DNA of 46,850 nucleotides. Source: a virus (Duplodnaviria; Caudoviricetes). Both the position numbers and the translations under genes were made by a program. The notes beneath the pieces are model-generated. The model saw only the letters and a list, made by a program, of their open reading frames with translations, made no database searches and was not told where the DNA came from. Within the stretch, counting starts at the first letter, position 1. Every line of letters starts with the position of its first letter. This document shows positions 1-46,850 of this stretch, piece by piece. The stretch lies in the IMG/VR virus record IMGVR_UViG_3300028594_000069, positions 1 to 46,850 of that record; one strand, given 5' to 3'.

Positions 1-63
1 GCTCTTCACGAAATACAAGCGAATGAAGTCATGTTACAAACGAGAAACGAAGGGGCCGATTAA

Positions 64-1068
64 TTGACAAAAGAAGGCGAAATGATTCACCCGCAGGAAA
101 TAGCAGACGATTTAATATGGCATTTGGACGAGTTTCATTCTCTTCCGGAAATTTGGGATAATGAATTAGATGCTCAGATTCACCGATGGTATGCGGAAGC
201 ACCGACTGTATATCCTAAAAGACCTTATTTTAGCCCTAGCTCAGCAAACGCATGTCCTAAGCATTTATATTATAAGCAGTTACGAACACCGAAAGATAAC
301 GAACGAAAACAACCACACCAAACGAGATGGGCTGCGATAGGAACTAGGATAGGGGATATGATGCAAAGGGAAATATTATCAATGGAACGCAATTTCGAAG
401 ATAACACAGGAATTAGCCCAAGGTTTCGGTTCCTTCGCACAAAGAACGGAGAGCCTGCGTTCGAAGAATTTATCAAACTTAATCGAAAAGTAAATCACAA
501 AGGAAGAACATTTTATTTATTCGGTACTTCTGATGGGATTATGGAATACAGAACCCCAGATGGAGAGAAACTTCGAGTCGGTTTAGAATTGAAAAGTAAA
601 CAGACGACCTCGGCGCGAACGTCCTTATATTCAATGCGCGAGCCGCAAGAAGATCACGTCAAGCAATGTGTAGCTTATTCCGAAATGTACAAAGTCGATT
701 ACTTCGTCATCTTGTACGTTAATGCGTCGAAAAAGGCGTGGGACTACTCGGAAGAAGACTACGAAAAGACTCCGGACATTCGGGCGTTTGGGATTTACGT
801 AACAGACGAAGATCGCGAGGAATTGTTCGACCGTTTTGTCGGAATCTTGGACGCGGTTGATCGACGAGAACCTCCGAAACTTGACGTAAACGGCTGGAGC
901 TTTAATCCGTACAAGTCTACGATCGCTCAAGAGATTACGGAGGAGGAAATCAAGGAGCTGCGGAAAGAGCAATTACGCGTGGAAAATTCGAGCTTACCGA
1001 AGTTTGTTAAACGGCAATATTCGGAGGTATTGGAGTATTTGGATCATTCACGGGAGGCGATTTATTAA
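64..1068 (+). CDS. PD-(D/E)XK (RecB/Cas4-like) exonuclease
   Basis: FSPSSANACPKHLYY, GTSDG, LELKS and HVKQCVAY motifs; true start may be ATG 82. Confidence 0.7.
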   Translation: MTKEGEMIHPQEIADDLIWHLDEFHSLPEIWDNELDAQIHRWYAEAPTVYPKRPYFSPSSANACPKHLYYKQLRTPKDNERKQPHQTRWAAIGTRIGDMMQREILSMERNFEDNTGISPRFRFLRTKNGEPAFEEFIKLNRKVNHKGRTFYLFGTSDGIMEYRTPDGEKLRVGLELKSKQTTSARTSLYSMREPQEDHVKQCVAYSEMYKVDYFVILYVNASKKAWDYSEEDYEKTPDIRAFGIYVTDEDREELFDRFVGILDAVDRREPPKLDVNGWSFNPYKSTIAQEITEEEIKELRKEQLRVENSSLPKFVKRQYSEVLEYLDHSREAIY

Positions 1069-2009
1069 TGCATACGTATAAAGTAGGCGATAAAGTACGA
1101 ATTGTTGACGTAAATGCTATTCTTTTCGGAGATGAAAGTTTTGATAACGGAAATATTACGGAAGTAACTATGACTGATTCCAGAGGTATTTATTTGAGAT
1201 CAATTAAAAATACCGATCGGTTAGGCTCCGAAGAATCATTAATCGTTCTTAACGAAGAATTAGAAGGTGTCGAACTCGTAAGGGAAGGCGAAGAAGCAGC
1301 AGCGAAACTGGCCGCCCAACAGCAGGCAGAAATTGACGAACTCAGAAGCGATGTAAAGGAATTAGTAGATATGATAGTCGACTTAGAGGTAGAACTTTCG
1401 GAAGTTAAGGCGGAAGTAAGAAAAGGCGAAGAGAAAATCTACCTCGATCCCGAACGAATTGCAACCGAATTATTTCGCAGCCCAACCGAAAATCGCCCAA
1501 ACGAAGGACGCAGACTTGCGATCGAACGGGCGAAAGATTTTATTAAAGAAATAACGAGTATTACAACAGACGGTTTCTATACGGAAAGAGAGTTAAAAGG
1601 ATTTTCACACCCTATATACGTAACCAAAACGGAGTTTGTTGTAAACGAAGAAAAGCGGACAGTTGTAGCACTTGCTCGCGGGCTGAGACGCGGAGGCGTA
1701 ATTCTTAGAGGAATCGCCAAGTGCGACCCTTCCGACGTATTTAACGCAGACATTGGCAAAGCTATTGCGTTAGGTAGGGCGTATGGATTGGACGTAGAAG
1801 AGTTCGAACACGCCCCGCAGCCGGACGAGATTGTTCCGGGAATGGTTATAAATTCCTTGTACTACGGAAATAACAATATTTCAGTTCCGGGAAGAATAGT
1901 AAGTAGAGTTAACGACAACGGTTATCCGGTTTTTGATGACGGCCGTTTTGCCTCCCATTACGAAATCATTTCCGACTCCAAGGCGGATTACGAAGGCGGA
2001 AGCTATTAA
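1068..2009 (+). CDS. Phage hypothetical protein (coiled-coil middle; conserved-looking C-terminal GIAKCDPSDVFNADIGKAIALGRA domain)
   Basis: 313-aa ORF, RBS GGGAGG, TAATG coupling to upstream gene. Confidence 0.75.
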   Translation: MHTYKVGDKVRIVDVNAILFGDESFDNGNITEVTMTDSRGIYLRSIKNTDRLGSEESLIVLNEELEGVELVREGEEAAAKLAAQQQAEIDELRSDVKELVDMIVDLEVELSEVKAEVRKGEEKIYLDPERIATELFRSPTENRPNEGRRLAIERAKDFIKEITSITTDGFYTERELKGFSHPIYVTKTEFVVNEEKRTVVALARGLRRGGVILRGIAKCDPSDVFNADIGKAIALGRAYGLDVEEFEHAPQPDEIVPGMVINSLYYGNNNISVPGRIVSRVNDNGYPVFDDGRFASHYEIISDSKADYEGGSY

Positions 2010-2551
2010 TGGCCCAACCGAAACCTGTTCGCATTTTAGGACTTGACCTTTCGCTCTCCTCTCCGGGGGCAGGAGTTGTCGATATAAAGGACGGGAAGGC
2101 GGAAGTTATCGCCCATTCCCACGTCGCTCCTTCGAGCAAGCTAGACTATGCCGTAAGGGGCAGGATCATCGAATCTTGGCTACGCCTGTTTATTCAAGAT
2201 AACTACCGAAAGCCGGGGCGCAAGAAACTAGAGCCTTACGATTATATCTTACGGGAGAAATACGCAGGAAAGTTCGGGCATCATTCGATCTATACGGCAC
2301 ATTCCGCAGCAGACCGAGCATTACACGACTTCGAACTTTACGACACGGAGAAGCACATCGCTCAGCAGTCCGTTAAGAAGCTAGTCGTCGGAAAAGGCCG
2401 GGCGGAAAAGGAAGAGGTCGAGGACGCGGTAAGAAAGCTCACGAACTACGACGGAGAATTTGCCGTTAATGACGAATCCGATGCGGTTGCCGTTGCGTTA
2501 TCGTGTGCGATTCAGCACGATTTGATTGATACGAAAAGGGAGGACGATTGA
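2009..2551 (+). CDS. ruvC: RuvC-like Holliday junction resolvase
   Basis: ILGLDLSLSSPG, central E, VKKLVVGKGRAEKEEV, DESDAVAVA. Confidence 0.85.
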   Translation: MAQPKPVRILGLDLSLSSPGAGVVDIKDGKAEVIAHSHVAPSSKLDYAVRGRIIESWLRLFIQDNYRKPGRKKLEPYDYILREKYAGKFGHHSIYTAHSAADRALHDFELYDTEKHIAQQSVKKLVVGKGRAEKEEVEDAVRKLTNYDGEFAVNDESDAVAVALSCAIQHDLIDTKREDD

Positions 2552-2803
2552 ATGGAAGAACGAAAATCCCACGAAGCCACACGTTTAGAGTTATGCGCTG
2601 CATTAAGTTTCTTCGTGGAGGCGATAAACAATACCGGATTAAAGACGAGCATTTCCGAAGAAGAAACGGACGAGGTATTGGTGATTGTACGGGAAGAATT
2701 GGACGCTCTCGGGGAAACGGACGAAGAGTTTGCGGAAGGCGTTGACGAGTTGATTGGCAGCTTGGTAGAACGAATCTTGGGCGAAGGAGGGAGCGCGGAA
2801 TGA
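2552..2803 (+). CDS. Hypothetical acidic protein
   Basis: RBS AGGGAGG, packed in operon. Confidence 0.7.
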   Translation: MEERKSHEATRLELCAALSFFVEAINNTGLKTSISEEETDEVLVIVREELDALGETDEEFAEGVDELIGSLVERILGEGGSAE

Positions 2804-3054
2804 AGAAATTTATTTACGGCTTAATAGCGGCGATTCTCATTGCCCTAGCATTACTAATTATTCCGCCGTTAGTTATAACGATCGCAGGAATCATTGGAAA
2901 TTACGTAGGAATTGTAGTTTCCTTCTTAATCGGAGGCTTACTTACCGGAATTCTTGGAATCGAGGAGGGAACGATTCCGACGATTATGGCATGGCTGTTC
3001 GTTATCGGCGCAATATTTGGTGGAGGCATAAGAGTCGGAAGCAAGGAGGATTAA
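2800..3054 (+). CDS. Small membrane protein
   Basis: Almost entirely hydrophobic, ATGA overlap, RBS GGAGG. Confidence 0.75.
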   Translation: MKKFIYGLIAAILIALALLIIPPLVITIAGIIGNYVGIVVSFLIGGLLTGILGIEEGTIPTIMAWLFVIGAIFGGGIRVGSKED

Positions 3055-3060
3055 ATCGGC

Positions 3061-3255
3061 ATGACGTCCAAAAACGAAATATTAATCGAGCAGCTAGAAA
3101 TGGTGCTGTCCGACCAAAAGCACGACTTAGACGAAGTTAGGCGAAAAAGAAGCGAAGCATTGCATGGAGTTTCGAGACTGGACGCTGAGGAGATCGACAT
3201 TCTCCTTGGCATTCAGTACACAAAAGAACAACTAGAAACATTATGGAAGGGGTAA
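3061..3255 (+). CDS. Hypothetical coiled-coil protein
   Basis: RBS AAGGAGG, 64 aa. Confidence 0.65.
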   Translation: MTSKNEILIEQLEMVLSDQKHDLDEVRRKRSEALHGVSRLDAEEIDILLGIQYTKEQLETLWKG

Positions 3256-5537
3256 GTATTTTGGCAGAAATGCAGACAATGATTATTAAGGACGAAGGCA
3301 AACGACGTTTACCATTCGAAGAAAGCCGTTTAATCAACTTTATACAGAACCGTCTACAAACCGAGGATCAAACGTATATGGGCAAAGTTCTTCGAACAAT
3401 TACGGCGAAAGAAGAGTTCAAGGCGGAGGAAATTACGGAGCTTCTAATTAATACAGCGTTAGAGAACGTAGATGAAGCCGAACCGGAATGGACTTACGTT
3501 GCTGCAAGAGCGTTCTTAATTCGTCTCTATAAACAAGCAAGTCGGAATAGAGCGTACGATGCAAAAGAAAAATATGGAGACTTTTACGGATTACTGAAAA
3601 CACTCGCAAGTAAAGGAATCTATTCTTCCGGAATCTTGGAGAAATATTCTCGCGATGAAATCCAAGAAATTGCGGAAGAGATTGATCCAGAGCGTGATAA
3701 GTTATTTGATTTTCCGGGAATTCATTTGCTGGCTACGCGTTATTTAAAAAAGGATCACGAAGGGAATACGTTCGAACTTCCGCAAGAACGTTGGTTAATT
3801 ATCGCCCTCCATTTAATGCAAGACGAAGATAAGGATAAGCGCATGAATCTCGTAAAAGAAGCGTATTGGGCGTTATCCAACTTGTATATGACGGTGGCTA
3901 CTCCGACCTTAGCAAACGCAGGAGCAACGCATGGGCAGCTTTCGTCATGCTTTATCGATACCGTAGATGACTCGTTAATCGGTATTTACGATTCGAATAC
4001 GGATATTGCTCGCCTTTCAAAATCGGGCGGCGGCATAGGCGTTTATATGGGCAAAGTAAGAGCACGCGGTTCTTCGATCAAGGGATTCAAAGGCGTTTCT
4101 AGCGGAATTGTTCCGTGGATTAAGCAGCTAAATAATACGGCAGTAAGCGTTGACCAACTCGGGACTAGAAAAGGAGCCATTGCGGTTTACCTTGACGTGT
4201 GGCACGCGGATATTCTTCCGTTCCTTGACCTAAAACTAAACAACGGAGATGAACGCCTAAGAGCGCACGATATTTTCACTGGCGTAACTCTTCCGGACTT
4301 ATTTATGGAAAAAGTCGAGCAACGAGGAGATTGGTATTTATTCGATCCGCATGAAGTACGTCAAGTAATGGGATACGATCTAGCTGATTTCTACGACGAA
4401 AGCAAAGGCGCAGGAAGCTTCCGAGAAAAATATGAGAAATGCGTTCAAGATAATCGATTAAACAAAACAAAGATTCCAGCAATCGAAATTATGAAACGAA
4501 TTATGAAGTCGCAGCTCGAAGCAGGAACGCCATTTATGTTCTATCGGGACGAAGTAAACCGAATGAATGCGAACCCGCATGAAGGTATGATTTATTGTTC
4601 GAACCTATGTACGGAAATCACGCAAAACCAATCTCCAACTACGCAGGTTTCGGAAGTAATTGACGGAGATGAAATCATAATCCGTAAGCAGGCGGGAGAT
4701 TTCGTAACTTGTAACCTATCGTCCATTAACTTAGGAAAGGCGGTTCCAGCAGGAGTCCTTGAACGGTTAATTCCGATCCAAGTACGTATGTTAGATAACG
4801 TTATTGACCTTAATACAATCGACGTTAAACAAGCGCAAATTACGAATCAGAAATACCGTGCTATCGGATTAGGTACGTTCGGCTGGCATCATCTTCTGGC
4901 GTTAAAAGGAATCGAATGGGAGACGGACGCTGCAACGAAGTTCTCCGACGAACTTTACGAGCATATCGCATATTTAACGATCAGTTCTTCGAAGGAACTA
5001 GCGAAAGAGAAAGGCGCTTATCCAACGTTCGAAGGTTCTGACTGGCAATCGGGCGCGTACTTTGAGAAGCGCGGTTATTTGGACGGAAACAGTGGATATT
5101 TGTGGGACGAACTAGCCGAAGAAATCCAAGAACACGGAATTCGTAACTCGTATCTAATGGCGGTTGCTCCTAACGGAAGCACTTCGGTAATCGCGAACTC
5201 TACAGCGTCCATTGATCCGATTTTCTCTCCAATGTTCTACGAAGAGAAGAAGGACTACAAACTTCCGATCGTAGCTCCGGACTTGGATCACCGGACTTAT
5301 AACGTATATCGCCGATCTGCATATATCGTAGACCAACGAAAATCCGTAGAACAGAACGCAGCTAGGCAGAAGCATATCGACCAATCTATCTCGTTCAACA
5401 TTTACGTTCCTAACGATATTAGAGCAAGCGTACTCTTGGACGTGCATCTACAAGCGTGGAAGAGCGGATTGAAAACCACATACTATATACGTTCAACTTC
5501 GAGCGAGATTGAAGAGTGCGAATGGTGTGAAGCGTAA
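3243..5537 (+). CDS. nrdA: Class I ribonucleoside-diphosphate reductase alpha subunit (N-terminal ATP-cone-like region)
   Basis: TPTLANAG, QLSSCF, CSNLCTEI, TCNLSSINL, LKTTYY, C-terminal CEWC; likely start TTG 3261. Confidence 0.95.
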   Translation: MEGVSILAEMQTMIIKDEGKRRLPFEESRLINFIQNRLQTEDQTYMGKVLRTITAKEEFKAEEITELLINTALENVDEAEPEWTYVAARAFLIRLYKQASRNRAYDAKEKYGDFYGLLKTLASKGIYSSGILEKYSRDEIQEIAEEIDPERDKLFDFPGIHLLATRYLKKDHEGNTFELPQERWLIIALHLMQDEDKDKRMNLVKEAYWALSNLYMTVATPTLANAGATHGQLSSCFIDTVDDSLIGIYDSNTDIARLSKSGGGIGVYMGKVRARGSSIKGFKGVSSGIVPWIKQLNNTAVSVDQLGTRKGAIAVYLDVWHADILPFLDLKLNNGDERLRAHDIFTGVTLPDLFMEKVEQRGDWYLFDPHEVRQVMGYDLADFYDESKGAGSFREKYEKCVQDNRLNKTKIPAIEIMKRIMKSQLEAGTPFMFYRDEVNRMNANPHEGMIYCSNLCTEITQNQSPTTQVSEVIDGDEIIIRKQAGDFVTCNLSSINLGKAVPAGVLERLIPIQVRMLDNVIDLNTIDVKQAQITNQKYRAIGLGTFGWHHLLALKGIEWETDAATKFSDELYEHIAYLTISSSKELAKEKGAYPTFEGSDWQSGAYFEKRGYLDGNSGYLWDELAEEIQEHGIRNSYLMAVAPNGSTSVIANSTASIDPIFSPMFYEEKKDYKLPIVAPDLDHRTYNVYRRSAYIVDQRKSVEQNAARQKHIDQSISFNIYVPNDIRASVLLDVHLQAWKSGLKTTYYIRSTSSEIEECEWCEA

Positions 5538-5556
5538 GGGAGGCGAAGGCATAGAA

Positions 5557-6066
5557 ATGAAAAAAGCAATCGTAATGTACGCGTCTCTTTCCGGCAATAC
5601 CGAAGAAGTTGCGGAATTAATTACGGATTACCTCAGAGAATACGAGGTCGAAGTAGAATTATTCGACATTTGGGAGTACGAAATGGGGAGCGTAGAACTC
5701 CCCGAAACCTCCCGTTATGATGCGATCTTTCTAGGAACTTATACGTGGGATCGCGGGGGAACTCCGCCAGAAGTAAAGGATTTTGTCGCGGACGTTGGAT
5801 ACAAGCCGGAAAATGTTTTCATATTCGGAACAGGCGAAACTCAGTTCGGAGAAGAGAATTACTGTACAGCAACGGATAAACTAGCGTGGTTTTATAAATC
5901 TCCGCAAAAGCCGTTAAAGATCGAACAAAGTCCGAGAGGATCACAAGAAGAGGTCGTAAAAGAATGGGCGGAAAGAATTATACGAAAGGGGACAGGTGCA
6001 ATTGACGGAGAAAATGCCGGAAATATTAACGAAAGCAAAAGTGTTAAATCCAAAGAATCCGAATAA
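5557..6066 (+). CDS. Flavodoxin (NrdI-like partner of RNR)
   Basis: YASLSGNTEEVA FMN loop, GTYTWDRG, FGTGETQFG; lies between alpha and beta subunits. Confidence 0.9.
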   Translation: MKKAIVMYASLSGNTEEVAELITDYLREYEVEVELFDIWEYEMGSVELPETSRYDAIFLGTYTWDRGGTPPEVKDFVADVGYKPENVFIFGTGETQFGEENYCTATDKLAWFYKSPQKPLKIEQSPRGSQEEVVKEWAERIIRKGTGAIDGENAGNINESKSVKSKESE

Positions 6067-7054
6067 ATCTACAGGGCTGTTCGGAGGAGAGGCGAGCGGG
6101 ATTCTTAACTGGAACGACATTGCCTATCCGCATTTCTACCGAACGTACAAGGAATTACTCGGAAAGTATTGGCAGGCGGACGAAATAGATATGTCGCAGG
6201 ACGTAAAGCAGTTTCCTTCGTTAACAGCCGAAGAGCAAGACGCCTATCTAAAGATTATCGGCTTGTTATCGACTTTGGACGGTCCTCAGACGAAGATTGC
6301 GTTATTAATTTCGTTGTATGCTACGGACCCTTCAATCCAATCAATTATGGCGGTAATCGCGCAGCAGGAGGCGGTTCATAATGAAAGCTATTCTTACGTA
6401 TTGTCGTCGGTTACTGACTTGGAAAAGCAGATCGAGTCGTTCGAAACCGGCCGTAAGGATAAAGTGTTACTCGAACGTAACGAAAGAATCGTCAAAGTAT
6501 ATAATGACTTCGCTGACAATCCGACAATGGAAAACATTTTAAAGTCGATGGTGTATACGGCATTGCTCGAAGGATTGTTCTTCTATTCCGGATTTGCGTT
6601 CTTCTATAACTTGGCGCGAAATCAGAAGATGGTCGGAACGTCTACGATGATTTCGTACATTAATCGCGACGAGCTAGTACACGGACGTTTTATTTCCGAA
6701 TTATTCCGTGCAACTCTATCAGAAAATCCGGAGTACAATACGGAAAAGTTTATCGAATGGGTTTACGATGCATTTCGCCACTCAGTTGAACAGGAAACGA
6801 AATGGTCGCACTATATCCTTGCTGACGTAGTCGGAATAGACCTCGTAGAAATGGAAGGATATATCAAGTATCGCGCTAACAAGATGCTTCGATTGCTAGG
6901 GCTTTCCGAAATCTATCCGGAACATACCGAAAATCCTATGAAGTGGATTCGAGCATATGTCGATAACTTCGACGGAACTAAGACGGATTTCTTCGAGCAG
7001 AAGTCACGAGCATATACGAAGACTAGCGATTTAAACGGATTTGACGATCTATAA
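5996..7054 (+). CDS. nrdB: Class I ribonucleotide reductase beta subunit
   Basis: QEAVHNESYS, LEGLFFYSGF, RDELVH, TDFFE motifs. Confidence 0.95.
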   Translation: MQLTEKMPEILTKAKVLNPKNPNKSTGLFGGEASGILNWNDIAYPHFYRTYKELLGKYWQADEIDMSQDVKQFPSLTAEEQDAYLKIIGLLSTLDGPQTKIALLISLYATDPSIQSIMAVIAQQEAVHNESYSYVLSSVTDLEKQIESFETGRKDKVLLERNERIVKVYNDFADNPTMENILKSMVYTALLEGLFFYSGFAFFYNLARNQKMVGTSTMISYINRDELVHGRFISELFRATLSENPEYNTEKFIEWVYDAFRHSVEQETKWSHYILADVVGIDLVEMEGYIKYRANKMLRLLGLSEIYPEHTENPMKWIRAYVDNFDGTKTDFFEQKSRAYTKTSDLNGFDDL

Positions 7055-7242
7055 TGAACTCTACAAAGGACGAAAGAGTTTACGTAGAAGCTCCGTTGTT
7101 CTCCGGCCGGGGTACTATTACGAACACGTACCCCGGCGAACAATTTCCGATTGAGGTCGTATTAGAGGACGGAGATAGCGACGGGCATAAAATTAAACGA
7201 GTAAAGGCGGACGAAATAACGAGAAGGGAAGGCGATGAATAA
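7054..7242 (+). CDS. Hypothetical protein
   Basis: TAATG coupling, 62 aa. Confidence 0.6.
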   Translation: MNSTKDERVYVEAPLFSGRGTITNTYPGEQFPIEVVLEDGDSDGHKIKRVKADEITRREGDE

Positions 7243-7971
7243 GTGGCATTTTTCGGAGTATCTTCACGAAATGAAGCGCAAAAGGCAGCAATGCAGGCGG
7301 CCATTAACGATAAGCCATTCTTATTTATTACGGGGCCGGCAGGCGGAGGAAAGACGTTAATTCCGCAGGCGGTCGGATTAGAACGGACGATCGAAGAGTA
7401 TAAGTACAGACGAATGATTTATACGAGAATGCAGATGCAAGTCGGCGAGAATCTAGGCGCATTGCCCGGCGATTTAAACGAGAAAACATTCCCGTTCCTT
7501 GCTCCGTTCATGGATAACCTTGAGTCAATGAGCGACGAATCGGGCGTAATTAAACGGTATATCTTGGAAGGTGACGAAGATAAACGGAAAATATTCTTCG
7601 ATCCGATCCAGACGATTAGAGGACGTTCATTAAATCACACGTTTCTCCTAGCGGACGAAATGCAGAATGTTGACGTTCATGCGATGGCGGCTATTTCTAC
7701 ACGACCTGTTATCGGAAGTAAGTTCGTGTTTACCGGAAACTTTTCGCAGATAGATACGCCTAAACTTAGGCAGCCGGAAAAGAACGGATTGTATCAATTG
7801 TTAAACGGACTGTACGAACAAGAAGCGTTCGAATTCTTCGATCACATTAACTTTACGGAACAACAACGTCACCCGGCCGTAGAAGTAGTAGAACGGATTC
7901 TTAGAACGCAGGAGAACGTTCCGGACGAGTTCTTGGAATTAGAAGCGAGAGGGAACGTAGAAAAATCGTAG
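7243..7971 (+). CDS. phoH: PhoH-family ATPase
   Basis: GPAGGGKT, LGALPGDLNEK, IRGRSL, DEMQN, GNFSQID, QRH. Confidence 0.9.
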   Translation: MAFFGVSSRNEAQKAAMQAAINDKPFLFITGPAGGGKTLIPQAVGLERTIEEYKYRRMIYTRMQMQVGENLGALPGDLNEKTFPFLAPFMDNLESMSDESGVIKRYILEGDEDKRKIFFDPIQTIRGRSLNHTFLLADEMQNVDVHAMAAISTRPVIGSKFVFTGNFSQIDTPKLRQPEKNGLYQLLNGLYEQEAFEFFDHINFTEQQRHPAVEVVERILRTQENVPDEFLELEARGNVEKS

Positions 7972-7978
7972 AGGAGGC

Positions 7979-8188
7979 GTGTTAATAGTGGCGGACTTAT
8001 GCGGAGTTTGCGGAAGGGAAGTTCCGATAGATATTGCCCAAATAGTGCGAATAGAGAATGACGAAGCAATTTCGGTATACCATTTAGAGTGCGAATACGC
8101 TGCCAGTCAACTAAATCCTTGCGAGTATTGTGGCTATCATCGGCAAGTATGTATCGATTGTGGGGAGCCGGAAAGGAGCGACCTATAA
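7979..8188 (+). CDS. Small Cys-rich (zinc-finger-like) protein
   Basis: CGVC, HLEC, CEYC, CIDC; RBS GAGGAGG. Confidence 0.6.
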   Translation: MLIVADLCGVCGREVPIDIAQIVRIENDEAISVYHLECEYAASQLNPCEYCGYHRQVCIDCGEPERSDL

Positions 8189-8313
8189 TGGGCGACGCTA
8201 AAGAGGAATTTAAATGGGCTAAACGGGAAGCTCAGCACGCATTATTTCTAGCTCGAAGGGAAATCGACCTGTTTAGAGACGAACTTAAACGGAAAGGAGC
8301 CGGAGATAAATAA
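8188..8313 (+). CDS. Small hypothetical protein (41 aa)
   Basis: RBS AAAGGAG, TAATG coupling at both ends. Confidence 0.55.
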   Translation: MGDAKEEFKWAKREAQHALFLARREIDLFRDELKRKGAGDK

Positions 8314-8591
8314 TGTCTGACGAAAAGAATGGCGAAAGGAACGGCGGAAGAAGCAAGCTTACGGCAATTGACGGAGGAAAGGCTTCGGAAAGGTCAGCGA
8401 AAGAGAAGGAAGTAGAAGAAGTAGAGTACACAAGCAATCAAATGGTCGAAATGCTTCCGGCCTTAATCGACTTCTTTAAGGCGAAGGCGGAGATTAACCG
8501 AAACTATTACGAGCACCTTATCGAACAAGGCTTCACGGAAAAAGAGGCGTTGGAAATCGTTAAGTCGGATACTACGTTCAATCAAGGCTAA
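8313..8591 (+). CDS. Hypothetical protein
   Basis: 92-aa ORF, C-terminal LIEQGFTEKEALEIV helix motif. Confidence 0.7.
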   Translation: MSDEKNGERNGGRSKLTAIDGGKASERSAKEKEVEEVEYTSNQMVEMLPALIDFFKAKAEINRNYYEHLIEQGFTEKEALEIVKSDTTFNQG

Positions 8592-8623
8592 ATAACTAAT
8601 CAATTGCGAGGAGGAAATTACGA

Positions 8624-9136
8624 ATGAACAAACGCTTACTAATGACGATACTAAACGAAAATGCGTCGTTACCAACGAAGGCTCACGCAACAGATTCCGG
8701 ATTTGATTTATACGCAGCAGAGGACGTAATCATCGAACCGGGGGATACGGTAGTAGTTCCGACAGGGATTGCGATTCAGTTGCCGGAGGGCTGCGAAGCA
8801 CAAGTTCGGCCGCGTTCCGGAGTAACGGCAAAGACTAAACTTCGAGTTCAATTAGGGACGATCGATAACGGATATAACGGAGACATTGGCGTGATCGTTG
8901 ATTCTATAGATGACGCCAAGATTGACGGAATAATCCCGGAACATTTAGTAGGGATAGACGGGAAGCTGACGGAAGAGAAGGCGAAAAGATTTGGCTCTTA
9001 CCTTATCCGAAAAGGCGACCGCATCGCACAGCTAGTCGTTCAATATCTTCCGCAAGTAGAGGCGGTAGAAGTTGACGAGCTAGGTGATGAAACAGATCGG
9101 GGAGGCAACGGTTTTGGTTCAACCGGAACGAAATAA
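8624..9136 (+). CDS. dut: Trimeric dUTPase
   Basis: SGFDL, RPRSG, GTIDNGYNG, GDRIAQL, RGGNGFGSTG. Confidence 0.95.
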   Translation: MNKRLLMTILNENASLPTKAHATDSGFDLYAAEDVIIEPGDTVVVPTGIAIQLPEGCEAQVRPRSGVTAKTKLRVQLGTIDNGYNGDIGVIVDSIDDAKIDGIIPEHLVGIDGKLTEEKAKRFGSYLIRKGDRIAQLVVQYLPQVEAVEVDELGDETDRGGNGFGSTGTK

Positions 9137-9269
9137 TACGGAAGTTAACGAACCTTGCTTCTGTTACGAGAAATATAAACACTTGCTGAAACCCGGCACG
9201 ATTACTGCGTGCATGAAGGAGCGTTGCCGGAACTACCGGCGGAACATGGGCTTAAAGGAGGCGGACTAG

Positions 9270-9488
9270 ATGGAAACATTCTTATTCTGGGCGGCAGTAA
9301 TATTCTTGGTGTTCGTCGCATTAGTCGCAGTATTTGCGGTAGGTTATTTTTTAACGAACATGTTTGACGTGATTAACGGAGATATAGCAAGCCGATCGAC
9401 CATGGTAGTTGCGTTCTTGTTCGCGGCGATATACTCCATAAGAATTACCGTAGATGTGATCGAAGATTTAGTGTTCTTACTACTTTAA
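9270..9488 (+). CDS. Small membrane protein (2 TM)
   Basis: RBS AAAGGAGG, two hydrophobic stretches. Confidence 0.7.
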   Translation: METFLFWAAVIFLVFVALVAVFAVGYFLTNMFDVINGDIASRSTMVVAFLFAAIYSIRITVDVIEDLVFLLL

Positions 9489-9505
9489 GGAGGCGGAATA
9501 AGAAA

Positions 9506-9859
9506 ATGGCAAAGGTTAAAATGTTACGTAATTATCACGTATCAGACTTTATGGAAGACGGTATTCTTTGGAAAGGCGAAGTATACGACGAAGAAGAGTT
9601 AGAAGGTTTCGCTACAATAGAACGGTTAATCGACGATGGCTATTGCGAGTTAGTCGAAGAAATTCCGGAGTTATACGTACTAGCAAGTGTGGACAGCGAA
9701 GGCAATGTAGTTGGACTTCCGCAAGGCGGCGGCTCTTCGACAACTCCACGAATTAAGGCGTACGATTCCTTGGCGAGTGCAAAACGAGGAGCAAGAAGAC
9801 ACGCTGGAACAATCGTAAAAGTTACGGAAGTAGAAATTATCGAGGAGGCTAACGAATGA
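9506..9859 (+). CDS. Hypothetical protein
   Basis: RBS AAGGAGG, 117 aa. Confidence 0.7.
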   Translation: MAKVKMLRNYHVSDFMEDGILWKGEVYDEEELEGFATIERLIDDGYCELVEEIPELYVLASVDSEGNVVGLPQGGGSSTTPRIKAYDSLASAKRGARRHAGTIVKVTEVEIIEEANE

Positions 9860-10350
9860 AAGTATATGTAGCGCACCCTATCAGCACAACCGGAGAATTT
9901 ACGGATTCTTTAAGAGTAGCCGATCAGATTGCTGGGCTAGGTTTCGATATTTACGCGGCAGCAGCAAACGCAAGTATAAACGATAAGACGAACGAGCCTA
10001 CTCCGGTAGACATTTACGAAGCAGACGTGAACGAGTTGCTAACGAGCAACCTAGTCGTCCTTAATCTAACAGGCGGACAGGCAGACGGCACAATCACGGA
10101 GCTTGGCATCGTAGCAGGCTATAACGAATCGATTAGACGGCATTCCATCGCTGTTCCTACGATTCCTGTCCTTGGATATACGTCCAATGCCCGACTGCAA
10201 CGGCCGCAATTCTGGCTTGGCGTACCGTCCGCATCGGCGAATCACTTATCGTTAGGAGCTATCGAAATGTGGGGTTCGTTCCTTGGCGGAGAAACGGAAA
10301 TGCTGGAAGAGTTAGGACGAATTATTACGAAGGAACAAGCGCAAGGCTAA
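9856..10350 (+). CDS. Nucleoside 2-deoxyribosyltransferase-family protein
   Basis: KVYVAHP, IYEADV, DGTITELG motifs. Confidence 0.8.
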   Translation: MKVYVAHPISTTGEFTDSLRVADQIAGLGFDIYAAAANASINDKTNEPTPVDIYEADVNELLTSNLVVLNLTGGQADGTITELGIVAGYNESIRRHSIAVPTIPVLGYTSNARLQRPQFWLGVPSASANHLSLGAIEMWGSFLGGETEMLEELGRIITKEQAQG

Positions 10351-10370
10351 ACGCAAAGGAGGTTATAACG

Positions 10371-11066
10371 ATCCTACTATTCGAATTATTTCTCGCTGGA
10401 ACGCTTTTAGGCGATCCTGCGCAGAAGGAAGCCCACGACTACCCGCCGTTCCTTGACGAAGAAGTCGGAAAGAGAGCGTACGAGGCGGCAGGGTTACGGC
10501 GGGAGCTAGGCGAATCAGAGCGAGCTTTAAACGAAGCAGAGCGAGCATTAAACGAGTCAGAACGAAAGCTAGAGGAGGCAGAGGAAGAAAATGAGCGACT
10601 TCATAACGAACTTACTTCAATGGTCGATTCTGAGCGGGATTCTAGCGTTAAGTCTGATTCTGGCGGGGTTCATGCTAGTAATAATAGCGGACGAGACTCC
10701 GGAAATGATTCGGAAAGCGAAAGCGTTGATAAGGGCGTACAAGAAAGCGAGGAAGTAGCAGCAAGCTACGAAGTAACCGCGTATACAGCCTTTTGTGATT
10801 CTGGCTGTACTGGCGTTACAACGACAGGATTGGACGTAAGCAATACGGTTTACCACGAAGGTAAGCGCATCGTAGCGTCCGATCCTAACGTCCTTCCTAT
10901 GGGAACGGAGCTTACTATCGAGCTTGGTAACGGGCAGCAGTTCGAAGCTATAACGGCCGATACAGGCGGAGCAATTAAAGGAAATCGCTTGGACTTACTC
11001 GTAAATTCGAAAGAAGAGGCGATAGAGTTCGGCCGGCAGGAGTTGGACGTACGAGTTTTAAATTAA
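10371..11066 (+). CDS. 3D-domain (MltA-like/Sps) cell-wall protein with N-terminal hydrophobic anchor and coiled coil
   Basis: VTAYTA, VASDPNVLPMGT, ADTGGAIKGNRLDL; start uncertain, RBS AAAGGAGGT 10355-10363 points to ATC 10371. Confidence 0.8.
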   Translation: MLLFELFLAGTLLGDPAQKEAHDYPPFLDEEVGKRAYEAAGLRRELGESERALNEAERALNESERKLEEAEEENERLHNELTSMVDSERDSSVKSDSGGVHASNNSGRDSGNDSESESVDKGVQESEEVAASYEVTAYTAFCDSGCTGVTTTGLDVSNTVYHEGKRIVASDPNVLPMGTELTIELGNGQQFEAITADTGGAIKGNRLDLLVNSKEEAIEFGRQELDVRVLN

Positions 11067-11085
11067 CGGAAGGGGACGAAATTAA

Positions 11086-11637
11086 ATGGCGGAAGAGGTT
11101 ATTAAAATCGGATTAACCGGTAAAATGCGTAGCGGAAAGGATTCCGTAGCTGATCGCTTGTTCTTAGCGCACGACTTCAACGTGCCGTTGGCGTTCGGAA
11201 ATTCATTAAAATATTACGCTCATAAAATATTTCCGTGGGTTCCGAAAGAGCCGAAGCCTCGCGAGCTTTACCAATTCTTTAATGTCATGCGTGACTATGA
11301 TCCGGACGTATGGGTTAAACACCTCGCAAAAGACGTTGAATTGGCGGAGGACTCGCGCTCAACGAAAGGGTTAGTCGTAAAGGACGCAAGGCAACCGAAT
11401 GAAGTCGAATGGCTGCGAAACAACGGTTTTATCATCGTCAAGGTTATTGCTGACGAAACTCAACGAAAGCAGCGAATGCAAGAAGCCGGAGAATCGGACG
11501 AAGGGTTAGAGCACCCTACGGAAAAGTACGTAGAAGAGATTGACGCAGATTACGTACTTTATAACAACGGCAGCTTGGACGAGTTAGAGACGAAAGTTGA
11601 CGAAATGGTACAGGAAATAAAGGAGTGGAGCGAATGA
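11086..11637 (+). CDS. Deoxynucleoside monophosphate kinase-like P-loop protein
   Basis: GLTGKMRSGKD, DPDVWV, DARQPNE, HPTE, NNGSLDEL. Confidence 0.8.
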   Translation: MAEEVIKIGLTGKMRSGKDSVADRLFLAHDFNVPLAFGNSLKYYAHKIFPWVPKEPKPRELYQFFNVMRDYDPDVWVKHLAKDVELAEDSRSTKGLVVKDARQPNEVEWLRNNGFIIVKVIADETQRKQRMQEAGESDEGLEHPTEKYVEEIDADYVLYNNGSLDELETKVDEMVQEIKEWSE

Positions 11638-13103
11638 ACAACAAGTTTAAGTACGTTTCTTTATTCAGTGGCGTTGGCGGATTCGAGCAGGCGTTAGATA
11701 AACTCGGAGGTAAATGTGTACTCGCTTCGGAAATAGATAAATTCGCTTCTAGGGCTTACGCTACTCTATACGGTGATGAAGTATTACACGGAGACGTGAC
11801 ACAAATAGACGCAAAAGACGTTCCCGATCACGACTTACTCGTAGGAGGTTTTCCTTGCCAATCGTTCTCGGTTGCTGGACAGCGAGGAGGATTCGAAGAT
11901 GCGCGCGGTACTTTATTCTTCGAAGTCGCGCGTATTGCTTCTGAAAAGCAACCTAGCGTATTACTTTTAGAGAACGTTAAAGGACTCGTAGGGCACGACA
12001 AAGGGAAAACGTTAGATACGATTGTTAAGACGCTTAATGAGATCGGCTATCGCGTAGACTTCAACGTGCTTAATTCGAAATACTTCGGTGTGCCGCAGAA
12101 CAGAGAACGTATCTTTATCGTTGCTGTTCGTGAGGATTTGACTAAGAACGAGCCGTGGAATAATACGAAGGGAACAACGGCAGTTCCAAAAGGTAAGCGT
12201 AGAATTAGCGGATATGAGGACGTTAAAACATTTAACTTCAATTGGCCGGAACAAGACGAAGTAACGACGAGATTGCGCGACATATTAGAGCCGGAAGTGG
12301 ACGAAAAGTATTATTTGAGTGAGGACAAAACGGCAAAATTAGTCAAGCAATTGAACGATGGTTTAGCGATAAAAGAAGCGACCTCGAAGGGTTACGCCGT
12401 AGCGACAGAAGGAGACGCTGTTAATTTTCAGTTTCCGGACAGTACTACACGAAGAGGCCGTGTGGGCAATCAGATCGCAAATACATTGGAGGCCTCTTCA
12501 ATTAATCAAGGAGTAGTCGTGAAGGGCGCTGATCCTCAAATGATCGGACATGTTGACATAAAAGGGCACGACTCGGTTAAGCGCGTTTACTCTCCTTCTG
12601 GAGTTTCGCCAACCCTTACGACTATGGGCGGAGGACATCGTGAGCCAAAAATAGCAGAAGAAGTTGTAGGAGAGGTGCGCCCCGTGCTTACGCCCGATCG
12701 CTTAAACAAACGGCAGAACGGGCGTAGATTTAAAGATAACGACGAAGAAATGTTTACGCTGACTTCGCAAGATCGTCACGGCATAGCGTTGGGCTATGGT
12801 GACGTATTACAACGTTCGCAAAGCGGTGTATCGCAGAAAGACATTTACGGAACTCTTCGCGCAGGCGCAAGTCGGACAGATTTCGGAGTAGTTGACGAAG
12901 AGTATCCGAAAACATACCGAATCCGTAAGCTAACACCTCTAGAATGTTTCCGCCTACAAGGGTTTCCGGACGCTGTTCATAAAACGCTAGTAGACGCAGA
13001 CATCTCCGACTCTCAACGATATAAAATGGCGGGAAATGCCGTCACAGTCAACGTTATCGAATCGCTTGGGAGACGAATTTTAACGTACTTGGACGAAGCC
13101 TAA
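11634..13103 (+). CDS. dcm: Orphan C5-cytosine DNA methyltransferase, probably multispecific
   Basis: FSGVGG (I), GFPCQ (IV), ENV (VI), QNRER (VIII), RKLTPLECFRLQGF (IX), AGNAV (X); long variable region. Confidence 0.93.
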   Translation: MNNKFKYVSLFSGVGGFEQALDKLGGKCVLASEIDKFASRAYATLYGDEVLHGDVTQIDAKDVPDHDLLVGGFPCQSFSVAGQRGGFEDARGTLFFEVARIASEKQPSVLLLENVKGLVGHDKGKTLDTIVKTLNEIGYRVDFNVLNSKYFGVPQNRERIFIVAVREDLTKNEPWNNTKGTTAVPKGKRRISGYEDVKTFNFNWPEQDEVTTRLRDILEPEVDEKYYLSEDKTAKLVKQLNDGLAIKEATSKGYAVATEGDAVNFQFPDSTTRRGRVGNQIANTLEASSINQGVVVKGADPQMIGHVDIKGHDSVKRVYSPSGVSPTLTTMGGGHREPKIAEEVVGEVRPVLTPDRLNKRQNGRRFKDNDEEMFTLTSQDRHGIALGYGDVLQRSQSGVSQKDIYGTLRAGASRTDFGVVDEEYPKTYRIRKLTPLECFRLQGFPDAVHKTLVDADISDSQRYKMAGNAVTVNVIESLGRRILTYLDEA

Positions 13104-13507
13104 ACGTCCTCGGCGTTGTAATCTTCAAGGGTAAATGCGTAAGCCCCACGCGGGTACTCGCTATAGTCTTTTCCGGAGTAGTAAAACCTTAGCGGTAGAT
13201 GTTCCTTCAAGTTCGCTCGCTCTACGAAGTTTTTAACGTGTGCATAATTGCGTTTATCGAATTTATAAGGCTCTACGTTAGGGACATTAACTATTTCCGG
13301 CTTAGCGAGTACGATGCGATGGTTGGCGAAGTCATAGCCGGCAATTAGTCGGTATTCTCCGTCTGGTAAGTCGAGCATTTTACGGGCAGCTACCGATATA
13401 TACAGGCGTTGGTGCTTATCGATCGAAATGTACTCTTCGGCCGAACGATTGGAAATCCACATAAATTTCGGGTTGGAATCCGTTACAACTTCGGACAAAT
13501 CAATCAC
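13100..13507 (-). CDS. Hypothetical protein, AbrB/MraZ-like pattern
   Basis: Own promoter and RBS (AAAGGAAG); ISIDKHQRLYISVAARKMLDL resembles AbrB hairpin motif. Confidence 0.65.
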   Translation of the reverse strand: MIDLSEVVTDSNPKFMWISNRSAEEYISIDKHQRLYISVAARKMLDLPDGEYRLIAGYDFANHRIVLAKPEIVNVPNVEPYKFDKRNYAHVKNFVERANLKEHLPLRFYYSGKDYSEYPRGAYAFTLEDYNAEDV

Positions 13508-13540
13508 TTCCTTTCGGCTTAACTTTTTATTCTAACTATC

Positions 13541-13569
13541 ATTCTACAATATATCTTATCCGAAATCAA
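13541..13569 (-). promoter_or_regulatory. sigma-A promoter for 13100-13507
   Basis: TTGATT-17-TAGAAT on minus strand. Confidence 0.6.
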
Positions 13570-13622
13570 CGAAAAGTAAACGCAAATTTAACGAATTTTT
13601 GCGAGGAAAGGAGAAATCATTC

Positions 13623-13922
13623 GTGAAAAAAGAAGAAAGATACGTACAGTCTCTTTTAAATAATGTGCACGAAATGCGAGCACGTCAATTTAACGGCGTT
13701 TCATCAGCAACGGACGATCTATTGGACTTAGCAGACGCAATCGGAAAGGCAGGGCTAACGGACAGGCAGAAGGAGGTCTTGCGCTTGCTCTATATCGAAG
13801 ATTTAACGCAAGCAGAAGCAGGCGAACGTATCGGTTCCAGCAGAGTAAACATCACTAACATAAATGACGTAGCAATTCGCAAGATAGCGAGCATTTACCG
13901 AAAATGGAAGGAGGCAGAATAG
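13623..13922 (+). CDS. Sigma-70 region 4-like HTH transcription regulator
   Basis: LTDRQKEVLRLLYIEDLTQAEAGERIGSSR; GTG start after AAAGGAG. Confidence 0.8.
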   Translation: MKKEERYVQSLLNNVHEMRARQFNGVSSATDDLLDLADAIGKAGLTDRQKEVLRLLYIEDLTQAEAGERIGSSRVNITNINDVAIRKIASIYRKWKEAE

Positions 13923-13925
13923 AAA

Positions 13926-14384
13926 ATGGCGGAAGGGTTAAAAGAAGCGTCAGAAATATATATGACGATAGAGGACGAATCATTTCTCGGAGATTTCAAG
14001 GCAACGATGGAAGGGTATACGGAAATGGTCGAAGCTTTCCCAAAAGGGACGCATAGGGTTACGCGTATGAAAGTAATTGACCATGTGCTGAACCTGTACG
14101 TAGAGCGCACGGGGGAACGGCCGGACAATTCGATTCTATCGCGCTTATCGGACGTCATCTTACGTGACGAATTGACGAATCAATCTCGTACAAAAAATAT
14201 AACCGAAGAATATCCGTTTCTCAGCGAAACGCAAAAATCAAGAAGGAAGGCTAAAAATAATTATGAGGTAACGTCATTAGGCGTAGTAAACCGGGAAGTT
14301 CCGTTAAAACACGCTAAGAATGTCGCACTCGACGGAAAGGATTATTCGCTGCCTATTCGATGGTTTATTGACCGGGAGAACTAA
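13926..14384 (+). CDS. Hypothetical phage protein
   Basis: RBS AAGGAGG, 152 aa. Confidence 0.7.
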   Translation: MAEGLKEASEIYMTIEDESFLGDFKATMEGYTEMVEAFPKGTHRVTRMKVIDHVLNLYVERTGERPDNSILSRLSDVILRDELTNQSRTKNITEEYPFLSETQKSRRKAKNNYEVTSLGVVNREVPLKHAKNVALDGKDYSLPIRWFIDREN

Positions 14385-14394
14385 CAGCCCACGC

Positions 14395-14425
14395 AAAAAG
14401 AGCCGGATTCTATGCCTTCGGCTCT
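14395..14425 (-). terminator. Intrinsic terminator for leftward transcription
   Basis: AGAGCCG/CGGCTCT stem with A5 on the left, between convergent genes. Confidence 0.55.
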
Positions 14426-14460
14426 CCTCGTACATACTTCGTTTTATTTTTCGCTTCGTT

Positions 14461-14685
14461 TTACTTTGCGTCCGGCTCGCCTTCGTCGGGTTCAAACGTA
14501 ATAATGTCGGACAACTCACAATTTAACACCTTGCACGAACGGTCTAACAGCTTAACGGGAATCCGCAGCGACTCGTTGTTATAAAATTGCCGCACGGATT
14601 CCGGCCTATGGTCGATCTCTCGCGCGAACGCACGCATTGACCAGCCCTGTTCGTCAAGTAGTTTCTTTAGGTGTACTTTAATCAT
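14461..14685 (-). CDS. XRE/Cro-C1 HTH repressor
   Basis: LKKLLDEQGWSMRAFAREID...LDRSCKVLNCELSDII; RBS GGGAGG. Confidence 0.85.
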   Translation of the reverse strand: MIKVHLKKLLDEQGWSMRAFAREIDHRPESVRQFYNNESLRIPVKLLDRSCKVLNCELSDIITFEPDEGEPDAK

Positions 14686-14726
14686 TTTAGTTCCTCCCAC
14701 GTCACCAACTATTTCCGACTAACTAT

Positions 14727-14755
14727 ATTCTACGTCAACACTCTACGCGAGTCAA
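14727..14755 (-). promoter_or_regulatory. sigma-A promoter of XRE gene with operator AACAC-N7-GAGTC
   Basis: TTGACT-17-TAGAAT; operator at 14737-14753. Confidence 0.7.
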
Positions 14756-14779
14756 CGAAAACTTTTTAACCAGAAATTC

Positions 14780-15076
14780 TCAATACTCTTCCGGAAATAA
14801 TACGGTCGTGTACGTCTCCTTTTCGTCATGGAGCCCGTCCGTTATGATCCATACTCTTTTTCCGCTTAGCTCATATGCAGACATGATCCGGCCTTCCTTA
14901 TTCCGTATGGCTCCCTCATTCAATTCCGCATCTTCTTCGGGAATGTCGCCCCAGTCTCCGGAGACATGTCTATCCAATAACGTGATAAGTTCGTTCATAC
15001 TTACGATATGTTCCTCCATATAACTATTTACACCAGCCGTCATTAATGTTCGTCCTACGTTAAATTTTACGTTCAT
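14780..15076 (-). CDS. Plasmid-associated small protein (RH..GDWG family)
   Basis: LLDRHVSGDWGD, RIMSAY, WIITD, TTVLFPEEY. Confidence 0.75.
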   Translation of the reverse strand: MNVKFNVGRTLMTAGVNSYMEEHIVSMNELITLLDRHVSGDWGDIPEEDAELNEGAIRNKEGRIMSAYELSGKRVWIITDGLHDEKETYTTVLFPEEY

Positions 15077-15089
15077 TTTCTCCGCCTCC

Positions 15090-15332
15090 TTAATTAATAG
15101 TAAAAGTAGAATACGCTATCAATAAAAGCAACGCAATCCCTAACGAAATACAGCCGTAAAAGCTTATCGCAGAGGGCCAATCTACAGGCTCGCCCGGCTC
15201 TACGTCAAAGAAGAAGTGATTTAGTTCCGTAAAAACCTCGCTTAGTATTCGTCTATATTCGCTTATAAAACGCTTGAATTCGTTGGACAAGGCCGTAAAT
15301 AAGGCCGCAAGTAATTCCGTCAGAACCGTCAT
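15090..15332 (-). CDS. Small protein with C-terminal TM helix
   Basis: RBS AAAGGAGG, hydrophobic C-terminus. Confidence 0.65.
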   Translation of the reverse strand: MTVLTELLAALFTALSNEFKRFISEYRRILSEVFTELNHFFFDVEPGEPVDWPSAISFYGCISLGIALLLLIAYSTFTIN

Positions 15333-15405
15333 GTTCTAACGCCCTCCTTTCCGCTTGTGCTTCCCGCAGACCACGCAAGTCCCATCGTAAATACTGATTC
15401 GGTGT

Positions 15406-15582
15406 TTATTCCGCAGCAGAAGAAGGAGAAGGGGAAGGGACGTCATTAACATGTTCCAATGCGCCTTCAACTACTCCGCGTATGTACCGGACATTGTTCT
15501 CGGAAATGTCAGCTGGCAAGTCGTCCGCGTTCTCCTCGGCGTACTTTAGGATCGTTATTAGATCGTTGTATAACTCGTTCAT
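15406..15582 (-). CDS. Small hypothetical protein (58 aa, MNELYNDL...), not in ORF track
   Basis: RBS AAGGAGG, ATGA overlap with upstream gene. Confidence 0.6.
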   Translation of the reverse strand: MNELYNDLITILKYAEENADDLPADISENNVRYIRGVVEGALEHVNDVPSPSPSSAAE

Positions 15583-15845
15583 TTTCTTAACGCCTCCTTA
15601 ATGATATTTAAACGTTCTTGCGCTTCTTCTTCCGTCTGAAAGCCGTCCTCAAATGCTTCATAGCCGTAACCTATTATCCATTCCTTGCGTTCTCCGGTAG
15701 GAGGGTTTCCGTACTCATCGTATGGTACAGCGTCCAAGTATATGACTTCTACGTCATCTCCAAATTCCTCGTGTTCTTCCTCGCTAGCTTCTGCAATGTT
15801 ACGGAAAATGTCTTTCCATTCGTTTAATGATAGTCGTCTGTTCAT
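15579..15845 (-). CDS. Small acidic hypothetical protein
   Basis: RBS AAAGGGAG, D/E-rich. Confidence 0.75.
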   Translation of the reverse strand: MNRRLSLNEWKDIFRNIAEASEEEHEEFGDDVEVIYLDAVPYDEYGNPPTGERKEWIIGYGYEAFEDGFQTEEEAQERLNIIKEALRK

Positions 15846-15866
15846 AGATTATTCGCTCCCTTTTCG

Positions 15867-16130
15867 TTAATTTTCGCTTACTACGTTCTCAAATACGGTT
15901 TTGGCTTGCGATATATCGTCAGCATCTATCGTAAAAGTAGTTCCGGCAATGTGTTCGGCTTCAATGAGCGAAACCTTGAAATAACTATCGCTTGCGTATT
16001 TTTTGAGTCCGGAGATAGTTTCCTCCGCCAGTTCTTGCGCTTTCTTCTTTTCGGTATAAAAGTCCGTGAACGACTGCCCTCCGTGCTGATTCTTTACAAC
16101 TAGGCCGTAATATGTTTTTGACTTGTTCAT
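15867..16130 (-). CDS. Hypothetical protein
   Basis: RBS AAAGGAG, 87 aa. Confidence 0.75.
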   Translation of the reverse strand: MNKSKTYYGLVVKNQHGGQSFTDFYTEKKKAQELAEETISGLKKYASDSYFKVSLIEAEHIAGTTFTIDADDISQAKTVFENVVSEN

Positions 16131-16163
16131 TGTAAACTCTCCTTTTTCGTTGGAATATTGATT

Positions 16164-16424
16164 TTATTTAATCTCAAAGTATTCTTCTGTACCATCTATC
16201 CACCATTCAGCCAAAGGCATACCATCTACATCAAAACAGATTCCATTGAAAACATCTTCATTTTCTGTAAAGTCTTTGTCTCCAAAATCGTACATTTCAA
16301 ATCCTTTGTGCCACAAAGCTAATGTTTCTTCTGTATGCTCTTGTAACTCTTCTCCATCATCTTTATTAGTGTAATAGCCATTGAATATGATATACTGTAC
16401 GTCTAATTTTTTTATTTTTTCCAT
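16164..16424 (-). CDS. Acidic hypothetical protein (CG-poor cassette-like gene)
   Basis: RBS AAAGGAG; stop codon lies inside TAAAA-N6 site. Confidence 0.75.
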   Translation of the reverse strand: MEKIKKLDVQYIIFNGYYTNKDDGEELQEHTEETLALWHKGFEMYDFGDKDFTENEDVFNGICFDVDGMPLAEWWIDGTEEYFEIK

Positions 16425-16459
16425 TGCTTATACTCTCCTTTTAAAATAAAGTATTGTTT

Positions 16460-16651
16460 TTATTGAAAGCTTACATCACTGTATCGTGCTTTAATATATT
16501 GACCTACCTTCTTTCTGCCTTTTATAACTTCTGTAATTTTAATCTCATATGAACCCGATTTAAATAACTCTGACCTTACTACTCCTCTATAATGAGTTCT
16601 TGGCGTAATTACCTCTGCAACTCTGCCTAGATTACTTGAGATACCGAACAT
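16460..16651 (-). CDS. Basic hypothetical protein (CG-poor cassette-like gene)
   Basis: RBS AAAGGAG; stop codon lies inside TAAAA-N6 site. Confidence 0.7.
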   Translation of the reverse strand: MFGISSNLGRVAEVITPRTHYRGVVRSELFKSGSYEIKITEVIKGRKKVGQYIKARYSDVSFQ

Positions 16652-16688
16652 TTCACATTCTCCTTTTGAATAAAATTATAGTTTTAAT

Positions 16689-17264
16689 TTACGCAAACGC
16701 CTTCGTAAAATCTACGGTATAAGCTACGTCCTTAAACAATTTGTATTCTTCGTTGACGTAATAACTACTGTCCATTCTTTCTTCTACGTAAAACTCTATG
16801 AAATATTCCTTCGCGTTGTCATCGTCCAGACAGTAATCGTCAAGAGCCTCCGTATATAACCTTTCCAACGCGTAAGCTATCTCATTCGCAACTAATTCTA
16901 CCTCTTCCTCTAGCTCGTCAAACTCGTCCGTGTTCACGTCAGTATACCTATATTCATCTGCTGTTTCTACGGCTCTTTCAACCATTTTCGAATACTTTTC
17001 CGGCAAAGGCTGCATGTCTTTATGTAGACGTTCATAAGCGTAAATGAATTCGCTCGCATCGCCTACTCTAAGATGTTGGTTTCGATTAAATTGGCCAATT
17101 GACCAAGAAGATAGCGAGTCTCTTAAATATTCTAAATGTTCCTCGATCCAAAACATTTCCGAGTCTGCCATATCGTCCATTACCATGCCTTGAAGCCTCG
17201 TGTTCTTGTCGTAAACTTTACGTAATTCCTCGTTCGTTAGTTCGTCAATAGTTCTCATTTTCAT
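16689..17264 (-). CDS. Acidic hypothetical protein
   Basis: 191 aa, D/E-rich, RBS AAAGGGAG. Confidence 0.8.
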   Translation of the reverse strand: MKMRTIDELTNEELRKVYDKNTRLQGMVMDDMADSEMFWIEEHLEYLRDSLSSWSIGQFNRNQHLRVGDASEFIYAYERLHKDMQPLPEKYSKMVERAVETADEYRYTDVNTDEFDELEEEVELVANEIAYALERLYTEALDDYCLDDDNAKEYFIEFYVEERMDSSYYVNEEYKLFKDVAYTVDFTKAFA

Positions 17265-17298
17265 TCGCTCCCTTTTCGATAGTTAAATTACGCCTTGC

Positions 17299-17357
17299 TT
17301 GAGGCGTTTTCCCACCGCTTGAACCTTCACTATTCAAACGGCAGGAGAGCGCCTCAA
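17299..17357 (-). other. Long irregular intergenic hairpin (candidate RNase III processing site)
   Basis: TTGAGGCG...TTGAA / TTCAA...CGCCTCAA, about 25-bp stem. Confidence 0.5.
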
Positions 17358-17402
17358 ACGCTCTATATTCGCCTGTAAACCGCCTTGTAAGCCGCCTGTA
17401 AT

Positions 17403-17963
17403 TCATGCGTTGCGTTTAAATTCGTACCACAAGTCGCTAACTATTCCTTCCAACCGTTCGTGAGACAGATTTTCCGCATTTCCATAACCGTTAATCCAGT
17501 AATATTCGTCATTCATATAGTCGATACCGGCCAAGAAGAATTTAACGCCTTGCCAACCGCGCGAATCCGCTTGTTGTTTCACAAGTTCGTCCAGTTCTTC
17601 ATCACTTACAATATCCTGCACGTATTCGCCTATGTCTGAATTTACGGTGTTTTCAAGTTCAAACGCAAAGTCGATCACGTCTCCGGCGTCGTAACTGCCG
17701 ACAATAATCGATTCTGGTACGTTCATATCTTCTAATCTTTCCGATAGTTCATTCAGTAGCAGCAGGCTTTCATTTTCTCCGATTTCGAACGGCGCTTCAT
17801 AGTCGCTTATAAAATGTTCCTCATATTCGCTTCCCGGTGCTACGTTTATTTCCTCAAAAGCTTCGTCTAATTCTTCGCTTGTTGCCGGAAGTTCCAGCCA
17901 CGTATAAACCAGTTCACCTTCGTTATATTTACCTAAATTCGTCAATGCTATTTTAATACTCAT
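17403..17963 (-). CDS. ardA: Antirestriction protein ArdA
   Basis: IALTNLGKYNEGELVYTWLELP...EYEEHFISDYEAPF, highly acidic. Confidence 0.85.
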   Translation of the reverse strand: MSIKIALTNLGKYNEGELVYTWLELPATSEELDEAFEEINVAPGSEYEEHFISDYEAPFEIGENESLLLLNELSERLEDMNVPESIIVGSYDAGDVIDFAFELENTVNSDIGEYVQDIVSDEELDELVKQQADSRGWQGVKFFLAGIDYMNDEYYWINGYGNAENLSHERLEGIVSDLWYEFKRNA

Positions 17964-18129
17964 TTCTATTCCTCCCGCCTTTCACTTCGATTTCAACGTC
18001 ATTTCTAAACCGTTTCGTTACGCCTCGTTTAACTTCGAACATAAATTGATGCATTTGCAACGGAGAAGCCTCCGAGACTGTTTTGCGATCAATTTCCGTT
18101 CCGTGTACCTTTGCAATAAGTATTTTCAT
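17953..18129 (-). CDS. Small hypothetical protein (58 aa, MKILIAKV...), not in ORF track
   Basis: RBS AAGGAGG; 3' end overlaps ardA start. Confidence 0.6.
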   Translation of the reverse strand: MKILIAKVHGTEIDRKTVSEASPLQMHQFMFEVKRGVTKRFRNDVEIEVKGGRNRNEY

Positions 18130-18263
18130 TTATTACGCCTCCTTGTTTTTTGGCTTATTTTCGCCTCGCTACGTTCAATCTTGCACCAAACCTTCGTTAG
18201 TCTTCATCATATTACGTCTAAATTCGTCAAATTGAACGCACCAAGCCGGGAACAAGCCGGCAA

Positions 18264-18527
18264 TTAATTTATTTCGCCATACTCGCTCACTATTTGCGCT
18301 CCACATTCGTTACATGTCAATGGCGAGCCTTCCCAATGGACGAACGCTCCCTCCACCTCGTCTATCGTCAACCATTCGTTGTTGCCTTCGTGAACATCAG
18401 TCGCGCAGTCGTCGCATATTACGTTACCGTACGTATCAAGGAATGTTAGATCATATCCTCCTACGCTTGCATAAGTCTTCATATGCCCGTCTTCTCGTAC
18501 TAACTTACTTACCTCTACTAATTCCAT
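18264..18527 (-). CDS. Small Zn-binding hypothetical protein
   Basis: CDDC and CNEC pairs; RBS AAAGGGAG. Confidence 0.75.
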   Translation of the reverse strand: MELVEVSKLVREDGHMKTYASVGGYDLTFLDTYGNVICDDCATDVHEGNNEWLTIDEVEGAFVHWEGSPLTCNECGAQIVSEYGEIN

Positions 18528-18618
18528 TTTAATTCGCTCCCTTTCAGATGTGTTTCGTTATGTTTCGCTTATACTTCGTTTTACTTCGCTTACATAGCGC
18601 GCTTGCTTCGCTTAGCTG

Positions 18619-18970
18619 CACGCTTTAGAACGTTCAAACGTTCGCTTGGCCTTCGCTTGCCTCGTTCCGCTTGGCCTTCGCTTACTTCCTTGTCGTCCAG
18701 TTTCCGCAGGTGATAAAGTGCTTACCTTCGAGCAACTCTACGTCAATGGCCTCCGATCCGTGGATCGCTGCTTGCGTTCCCAGCCCGCTTGTCATCGCGT
18801 AACTCATTTTTACCGCTTGAGTTGGCGTTACCTTTTCGTCAAAATGCATTTCTTCTTCCGTTATTAGGTTATATACTACTCGCATTTTATCGCCTTCCCT
18901 TCGTTATTCTTTCGTCAAATTTCGTCTAACTTCGTTAAAATAAGCGTCAGTTTGAACGTTCTAAAGCGTG
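18619..18970. repeat. Perfect 21-bp inverted repeat (18619-18639 / 18950-18970) enclosing ORF 18682-18885
   Basis: CACGCTTTAGAACGTTCAAAC versus GTTTGAACGTTCTAAAGCGTG. Confidence 0.9.
18682..18885 (-). CDS. Hypothetical protein, first gene of early operon
   Basis: RBS AGGGAAGG, 67 aa. Confidence 0.65.
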   Translation of the reverse strand: MRVVYNLITEEEMHFDEKVTPTQAVKMSYAMTSGLGTQAAIHGSEAIDVELLEGKHFITCGNWTTRK

Positions 18971-19125
18971 GGCAAACTTTCTTTCCGTTTGCCGTAGCTT
19001 TCCTTTGAGCCGTCCATGTCACTTTGAACGGCGCACCTGCGCTATAACTCAACGCATTTAACGTGGTGCGTTACGGCTGATATATCGGCTTTTCTTCACC
19101 CTTTGAGTCAACCGCCAATATGTAA

Positions 19126-19137
19126 TTGTCAAGGAAC
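19126..19137 (-). promoter_or_regulatory. boxA-like antitermination element
   Basis: GTTCCTTGACAA versus Bacillus rrn boxA GTTCTTTGAAAA, just downstream of the tandem promoters. Confidence 0.4.
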
Positions 19138-19213
19138 AGCGTTGAAGTTCGTCAAGTTTCGTCTGTTTACGTCTGAGTTGTCGTTTCTTTGTCGCCTTCA
19201 ACTTTGTAATTCT

Positions 19214-19242
19214 AGTTTAACACGTCTCGTTTACCGTGTCAA
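19214..19242 (-). promoter_or_regulatory. Early sigma-A promoter P1
   Basis: TTGACA-17-TAAACT, A-rich UP region, operator GTCTC-N7-GTGTC. Confidence 0.75.
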
Positions 19243-19324
19243 CTCTTTTTTAAAACTTTCTTTAAAACTTTTTGTTTTCCCGTTTGGGCTGGCGTTGAAG
19301 CCGTTTCCCTAACGTTGTATCTCT

Positions 19325-19353
19325 ACTATAGCGTGTCTCTTTTAACGAGTCAA
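19325..19353 (-). promoter_or_regulatory. Early sigma-A promoter P2
   Basis: TTGACT-17-TATAGT, operator GTCTC-N7-GAGTC. Confidence 0.8.
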
Positions 19354-19434
19354 TACCTTTTCGAGAAACTTTTTAACTTTTTTCTCAGCCGTTAGGAAGC
19401 GTTTGGATTTCGTTTCCTTTTCGACTGTAAAATC

Positions 19435-19463
19435 ATTGTAGCACGTCTCTTTTAACGAGTCAA
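19435..19463 (-). promoter_or_regulatory. Early sigma-A promoter P3
   Basis: TTGACT-17-TACAAT, operator GTCTC-N7-GAGTC. Confidence 0.8.
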
Positions 19464-19558
19464 TACTATAATTAAATTTTCTTTTTCGAACGGCAGAGAA
19501 CGTTATTTGTACGTCTTTCCTTCGTTATTCCTTCGTTCCCTGTCGTTTGATTATCTAT

Positions 19559-19587
19559 AATGTAACACGTTAAAAGTGACAACGCAA
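19559..19587 (-). promoter_or_regulatory. Possible early promoter P4
   Basis: TTGCGT-17-TACATT, operator AACAC-N7-GTGAC. Confidence 0.5.
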
Positions 19588-19909
19588 GTTTTTCCGATTC
19601 TCAAAAACGGCCAAATATACGCAAATAACGGCAAATCAGTCGAATTTAAAACGGCAGCAGGTTCGAACAAGGACGGCTGAAAGGCGACATGGCGCACGTT
19701 TGTAGGGTTCGATTGAAAAATAACGTAAAACTTTTTCTCTTGTTTTCGTCCTTTTCCGGATATTTTCGTCAGTTTCCTCCATATTCGCAAAGTCAAGGAA
19801 AATATTTTCGTTTTGATGGTTACATTTCACATTGTTGACCGGCTATATATATGAGGGAGGAAGGGAGAAAGGGCGATAGATAACGTATAGCACTTGCGTA
19901 AGGACTTGC

Positions 19910-20360
19910 GTTAATAGAACGTAAAGAGCATACGTGATAGAACGTTAGTTAAATCGTTAGATAACGTTCCAATTCGATATAATCGGTATCCTTCGAAACT
20001 ATTCGAATATATACGTTATCACTAAAAGATATATCGCAAGTGAACTGAACTTCGTTCACTTGCAAGTTATCGAACTTCAGATAACTTTGAACAAGTACTT
20101 TCAAGTACTTACGAATATGTTCGATTCTCTTCGATAGTAGATAATAGCACGTAATAGAACGTAAGTATACGGTACAATCCGCAGGTTACGTATTAGAACG
20201 TAATAAGCCGTAATACCACGTAATAGATCGAAACATACATCGTAATATAGGACGCAAGTATACGTTAAATGTGTAATCGACATAAAGGACGCATTTATCC
20301 GACTCCAGAACGAACTGTAAACGCAAGATATATACGTAAGATAAACGTAATAGAACGGCA
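19910..20360. repeat. Degenerate ~10-bp repeats (consensus CGTAATAGAA) plus tandem inverted repeats
   Basis: e.g. 20141 ATAATAGCACGTAATAGAACGTAAG; 20189 CGTATTAGAACGTAATAAGCCGTAATACCACGTAATAGATCG; 20346 CGTAATAGAACG. Confidence 0.65.
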
Positions 20361-20894
20361 GGAATACGTCATATTTTCGACTGTTAAAACGTGTTCCTTC
20401 ATTATATGTCGAATACAAAGCGAACAGAAGGACGCAGAGGGAACGTAGATGTTTCGTAAGGGAATACGTAGGTATGAAGATAACGGACGTATGTATGACG
20501 TTGTGTGCCGTATATAGATACATGTTTACACGTAGATGAATACGGCAGGATATAGCAGAGGATTGTCGTAGGTGATGCCGTATGTATCTATCGACTGACT
20601 GGCGATTCCCTGGCGACTATCTAGCGACTGTATAACGTACAATACCAGCCGAGCCGTTCACGAGGGACGTAAGTCCGAAACATCGAGGGACGTCATTTAT
20701 CGGACACCTAGACGACTCCCAGCCGTTTCTTATACGTTGTTTCTATACATTTTCTATGCAAACTTACGGCAAACCAACGCATAAACAAACGTTGATATAA
20801 CGCCATCTATCCGATGCATAAAATAATTGACGAATACATAGACGGCAGAAAGTGGCGAAAAAGCCGTCATACCAACGTTTCTAGCGATTCATCG

Positions 20895-20923
20895 AATGTA
20901 ACAAAAACCGATTTAGTTACGTT
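20895..20923. other. Candidate tyrosine-recombinase core site (11-7-11)
   Basis: AATGTAACAAA-AACCGAT-TTAGTTACGTT, arms 9/11 symmetric; right arm recurs (10/11) at 21815-21825 upstream of the recombinase gene. Confidence 0.6.
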
Positions 20924-21185
20924 GGATATACGTTAAAATGAATATTTATACGGCATAGGGCGGGGGGCATGTTCAGCCGGACTCGCCTGCCGGGTAGGGT
21001 CTAATTTCGTACAAAATTTTTAAAAGTCGAAGCAAATTTCGGAACTACCTCCGGAACCCTTTCGAAGCAACCTAGCGTAAGAATAACGTAAGAATAACGC
21101 ACCAACAGCTTAACATCTCCGGAGGCCATGCGCAAGCAAGACGCAAGCAAGACGAAATCATAACGCAACAAAGCCGGAAAGAACG

Positions 21186-21224
21186 AAAAAAAGAAAGCGC
21201 CTGCCCCATTTCGGAAGCAAGCGC
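21186..21224 (-). terminator. Intrinsic terminator of recombinase gene
   Basis: Minus strand GCGCTTGCTT-loop-GGGCAGGCGC followed by TTTCTTTTTTT. Confidence 0.7.
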
Positions 21225-21252
21225 GCACTTCTGCGTTTAACTTACGAACTAA

Positions 21253-21780
21253 TTACAAGCAAAGCATTTCGTAAGACTCGTCGATATTCTCTTGGTTAAT
21301 TCCGATGTATCTTAACGTCTCCTTTTCGGAGGAATGGTTAAGCATACGCATGACTAAGCCAATGTTATTCGTTTTCTTGTACGTAAAGTAGCCTGCCGTT
21401 TTTCGGAGCGAGTGACAGCCGAACTTTAAGTCGGTTAAGCCTGCTCGTTTAGCGGCGTCGTTAAGTACGCGGTAAGCTTGTACGCGACTTATCGGCTGGC
21501 CGCCCTTCCGAGACGGAAATAGATAGCCTTCCTTCGGAGCTAGTTCGCGGATAGCTTTCTTGGCTACGGAGTTTAAGGCGATTCGCTTATACTTGTCCGT
21601 TTTGGACTCGTAGAGCGTTAAGTAATCCCCGGAAACATCTTCGGCCTTTAGCGTTAACAAGTCGGAGATGCGAAGCGCGGTATTAATTCCGAGAGTAAAT
21701 AGTAGGAGGTTGCGCCCGTGCAACGCTTTCTTAATTTTGTTTATATCCCGTTTGCTGCGGATAGGTTCGACGATATTCAT
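21253..21780 (-). CDS. Small catalytic-domain-only tyrosine recombinase (resolvase-type)
   Basis: ALRISDLL (R), ESKTDK (K), HSLRKT, LNHSS, TLRYIG; ATG 21780 after AAAGGAG. Confidence 0.92.
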   Translation of the reverse strand: MNIVEPIRSKRDINKIKKALHGRNLLLFTLGINTALRISDLLTLKAEDVSGDYLTLYESKTDKYKRIALNSVAKKAIRELAPKEGYLFPSRKGGQPISRVQAYRVLNDAAKRAGLTDLKFGCHSLRKTAGYFTYKKTNNIGLVMRMLNHSSEKETLRYIGINQENIDESYEMLCL

Positions 21781-21839
21781 AATTGAATGCAACTCCTTTT
21801 CGAATATGTTCAAATAAGTTACGTTCGTGATCTATTTTC

Positions 21840-21868
21840 ATTGTAACGCAAATACGGAAAGGCGTCAA
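21840..21868 (-). promoter_or_regulatory. sigma-A promoter of recombinase
   Basis: TTGACG-17-TACAAT, overlapped by a GTAAC half-site. Confidence 0.7.
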
Positions 21869-21912
21869 GTTGTTTTATAATAATTTTACATAACTAAATA
21901 ATAATTAAAAAT

Positions 21913-21987
21913 GAGCGTCACAGAGCGATTATTGATAGTTCGAAGGTATATCTTCGTAAAATAAATAAAAATCGCTCACAGACGCTC
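21913..21987. repeat. Long imperfect hairpin upstream of terS
   Basis: GAGCGTC-ACA-GAGCGATT...CGAAG/CTTCG...AATCGCTC-ACA-GACGCTC. Confidence 0.75.
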
Positions 21988-22072
21988 TCATAAGCCCAAA
22001 AGTTAACGAACTACTGACGAATTAAGACGAATTCCCAACGGAAGTCAAACTTAAAGGAGGTGAGGCACAAAA

Positions 22073-22513
22073 ATGTCAGCGAAACACACGTTTACCTATG
22101 ATGAATCGAAATTTAAGGCGGGGCAACGCGAAGCTGCGTTAGCGATGGTCGAATACGAGTTTAGTCCGAAAGGAAATCGTAAGACAAAGCAAGATATAGC
22201 GGACGAAATCGGAATCAGCCGCAAGACACTCCATAATTGGAACACGCAAGATCAAAACTTTATTAACTACAAGAACGCAATTGCCTCCGATTTCATGGAT
22301 TCGAGCTTAGCTTTCGTTTACAAGAAGTTATTGGATTCGATCGAACGTGGCTCAGTCCGAGGCATGGAACTTTATATGAAACGTATTGGCGACCTCGCAG
22401 ACCAGAACGAAATTACAATCCGCGACGAACGTTCCGAGGACGGAAAGACTTTCGAAGAACGCGAGGCAGACTTACTAAAACGTTTGGAAGACGGACAAGA
22501 AGGGGGCGAATAA
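22073..22513 (+). CDS. terS: Terminase small subunit (HTH type)
   Basis: TKQDIADEIGISRKTLHNW HTH, directly upstream of terL, RBS AAAGGAGGTG. Confidence 0.75.
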   Translation: MSAKHTFTYDESKFKAGQREAALAMVEYEFSPKGNRKTKQDIADEIGISRKTLHNWNTQDQNFINYKNAIASDFMDSSLAFVYKKLLDSIERGSVRGMELYMKRIGDLADQNEITIRDERSEDGKTFEEREADLLKRLEDGQEGGE

Positions 22514-22516
22514 TTA

Positions 22517-24250
22517 ATGGCGTGGATCAACGAAGAAGGAGCCGAATACGAAGACGGTACTTGGCTCGAATATGAAGAGCGCGCTGAATTAATCGCCCAG
22601 CACGAACGGGAGCAGGTATTACTAGCGAAACTCTTAAAGGCAGGGAAGGCGACCGCAGCCGACCTTGACCGGCTAGAGTTTTTAATTGACGAACTTAAAC
22701 GATTAAACCGGATTCACCGCGGAGAGCAGGACGTTCTGTATTTCGGAATGCAATACTTCTCCGAGGACGAAAACCCCGGAAATGCAGACAACATGATTCC
22801 GGAAGGGACGAACTATAATAACGCGGTAGATTTCCACCGGGAACTATGTTCGTTATTCGACGATATAACGAAAGGGATTCAGAAGAAAAACGTAGCTTGG
22901 GCGGTTCCAAGACAGCACGCAAAGACCGCATGGATTTCGAATATCTTTCTACTGCATCAAGTCGTTTATCGGAAGAAGCGTTACGTAGTCCTGTTTTCGG
23001 AAACAACCGACGTAGCTGGCGATTTCATTTCGTGGGGACGTTACCAACTCAAGTTGAACGAAAAGCTCAGGAATGATTTCGGCGAGTTATTGCACGTTAA
23101 ACCGAGTATGAACGATCTCGACAACAAATACGAATACATTACGCGATCAAATACGAAAGTGGAAGCGAAAGGGTTAGGCACACAAACCCGCGGGCTAAGG
23201 CACGGAAACACACGCCCAGACTTATTCATTCTGGACGACCTAGAGTCCGACGATTCAACGAATACTCCGGAATTGATCGAAAAATCCAAGTCATGGTTCA
23301 AGGAATCAATGCTTCCGGCGAAGGCGAAAGACGGGTTGTGCGTTTACTTAGGTACGATTCTATGTTACGGCTCTTTGCTCCACTACGTAGTTGAAGACCG
23401 AAAAGACTTCGAATCTCGTAAATTCTCAGCTATCGAATCCTACGCAGATCGCGAAGACTTGTGGGAACAGTGGCGGAAGATATATCGAAGCGACGATCCG
23501 GAAGCTGCGGAGAAAGCGGAAGCGTTCTTCCTAGAGCATGAAGACGAAATGCTCGAAGGAACGAAAATCCTTTGGCCGGGATACTGGACGTATTACGAAT
23601 TGGTTCAAATTCGAGAGAACGACGGAATCAAGGCGTTTAACCAAGAATACCAGAATAACCCTACCGACGAAGAGCGGCAGATCTTTAAACCGGAATACTT
23701 CGTTTATTTCAACGAGGACGAACTCGAAGGTAAAAACCTCGAATTCTTTGGCGGAATTGACTTTGCGATGGGGAAAGAAAACGGGGACTACTCCGTTATC
23801 GCTACGGTCGCAAAGAACATGGATACCGGAGTCTGTTATGTCTACGACGTTTTCATGGAACGTTGTCACCCGGACCGACTCTTAGAAAAGGCCGTAGAGC
23901 TAACGTTGAAGTACCAATATAGCGGGATCGGCGTTGAGGCGCAAATGGCGCAAGAATGGTTCGCGGATAAACTACGAGAAGAGCTTCAACGTCAAGGCTA
24001 TCCGAGCCATACGCGAATGAGAGAGATTAAACAGCGTACGAGAAAGGCGCTACGGATCGAGGCATTATTACCGGATATTCAGAACGCAAATCTCCGATTC
24101 AGAAGAACGCTAGACTCGGCGGTAATGGATCAATTCGAAATGTATCCGATGCATCACCACGACGACGCGCCGGACGCTATCGAGATGTCTTATCGAACGG
24201 CTCGCGACGGAAACGTAGTGTTTAGGACGGTAAGGAAACGAATGCGTTAG
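22517..24250 (+). CDS. terL: Terminase large subunit
   Basis: PRQHAKT Walker A, FILDDLE Walker B, FNQEYQN, GIDFA, HDDAPDA nuclease motifs. Confidence 0.93.
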   Translation: MAWINEEGAEYEDGTWLEYEERAELIAQHEREQVLLAKLLKAGKATAADLDRLEFLIDELKRLNRIHRGEQDVLYFGMQYFSEDENPGNADNMIPEGTNYNNAVDFHRELCSLFDDITKGIQKKNVAWAVPRQHAKTAWISNIFLLHQVVYRKKRYVVLFSETTDVAGDFISWGRYQLKLNEKLRNDFGELLHVKPSMNDLDNKYEYITRSNTKVEAKGLGTQTRGLRHGNTRPDLFILDDLESDDSTNTPELIEKSKSWFKESMLPAKAKDGLCVYLGTILCYGSLLHYVVEDRKDFESRKFSAIESYADREDLWEQWRKIYRSDDPEAAEKAEAFFLEHEDEMLEGTKILWPGYWTYYELVQIRENDGIKAFNQEYQNNPTDEERQIFKPEYFVYFNEDELEGKNLEFFGGIDFAMGKENGDYSVIATVAKNMDTGVCYVYDVFMERCHPDRLLEKAVELTLKYQYSGIGVEAQMAQEWFADKLREELQRQGYPSHTRMREIKQRTRKALRIEALLPDIQNANLRFRRTLDSAVMDQFEMYPMHHHDDAPDAIEMSYRTARDGNVVFRTVRKRMR

Positions 24251-24382
24251 TACGGTTCGAAAGCGAATGCGTTAGCACGGAATGCGTTAAATTTGTACGA
24301 CGAAGGCGGGCGATGAATGGATATAACGGAATTTAAGCACGAAATAAACAAACTAAAAACTCACGGAAGGAGGGATTGACGA

Positions 24383-26206
24383 ATGGCTGGCGTATTTCAA
24401 AACTTTGTTGCGGACTATAACTTAATGGCTCCGGAAGATATGGACGAGCTACTGTTTTCCCCGTTCGAGATTGCGTTAGGTGAAGAAACGGTTGATAGAA
24501 TCCAGACGCAGTTCGAGAATTACGAGTATTATCAAGGAAAACAGCACAAGAACGAAAATGGCGAGTTAGTTCGCTCGGAGGACTTAGAGCAACCGGCAGA
24601 ACTAGATTACGAGCCAACTCGATATGCTACGAATTATTTTAAAGCGATTATCGAACGAAAAGCTCGCTGGCAAATGGGCGGACAACATAACGTAATTGTT
24701 CCCCGTAAACAGATCGACGATCCTAACGAAGCAATGGAGCCGGGCTATGAACCAAGCTCGCAGCAACAACGGCAGGACGAGATTGACGAGGCGTACGAAA
24801 GCTTACTTCATCAATTGTGGGACGAAAATAAAATGCGCGTTCGATTACTACAGGCCGCAAGGGATCGCTTAATTGCGGATCGAGTCGTATGTAAGATCGC
24901 ATTTAACCAGAACACCGGAAAGCTACGTTGGATATTTCGTCCAGATACGGAGTTTATTCCGGTCTTTAGTGATGACGATTTCGAAGAGTTAATCGCGTGT
25001 CACTTTATCCGACAAAAGATCGTTCAAGACGGAGATGACGAAGTTGAGGCGTTCCAGAAGCAGACGTTCTCTCTTGAAGGCGAAGGAGAGGCTCGACAGT
25101 GCTATATCGAAGAAGCGATTTATACGGCGGACGATTTAGAAGTATTCGAACAAGTACAACCGCGTTCTCCGATGGGGATTGACTTTATACCAGTCGTTAT
25201 GTTTCCGGTTAATGACTTACTCGGGGAAACGGTCGCTCAGTCCGAAGTACAAGGATTACGGGAACAGAACGACGTTCTAAACCAACTTAACGAGGACGCA
25301 ATCGATTCGATTAAATTCGAAATGTTTTCGATGACAGCTTTATTAAACGTACCAGAAGGAACGGCAGATTCGATGGAAATTGCTCCGGGCGGTGTGTTCG
25401 AAGCGAGAGGCCATGATGGCGGACAATCTCCGTCAGTCCAAAAGATAGAAGGCGGATTCAAATGGACGAACGCTTTCAAGGATCAATACATGCGGGTTAA
25501 GTCGGCAATGCACGAAACCGCATCATTACCGCAATTTGTTCCGCAAGAAATGAACTTCGGAGGACTAAACGGAGATACTTTACAAATCATGTTCCACGAT
25601 ATTATTTCGGATACCGAAGAACATTGGATCGCATGGGAGTTCGGTTTAAAGGAGCTTCACGAGAAATCAATTAAATATCTGCAAGCTAGAACGGGCTATC
25701 CAAATTTTGCGTATGACAGTTCGATTGTAAATCGGATAGAAGATTATACGACCGAGATGAAGTTTGCGTTACCACTTCCGGACAACCGCAAAGAACTGGT
25801 CGAACTATTAGGTAACGAGATGGCTAACAACGTTGAATCTCAAGCGGGAGCAATGCGTAGGCTTGGCGTTGAAGACGTTAAATCTAAGCAGCAGGAGATT
25901 ATCAACGAGCAAATTAAAATGATGCAGATGATGAACCCTTACGGAGCAGCCGGCGGAGGACTAGGCGAAGGTCTAGGCGAAGAAGGTGGTGCGATGCCCT
26001 CAGCAGGCGGAGGAGCAGGAACGTTAACTCCGCAAGCACAAGCACTTGTAGATGAAGGCGGTCAAGCGACCAATGAGGACGGAGAGCCTATTCGACTTTG
26101 TTCCGTATGTAACGGTTCTGGACGAGTAGTTAATCCGGAATTTGGGGATTTCCGAACATGCGAAAACTGTAAAGGAGACGGTATCGTACAGGTTCGGAAG
26201 AGATAA
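24383..26206 (+). CDS. Portal protein with C-terminal DnaJ-type zinc finger
   Basis: Position after terL, YYQGKQ, FIPVV; C-terminal CSVCNGSG and CENCKGDG. Confidence 0.85.
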   Translation: MAGVFQNFVADYNLMAPEDMDELLFSPFEIALGEETVDRIQTQFENYEYYQGKQHKNENGELVRSEDLEQPAELDYEPTRYATNYFKAIIERKARWQMGGQHNVIVPRKQIDDPNEAMEPGYEPSSQQQRQDEIDEAYESLLHQLWDENKMRVRLLQAARDRLIADRVVCKIAFNQNTGKLRWIFRPDTEFIPVFSDDDFEELIACHFIRQKIVQDGDDEVEAFQKQTFSLEGEGEARQCYIEEAIYTADDLEVFEQVQPRSPMGIDFIPVVMFPVNDLLGETVAQSEVQGLREQNDVLNQLNEDAIDSIKFEMFSMTALLNVPEGTADSMEIAPGGVFEARGHDGGQSPSVQKIEGGFKWTNAFKDQYMRVKSAMHETASLPQFVPQEMNFGGLNGDTLQIMFHDIISDTEEHWIAWEFGLKELHEKSIKYLQARTGYPNFAYDSSIVNRIEDYTTEMKFALPLPDNRKELVELLGNEMANNVESQAGAMRRLGVEDVKSKQQEIINEQIKMMQMMNPYGAAGGGLGEGLGEEGGAMPSAGGGAGTLTPQAQALVDEGGQATNEDGEPIRLCSVCNGSGRVVNPEFGDFRTCENCKGDGIVQVRKR

Positions 26207-26242
26207 ATAAGAAACGAGATTTAAAAAAGGAGGCGTTAAGTT

Positions 26243-26302
26243 ATGAACGATTGTCCATTCTGCGATAATTGCGATTGCGGCTTGAAAGAAGGGAGTGATT
26301 AA
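26243..26302 (+). CDS. Cys-rich micropeptide MNDCPFCDNCDCGLKEGSD
   Basis: Strong RBS AAAGGAGG at 26226-26233, 19 codons. Confidence 0.45.
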   Translation: MNDCPFCDNCDCGLKEGSD

Positions 26303-26307
26303 GCAAT

Positions 26308-26613
26308 ATGTCCGATCCAATGTTTAGTCGAAAGTATGGCGCTCAAGGTTCCGGAACTCCCGGAAAGTCTGCTTATCAAGTAGCCGTAGACGAAGGGTTC
26401 GAAGGAACGAAGCAAGAATGGCTTGACTCGTTAGTTGGCCCGCAAGGTGAACGTGGTGAAAAAGGGGAGCAAGGCCCGGCTGGCGCAGACGGAGAAGACG
26501 GAACAAACGGAGTAGACGGAGTGAGCGTGACAGGCGCGACCTCCGATGGAACGAATATTACTTTCGAATTATCTGACGGCAGTACGATTCAAGTACCATG
26601 GCCGGAGAAGTAA
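26308..26613 (+). CDS. Collagen-like (Gly-X-Y) head-associated protein
   Basis: GKSAYQVAVDEGFEGTKQEWLDSL followed by about 10 GXY triplets. Confidence 0.8.
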   Translation: MSDPMFSRKYGAQGSGTPGKSAYQVAVDEGFEGTKQEWLDSLVGPQGERGEKGEQGPAGADGEDGTNGVDGVSVTGATSDGTNITFELSDGSTIQVPWPEK

Positions 26614-26699
26614 ATAAGAAAAGGACCGAACGTTAAGTCGTTAAACTAAACGGAACGCGAAAAATATTGAGCGGAAAAAGTGGAAGGAGTTAATTACTA

Positions 26700-27365
26700 A
26701 TGTTGACGATTCAAGAATTACTACGATTAAAAACGATGTATGACGCCGATAAAGGCGGAGCTGGAAATGGACAACCAACGGACGATAACCCGGAAGGCCG
26801 AGAAGGAAAAGAAGGCCAAGGAGAAGGGGATAATCCGGAAGGTTCGAACGAAGGAGAACCGCAAGATACCCCGGAAGGAAAAGACAATACCAAGACGTTC
26901 ACTCAAGAAGAGTTAGATCGAATCATCGCAGATCGCCTAGCGCGTGAACGTAAGAAGCAGGCGGACGAAGAGCAACGAATTCGCGATGAAGAGGAACGTA
27001 AAAGACTCGAAGAAGAGGGCGAATATAAAGAGCTTGCGGATAAACGTCAGAAAGAGATTGAACGTTTGCAAGCGATTGTTGACGAACAAAAAACGGAAAG
27101 AATTAACGCTAAGAAAGAAACGGCTTTAATTCAAGCCGGATATTCGGCAGAACAAGTCGAATTACTTTCGAAAACATTAACCGGAGAAACGGACGAAGAA
27201 TTGGCGGAAGAGGTTAAGAAGCTAACCGATACAATTCCGACTAAGCCGATTTATGCCGACCCTAGTTCCGGAAATGGTGCTAAGGATAAGCCGAAGAAAA
27301 CGGACTTGAATCAAAAAGGTAAATCGATGTTCCAGAGATTAAAAGAAAAAGGAAAAGTTAAGTAA
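26700..27365 (+). CDS. Capsid scaffolding protein
   Basis: KTFTQEELDRIIADRLARERKK, coiled coil, upstream of capsid genes. Confidence 0.85.
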   Translation: MLTIQELLRLKTMYDADKGGAGNGQPTDDNPEGREGKEGQGEGDNPEGSNEGEPQDTPEGKDNTKTFTQEELDRIIADRLARERKKQADEEQRIRDEEERKRLEEEGEYKELADKRQKEIERLQAIVDEQKTERINAKKETALIQAGYSAEQVELLSKTLTGETDEELAEEVKKLTDTIPTKPIYADPSSGNGAKDKPKKTDLNQKGKSMFQRLKEKGKVK

Positions 27366-27406
27366 GCACGCGCAAGCACGAACAATAAATTTAGGAGGAA
27401 TAAATA

Positions 27407-27778
27407 ATGCCTTACACTTTACAAACTGGCCGCGCTGATTTCCAAGGCGGTAAGAATATTCTAGCTTCCGAACATCTTCAATATTTGGAGGTCGGAGCAA
27501 CATTGGACGCACAAGCTTTCGGAGAAGGACATATCGAACTCGGAACGGCGATCGCACGTAACCAAAATACCGGAAAGTACGAGCCGTTCACTACAGCAGA
27601 AGGTTACGAAGACTTTGCGATCTTAAATATTGACGCAGATTGCAACGGGGAAGACGACATTATTGTTGGTGAGGTTATTATCCGCGGTTCTGTATATGAC
27701 GCAAAACTTCCGGACAATGTAACCGAAGAATTTAAGACACTAACTCAACCGCTAATTAGATACGTTAAAGACTATTAA
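27407..27778 (+). CDS. Head decoration/cement protein
   Basis: Size and position before MCP; GTAIARNQNTGKYEPF. Confidence 0.7.
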   Translation: MPYTLQTGRADFQGGKNILASEHLQYLEVGATLDAQAFGEGHIELGTAIARNQNTGKYEPFTTAEGYEDFAILNIDADCNGEDDIIVGEVIIRGSVYDAKLPDNVTEEFKTLTQPLIRYVKDY

Positions 27779-27828
27779 TTTGGACGAAAGCAGACGAAAA
27801 ATAAACGAATAATAAGGAGAGATTTTAA

Positions 27829-28851
27829 ATGGCAGGCATAACACATTTAGAGGAATTTCAGCAACCGGCATTGAGAGGTTTAGTTGACGAAACAGTAAGC
27901 GAAACTCAGCCGGGATTTGCTGACCGATTTCTACCAGACGAAAATACGTACGACATGAACTTTGCTTACGACATTATTAAATCGAATAAATATATCAGTC
28001 CTATGATCGGTTTCGGGGCGGAGCCTCCGGTAATTGACCGAAACGCAGTCGCAAATATGCACGGTGAGATTGCGAAAATGGGTCTTAAATCAATCGTTAC
28101 GGAAGAGGAGCTATTGAAACTTCACCAAGCACGTAGCGCTGGCGAAAGAAGCCAAATGATCGAAAACCTTTCCGTAGATGGGATCGAACTTGTACAAGCG
28201 ATTCAACGTAGAGTTTTCGTAATCAAAGCGGAAGCACTAACGAAAGGTAAATTCGATTATAAGAAGCATGGCGTAGAGGTTACTGTTCCGTTCCATATTC
28301 CGGAAACAAACAAGGTTGCGCTAACTGGCGACAACACTTGGGCGAACGAAGATCATGACGTTATTGGCGACCTATTAAATTGGGTTCAAGCTTACGAAGA
28401 CGAGAACGGAGAAGCACCTTCCACGATCTATATGTCCCGTGAAGTTCAAGCATTGCTTCTAAAGAACAACGTAATTGTAACGGAAGCAGTCGGACATGGT
28501 TCTTCTGGACGTAACCGTGTATCTGTAGACGAACTACAATCCGTTCTAGGTGGGTACGGCTTACCTCCGGTAGAGATCGTAACAGACCGTAAAGTAACGT
28601 CTAAAAGCCCGTACACTGGCGAGATCGAAACAATCGAATTCTTCCCGGTTAACCGCGTAGTCATGCTTTCGGAAGGTATTGGTAATTATCTATACGGCCC
28701 TACGGTAGAGAACGAATTCGAGCCGGGCATTATCCTCGAAGCTAAGGATAAGGACGAGCCTATTCAGTCTATCTTACGTGCAGTTGCAGCAGGATTCCCT
28801 GTAATCGAACAACCGGGCAGAATCTTCCACGCTGACGTTTATACTCCGTAA
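27829..28851 (+). CDS. Major capsid protein (lambda gpE-like)
   Basis: 340 aa, position, IGFGAEPP, GPTVE. Confidence 0.85.
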   Translation: MAGITHLEEFQQPALRGLVDETVSETQPGFADRFLPDENTYDMNFAYDIIKSNKYISPMIGFGAEPPVIDRNAVANMHGEIAKMGLKSIVTEEELLKLHQARSAGERSQMIENLSVDGIELVQAIQRRVFVIKAEALTKGKFDYKKHGVEVTVPFHIPETNKVALTGDNTWANEDHDVIGDLLNWVQAYEDENGEAPSTIYMSREVQALLLKNNVIVTEAVGHGSSGRNRVSVDELQSVLGGYGLPPVEIVTDRKVTSKSPYTGEIETIEFFPVNRVVMLSEGIGNYLYGPTVENEFEPGIILEAKDKDEPIQSILRAVAAGFPVIEQPGRIFHADVYTP

Positions 28852-28895
28852 TCAGGCGAACACAGACGAACGAACTTAAACGAAGGAGGGGTTAA

Positions 28896-29108
28896 ATGGC
28901 GAAAGTAAAGATCGAGGCAGTCGGCGCATACATTGACGGCCATGCGCCCGGCTCCGAGATTGAAGTGGAAGAAGATTCCGCAAAGTATTTAGAAAGTATC
29001 GGCTATGCGAAAGTTTTAGGAACGGCAAAGAAGAGCGCTCCTAAACGAAAACAAACGCAGTCGAAGGCGAAACAGGGCGAAGCGAAAGCCGAAGGAGAAA
29101 CGAAATAA
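28896..29108 (+). CDS. Small head-associated protein
   Basis: PGSEIEVEEDSAKYLESIGYA plus basic tail, after MCP. Confidence 0.65.
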   Translation: MAKVKIEAVGAYIDGHAPGSEIEVEEDSAKYLESIGYAKVLGTAKKSAPKRKQTQSKAKQGEAKAEGETK

Positions 29109-29121
29109 GGAGGGACGTTAA

Positions 29122-29505
29122 ATGGCTTCGAAAAAAGAGTTATCGGATCAACTGTTAACACGGCTTAAAGACGTTCCTAATGTAGATAGCGAAGATACCG
29201 ACGCTTGGATCGATCGCTCACTTATGGAACACGGATTCGATTCAGAAGCCGACGTTCCTCAAGACCAAGTGCTTCTCGTAATGCTTTACGCAGAGTGGGA
29301 CGCATGTTTGCAGATCGCTTTCAAGGCGGCTCACTACTTCGAATATAAAGACTCGGATCAAACAGTAGATAAACGGAATGTATCCGAACAATACCGGCAG
29401 ATTGCGGTTGAACTTAGGAAAGAATACGACCGTAAGAAAGCGGAAGGTTCTGGCGGAGTAGGAGGCGCAAGATTCCGAGTGGCTAGGCGAGTTGATAGAA
29501 GATAA
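29122..29505 (+). CDS. Head-tail adaptor
   Basis: Size and synteny. Confidence 0.6.
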   Translation: MASKKELSDQLLTRLKDVPNVDSEDTDAWIDRSLMEHGFDSEADVPQDQVLLVMLYAEWDACLQIAFKAAHYFEYKDSDQTVDKRNVSEQYRQIAVELRKEYDRKKAEGSGGVGGARFRVARRVDRR

Positions 29506-29533
29506 CTAAAAATAAAGGAGGTATGGAATTTAA

Positions 29534-30433
29534 ATGTCGGAAACACAAGTCAACGAAACGATAGACGATATATACGAAAAGGTGACGAACAAGTTGCCGA
29601 TGTTGAACGGTCGAGTACGAAGGGCTGCCGAACGAGGACGGCTAGTAATAGCGGATATTCTCGCTAAGCATACGAGTACCGACGGAACCATACCTCGCAA
29701 TCAACTTAACGCAGTATTAACGGAACTTATGACGATTGAACCGATCATTTACCGACAACTTCGGACGGAGCTTAATGCGATCGTCGGAGAGGTTTCCGCA
29801 GATACAACCGAGGAATTATCTAACGCCATTTATGCGATCTTTGGCATAGCGGCTTTAGCAGGATTCGCCGGAGTTAGCGCGGTTGCTATCGAGCAACTAG
29901 GCGAAGGAGCTGCGGAAGCTTTGTTTAATGCATTGACGGGATTTACGTATAAGGGATACCAAGATTCGGTCGTACGTTCAACGTTTAATCGGATCGGAGA
30001 AAGTGATGATCTAACGCTAACCAATCGGCTTAGAAATGCGGCTACAACTATTCGGAGAGAGGTTTCGAACACACTTCGAGAAAGTATTCGAACAGGCGAA
30101 GGAACTTCGGAAATGATTCGAAAGGTTGACCGTGATTTCAAGTCGTTAGAATGGCGGTTGGATTCACTTACTGAAACCGAAACTTTGTACGCTATGAGGC
30201 AGACGATCGCTAAGTTCGCCGAAGATTCGGAAATGGTCACAGCGTTAAGAATTATCGACTATCCTCACGGAGACCCTGCGGAGCATAGACGTCATAGATG
30301 CTATATCTACTCGCATTCAGACGAGCACGGATTAGGCGAAGGAGTATATCCGGTAGGTACGAGAAAGATACGTAATCCTCACCCTCGCTGTAGAAGTACG
30401 CTCCATTTCGTTATGGTTGACGCGCTAAAGTAA
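29534..30433 (+). CDS. Minor head morphogenesis protein (SPP1 gp7/MuF-like)
   Basis: LDSLTETE, C-terminal HPRCRS. Confidence 0.65.
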   Translation: MSETQVNETIDDIYEKVTNKLPMLNGRVRRAAERGRLVIADILAKHTSTDGTIPRNQLNAVLTELMTIEPIIYRQLRTELNAIVGEVSADTTEELSNAIYAIFGIAALAGFAGVSAVAIEQLGEGAAEALFNALTGFTYKGYQDSVVRSTFNRIGESDDLTLTNRLRNAATTIRREVSNTLRESIRTGEGTSEMIRKVDRDFKSLEWRLDSLTETETLYAMRQTIAKFAEDSEMVTALRIIDYPHGDPAEHRRHRCYIYSHSDEHGLGEGVYPVGTRKIRNPHPRCRSTLHFVMVDALK

Positions 30434-30456
30434 TTAGGGCAGGAGGTAAAGGACGA

Positions 30457-30849
30457 ATGTTAACGAAAGCAGACATTGAACTTATACAAGAGACTCGCAA
30501 GGAAATCGAGCAGAATAGAACCGTTCCAGTGACGCTCTATAAAAAAGTCCCTATCGGAGAAAACCCTTTTACCGGAGTTATGGATTATGACGTAGAGGAC
30601 GTTCCGGCAGAGTGCGTTTGGAAGCCGTATATATCTATGAGTCCCGGTACGGAAGATAGAGTGATCGTAGAAGGAGTGGTCGCGGAGGCAGGCGACGCTT
30701 TTGCTACATTCGACTTATCGTACGACTTGGACGGCGTAGATAAACTCAAGCATGGACCTTCTGGCGAAGAATGGGCGGTTAAAGGGATCGATAAAATCGG
30801 CCTTGGAGAACCGAACAGGTATTACGTCCTTTTAGGAAAGGTTCGATAG
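30457..30849 (+). CDS. Head closure/stopper protein
   Basis: Synteny, beta-rich, ENPFTG. Confidence 0.55.
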   Translation: MLTKADIELIQETRKEIEQNRTVPVTLYKKVPIGENPFTGVMDYDVEDVPAECVWKPYISMSPGTEDRVIVEGVVAEAGDAFATFDLSYDLDGVDKLKHGPSGEEWAVKGIDKIGLGEPNRYYVLLGKVR

Positions 30850-30851
30850 AC

Positions 30852-31211
30852 ATGCCGAGATATTCGTTCGATTTCAGAGGAATTGATTCCGTTATTAAGC
30901 AACTAGGTTCCGGAGCAGCAAGGGACTTGGAGCGAGCGATTGACGACGATCTCCACGACGGGATTAAAGAGATGGCGAGAATTTCGTTTAACAATGCTCC
31001 CGTAGAGACAGGCGCACTAAAAACGAGCATTCTCAATTCCGTAAGGAGAATCGGAAGGAATCATTATATGTACGGTTCACACCTTCCGTACGCTCAACGT
31101 CAAGAGTACGAGCATAGATCGAAACGCTTTTACCTTCGAGATTCGTTCGTACGGACGGCTCCGAAGATAGCGGACAACATACGAGATACGATTCGAAGCA
31201 ATTTAGGATAG
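30852..31211 (+). CDS. HK97 gp10-like tail completion protein
   Basis: APVETGALKTSI, YAQRQEY, FYLRDS. Confidence 0.8.
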   Translation: MPRYSFDFRGIDSVIKQLGSGAARDLERAIDDDLHDGIKEMARISFNNAPVETGALKTSILNSVRRIGRNHYMYGSHLPYAQRQEYEHRSKRFYLRDSFVRTAPKIADNIRDTIRSNLG

Positions 31212-31264
31212 TTAAAAGATAGTTAAACGGATAGTTATAACGAAGGGAGGGGCAGATAACGACA

Positions 31265-31714
31265 ATGTTATACGGAATTATGCTTTCTCTCAGACGTCAT
31301 CTATCCGAAGAGGTTCCGGAAATAAATAAAGCCGTGATCCTTTACGACGGAATTAATTTAACCGGAATAGATCAACCGTTTGTCTCCTTGGAGGAAACTC
31401 CGAGCTTGTCCGATAAATTATCGGCTACTCGCGGTAGTTACCGAGAGACTTATAATTTGCAGCTCGGAATATTTGCGAATGATTACGAAGAGCGGTTGAA
31501 ACTTCAATCGAAAGTTAAGGACGCGATTCTTGACGTAGATATAACGTATTATGACGAAAACTTCGAGGATACAGGTCAAACGTTTACTTGCGAAGTTACA
31601 ACATTTACTCCGATCTCTAGCGATGACTTAGCGGACGAAACGAACAAGTTTCGAGGCTATTACGATATTTCCATCGAGTTATTGCGAGAAGGAGCGAATG
31701 TTTTTAACCAATAA
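31265..31714 (+). CDS. Tail terminator protein
   Basis: Synteny, PFVSL, before tail tube. Confidence 0.6.
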   Translation: MLYGIMLSLRRHLSEEVPEINKAVILYDGINLTGIDQPFVSLEETPSLSDKLSATRGSYRETYNLQLGIFANDYEERLKLQSKVKDAILDVDITYYDENFEDTGQTFTCEVTTFTPISSDDLADETNKFRGYYDISIELLREGANVFNQ

Positions 31715-31751
31715 GGAAAAAGAAAAAATATAAACGAAGGAGAGACGAAGA

Positions 31752-32171
31752 ATGGCGAAAATGACAGGGAAGAACGCTATGGTCGAAATTGATGTCGAAG
31801 GCACTTCCGTCCAAGTAATGGAGCTGCGTGAATGGTCTGTTTCCGTTTCTACGGAGAAGATCGATGCTTCTGCGGTTGGAACTGAATGGACGGATAGTAT
31901 CGACGGATTAAAGTCGTGGGAAGGTGAGGCGACTTGTATTTCAGCCGATCAGTATTGGTTAGAATTTTTGGGCAAACGTCCGTTAATTAAATTCTACGAC
32001 CATGAAGGGCAAGAAGAGCCAACGTACAAAGGACGAGCTTCTATCGACGTTGAACGAAGTGTTTCGTACGACGACGTAATCGAATCGACACTTACGTTTA
32101 CAGGTGCAGGACCACTCGAACAACCAAACGAGTCTGGCGCATCTGACGGCGGAGGAACAACAGGCGAGTAA
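31752..32171 (+). CDS. Major tail tube protein
   Basis: EWTDSIDGLKSWEGE, LTFTGAGPL. Confidence 0.85.
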   Translation: MAKMTGKNAMVEIDVEGTSVQVMELREWSVSVSTEKIDASAVGTEWTDSIDGLKSWEGEATCISADQYWLEFLGKRPLIKFYDHEGQEEPTYKGRASIDVERSVSYDDVIESTLTFTGAGPLEQPNESGASDGGGTTGE

Positions 32172-32193
32172 GGTATAACGACAAAGGAATTCC

Positions 32194-32246
32194 CCGCCTA
32201 TCTAGGGTAGCTCCCGAATCGCGTTATCCGAGCGCTTGGTAGGCGG
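32194..32246 (+). ncRNA. Structured cis-element (3-way junction) in tail chaperone leader
   Basis: CCGCCTATC/GGTAGGCGG outer stem, GGG-TAGCT-CCC and CGC/GCG inner hairpins. Confidence 0.5.
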
Positions 32247-32309
32247 TAATATATTTCGGAAATAATAAAAAAAACTAACACCTAATGGTGTTACTCGGAG
32301 GTTTTATAA

Positions 32310-32657
32310 ATGGCAAAATTAGATGTTTCAGCGATCAGAGAGAAAGTAATGGCGAATGATGATATTAAATACGAAGAGGTTTACGTAAAAGAGTGGGACG
32401 TTCATATCCCTGTACGAACACTAGCTTCCGCACAATTGAAGAAAGTAATGGAATATCGAGATGACGTTATTCGTATGCAATCCTTAGCGGTTATCTACGG
32501 TTGTGAAACGGAAGACGGAGAAAAAGTGTTTAAGGAAACCGACCTCGCTAAATTGGAGCAAGAAAAGTCCTTCGGAGCCATTGCTAAGGTTGCGGAGCGT
32601 ATACTTGAGTTGAGTGGATTCGGTGATAAGACGGAGGAGGAAGCAAAAAACGCCTAA
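32310..32657 (+). CDS. Tail assembly chaperone (gpG-like)
   Basis: EEVYVKEW, DGEKVF, ILELSG, ends EAKNA; between tail tube and TMP. Confidence 0.85.
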   Translation: MAKLDVSAIREKVMANDDIKYEEVYVKEWDVHIPVRTLASAQLKKVMEYRDDVIRMQSLAVIYGCETEDGEKVFKETDLAKLEQEKSFGAIAKVAERILELSGFGDKTEEEAKNA

Positions 32658-32917
32658 AATCCGACCCGTACTTGCGCTCGCTCTATGAGATTGCGGAAGA
32701 GAAAAAAGTAACCGTGAGCGAGCTTACAGGTACTAGGCGGAAATATTCGAAAGTTAAGTTGCCCGAACGCGTCGCGCGGGCGTTTGGGTACGACGACAAC
32801 GAAGAAGCTGAAATTATTATCGAACATTACGACGAAGGTATATCCTCCGCAGAAATTCCATATATAGCGGCCTTCTGGGACATTAAGCGAGAAGAGGAAG
32901 AACGGAGAAATAAGTAG
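32645..32917 (+). CDS. -1 frameshift extension of tail chaperone (gpGT-like)
   Basis: Slippery A AAA AAC at 32645-32651; -1 frame is open and joins ORF 32672-32917. Confidence 0.8.
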   Translation, partial: KKRLKSDPYLRSLYEIAEEKKVTVSELTGTRRKYSKVKLPERVARAFGYDDNEEAEIIIEHYDEGISSAEIPYIAAFWDIKREEEERRNK

Positions 32918-32962
32918 CTGTCCAACGGAAGGATAATCCGCTAAGGAAGGAGGAAAATACGT

Positions 32963-35900
32963 TTGGCAGACAATAATACGAAGATGAATATAAGCTATTC
33001 GATACGTGCCATTGATCGGTTCTCTAGGGTACATGACAAGTTGGAACGACAATTACGGAACGTAGAACGAATGGCAGATAGAGCGACCGCAGACGAGGAA
33101 ATTAATATTGGAGCCGATACAAAAGAGGCTCAACGAAAGATAACAGAATTAGACGCAAGAATGGAAGGTATCGAAAGAAATACGGTCGATATAAACGCAA
33201 ATACTCGCGGAGCATACCGTAGTCTTATGAATTTGGAGAATGCGGTTGCCTTGGCGACAAGAGATCGAACGATCAATATTGACGTAGACGGTTCCTCAGC
33301 TACTTCGGGGGCTAGGCGAGTTCGACGTTCTATTAACTCTATTCCTAGAAGAATCCACGTTACAGCAACCGGTAACTGGCAAAAGTTCCGAAATGATATA
33401 CGCCGTACTGCGGACGCTATGAGGGACTTTGACGAAGTTATCGGAAGTATCGGGTTCGGGTTCCTTATCTCAATGTTATCGACAGTAGGGACTCATGCAA
33501 CCGTAGCAGCCGGAGGAATCGGCGCAATAGCATCTTCCTTAGTTTCGGCAGGTTTAGGTACAGCGGGATTTGCGGCTGTTGCAATACCTTCTATAAGTAA
33601 CGTTGTCGATGGGTACAATGATCTTAAAGATGCGTACGAAGCCGTTGAAGAGGCGTCGAACGAAGAGGAACGGGCGGAAGCGATAGAGGAGCTGGAAGCT
33701 TTAACCGGAGAATATACGGATACTCAACTCGAATCTATTTCCGCAATTAATGATTTTTCGAACGCATTTAGCGATTTTCAGTCACAGTTCGAACCACAGA
33801 TACTCGGAATGTTCAATGATTCATTAGTCATATTAATGGATTTACTGCATCGACTTGAACCCGCAATACAAGGTGTAACAGATACAGCAGAAGGACTCAT
33901 AGATTCGCTTGAACAAAATATTGAAGCCGAGGATATGCAGGCATTCTTTGATTGGGTTAACGATACAGCAGGACCTTATTTAGATAACTTAACTAAGGCG
34001 GTAGGAAACTTCATTGTAGGGTTCCTTAACATGATGGTCGCATTTGATCCATTAGCTCAATCGTTTATGGACGGATTCTTGGATATGTCCGAAAGTTTCC
34101 GTGATTGGTCTTCGACATTGGACGAGAACCAATCGTTCCAAGATTTTATAAGTTTCGTTCAAGAACATACGCCTACTGTATTAAGTTTAATCGGAAACAT
34201 GATTGATACGTTAATTAATTTTGGAATTGCGGCAGCTCCGGTTGCGACTAGAATTCTTGAACTAGCCGACAGCTTTTTCGAATGGATTGCCGGTATACTA
34301 GAGACGAATCAATGGCTCGCTCAATTAATTACGACAGTAACATTCGGGTACGGAGTATTTAGAATGTTTTATTTACCGATAAAAGTAATTGTAAGTCTAT
34401 TAAAGCCGTTAATAACTCTAGTAAGGAATAGTGGAGAAGCATTTAAAAAGCTTGGAGGAATCGTAGGTAAAGCAACACCTTTCCTTAAAAAGATTCTTAG
34501 CTGGATCGCCCGGTTTATACCAGTGATTGGCCCGGTAATTTCGATCGTCATGCTTTTAGCGGACGTAATTTTCGGAAACTGGGAAGCTATAGCTAACTTT
34601 ACGCAAGAAGTCTGGGGAATGATGCCGGACTGGATTACCGGACCATTAGAATCAATTTGGAGCGGAGTTACTACGGTATTTGGCGGAATTAAAGATTTCA
34701 TTTTCGGTTCTACGGCGGAAGCTGCCGAAAGTGTAGATACGAACTTTAATCAAATGAATACTTCGGTAAACAATACGCTTCCTCAGATGGATTCTACTAC
34801 GTCAACACACTTCGGAAATATGGATAGTACAACGAGCACTCATACAGGGAATATGGCGAGCACTTCCGCAACGAATCTCGGAAAGATGGATTCCAACTTT
34901 AACACGAACTTTAGCACGATGGAAAGTACGGTAGATACGAGCTTCTTAACGATGAACAGTTACGCTCAAGACCGTTTATCTAGTATGTACTCTACGACTT
35001 CTTCTCAGTTAGGAAATATGGAGTCCGACTTCTCCGGAAAACTTCCGTCCATGGATTCGTTAGTTGATTCGAACTTTTCTAGCATGGATTTTTCCGTAGA
35101 AGATTACATGGACAATATTTCGAGCACGACGTTCGAAGACCTAGATGGAATGGAAACCGACTTTTCTACTAGCCTATCAAATATAGACACGGACGTAAAC
35201 ACAAACTTTGCCGACATGGATTCGTCAATTAGCGGATATATGTCCGATATTTCCAGCACGGTAGATACGGAGCTATCAACAGTAGGAACCGGATTCTCGC
35301 AAAGCCTTACGCAGTTGAACAAGGCGACAAGCGCCAGCTTTAAGTCGATGGCTCAGACGATAAAGAGCGGAATGAACCAAGTGAATCAGTCGATTTCGCA
35401 AGGTTGGACGCTCGCAATTAAGTCAACGCGTTCGTCAACTTCTACGATCAACAGTACGGCGCATACGCAATTTAGCGCAATGTACCGTGGCGTAAATTCG
35501 TACATGAGGCAGGCGAACAGTACGGTAAGGTCAAACTGGAACTCAGCCGTTTCTTACCTACGAAGTATCAGCCTATACAGCACGGGAGCTAACGTCATGC
35601 AAGGATTCATTAACGGGATCAACAGCAGACGTTCTGGCTTAATCTCGGCAGTATCTTCGGCAGCTAACGCAGCAGTCCGAGCAGCTAACCGTCGTTTGAA
35701 AATCCACAGTCCATCTCGCGTATTCCAGCAGATCGGGGAGTATACGGGAGACGGATTTATTAATGGTATTCAACGGTCGGAAAAAGGCGTAGAGAAATCT
35801 TCCGGAGAGTTAGCGGCAAAGGCGATCCATACCGTATCGCATACGGCCGCCGTTGTTTCCGCCGTGGGAGAATCCGCATTTGAGTCAGCCGGAAAAGCTA

Positions 35901-36253
35901 TCGGAGAAAGTTTTGCGGACGCACTCGTGGACGAGACTATTCCTGCGATTATGCAGGTGGTAACAATGGTTACTCATGCCTCTTCCGTTATAAACGTATT
36001 GAGAAAGTCAATATCCAGATCGCCTTGTGCTTCTACCGGATATCTCGGAGGAAAGGCGGTAAAATCTCCGGGATATAACGGGAGTGCAAGCGAACAAGGT
36101 CGAAGTTTAACGCAACGAAGAGAAGACGAACGGCCTATTGTCGTAGAAGTACCGGTTTACTTGAACGGACGTCAAATTGCGAAGGCTTCTGCGGAAGATA
36201 TGTCGGAGGTTCAGAAACGCCGTGAAAATACGAGAGAAAAGTTTAGGGGGTGA
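32963..36253 (+). CDS. Tape measure protein
   Basis: 1096 aa helical, hydrophobic middle, 11-aa repeats, LKIHSPSRVF; TTG start. Confidence 0.92.
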   Translation: MADNNTKMNISYSIRAIDRFSRVHDKLERQLRNVERMADRATADEEINIGADTKEAQRKITELDARMEGIERNTVDINANTRGAYRSLMNLENAVALATRDRTINIDVDGSSATSGARRVRRSINSIPRRIHVTATGNWQKFRNDIRRTADAMRDFDEVIGSIGFGFLISMLSTVGTHATVAAGGIGAIASSLVSAGLGTAGFAAVAIPSISNVVDGYNDLKDAYEAVEEASNEEERAEAIEELEALTGEYTDTQLESISAINDFSNAFSDFQSQFEPQILGMFNDSLVILMDLLHRLEPAIQGVTDTAEGLIDSLEQNIEAEDMQAFFDWVNDTAGPYLDNLTKAVGNFIVGFLNMMVAFDPLAQSFMDGFLDMSESFRDWSSTLDENQSFQDFISFVQEHTPTVLSLIGNMIDTLINFGIAAAPVATRILELADSFFEWIAGILETNQWLAQLITTVTFGYGVFRMFYLPIKVIVSLLKPLITLVRNSGEAFKKLGGIVGKATPFLKKILSWIARFIPVIGPVISIVMLLADVIFGNWEAIANFTQEVWGMMPDWITGPLESIWSGVTTVFGGIKDFIFGSTAEAAESVDTNFNQMNTSVNNTLPQMDSTTSTHFGNMDSTTSTHTGNMASTSATNLGKMDSNFNTNFSTMESTVDTSFLTMNSYAQDRLSSMYSTTSSQLGNMESDFSGKLPSMDSLVDSNFSSMDFSVEDYMDNISSTTFEDLDGMETDFSTSLSNIDTDVNTNFADMDSSISGYMSDISSTVDTELSTVGTGFSQSLTQLNKATSASFKSMAQTIKSGMNQVNQSISQGWTLAIKSTRSSTSTINSTAHTQFSAMYRGVNSYMRQANSTVRSNWNSAVSYLRSISLYSTGANVMQGFINGINSRRSGLISAVSSAANAAVRAANRRLKIHSPSRVFQQIGEYTGDGFINGIQRSEKGVEKSSGELAAKAIHTVSHTAAVVSAVGESAFESAGKAIGESFADALVDETIPAIMQVVTMVTHASSVINVLRKSISRSPCASTGYLGGKAVKSPGYNGSASEQGRSLTQRREDERPIVVEVPVYLNGRQIAKASAEDMSEVQKRRENTREKFRG

Positions 36254-37713
36254 CGAATAGAATGTTATTTAACGGATTGGACTTAACGCTTTATATGACG
36301 ATCAACCGAATTGAAGGGCGTGGGATTTCTCCGAGTGAGATTTCCACGCTAGAAATTCCGGGCATGGACGGGGCTTATTACTCTAGTAAGCGACGTCCAG
36401 TCCGAAACCTAACCGTGTCGTACACGATTGTTTCGGAAAATGCCGAGGAGTTAAGGCGAAAGATTAACGAACTTAATGCGTTCTTTGACGTAGAAGAGCC
36501 GGCTCCTATCGAATTTGAGGACGAACCCGGAATTACTTATTTCGGAATACCTCAAGAAACAACTGAAAGCGGAGAGTTTGTTACGTACCAACAAGGTTCG
36601 ATCACCTTCCTATGCGTTGATCCGTATAAGTACGGAGAGGAGAAAGTAGCGGTATTTCCTTCGGACAGCGTAAGGCTTACGAACGAAGGGTCGGCAAGCA
36701 CGCGTCCGATTCTTGAAATGGAAGTTTTAGCTCCGATTACTTTCGCAATGATACAGAACCATGCCGAACAATATCAGATGATCGGGCAGCCAGTTGACGA
36801 AGAAGGTTTAGAAGAGGTAGTAGATACGAAAGTGAGCGTCTTAAAAGAAGACGGTAGCAACTTAGATTCGTGGCACTTCGCAAACCCAGATTCAGTTGAC
36901 ACTCGATTTAATGATCTCTCCGGAGACATAACGACTGATGGCGCAGGAATTCGAGCGAACGGTTACGGAACAGGCGATAGAATGCACGGGCCAGCAGTTA
37001 CGAAGGAATTATCTAGTTCGATACAAGACTTCGAGATTGTTTCTACTTTCGACATTATTTCTCGAAGGGATATCGAGAACTGGCGTATGGAAATTTATTT
37101 TCACGACGAACACATGAACATGCTCGGAAAGCTGGGCGTCAAAGACAACCGCAGGAACTATAAACGGAGGCATGGTTTAGGTCGTGTCGGACATTATCGC
37201 GGGAGTAGTCTTAGCGATGGGTACGCGATAGGCTCTCGAAACTATTTAAACGATAATGCGAGAGATACAACGCTCATGTATTTTCGGGTTCGAAGGGAAG
37301 GACAACGCTATGAGTTTTATATAGCAGAGTGGCATAATTTACGGCATAGAAAAGCCTTAACGGCATCTTATAACGACACAAATAACGAATTCCAAGGACG
37401 TTTAAAATACATTACGTTATTTATCGGAAAGTACCAAGACCGTCCAAATCCGTCGAGACTACGGATTAATAACGTAGAGGTCTTCGAACTCAGTACGATT
37501 ACAGAAGATCAGACGCCTTACATCGCGTATCCGGGCGATATAATTACGTTCGACCACGGTACGAAAGAGTTATTAATAAACGGAGAAGATCGGTCTGACT
37601 TAAAGGATTTTGGAGGCGAATATTTCGACTTGAGAACGGGAGAAAATCAATTGATTGTACACCCTAGCGACGCATTAGCAACGCAAGCACGATATAGAGA
37701 ACGATTCAAGTAA
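36250..37713 (+). CDS. Distal tail protein (evolved Dit with insertion)
   Basis: IPGMDGAYY, FEDEPG, FLCVDPYKYG, YFDLRTGENQL. Confidence 0.85.
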   Translation: MTNRMLFNGLDLTLYMTINRIEGRGISPSEISTLEIPGMDGAYYSSKRRPVRNLTVSYTIVSENAEELRRKINELNAFFDVEEPAPIEFEDEPGITYFGIPQETTESGEFVTYQQGSITFLCVDPYKYGEEKVAVFPSDSVRLTNEGSASTRPILEMEVLAPITFAMIQNHAEQYQMIGQPVDEEGLEEVVDTKVSVLKEDGSNLDSWHFANPDSVDTRFNDLSGDITTDGAGIRANGYGTGDRMHGPAVTKELSSSIQDFEIVSTFDIISRRDIENWRMEIYFHDEHMNMLGKLGVKDNRRNYKRRHGLGRVGHYRGSSLSDGYAIGSRNYLNDNARDTTLMYFRVRREGQRYEFYIAEWHNLRHRKALTASYNDTNNEFQGRLKYITLFIGKYQDRPNPSRLRINNVEVFELSTITEDQTPYIAYPGDIITFDHGTKELLINGEDRSDLKDFGGEYFDLRTGENQLIVHPSDALATQARYRERFK

Positions 37714-37748
37714 GAATAAATTCGAAGGAAAGGAGGTTCTTATCGTAA

Positions 37749-40700
37749 ATGATTCATATAACAGATGCGAAAACTGACGTAATACAAGCGGTAATCACCG
37801 AAGAAAATGTATTAGAAGACGTTCACAGGCAGTCTTTAGAAGACACGCTGGAAACGTTCGACTTTACGGTATTTGGCGTGGAAGATTTTATTCCGTTGCT
37901 TGAAAAGAGGAACCGAGTAATTATTCCGGACGAAGACTTCGGATACCGAGAGTTCATTATTGAGGAAACGATCAAGTACCGAGATGGAGACGAAATATTC
38001 GTAGAGGTTTATTCAGTCGCAAGTTATCTCGAATTAAAGAAAGCGAGAGTTATCGAACCTCAAGTCCTTAGGGAATATAACGTATCGGCTGCGACGGCCT
38101 TCGCGCTACGGGATTCGGAATGGAGAGTAGGCGTTATCGAAAAGGATAATTACCGAACTTTCCGTATCGAGACTTACCGAAACCCATACGCCTTCTTAAA
38201 AACGATTGCTAGTACGTTCGACCTCGAATTGAGATTCCGCGTAGAAACAGACGGAAAAAAGGTTACGGATAGATTCGTTGACCTCGTAGAACAGGTCGGA
38301 GAATGGCGCGGGAGAGAAATCGAATTTGGTAGCGATCTTCTCGGAATTGAGCGTATCGAAAACACCGAAGATATTGTCACGGCATTGCATGGAATCGGGC
38401 CGGAACGTGAGGACGGATCAAGGATCGAAGTAGTTGTCGAGGACGAGGACGCTCTACAACGATGGGGACGAGAAGACAAAGTTACCGGAAATTTACGCCA
38501 TTTAATCGAGACGTACGAACCTACGTCAGAACGTTCGGAAATGACGGAAGAAGAATTACGCCAATATACTCGTACGGCTCTTAATAACCGGATCAATGAA
38601 ATAGTAACCTATACGGCAGATATAGCTGACCTCGAACACGTTCCGGGCTTATCGAACAAGAAAATACGTTTCGGAGACACGTTGAAGATTAAGGATACAG
38701 CGTTTAATCCTCCGTTATATTTAGAGGCGCGCGTATTCGAGCAAGAGCGTAGCATATTCGGCCAAGAAGAAAAACGTATCAAACTCGGAGATTTCACGGA
38801 ATATACCGAGGAAGAAGTACAGTCGATATGGCAATCGCTTCAAAACCAAATCCGAGCAAAGATAAGCTGGGAAGACGCCACACAAGCGATCTATCTTAAA
38901 GAAGAAGTAGACGCCAAGACTGAGCCGGGAATTGAGGCGAAAGAAAAGCTCGACCGTGACGTAGGAGAAGCCGTTGTTGAGTCAACGACAGGAGCGCAAG
39001 ATAAGGCGGACTCTTCTGCCGAAGCAGCAAAGAACGAAGCCATCGAACATACCGACGGAATTGCCGAGCTATTGGACGGAAGGATTAATGACGTTCAAGT
39101 TTCTGCGGATAGTAAGAATACGATTTACCGAGGAGAAGTCGAGCCTTCCTTGGCGCACGTTGACGACCTTTGGTACAAGCCGACAGAAAACGGCGAAACG
39201 GAAATGTATCAGTACGTCGAGCGCGAAGATGGATCAACCGGCTGGGAGAACGTATTTAATACGGAAGAAGTTTCGAACCTTGAGGACGAAGTTTCTAATG
39301 CTCGCGAGTATACCGACGAAGAGGTTGCCGCCGTACGTTCGGCGCTGCAAGGCGAACTAAGCGATCAGATTGGCGATGTTAACGCAGAAATCTCCGGACT
39401 GGAAGACGTTCAATCCGATTTAACCGGGCGCGTGAGTGCTGCCGAAGGATTGCTCGATAGCCATGACGGAAAGTTTTCCGATTATGACGTAAAGTTCAAC
39501 GAGATCGACGGCGAATTAACGGCTCATTTCGAAGAGATGGAGCGTTTAGAAGACGGCATTCAAGCGAACTCTACGGAGATTGAGACGACGGCTGAAGGGA
39601 TTAACGCGACGATTGACGATTTTAGGGCGGAGTATGACGACGATAAAACAGATATTTTATCGAGCATTTCTAGTAACGAATCGGAAATTACCGCGATGGC
39701 TGACGAGATTAGTGCGAGGGTTACGAGAGATGAATTTGAGAACCTTGAGATTGGCGGAAACAACTTGGCTTCGCTGGATAGTCTTGGGACGTGGGAGACA
39801 CCTTGGATAAGAGATGGATATGTATTTCAGTTGAGACCAAGCGAAATAGGAAGGTCGGGTATAAGAATAGATAGCAGCATCTTCGAAGAGGGAAAGCATT
39901 ATGTTCTTTCTTATAAAATGAAGAAGATAAGCGGCGAAATTACCTCTATCGGAGGGCACAACGATATAGGTCGTCACACTAAAGGTTTGTTCATTGATGG
40001 TGAAAATGTTAGCTCAAGATATAGAGCCGATTATCCTAATGACGACAAAACACATGAGATTGAATATTACTTTGAAGTAGTTGATTTGTCTGCCTCCGAT
40101 CCTGACCTTTATATTCAACCTAATCGCGGTTATTATGTTTATGAGTACGAGGCTGACATTTGGGACGTTCAAGTTGAGGAAGGTAATAAGAAGACAAAAT
40201 GGAATCCTTCTTACAAAGACACGCAATCACAAATTGATTCGGCAGTAAGTCGCATCACCTCCACCGAAGCAACTCTCGATATTCACGCAGACGCAATCGA
40301 AGCACGAGTACACCAAGACGAGTTAGAAAATTACGTTGACAAGCAAGTTTATAACGATAGAATGTCCGAATTAACCGTTGATATTGACGGAATAAGCAGT
40401 GACGTAAGTAGCTTACAAACGGAAGTAGATAACGCAACTGATGAAATAACTTCCGTACAATCTTTCGCTTCTTCTATCGATCAAAAAGCGGATCAAATAT
40501 CGTCTAATGTTACATCTTTGAGTGACGACTTGGATACGACCAATAGAAATGTTTCTAATATCGACCAGAAAGCCGACAGTATTCAAAGTACGGTTAGTGC
40601 GATTGAAACGGACGTTAGTGGACTGGAAAGTGATATGTCTGCTGTTCAAACGGATATATCTCAAATGCCGGATCAAATTAGCCTAGCTGTTAGTGAAGGT

Positions 40701-42572
40701 ATTGAAGGGATAGATGTTGGTGGGCGGAATTTACTTAACTCTGACACGTTGTCGGGTTGGAGCAGTGGTTACGATAGACAAGGCGATGTATTTTATTTAG
40801 AAGGTACTAATGCAGGAATAAGAATATTGCCCGCAACATTTGAAAAATTTACCGACTATGTTATGTCCTTTAAAATAAGAAAAACTAGCGGAACAATAAA
40901 GAATATTGCGGGGCACGCAACCGGATTTGTTACCAATAAGGTTTTAATAGACGGAGAAGAGACAGGTGATTCGTGGAGTGGTGGAGGCAATAACCCTTAT
41001 CCTGACGACGAAGAAACTCATACTGTCGAAGTGTATATAAGATGGAATGACAGCGATCAAACGGGGCTATACATTCAACCCAACAGGGCTTCATACAACG
41101 ATGATTATACAGCTGAAATATGGGATTTGCAGTTAGAAAAAGGAAACAAACGAACAGACTGGACTCCAGCCCCCGAGGATCAAGTCAATAAAACTAATGT
41201 TTTATCGAGTATTAACCTATCGACCGAAGGCGTCCGTATAGCCGGCGATAAGCTCGAACTTGACGGAGATGTAAACGTAACTGGCTCGTTCAAAGTAGGC
41301 GACGCCAACATCGACTCCCTTAGCGCGGACAAACTCACGGTCGGCTCCACGCTCGACGCACAAGAAGTACGCATAATCAACATGGACGCAAGCAATATCG
41401 TAACTGGCGAACTCGACGCATTGGACGTAACGATTAAAAACTTGACGGCAAATGACGTTAACTTTACCGGACATGTTTTCGGTGGAGATGCGACGTTTGA
41501 AGGAAGAGTTCGAGGTGGTTCGATAGAACAGTTCGGGGACGAAGGATCAATAACGATTGATAATAACGGATTCCGTTTCGAAACAGAAGACGGAAGTATT
41601 GAAATGGATACGAATGAGGTTGTCGGTACCGCGGCTTCCAGCTCAGCGTCACTTATTTTCGAGGCTTCGGGAAATTACGGCAGAATGGAAATTCTCCAAG
41701 ATCAAGCGAATTCCGTAATAAATTCGGATTCAACTATGACTATTCGAGCGGGGTTATTAAACCTTTATTCTTCATCTACTACGTATATCTCAGGCGATTT
41801 AAGTATGAACAACGGAGATTTAACTGTAGGCAACGGAGATATATCAAGCGGATCGCAAATAACCTCTACTCGGTCAAGTATTTCTGGAGGTTTTTCAGCG
41901 GCGCACAACGAGGAGGCCGCTACACAAGATCGAATTCACGTATTAACAGCGCACAATACGAGAGGTTATATGGTCGTATATCCGCAAAGGTACACCGGCG
42001 AGGACGTATTCAGAATTCGATCTCACCACGAAAAAGGTGATTATCGCAACGATTTCCGAATAGACGAAAACCGATATATCAGAGCGCCGGGAATATATTA
42101 TAGTACGACTACTAACTCGGCAAACTTACGTGTAGGGACGTCAGCAGGTCGGATTACTCGGAATACTTCTCTTCGAAAGTATAAGTTAGACGTTGAATCG
42201 GCGAAAAATCCTTACCGAATATTAAACCTTGACGCTAGAACATGGTTTGATAAAGGAGATGTTGAACGTTTTGCCGAGGAGTTGGACAAGAAGGCAATAG
42301 GTGAGGATTACGACTTCGAGGACGTAGAGCATATTAAACGAATCGGAGGTTTAATTGCCGAAGAAGTCGTAGAAGCTGGGCTGGAAACTTATGCGGAGTA
42401 TGACGAGGACGGAGAATTAGTCGGAGTTGCATACGACCGTATTTGGACATTACTCATTCCGATTGTTCGGGATCACCAACGAGAGATCGAAGACTTACGT
42501 ACGGAAAATCAGCTTTTATGGAACGAGATACAAATTATAAAGGAGCGTATTTCAAATGAAACAACAGGTTAA
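37749..42572 (+). CDS. Tal/tail spike with two CBM-like modules and C-terminal intramolecular chaperone (S74-like)
   Basis: N-terminal Tal domain, coiled coils, two GGxNL...EEGNK/EKGNK..W modules, TSLRKYK chaperone start, GLIAEEV, VAYDRI. Confidence 0.88.
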   Translation: MIHITDAKTDVIQAVITEENVLEDVHRQSLEDTLETFDFTVFGVEDFIPLLEKRNRVIIPDEDFGYREFIIEETIKYRDGDEIFVEVYSVASYLELKKARVIEPQVLREYNVSAATAFALRDSEWRVGVIEKDNYRTFRIETYRNPYAFLKTIASTFDLELRFRVETDGKKVTDRFVDLVEQVGEWRGREIEFGSDLLGIERIENTEDIVTALHGIGPEREDGSRIEVVVEDEDALQRWGREDKVTGNLRHLIETYEPTSERSEMTEEELRQYTRTALNNRINEIVTYTADIADLEHVPGLSNKKIRFGDTLKIKDTAFNPPLYLEARVFEQERSIFGQEEKRIKLGDFTEYTEEEVQSIWQSLQNQIRAKISWEDATQAIYLKEEVDAKTEPGIEAKEKLDRDVGEAVVESTTGAQDKADSSAEAAKNEAIEHTDGIAELLDGRINDVQVSADSKNTIYRGEVEPSLAHVDDLWYKPTENGETEMYQYVEREDGSTGWENVFNTEEVSNLEDEVSNAREYTDEEVAAVRSALQGELSDQIGDVNAEISGLEDVQSDLTGRVSAAEGLLDSHDGKFSDYDVKFNEIDGELTAHFEEMERLEDGIQANSTEIETTAEGINATIDDFRAEYDDDKTDILSSISSNESEITAMADEISARVTRDEFENLEIGGNNLASLDSLGTWETPWIRDGYVFQLRPSEIGRSGIRIDSSIFEEGKHYVLSYKMKKISGEITSIGGHNDIGRHTKGLFIDGENVSSRYRADYPNDDKTHEIEYYFEVVDLSASDPDLYIQPNRGYYVYEYEADIWDVQVEEGNKKTKWNPSYKDTQSQIDSAVSRITSTEATLDIHADAIEARVHQDELENYVDKQVYNDRMSELTVDIDGISSDVSSLQTEVDNATDEITSVQSFASSIDQKADQISSNVTSLSDDLDTTNRNVSNIDQKADSIQSTVSAIETDVSGLESDMSAVQTDISQMPDQISLAVSEGIEGIDVGGRNLLNSDTLSGWSSGYDRQGDVFYLEGTNAGIRILPATFEKFTDYVMSFKIRKTSGTIKNIAGHATGFVTNKVLIDGEETGDSWSGGGNNPYPDDEETHTVEVYIRWNDSDQTGLYIQPNRASYNDDYTAEIWDLQLEKGNKRTDWTPAPEDQVNKTNVLSSINLSTEGVRIAGDKLELDGDVNVTGSFKVGDANIDSLSADKLTVGSTLDAQEVRIINMDASNIVTGELDALDVTIKNLTANDVNFTGHVFGGDATFEGRVRGGSIEQFGDEGSITIDNNGFRFETEDGSIEMDTNEVVGTAASSSASLIFEASGNYGRMEILQDQANSVINSDSTMTIRAGLLNLYSSSTTYISGDLSMNNGDLTVGNGDISSGSQITSTRSSISGGFSAAHNEEAATQDRIHVLTAHNTRGYMVVYPQRYTGEDVFRIRSHHEKGDYRNDFRIDENRYIRAPGIYYSTTTNSANLRVGTSAGRITRNTSLRKYKLDVESAKNPYRILNLDARTWFDKGDVERFAEELDKKAIGEDYDFEDVEHIKRIGGLIAEEVVEAGLETYAEYDEDGELVGVAYDRIWTLLIPIVRDHQREIEDLRTENQLLWNEIQIIKERISNETTG
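39643..41213 (+). repeat. 26-bp direct repeats (22/26 identical) with TAAAA-N6-TTTTA core at 39643-39668 and 41188-41213
   Basis: ATAAAACAGATATTTTATCGAGCATT and ATAAAACTAATGTTTTATCGAGTATT, 1545 bp apart (in frame). Confidence 0.75.
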
Positions 42573-42762
42573 TATCAAGGTCGAGGACTTAGAACAGTAT
42601 TACTCGCAAAAGATCGCGGCTCTTGAAACTCAGTTGGCGAGAGAGCAAGCGGCTAAAAAGGCCGTAATTAGTTACGCCGAGGAATTAGAGGCGAAAGTTG
42701 ACGAACTAGAGGCGAAGGGCAACGGGGAATCTACAGAAATTATCGAAGGAGAGGAAGGTTAA
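42556..42762 (+). CDS. Small coiled-coil protein (tail-associated)
   Basis: RBS AAAGGAG, 68 aa. Confidence 0.7.
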   Translation: MKQQVNIKVEDLEQYYSQKIAALETQLAREQAAKKAVISYAEELEAKVDELEAKGNGESTEIIEGEEG

Positions 42763-43049
42763 TGTATATGGCTAAATATGTGTTTACCGAAACAAGCTCA
42801 CGAAACATTACGGAAGATGGCGAACAATTACGCGTGGTCAACTACCGAGGTAAGGACGATAAAAGTATTCCTAACACGGTATTAAACGTAGATGGAAGCT
42901 TTACGATGCCTATTGCGGATTACTTCATGGCGGGCGCCGAAGGAAGATTGTCCGAAGTTATTCGCGAGCATGTGGTCGAACGAATCACGGCTTCTGAGGA
43001 CGAAGCAGGCGGCGAAGGCGAAGCAGGCGGCGACAACGGAGCAACCTAA
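42762..43049 (+). CDS. Hypothetical protein
   Basis: TAATG coupling, RBS GAGGAAGG. Confidence 0.7.
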   Translation: MYMAKYVFTETSSRNITEDGEQLRVVNYRGKDDKSIPNTVLNVDGSFTMPIADYFMAGAEGRLSEVIREHVVERITASEDEAGGEGEAGGDNGAT

Positions 43050-43076
43050 CCGAATTAAAAAGGAGCGTAGGCTTTT

Positions 43077-43397
43077 ATGGACGAAAAAGAACGAAGCCAA
43101 GACGAAGAAAACCGGCAGATGATTACGGAAATCCGCGAATGGCTTGTCCGCATAGACACGAATCAGCAGCACCAAACGAAGCTCCTCGAAACATTAACGA
43201 CACAAGCGGACAACGCCTTCGAAAAGGCGGATCATGCCGAAAGCAAGGCGGAAGAAGCACTTAAACGGTCAATTCGAATAGAGTCGGATTTCAACGAGTA
43301 CGAAAAGGAGCAAGTAGCCGGTAGGCGTTGGACTATCGGAATTGCGGTTTCGTTATTCGTAGCGTTACTTCCGATATTTACGAACTTCTATCTTTAA
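43077..43397 (+). CDS. XhlA-like lysis-associated protein
   Basis: IREWLVRIDT coiled coil plus C-terminal TM (RRWTIGIAV). Confidence 0.7.
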   Translation: MDEKERSQDEENRQMITEIREWLVRIDTNQQHQTKLLETLTTQADNAFEKADHAESKAEEALKRSIRIESDFNEYEKEQVAGRRWTIGIAVSLFVALLPIFTNFYL

Positions 43398-43451
43398 GCG
43401 AAGTCGGACGAATTTGAACGAAATTAACCCACGAAAGGAGGTGCGTAAGAG

Positions 43452-43694
43452 ATGCGCTTTAAAAACTATGGACTATGGGTTGCGTTAGGTGCGCTAGTAG
43501 CGTTGCTTTTGAACGATATTTTCGGAATTGCCCCGGAAGTTACGAACCAATACGTTGACCTAATCCTCGCGGTACTGGTCGCAGCAGGGATCGTAATTAA
43601 CCCGAAAGACGGCAAAGGATACCGAGATAAGAGTAAACTGGACGAGAAGCAAGTCCGCAAGCAAAACGAACGGAAACGCGAAGCAGCAAAGTAA
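43452..43694 (+). CDS. Holin
   Basis: RFKNYGLWVAL, two TM helices, GIVINP..GKGYRD, basic tail, before endolysin. Confidence 0.85.
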   Translation: MRFKNYGLWVALGALVALLLNDIFGIAPEVTNQYVDLILAVLVAAGIVINPKDGKGYRDKSKLDEKQVRKQNERKREAAK

Positions 43695-43730
43695 TTTCGA
43701 ACAACTTAAGAAAGGAGCCGGAGATTATAA

Positions 43731-44927
43731 ATGGTGAAATCAGACGGAAGAACAATTGGAAAAACAATCGGCCTAGACTACGGCCACGGGAGCAATACGT
43801 TCCCGCCGGGCAAAGGCGTCTACAAGGACGGAGTAGGCTACGCAGAGCACGACTTTAACGCGAAGTTAGGGTTGGCGATCAAAGAACTACTGGAACATAA
43901 CGGCTTCGAAGTAGTCGAAGGACAAGGCGCATTTGAGCCGGAAGTCGGGCTAACAACCCGGACGAACCTATACAACCGAGAGAACGTCGATATTGTATTC
44001 TCCGTCCATGCGAACGCTGGAAACAATTCAGTGGACGGAAGATGCGCGTTCTATTGGCACACTTCCTCGAGCGGAAAGCGTTTGGCGGAATACGTAATCG
44101 ACGAAATCAAGGACGCAGGATATTCAACACACGGGAACGGTTTGCACGCGTCTCAGCCCGGAAGTTGGACGAACCTTCATATTACGAGAGAAACGAAAAT
44201 GCCTGCGGTTCTAGTCGAGCACGGCTTCATGACGAACGACTCCGACTTCGAATTTATCTTCGGAAGTAAGCAAGAAGAATATATCGAAGACATGGCGAGA
44301 GCAGACGTTAAGGCAATTTGTCGATATTTTGGCGTAAGCTTCAAGGACTTGGACGGGGCTGTATCGAAGGCAACTCCGAAAACAAAGGTAAAGTCTTCGG
44401 TAAGCAGTTCCGGAAAGTCGAGCGGGAAGTCAAGCGGGAAGTCAGTCACGCAAATGGCGAACGAAGTAATCGCAGGAAAGCACGGTTCCGGCCATGAGAA
44501 CCGTAGGAAATCACTCGGCATTTCTAAGTCGAAATATGAAAAAGTACGAGCAGAAGTCAACCGGAGGGCACGTGGCGGCTCTCCGAAGCCGAAGGCGAAC
44601 CTTACGGTAGATGGAAAGTGGGGCAAATCGACGACAGAAGCTTTGCAGAAAGCGTTGGGAACTCCGGAAGACGGAATCATTTCGAACCAATCTCGGAACT
44701 CCGTAACGGAAGCATTGTACGGAAATACTGTACGTTACGGCTCCGGCGGTTCAATGGTTATCGAAGCCTTGCAGAAGAAAGTAGGCGCAAAGGCAGACGG
44801 ATTGCTCGGGCCTGCTACGGTACGTGCGCTTCAATCGTACCTTGGCACTCCGGTAGATGGCGTGTTATCGCGACCGTCTATGGTTGTCGAAGAAATGCAG
44901 AAACAACTGAATGCAGGCACGTTTTAA
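43731..44927 (+). CDS. Endolysin: Amidase_3 N-acetylmuramoyl-L-alanine amidase with CW_7-like and peptidoglycan-binding repeats
   Basis: LDYGHG, AE, SVHANA, VLVEHGFM; MANEVIAGKHGSG; VDGKWG..T..ALQ repeats. Confidence 0.92.
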   Translation: MVKSDGRTIGKTIGLDYGHGSNTFPPGKGVYKDGVGYAEHDFNAKLGLAIKELLEHNGFEVVEGQGAFEPEVGLTTRTNLYNRENVDIVFSVHANAGNNSVDGRCAFYWHTSSSGKRLAEYVIDEIKDAGYSTHGNGLHASQPGSWTNLHITRETKMPAVLVEHGFMTNDSDFEFIFGSKQEEYIEDMARADVKAICRYFGVSFKDLDGAVSKATPKTKVKSSVSSSGKSSGKSSGKSVTQMANEVIAGKHGSGHENRRKSLGISKSKYEKVRAEVNRRARGGSPKPKANLTVDGKWGKSTTEALQKALGTPEDGIISNQSRNSVTEALYGNTVRYGSGGSMVIEALQKKVGAKADGLLGPATVRALQSYLGTPVDGVLSRPSMVVEEMQKQLNAGTF

Positions 44928-44960
44928 TTGAACGCCTCCTCTCGTTTCGGCGGGAGGGGA

Positions 44961-44989
44961 GTTACATATGTCACGGATTCTGATATAAT
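44961..44989 (+). promoter_or_regulatory. Extended -10 sigma-A promoter
   Basis: GTTACA-17-TATAAT with TG at 44981-44982. Confidence 0.55.
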
Positions 44990-45030
44990 AAAAGGAATTA
45001 AAGTATAGAAAAAGGGAGGTCAAAATCAGT

Positions 45031-45207
45031 ATGGGGAGACGGAGAGATTACGAAGATGCCCCCGAAAAAGAAAAACATATACTCGATAAAATATGGGAAT
45101 TTACTTCCGCAATCATAGGAATGACGTTTGTGTACGTATCCGGGTTTATTGTTCTTGCGTTTGTCGTATTGCTTGTTATCGACATAATTAAATCGGTTTT
45201 ATTTTAA
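45031..45207 (+). CDS. Small membrane protein (58 aa), moron-like, not in ORF track
   Basis: RBS AAGGGAGGT; MGRRRDYEDAPEKEK followed by a long hydrophobic segment. Confidence 0.7.
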   Translation: MGRRRDYEDAPEKEKHILDKIWEFTSAIIGMTFVYVSGFIVLAFVVLLVIDIIKSVLF

Positions 45208-45209
45208 GT

Positions 45210-45246
45210 GCGCGCTCCTTCGAAAAGGGAGTGCGCTCTTTTTTTT
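45210..45246 (+). terminator. Intrinsic terminator
   Basis: GCGCGCTCCTT-CGAA-AAGGGAGTGCGC followed by TCTTTTTTT. Confidence 0.8.
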
Positions 45247-45483
45247 CTACCCTTTTTCGGCTTCTCCTTCGTTCTCTTCTAACGTCAATATTTCGCGCAA
45301 GTCCGTAATCCCTAACGCGTTAGCAATTTTTACGATATGATCTATCGAAATCCTTTCGACATAACCTCGTGCTAGTGCGGAGATAGCCGCAGGGCGAACG
45401 TCCGCCATGTCCGATAATTCCTTTTGCGTTATTCCACGTTCTTCTAATAATTCTTTCACTCGGATTTTAAATTCGACTGCCAT
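45247..45483 (-). CDS. XRE/Cro-C1 HTH regulator
   Basis: VKELLEERGITQKELSDMADVRPAAISAL. Confidence 0.88.
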   Translation of the reverse strand: MAVEFKIRVKELLEERGITQKELSDMADVRPAAISALARGYVERISIDHIVKIANALGITDLREILTLEENEGEAEKG

Positions 45484-45522
45484 TCGTATTCTTTCCCTCC
45501 TTTCTCCGAACCTGTTTTCTCT

Positions 45523-45597
45523 ATTATAGCGTTAAAACGGAAATATGTAAAGCCGTACTTTTCTACGCTTGACTTATTTTACACTATCGTTTATTAT
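45523..45597. promoter_or_regulatory. Divergent sigma-A promoters (XRE leftward, Rep-like gene rightward)
   Basis: Minus TTTACA-17-TATAAT (45523-45551); plus TTGACT-17-TATTAT (45569-45597). Confidence 0.7.
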
Positions 45598-45644
45598 ATC
45601 GCTTAGACGTAAAGACATAATAGCATGTTTACGGAGGTGCGAAA

Positions 45645-46592
45645 ATGCATTACTTAGACGATTACAAAACATTCGAAAGTAAGGCGGAATTAAACAACGC
45701 CATTTATCTTCATATACGAAATAACACGCACGTACTAAACGAAACGGATCGGGCTGTATTAAAAATGGTCGCAAGGTATGCGGTCAAGTATTACGGAGCA
45801 GCCCACTTGAAGGCGGCAACGATCGCAGATTACGTAGGCAAGTCGGAAAAGACCGTAAGAAGAGTCGTAAACAAGCTCGTAGCTTTAGAGATTATCGAAA
45901 AGTATGCGACTCTTCGAAAGATCAACGGAGGCAAGGGCGCGAATATTCTCGTAATCCTTCCGGCAGCGGAGAGTTTGGCGGAAGAGGGCGTACCTAATTC
46001 CGTATACAATTCTGTAAACAAGTTTACAATCGATGCAAACAGGGAAGATTTGACAGAGGCTTCGACAGGGGCTTCGGCAGAAAGAGAAGCTCAACGTGAC
46101 CAGTCGATATTGTCCAGTCGTGAGGGTTCGGAAAACAGTGATAACGCAAAGGCGGAAGAACGTTATTTCGAAGAAGAACCATCGTATTCTATTAAGCATT
46201 TAAAAAGCACTTATAAAGATACTCGTTCGCCCGTTCCGGCAAATGCATTGCGTTCGGCGTTGCCTCACGCGATCTATAATGCGATGGAACCGTTCTTCAA
46301 TGCGGAAGAAATTTACAAATACTACGGCTTGCTACTCAAAGCAAAACGAAAAGTCAGTCCGAATACCCTTATCGAACACGATCCGGAACCTTACATAGAG
46401 ACATTTAACGCCGTTATGCTGAAATTGAAACAAGGTAAAATCCGAAACCTAGAACGTTACCTGTACGTTGCATTCGAAAAAGCAGCCGCAACAGTTGCCC
46501 GGAAGTTGAACCTAGAACGAAGTAGCGATAGCCGAAGTAGCGATAGCCGGAACAGTCTCTCGTTATTCAGCGAATGGCTTGCGGCGGAGTAA
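45645..46592 (+). CDS. Winged-HTH replication-initiator-like protein of Bacillus plasmid type
   Basis: LKAATIADYVGKSEKTVRRVVNKLVALEII, GGKGANILVI, C-terminal KIRNLERYL. Confidence 0.65.
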   Translation: MHYLDDYKTFESKAELNNAIYLHIRNNTHVLNETDRAVLKMVARYAVKYYGAAHLKAATIADYVGKSEKTVRRVVNKLVALEIIEKYATLRKINGGKGANILVILPAAESLAEEGVPNSVYNSVNKFTIDANREDLTEASTGASAEREAQRDQSILSSREGSENSDNAKAEERYFEEEPSYSIKHLKSTYKDTRSPVPANALRSALPHAIYNAMEPFFNAEEIYKYYGLLLKAKRKVSPNTLIEHDPEPYIETFNAVMLKLKQGKIRNLERYLYVAFEKAAATVARKLNLERSSDSRSSDSRNSLSLFSEWLAAE

Positions 46593-46664
46593 AAGCCGAA
46601 CGTTCTACGCAGGGCTTCCGGAGGGAACTTCGCAGGGAACTCCGAAAATATTTTCCGTAGCCTA

Positions 46665-46693
46665 TTGACGAATAAAATAATGCGTGATATAGT
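46665..46693 (+). promoter_or_regulatory. sigma-A promoter of RNA gene cluster
   Basis: TTGACG-17-TATAGT. Confidence 0.75.
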
Positions 46694-46700
46694 ATTAAAC

Positions 46701-46786
46701 GTCGCGTAATAGTCGTGGAACGGGGCAATCCCATTCGGCGACTAGGAGAAAGACGCGGTGCTTTCGGAGCAAAAGCGCGTCACGAC
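46701..46786 (+). ncRNA. Unidentified structured RNA preceding tRNA
   Basis: GTCG/CGAC closing stem, TAGTCG/CGACTA arm, GACGCG/CGCGTC arm, starts at predicted +1. Confidence 0.5.
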
Positions 46787-46797
46787 AAGGTTCATAC

Positions 46798-46850
46798 GCC
46801 GGTGTGGCGGAATTGGCAGACGCGTGGGACTCAAAATCCCGAAGAAAGTT
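46798..46850 (+). tRNA. tRNA-Leu(CAA), truncated by window end
   Basis: GCCGGTGTGGCGGAATTGGCAGACGCG, anticodon arm TGGGA-CT-CAA-AA-TCCCG. Confidence 0.85.

Follow-up and report, generated by a model that had tools for sequence, protein, structure and literature searches.

How did two small, CpG-poor genes come to lie in a gene run of an otherwise CpG-rich phage, and what part do the three short palindromes around them play? The window (the whole stretch of 46,850 nucleotides analysed here) is an 80%-complete virus record with a GC content of 44.7% and a CpG observed/expected ratio (o/e) of 1.65. Its large terminase is 59% identical to that of phBC6A51 and 56% to that of Mgbh1; the phage is thus not SPbeta-like, but a CpG-rich, Bacillus-type siphovirus related to phBC6A51 and Mgbh1. 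A first-pass annotation had read the two genes as promoterless one-gene cassettes, inserted by site-specific recombination at TAAAA-N6-TTTTA sites downstream of strong early promoters, in a phage analogue of an integron array.

The foreign block and its three sites

The two genes and their surroundings are listed in Table 1.

Table 1. Features of the block, its neighbours and the tyrosine recombinase of the window, in the direction of transcription of the block (aa, amino acids; RBS, ribosome-binding site).
Feature	Position	Strand	Remarks
186-aa tyrosine recombinase	21253-21813		4.6 kb from block; sole PF00589 match in window
Three tandem sigma-A-type promoter matches	19214..19463	minus	10/12 each; pointing at gene run
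ArdA antirestriction gene	17403..17963	minus	same gene run; Pfam PF07275, E 1.9e-17
191-aa acidic gene, host-type	16689..17264	minus	PHROG 14286; CpG o/e 1.78
Site s3	16671..16686	minus	TAAAA-CTATAA-TTTTA, 0 mismatches; upstream edge of block
RBS of 63-aa gene, AAAAGGAG	16660..16667	minus	from sequence
63-aa basic protein	16460..16651	minus	homologues in SPbeta-like phages
Site s2	16447..16462	minus	TAAAA-ACAATA-CTTTA, 1 mismatch; left arm = stop of 63-aa gene
RBS of 86-aa gene, AAAAGGAG	16435..16442	minus	from sequence
86-aa acidic protein	16164..16424	minus	23 D+E, 7 K+R; unnamed family
Site s1	16151..16166	minus	TAAAA-TCAATA-TTCCA, 2 mismatches; left arm = stop of 86-aa gene
Host-type AACGAAA + RBS of next gene	16139..16151	minus	begins at last base of s1
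87-aa gene, host-type	15867..16130	minus	no family found; CpG o/e 1.66

In composition, the 536-bp stretch of the two genes is foreign to the phage, as was proposed at first. The original counts hold, with 6 CG dinucleotides in 16151-16686 and 5 in the next 60 bp, the window median being 41 per 500 bp; CpG o/e is 0.36 in the 86-aa gene and 0.79 in the 63-aa gene, against 1.47-2.05 in 12 other genes scored, and their GC contents are 0.32 and 0.34, respectively. Markov models trained on host-family DNA and on SPbeta-like DNA single out the block in the window: it alone scores strongly as donor DNA, with 35-45 nats, and the next best segment reaches at most 11.

The edges of the block were located as change-points under four such models. 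Upstream, the median falls at 16686-16687, i.e. on s3 (95% range about 16593-16744 over the four models). Downstream, it falls at about 16108 (95% range 16061-16159), with s1 at the rim of the range and the peak about 45 bp past s1, in the start of the 87-aa gene, which counts against an edge at s1. The AACGAAA and RBS that follow s1 are a habit of the host family and point to a junction at s1: CGAA occurs at most 9 nt from the RBS in 14 of 62, 15 of 84 and 10 of 70 host-family genes, against 4 of 232 in the motif-rich genome G028. The 45 nt upstream of the 87-aa gene resemble host DNA and the sequence ahead of the 86-aa gene equally well (the latter with a score of 15, which about 1-1.5% of donor pairs attain), and from the latter resemblance the RBS of the 87-aa gene may be donor-derived. 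Neither end carries a remnant of a donor neighbor: s3 follows the host stop codon after no more than 2 bases, and AACGAAA stands directly at s1. We consider s1 the probable downstream edge. What makes this window useful is that composition delimits the captured block to nearly a single base, where the genome has no site array of its own.

The observation of palindromic sites bounding two CpG-poor genes holds. The three related 16-bp sites of the first-pass annotation are present, with 0, 1 and 2 mismatches in s3, s2 and s1, so that only s3 matches TAAAA-N6-TTTTA perfectly; the distances from site to site are 224 and 296 bp, as given there for the units, and the intergenic gaps in the block are shorter than 45 nt. 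That the TAA stop of each gene forms the left arm of the next site is true of s2 and s1 but not of s3, the left arm of which lies 2 bases from the stop of the upstream 191-aa gene. The right arm of s1, TTCCA, which the first-pass annotation took for that of a secondary target, directly precedes the host-type AACGAAA and RBS; it may also be a donor arm, as a single change separates it from TTTCA, which ranks second in frequency among donor arms (50 of 160), and s2, inside the block, is degenerate as well.

Chance could have produced the palindromes if the genes were native, or from an unrelated AT-rich source, and their TAA stops lay in A/T-rich spacers; two of the three sites indeed contain mismatches, and in two left arms three bases belong to the stop codon. 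When the intergenic stretches of the three sites are shuffled with the stops kept, the P values are 0.008, 0.046 and 0.045, and jointly 1.6e-5, which rises to about 1e-3 once some 60 gene boundaries are allowed for, the motif having been picked post hoc. Three sites at consecutive boundaries are unlikely to be due to chance and, as homologues of the 63-aa gene were found only in motif-rich genomes and there between sites, this explanation is largely refuted and scarcely credible.

The strict pattern is found three times in the whole window, a mild enrichment only (at least three in 1 of 100 shuffles). The two copies besides s3, at 39644-39659 and 41189-41204, both fall within the gene of a 1607-aa tail protein, close to stretches somewhat low in CpG (39726-40239 and 40926-41205), and are probably chance matches within swapped tail modules.

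For the 63-aa protein the predicted fold is an SH3/KOW-like barrel, which we take as a lead only. For the 86-aa protein there is no Pfam or PHROG family and no usable atlas match, and Foldseek, run at E 0.001, pairs its confident model (pLDDT 87) with no structure of PDB or BFVD; its 24 sequence matches include one relative at 74% identity and about 18 more distant short ones, 17 sequences being aligned. Repeated searches, including one of 46 records, found no genomic locus for its homologues. Judging only from the position beside ArdA and from acidity, the cargo probably encodes early host-takeover or anti-defense proteins.

The block is transcribed in the direction of three sigma-A-type consensus matches 2.5-2.8 kb upstream, which bears out the upstream promoters of the first reading at the level of consensus matches only, the scan returning 15 matches over the region where 11.0 are expected. 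No minus-strand terminator match was found between these promoter matches and the block, and no promoter match within the block exceeds 9/12, each unit being a promoterless RBS and ORF. The 17-bp spacers of the three promoter matches are mutually alike (GTTAAAA.GAGAC-like), possibly a repeated operator.

The wider neighborhood has several features of its own. From 15406 to 17963, a run of strongly acidic small proteins lies beside ArdA (48 D+E against 21 K+R in the 191-aa protein, 24 against 10 in an 88-aa one), which are candidates for DNA mimics or anti-defense proteins; the 191-aa family also has members in Bobb, phiAGATE and Bp8p, close to where these genomes end. Between two small genes at 18540-18690 there are short repeats of the type GCGAAGGCCAAGCG, and about 1 kb at 19880-20800 is without a convincing gene and abundant in ACGT and TACG words. 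A 492-aa protein at 11625-13103 resembles, to judge from its motifs, a DNA cytosine methyltransferase with a long insert. The window contains no tRNA.

The motif in SPbeta-like phages and in relatives of the window phage

A link of the motif to SPbeta-like phages, suggested in the first-pass annotation, is borne out by counts: there are 36 TRAAA-N6-TTTYA sites in SPbeta against 3 controls, and strict sites number 20 against 2 in the SPbeta-like G028, 30 against 3 in G049, and 22 against 1 in G050. Ten SPbeta-like sets have 30-75 sites per genome or part, with 1-13 at 5-bp and 1-8 at 7-bp spacing; six of these sets (G008, G010, G015, G021, G022, G023) were reached via a motif search and have at least one site by construction. 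Conservation extends over 5-6 bp per arm. With up to two mismatches allowed, sites precede the RBS of 64 of 232 genes in G028, against 0 of 84 in G001 and 3 of 70 in Mgbh1, the two CpG-rich relatives, which have no strict site at all; in the part of G050 available, sites stand at 31 of 74 gene starts. Over 80 TerL-related loci (1.0 Mb) the motif is below control (28 against 55), and a strict match is found in 19 of 35 records, at about the control level. Such sites are characteristic of SPbeta-like genomes, and rare in CpG-rich relatives of the window phage.

Homologues of the 63-aa gene, retrieved by a protein search blind to the motif, occur at three loci in two independent contexts. In G028 the homologue is flanked by GGAAA-CAACGA-TTTCA and TCAAA-ACAGTA-TTTTA, the upstream flank being two changes away from TRAAA-N6-TTTYA; in G049 and G050 it is flanked by AAAAA-TCTACA-TTTTA and TAAAA-TTTGCA-TTTTA, its stop forming the left arm. 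The neighboring genes differ in all three settings, and the check proposed at the outset, the same flanks around homologues in unrelated arrays, yields sites on both sides at three of three loci (two of two contexts). A weak 63-aa match in G047 (E 0.017) was dropped, as it lies inside a long gene.

Arrays of YAAAA-N6-TTT-type sites are also seen in phBC6A51 and in prophages that align to it (L254-L266, about 8-14 kb in oriented loci), which are terminase relatives of the window phage. The order of the spacers recurs from array to array, and a given spacer can be followed by different genes; host assignment of these prophages is by likeness to phBC6A51 only. In this branch 6-bp spacing occurs at 21 of 351 gene starts, 5-bp spacing at 4 and 7-bp spacing at 0; the neighbor test is marginal (6 of 8 against 8 of 25, P 0.047), and the pooled end test weak (46 of 448 against 6.6%).

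Elsewhere in the CpG-rich relatives, 19 CpG-poor islands were found; six rows have a near site, and none shows the three-site pattern. Single CpG-poor genes of G001 end at their stop codon and are followed by host-type DNA, with no downstream site. At 15550-16550 of L141 (G001), CpG-poor small genes carry, ahead of the RBS, what look like remnants of degenerate sites. In G074, two strict sites lie inside a long gene and were not counted as further captures.

Among the SPbeta-like relatives, gene exchanges tend to end at the sites. Alignment ends fall at 97 of 173 site-bearing but only 111 of 741 site-free boundaries in the ten sets; these related genomes are not independent, and their accessory regions are both variable and rich in sites, which confounds the comparison. 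The excess is found in SPbeta alone (13 of 20 against 19 of 109, P 3.5e-5), as well as in G015 and in G049 taken singly, and when G049 is aligned with G050, 14 of 34 ends fall on a site in the one genome as well as in the other. Sites stand in register at only 70 of 468 distinct alignment ends; at 62 of these 70 the 6-bp spacer is identical (32 of 35 at starts, where the downstream side is shared, and 30 of 35 at ends, where the upstream side is shared). Neighboring sites, on the other hand, share their spacer in 2 of 300 cases, against 57 of 10796 for distant ones. Swapped blocks in these relatives thus begin and end at sites of the same spacer, and the expectation that swaps end at sites is supported there. 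Partners that share a spacer, and neighbors that do not, fit block replacement as the rule, with single-site insertion or deletion as the exception.

The exception is represented by one pair: G050 has one site (57853-57868) where G049 has two spacer-matched sites around about 600 bp (62543-63168; a 596-bp insert), in backbones that are 99.7% identical. This is the only spacer-matched duplication among 11 clean indels, five of which have a site at the junction and six none, with sites at both ends of the insert in two.

Mode of entry and candidate recombinases

The explanation we favor, and hold to be somewhat the more probable, is that an SPbeta-like phage donated the two genes as one block, the crossovers lying at or within s3 and s1. 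In its three palindromes the block has copies of the sites that stand between accessory genes of such phages, and they likely act as crossover joints. The arms would be bound as a dimer site on double-stranded DNA, with strand exchange requiring identity of the spacer, and blocks flanked by unlike sites would be replaced between co-resident phages instead of being excised as circles. In a cell with both phages, the block would have crossed in where host sequence resembling a site lay between the 191-aa gene and the 87-aa gene, each gene of the block bringing its own RBS and being transcribed from the early promoters upstream.

The spacers of the block bear on the one-gene circles, inserted in turn, of the first reading. 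Those of s2 and s1 share five of six bases, a match seen in 0.5-0.75% of donor pairs (about 2% over three comparisons), and the empty and filled sites of G050 and G049, as well as units with an RBS of their own and no promoter, are what circles would leave. The spacer of s3 shares only two of six bases with s2 and with s1, however; adjacent donor sites are not alike in their spacers, matched duplication is confined to the one clean indel, and none of six 71-nt folds forms an attC-like hairpin (z -0.65 to +0.37). Sequential circles could hold for the 86-aa gene, with its 5/6 flanks, not for the 63-aa gene, with its 2/6 flanks; for the block as a whole we consider them unlikely. The foreign origin, the SPbeta link, the flanks of the 63-aa gene and the upstream promoters of the first-pass annotation are supported, and circles as a rule are not.

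A more serious competitor leaves the sites no part in the event: untargeted or microhomology recombination with an SPbeta-like donor, followed by trimming to whole genes, would have brought in the palindromes as passengers, for example as binding sites of a regulatory or DNA-organizing protein. Since sites stand at about four in ten gene starts in the part of G050 analysed, any capture of whole genes tends to end near one; G001 has neatly trimmed CpG-poor genes without a downstream site, the TTCCA of s1 is a single change from a common donor arm, and SPbeta itself offers a precedent in the operator SPBRE of MrpR, a repressor with a recombinase fold (PMC10516654). Such an entry does not account for the lack of donor remnant at both ends of the block, and a role in binding alone does not predict the spacer shared at 62 of 70 swaps. 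We regard it as rather unlikely, though the foremost of the alternatives.

An allele without the block was sought among relatives. A blastn search with 14500-18500 against cultured phages gave no match, and the 191-aa gene was found in no viral contig; metagenome contigs hold it at two loci, one of which (L006) has homologues of ArdA, the 191-aa and the 88-aa proteins in this order, without the 63-, 86- and 87-aa genes. The 80 TerL-related loci and 20 further stretches contain no homologues of the 191-, 87-, 86- and 63-aa genes. As no relative with the 191-aa gene adjoining the 87-aa gene was found in cultured phages, viral or metagenome contigs, we infer the junctions and do not see them. The joint of an excised form is missing from the contigs of one run; these are contigs only, possibly of the window's own source, and no evidence of absence.

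Which enzyme could act on the sites? The phage has a tyrosine recombinase of its own, in cis to the block (Table 1), in which R, K, H-x-x-R, H and Y follow one another as expected (residue set as tabulated in PMC10516654), and which might have captured the genes at these sites. It has the length of a catalytic domain, with the catalytic residues present, and the RBS suggests a start at 21780. G001, however, carries a 70% identical copy and no strict site, and the motif-rich SPbeta, G028, G049 and G050 have no close homologue, such being confined to G001 and G052 among 27 records; capture by this enzyme is very improbable.

Just past the end of this gene, the assembly of run X1 has a branch point at 20960-21044, a 61-bp contig of depth 157 to which contigs of depth 20-25 join from unrelated sequence on both sides; an attachment site or a genome end could account for it, as could sequence common to this and another phage.

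Under the favored entry from an SPbeta-like phage, the enzyme would be supplied in trans, and the foremost candidate for it is the YopP-type tyrosine recombinase of these phages. SPbeta integrates via a serine recombinase, SprA (PMC8270828; 10.1101/2021.11.22.469490). Its PF00589 match is yopP, and YopP-like proteins are found in nine of the ten SPbeta-like sets (the tenth being covered over 60 kb only) and in none of the host-family sequences examined. As PF00589 has no match in the array-bearing prophages G055 and G060, an enzyme of this kind would have to be capable of action in trans. In SPbeta YopP and in the G049 protein, H-x-x-K stands in place of H-x-x-R, the usual motif of tyrosine recombinases; on this sequence evidence YopP may be an inactive binder like MrpR. 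Alternatively, short-homology annealing could operate at the 16-bp sites, and recombination over an identical 16-bp site would obey the same spacer rule as site-specific exchange.

As a more tentative extension, Bacillus phages may have a natural cassette-exchange system, in which the 6-bp spacer would act as an address and a YopP-like recombinase would swap accessory blocks between equivalent slots, crossing between phage families: with whole arrays into phBC6A51-like prophages, and here into a CpG-rich phage via cryptic sites.

Comparison with known systems

Literature searches, which reach neither subscription papers nor figures nor bioRxiv supplements, returned no description of the motif. 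Among the closest known systems are the PeSL cassettes of T4-type phages, which consist of promoters plus terminator stem-loops; like the present sites, they are repeated intergenic elements, and in hypervariable early regions they mark where small genes have been inserted, deleted or replaced (Arbiol et al. 2010, PMC2839356). Swapping of genes between relatives at such a repeated element is seen in the SPbeta-like phages, this locus excepted. The present site differs in being 16 bp long, with two 5-bp arms and a free 6-bp spacer, without promoter or hairpin, and in spanning phage families.

The pdif sites of plasmids have inverted arms around a short spacer. In Acinetobacter, they enclose adaptive genes between short sites in accessory regions, and are dif-like substrates of host XerC/XerD (PMC6449649); the present arms are much shorter, and symmetric. 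Compared with XerC/XerD arms of about 11 bp around 6 bp, the 6-bp spacing is strict and conservation covers 5-6 bp per arm.

Integron cassettes, found also in phages (PMC9892861), resemble the block as tandem promoterless units of RBS and ORF behind a promoter. The proposed analogy ends there, and the block is not an integron: attC hairpin and IntI are missing, attI appears to be absent as well, and the relatives show mostly same-spacer replacement. IntI is also much longer than the 186-aa recombinase of the window.

SPBRE is a 15-bp operator at about ten promoters of SPbeta, bound by MrpR, a protein of tyrosine-recombinase fold (PMC10516654). The site described here occurs 36 times in SPbeta and abuts stops and RBSs; it is set apart from SPBRE by length, number and position only. 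The gain of small accessory genes by phages is mostly ascribed to blind or homeologous recombination (PMC2327257).

The rule on spacers has a counterpart in the laboratory: arms of 13 bp are engineered there, and the likeness lies in the rule of spacer identity. We found no natural phage counterpart of such heterospecific exchange in literature searches. In recombinase-mediated cassette exchange with heterospecific lox or FRT sites, identity of the spacer decides which sites recombine, and unlike flanks lead to exchange without excision. If the same is true here, an addressable joint common to unrelated Bacillus phages would allow directed exchange, which could be tested in SPbeta; YopP would gain a candidate function, and there would be a rule for finding mobile anti-defense genes. 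This window adds to the known systems an instance of capture, with sharp boundaries, by a phage of another family, and the arrays in phBC6A51-like prophages.
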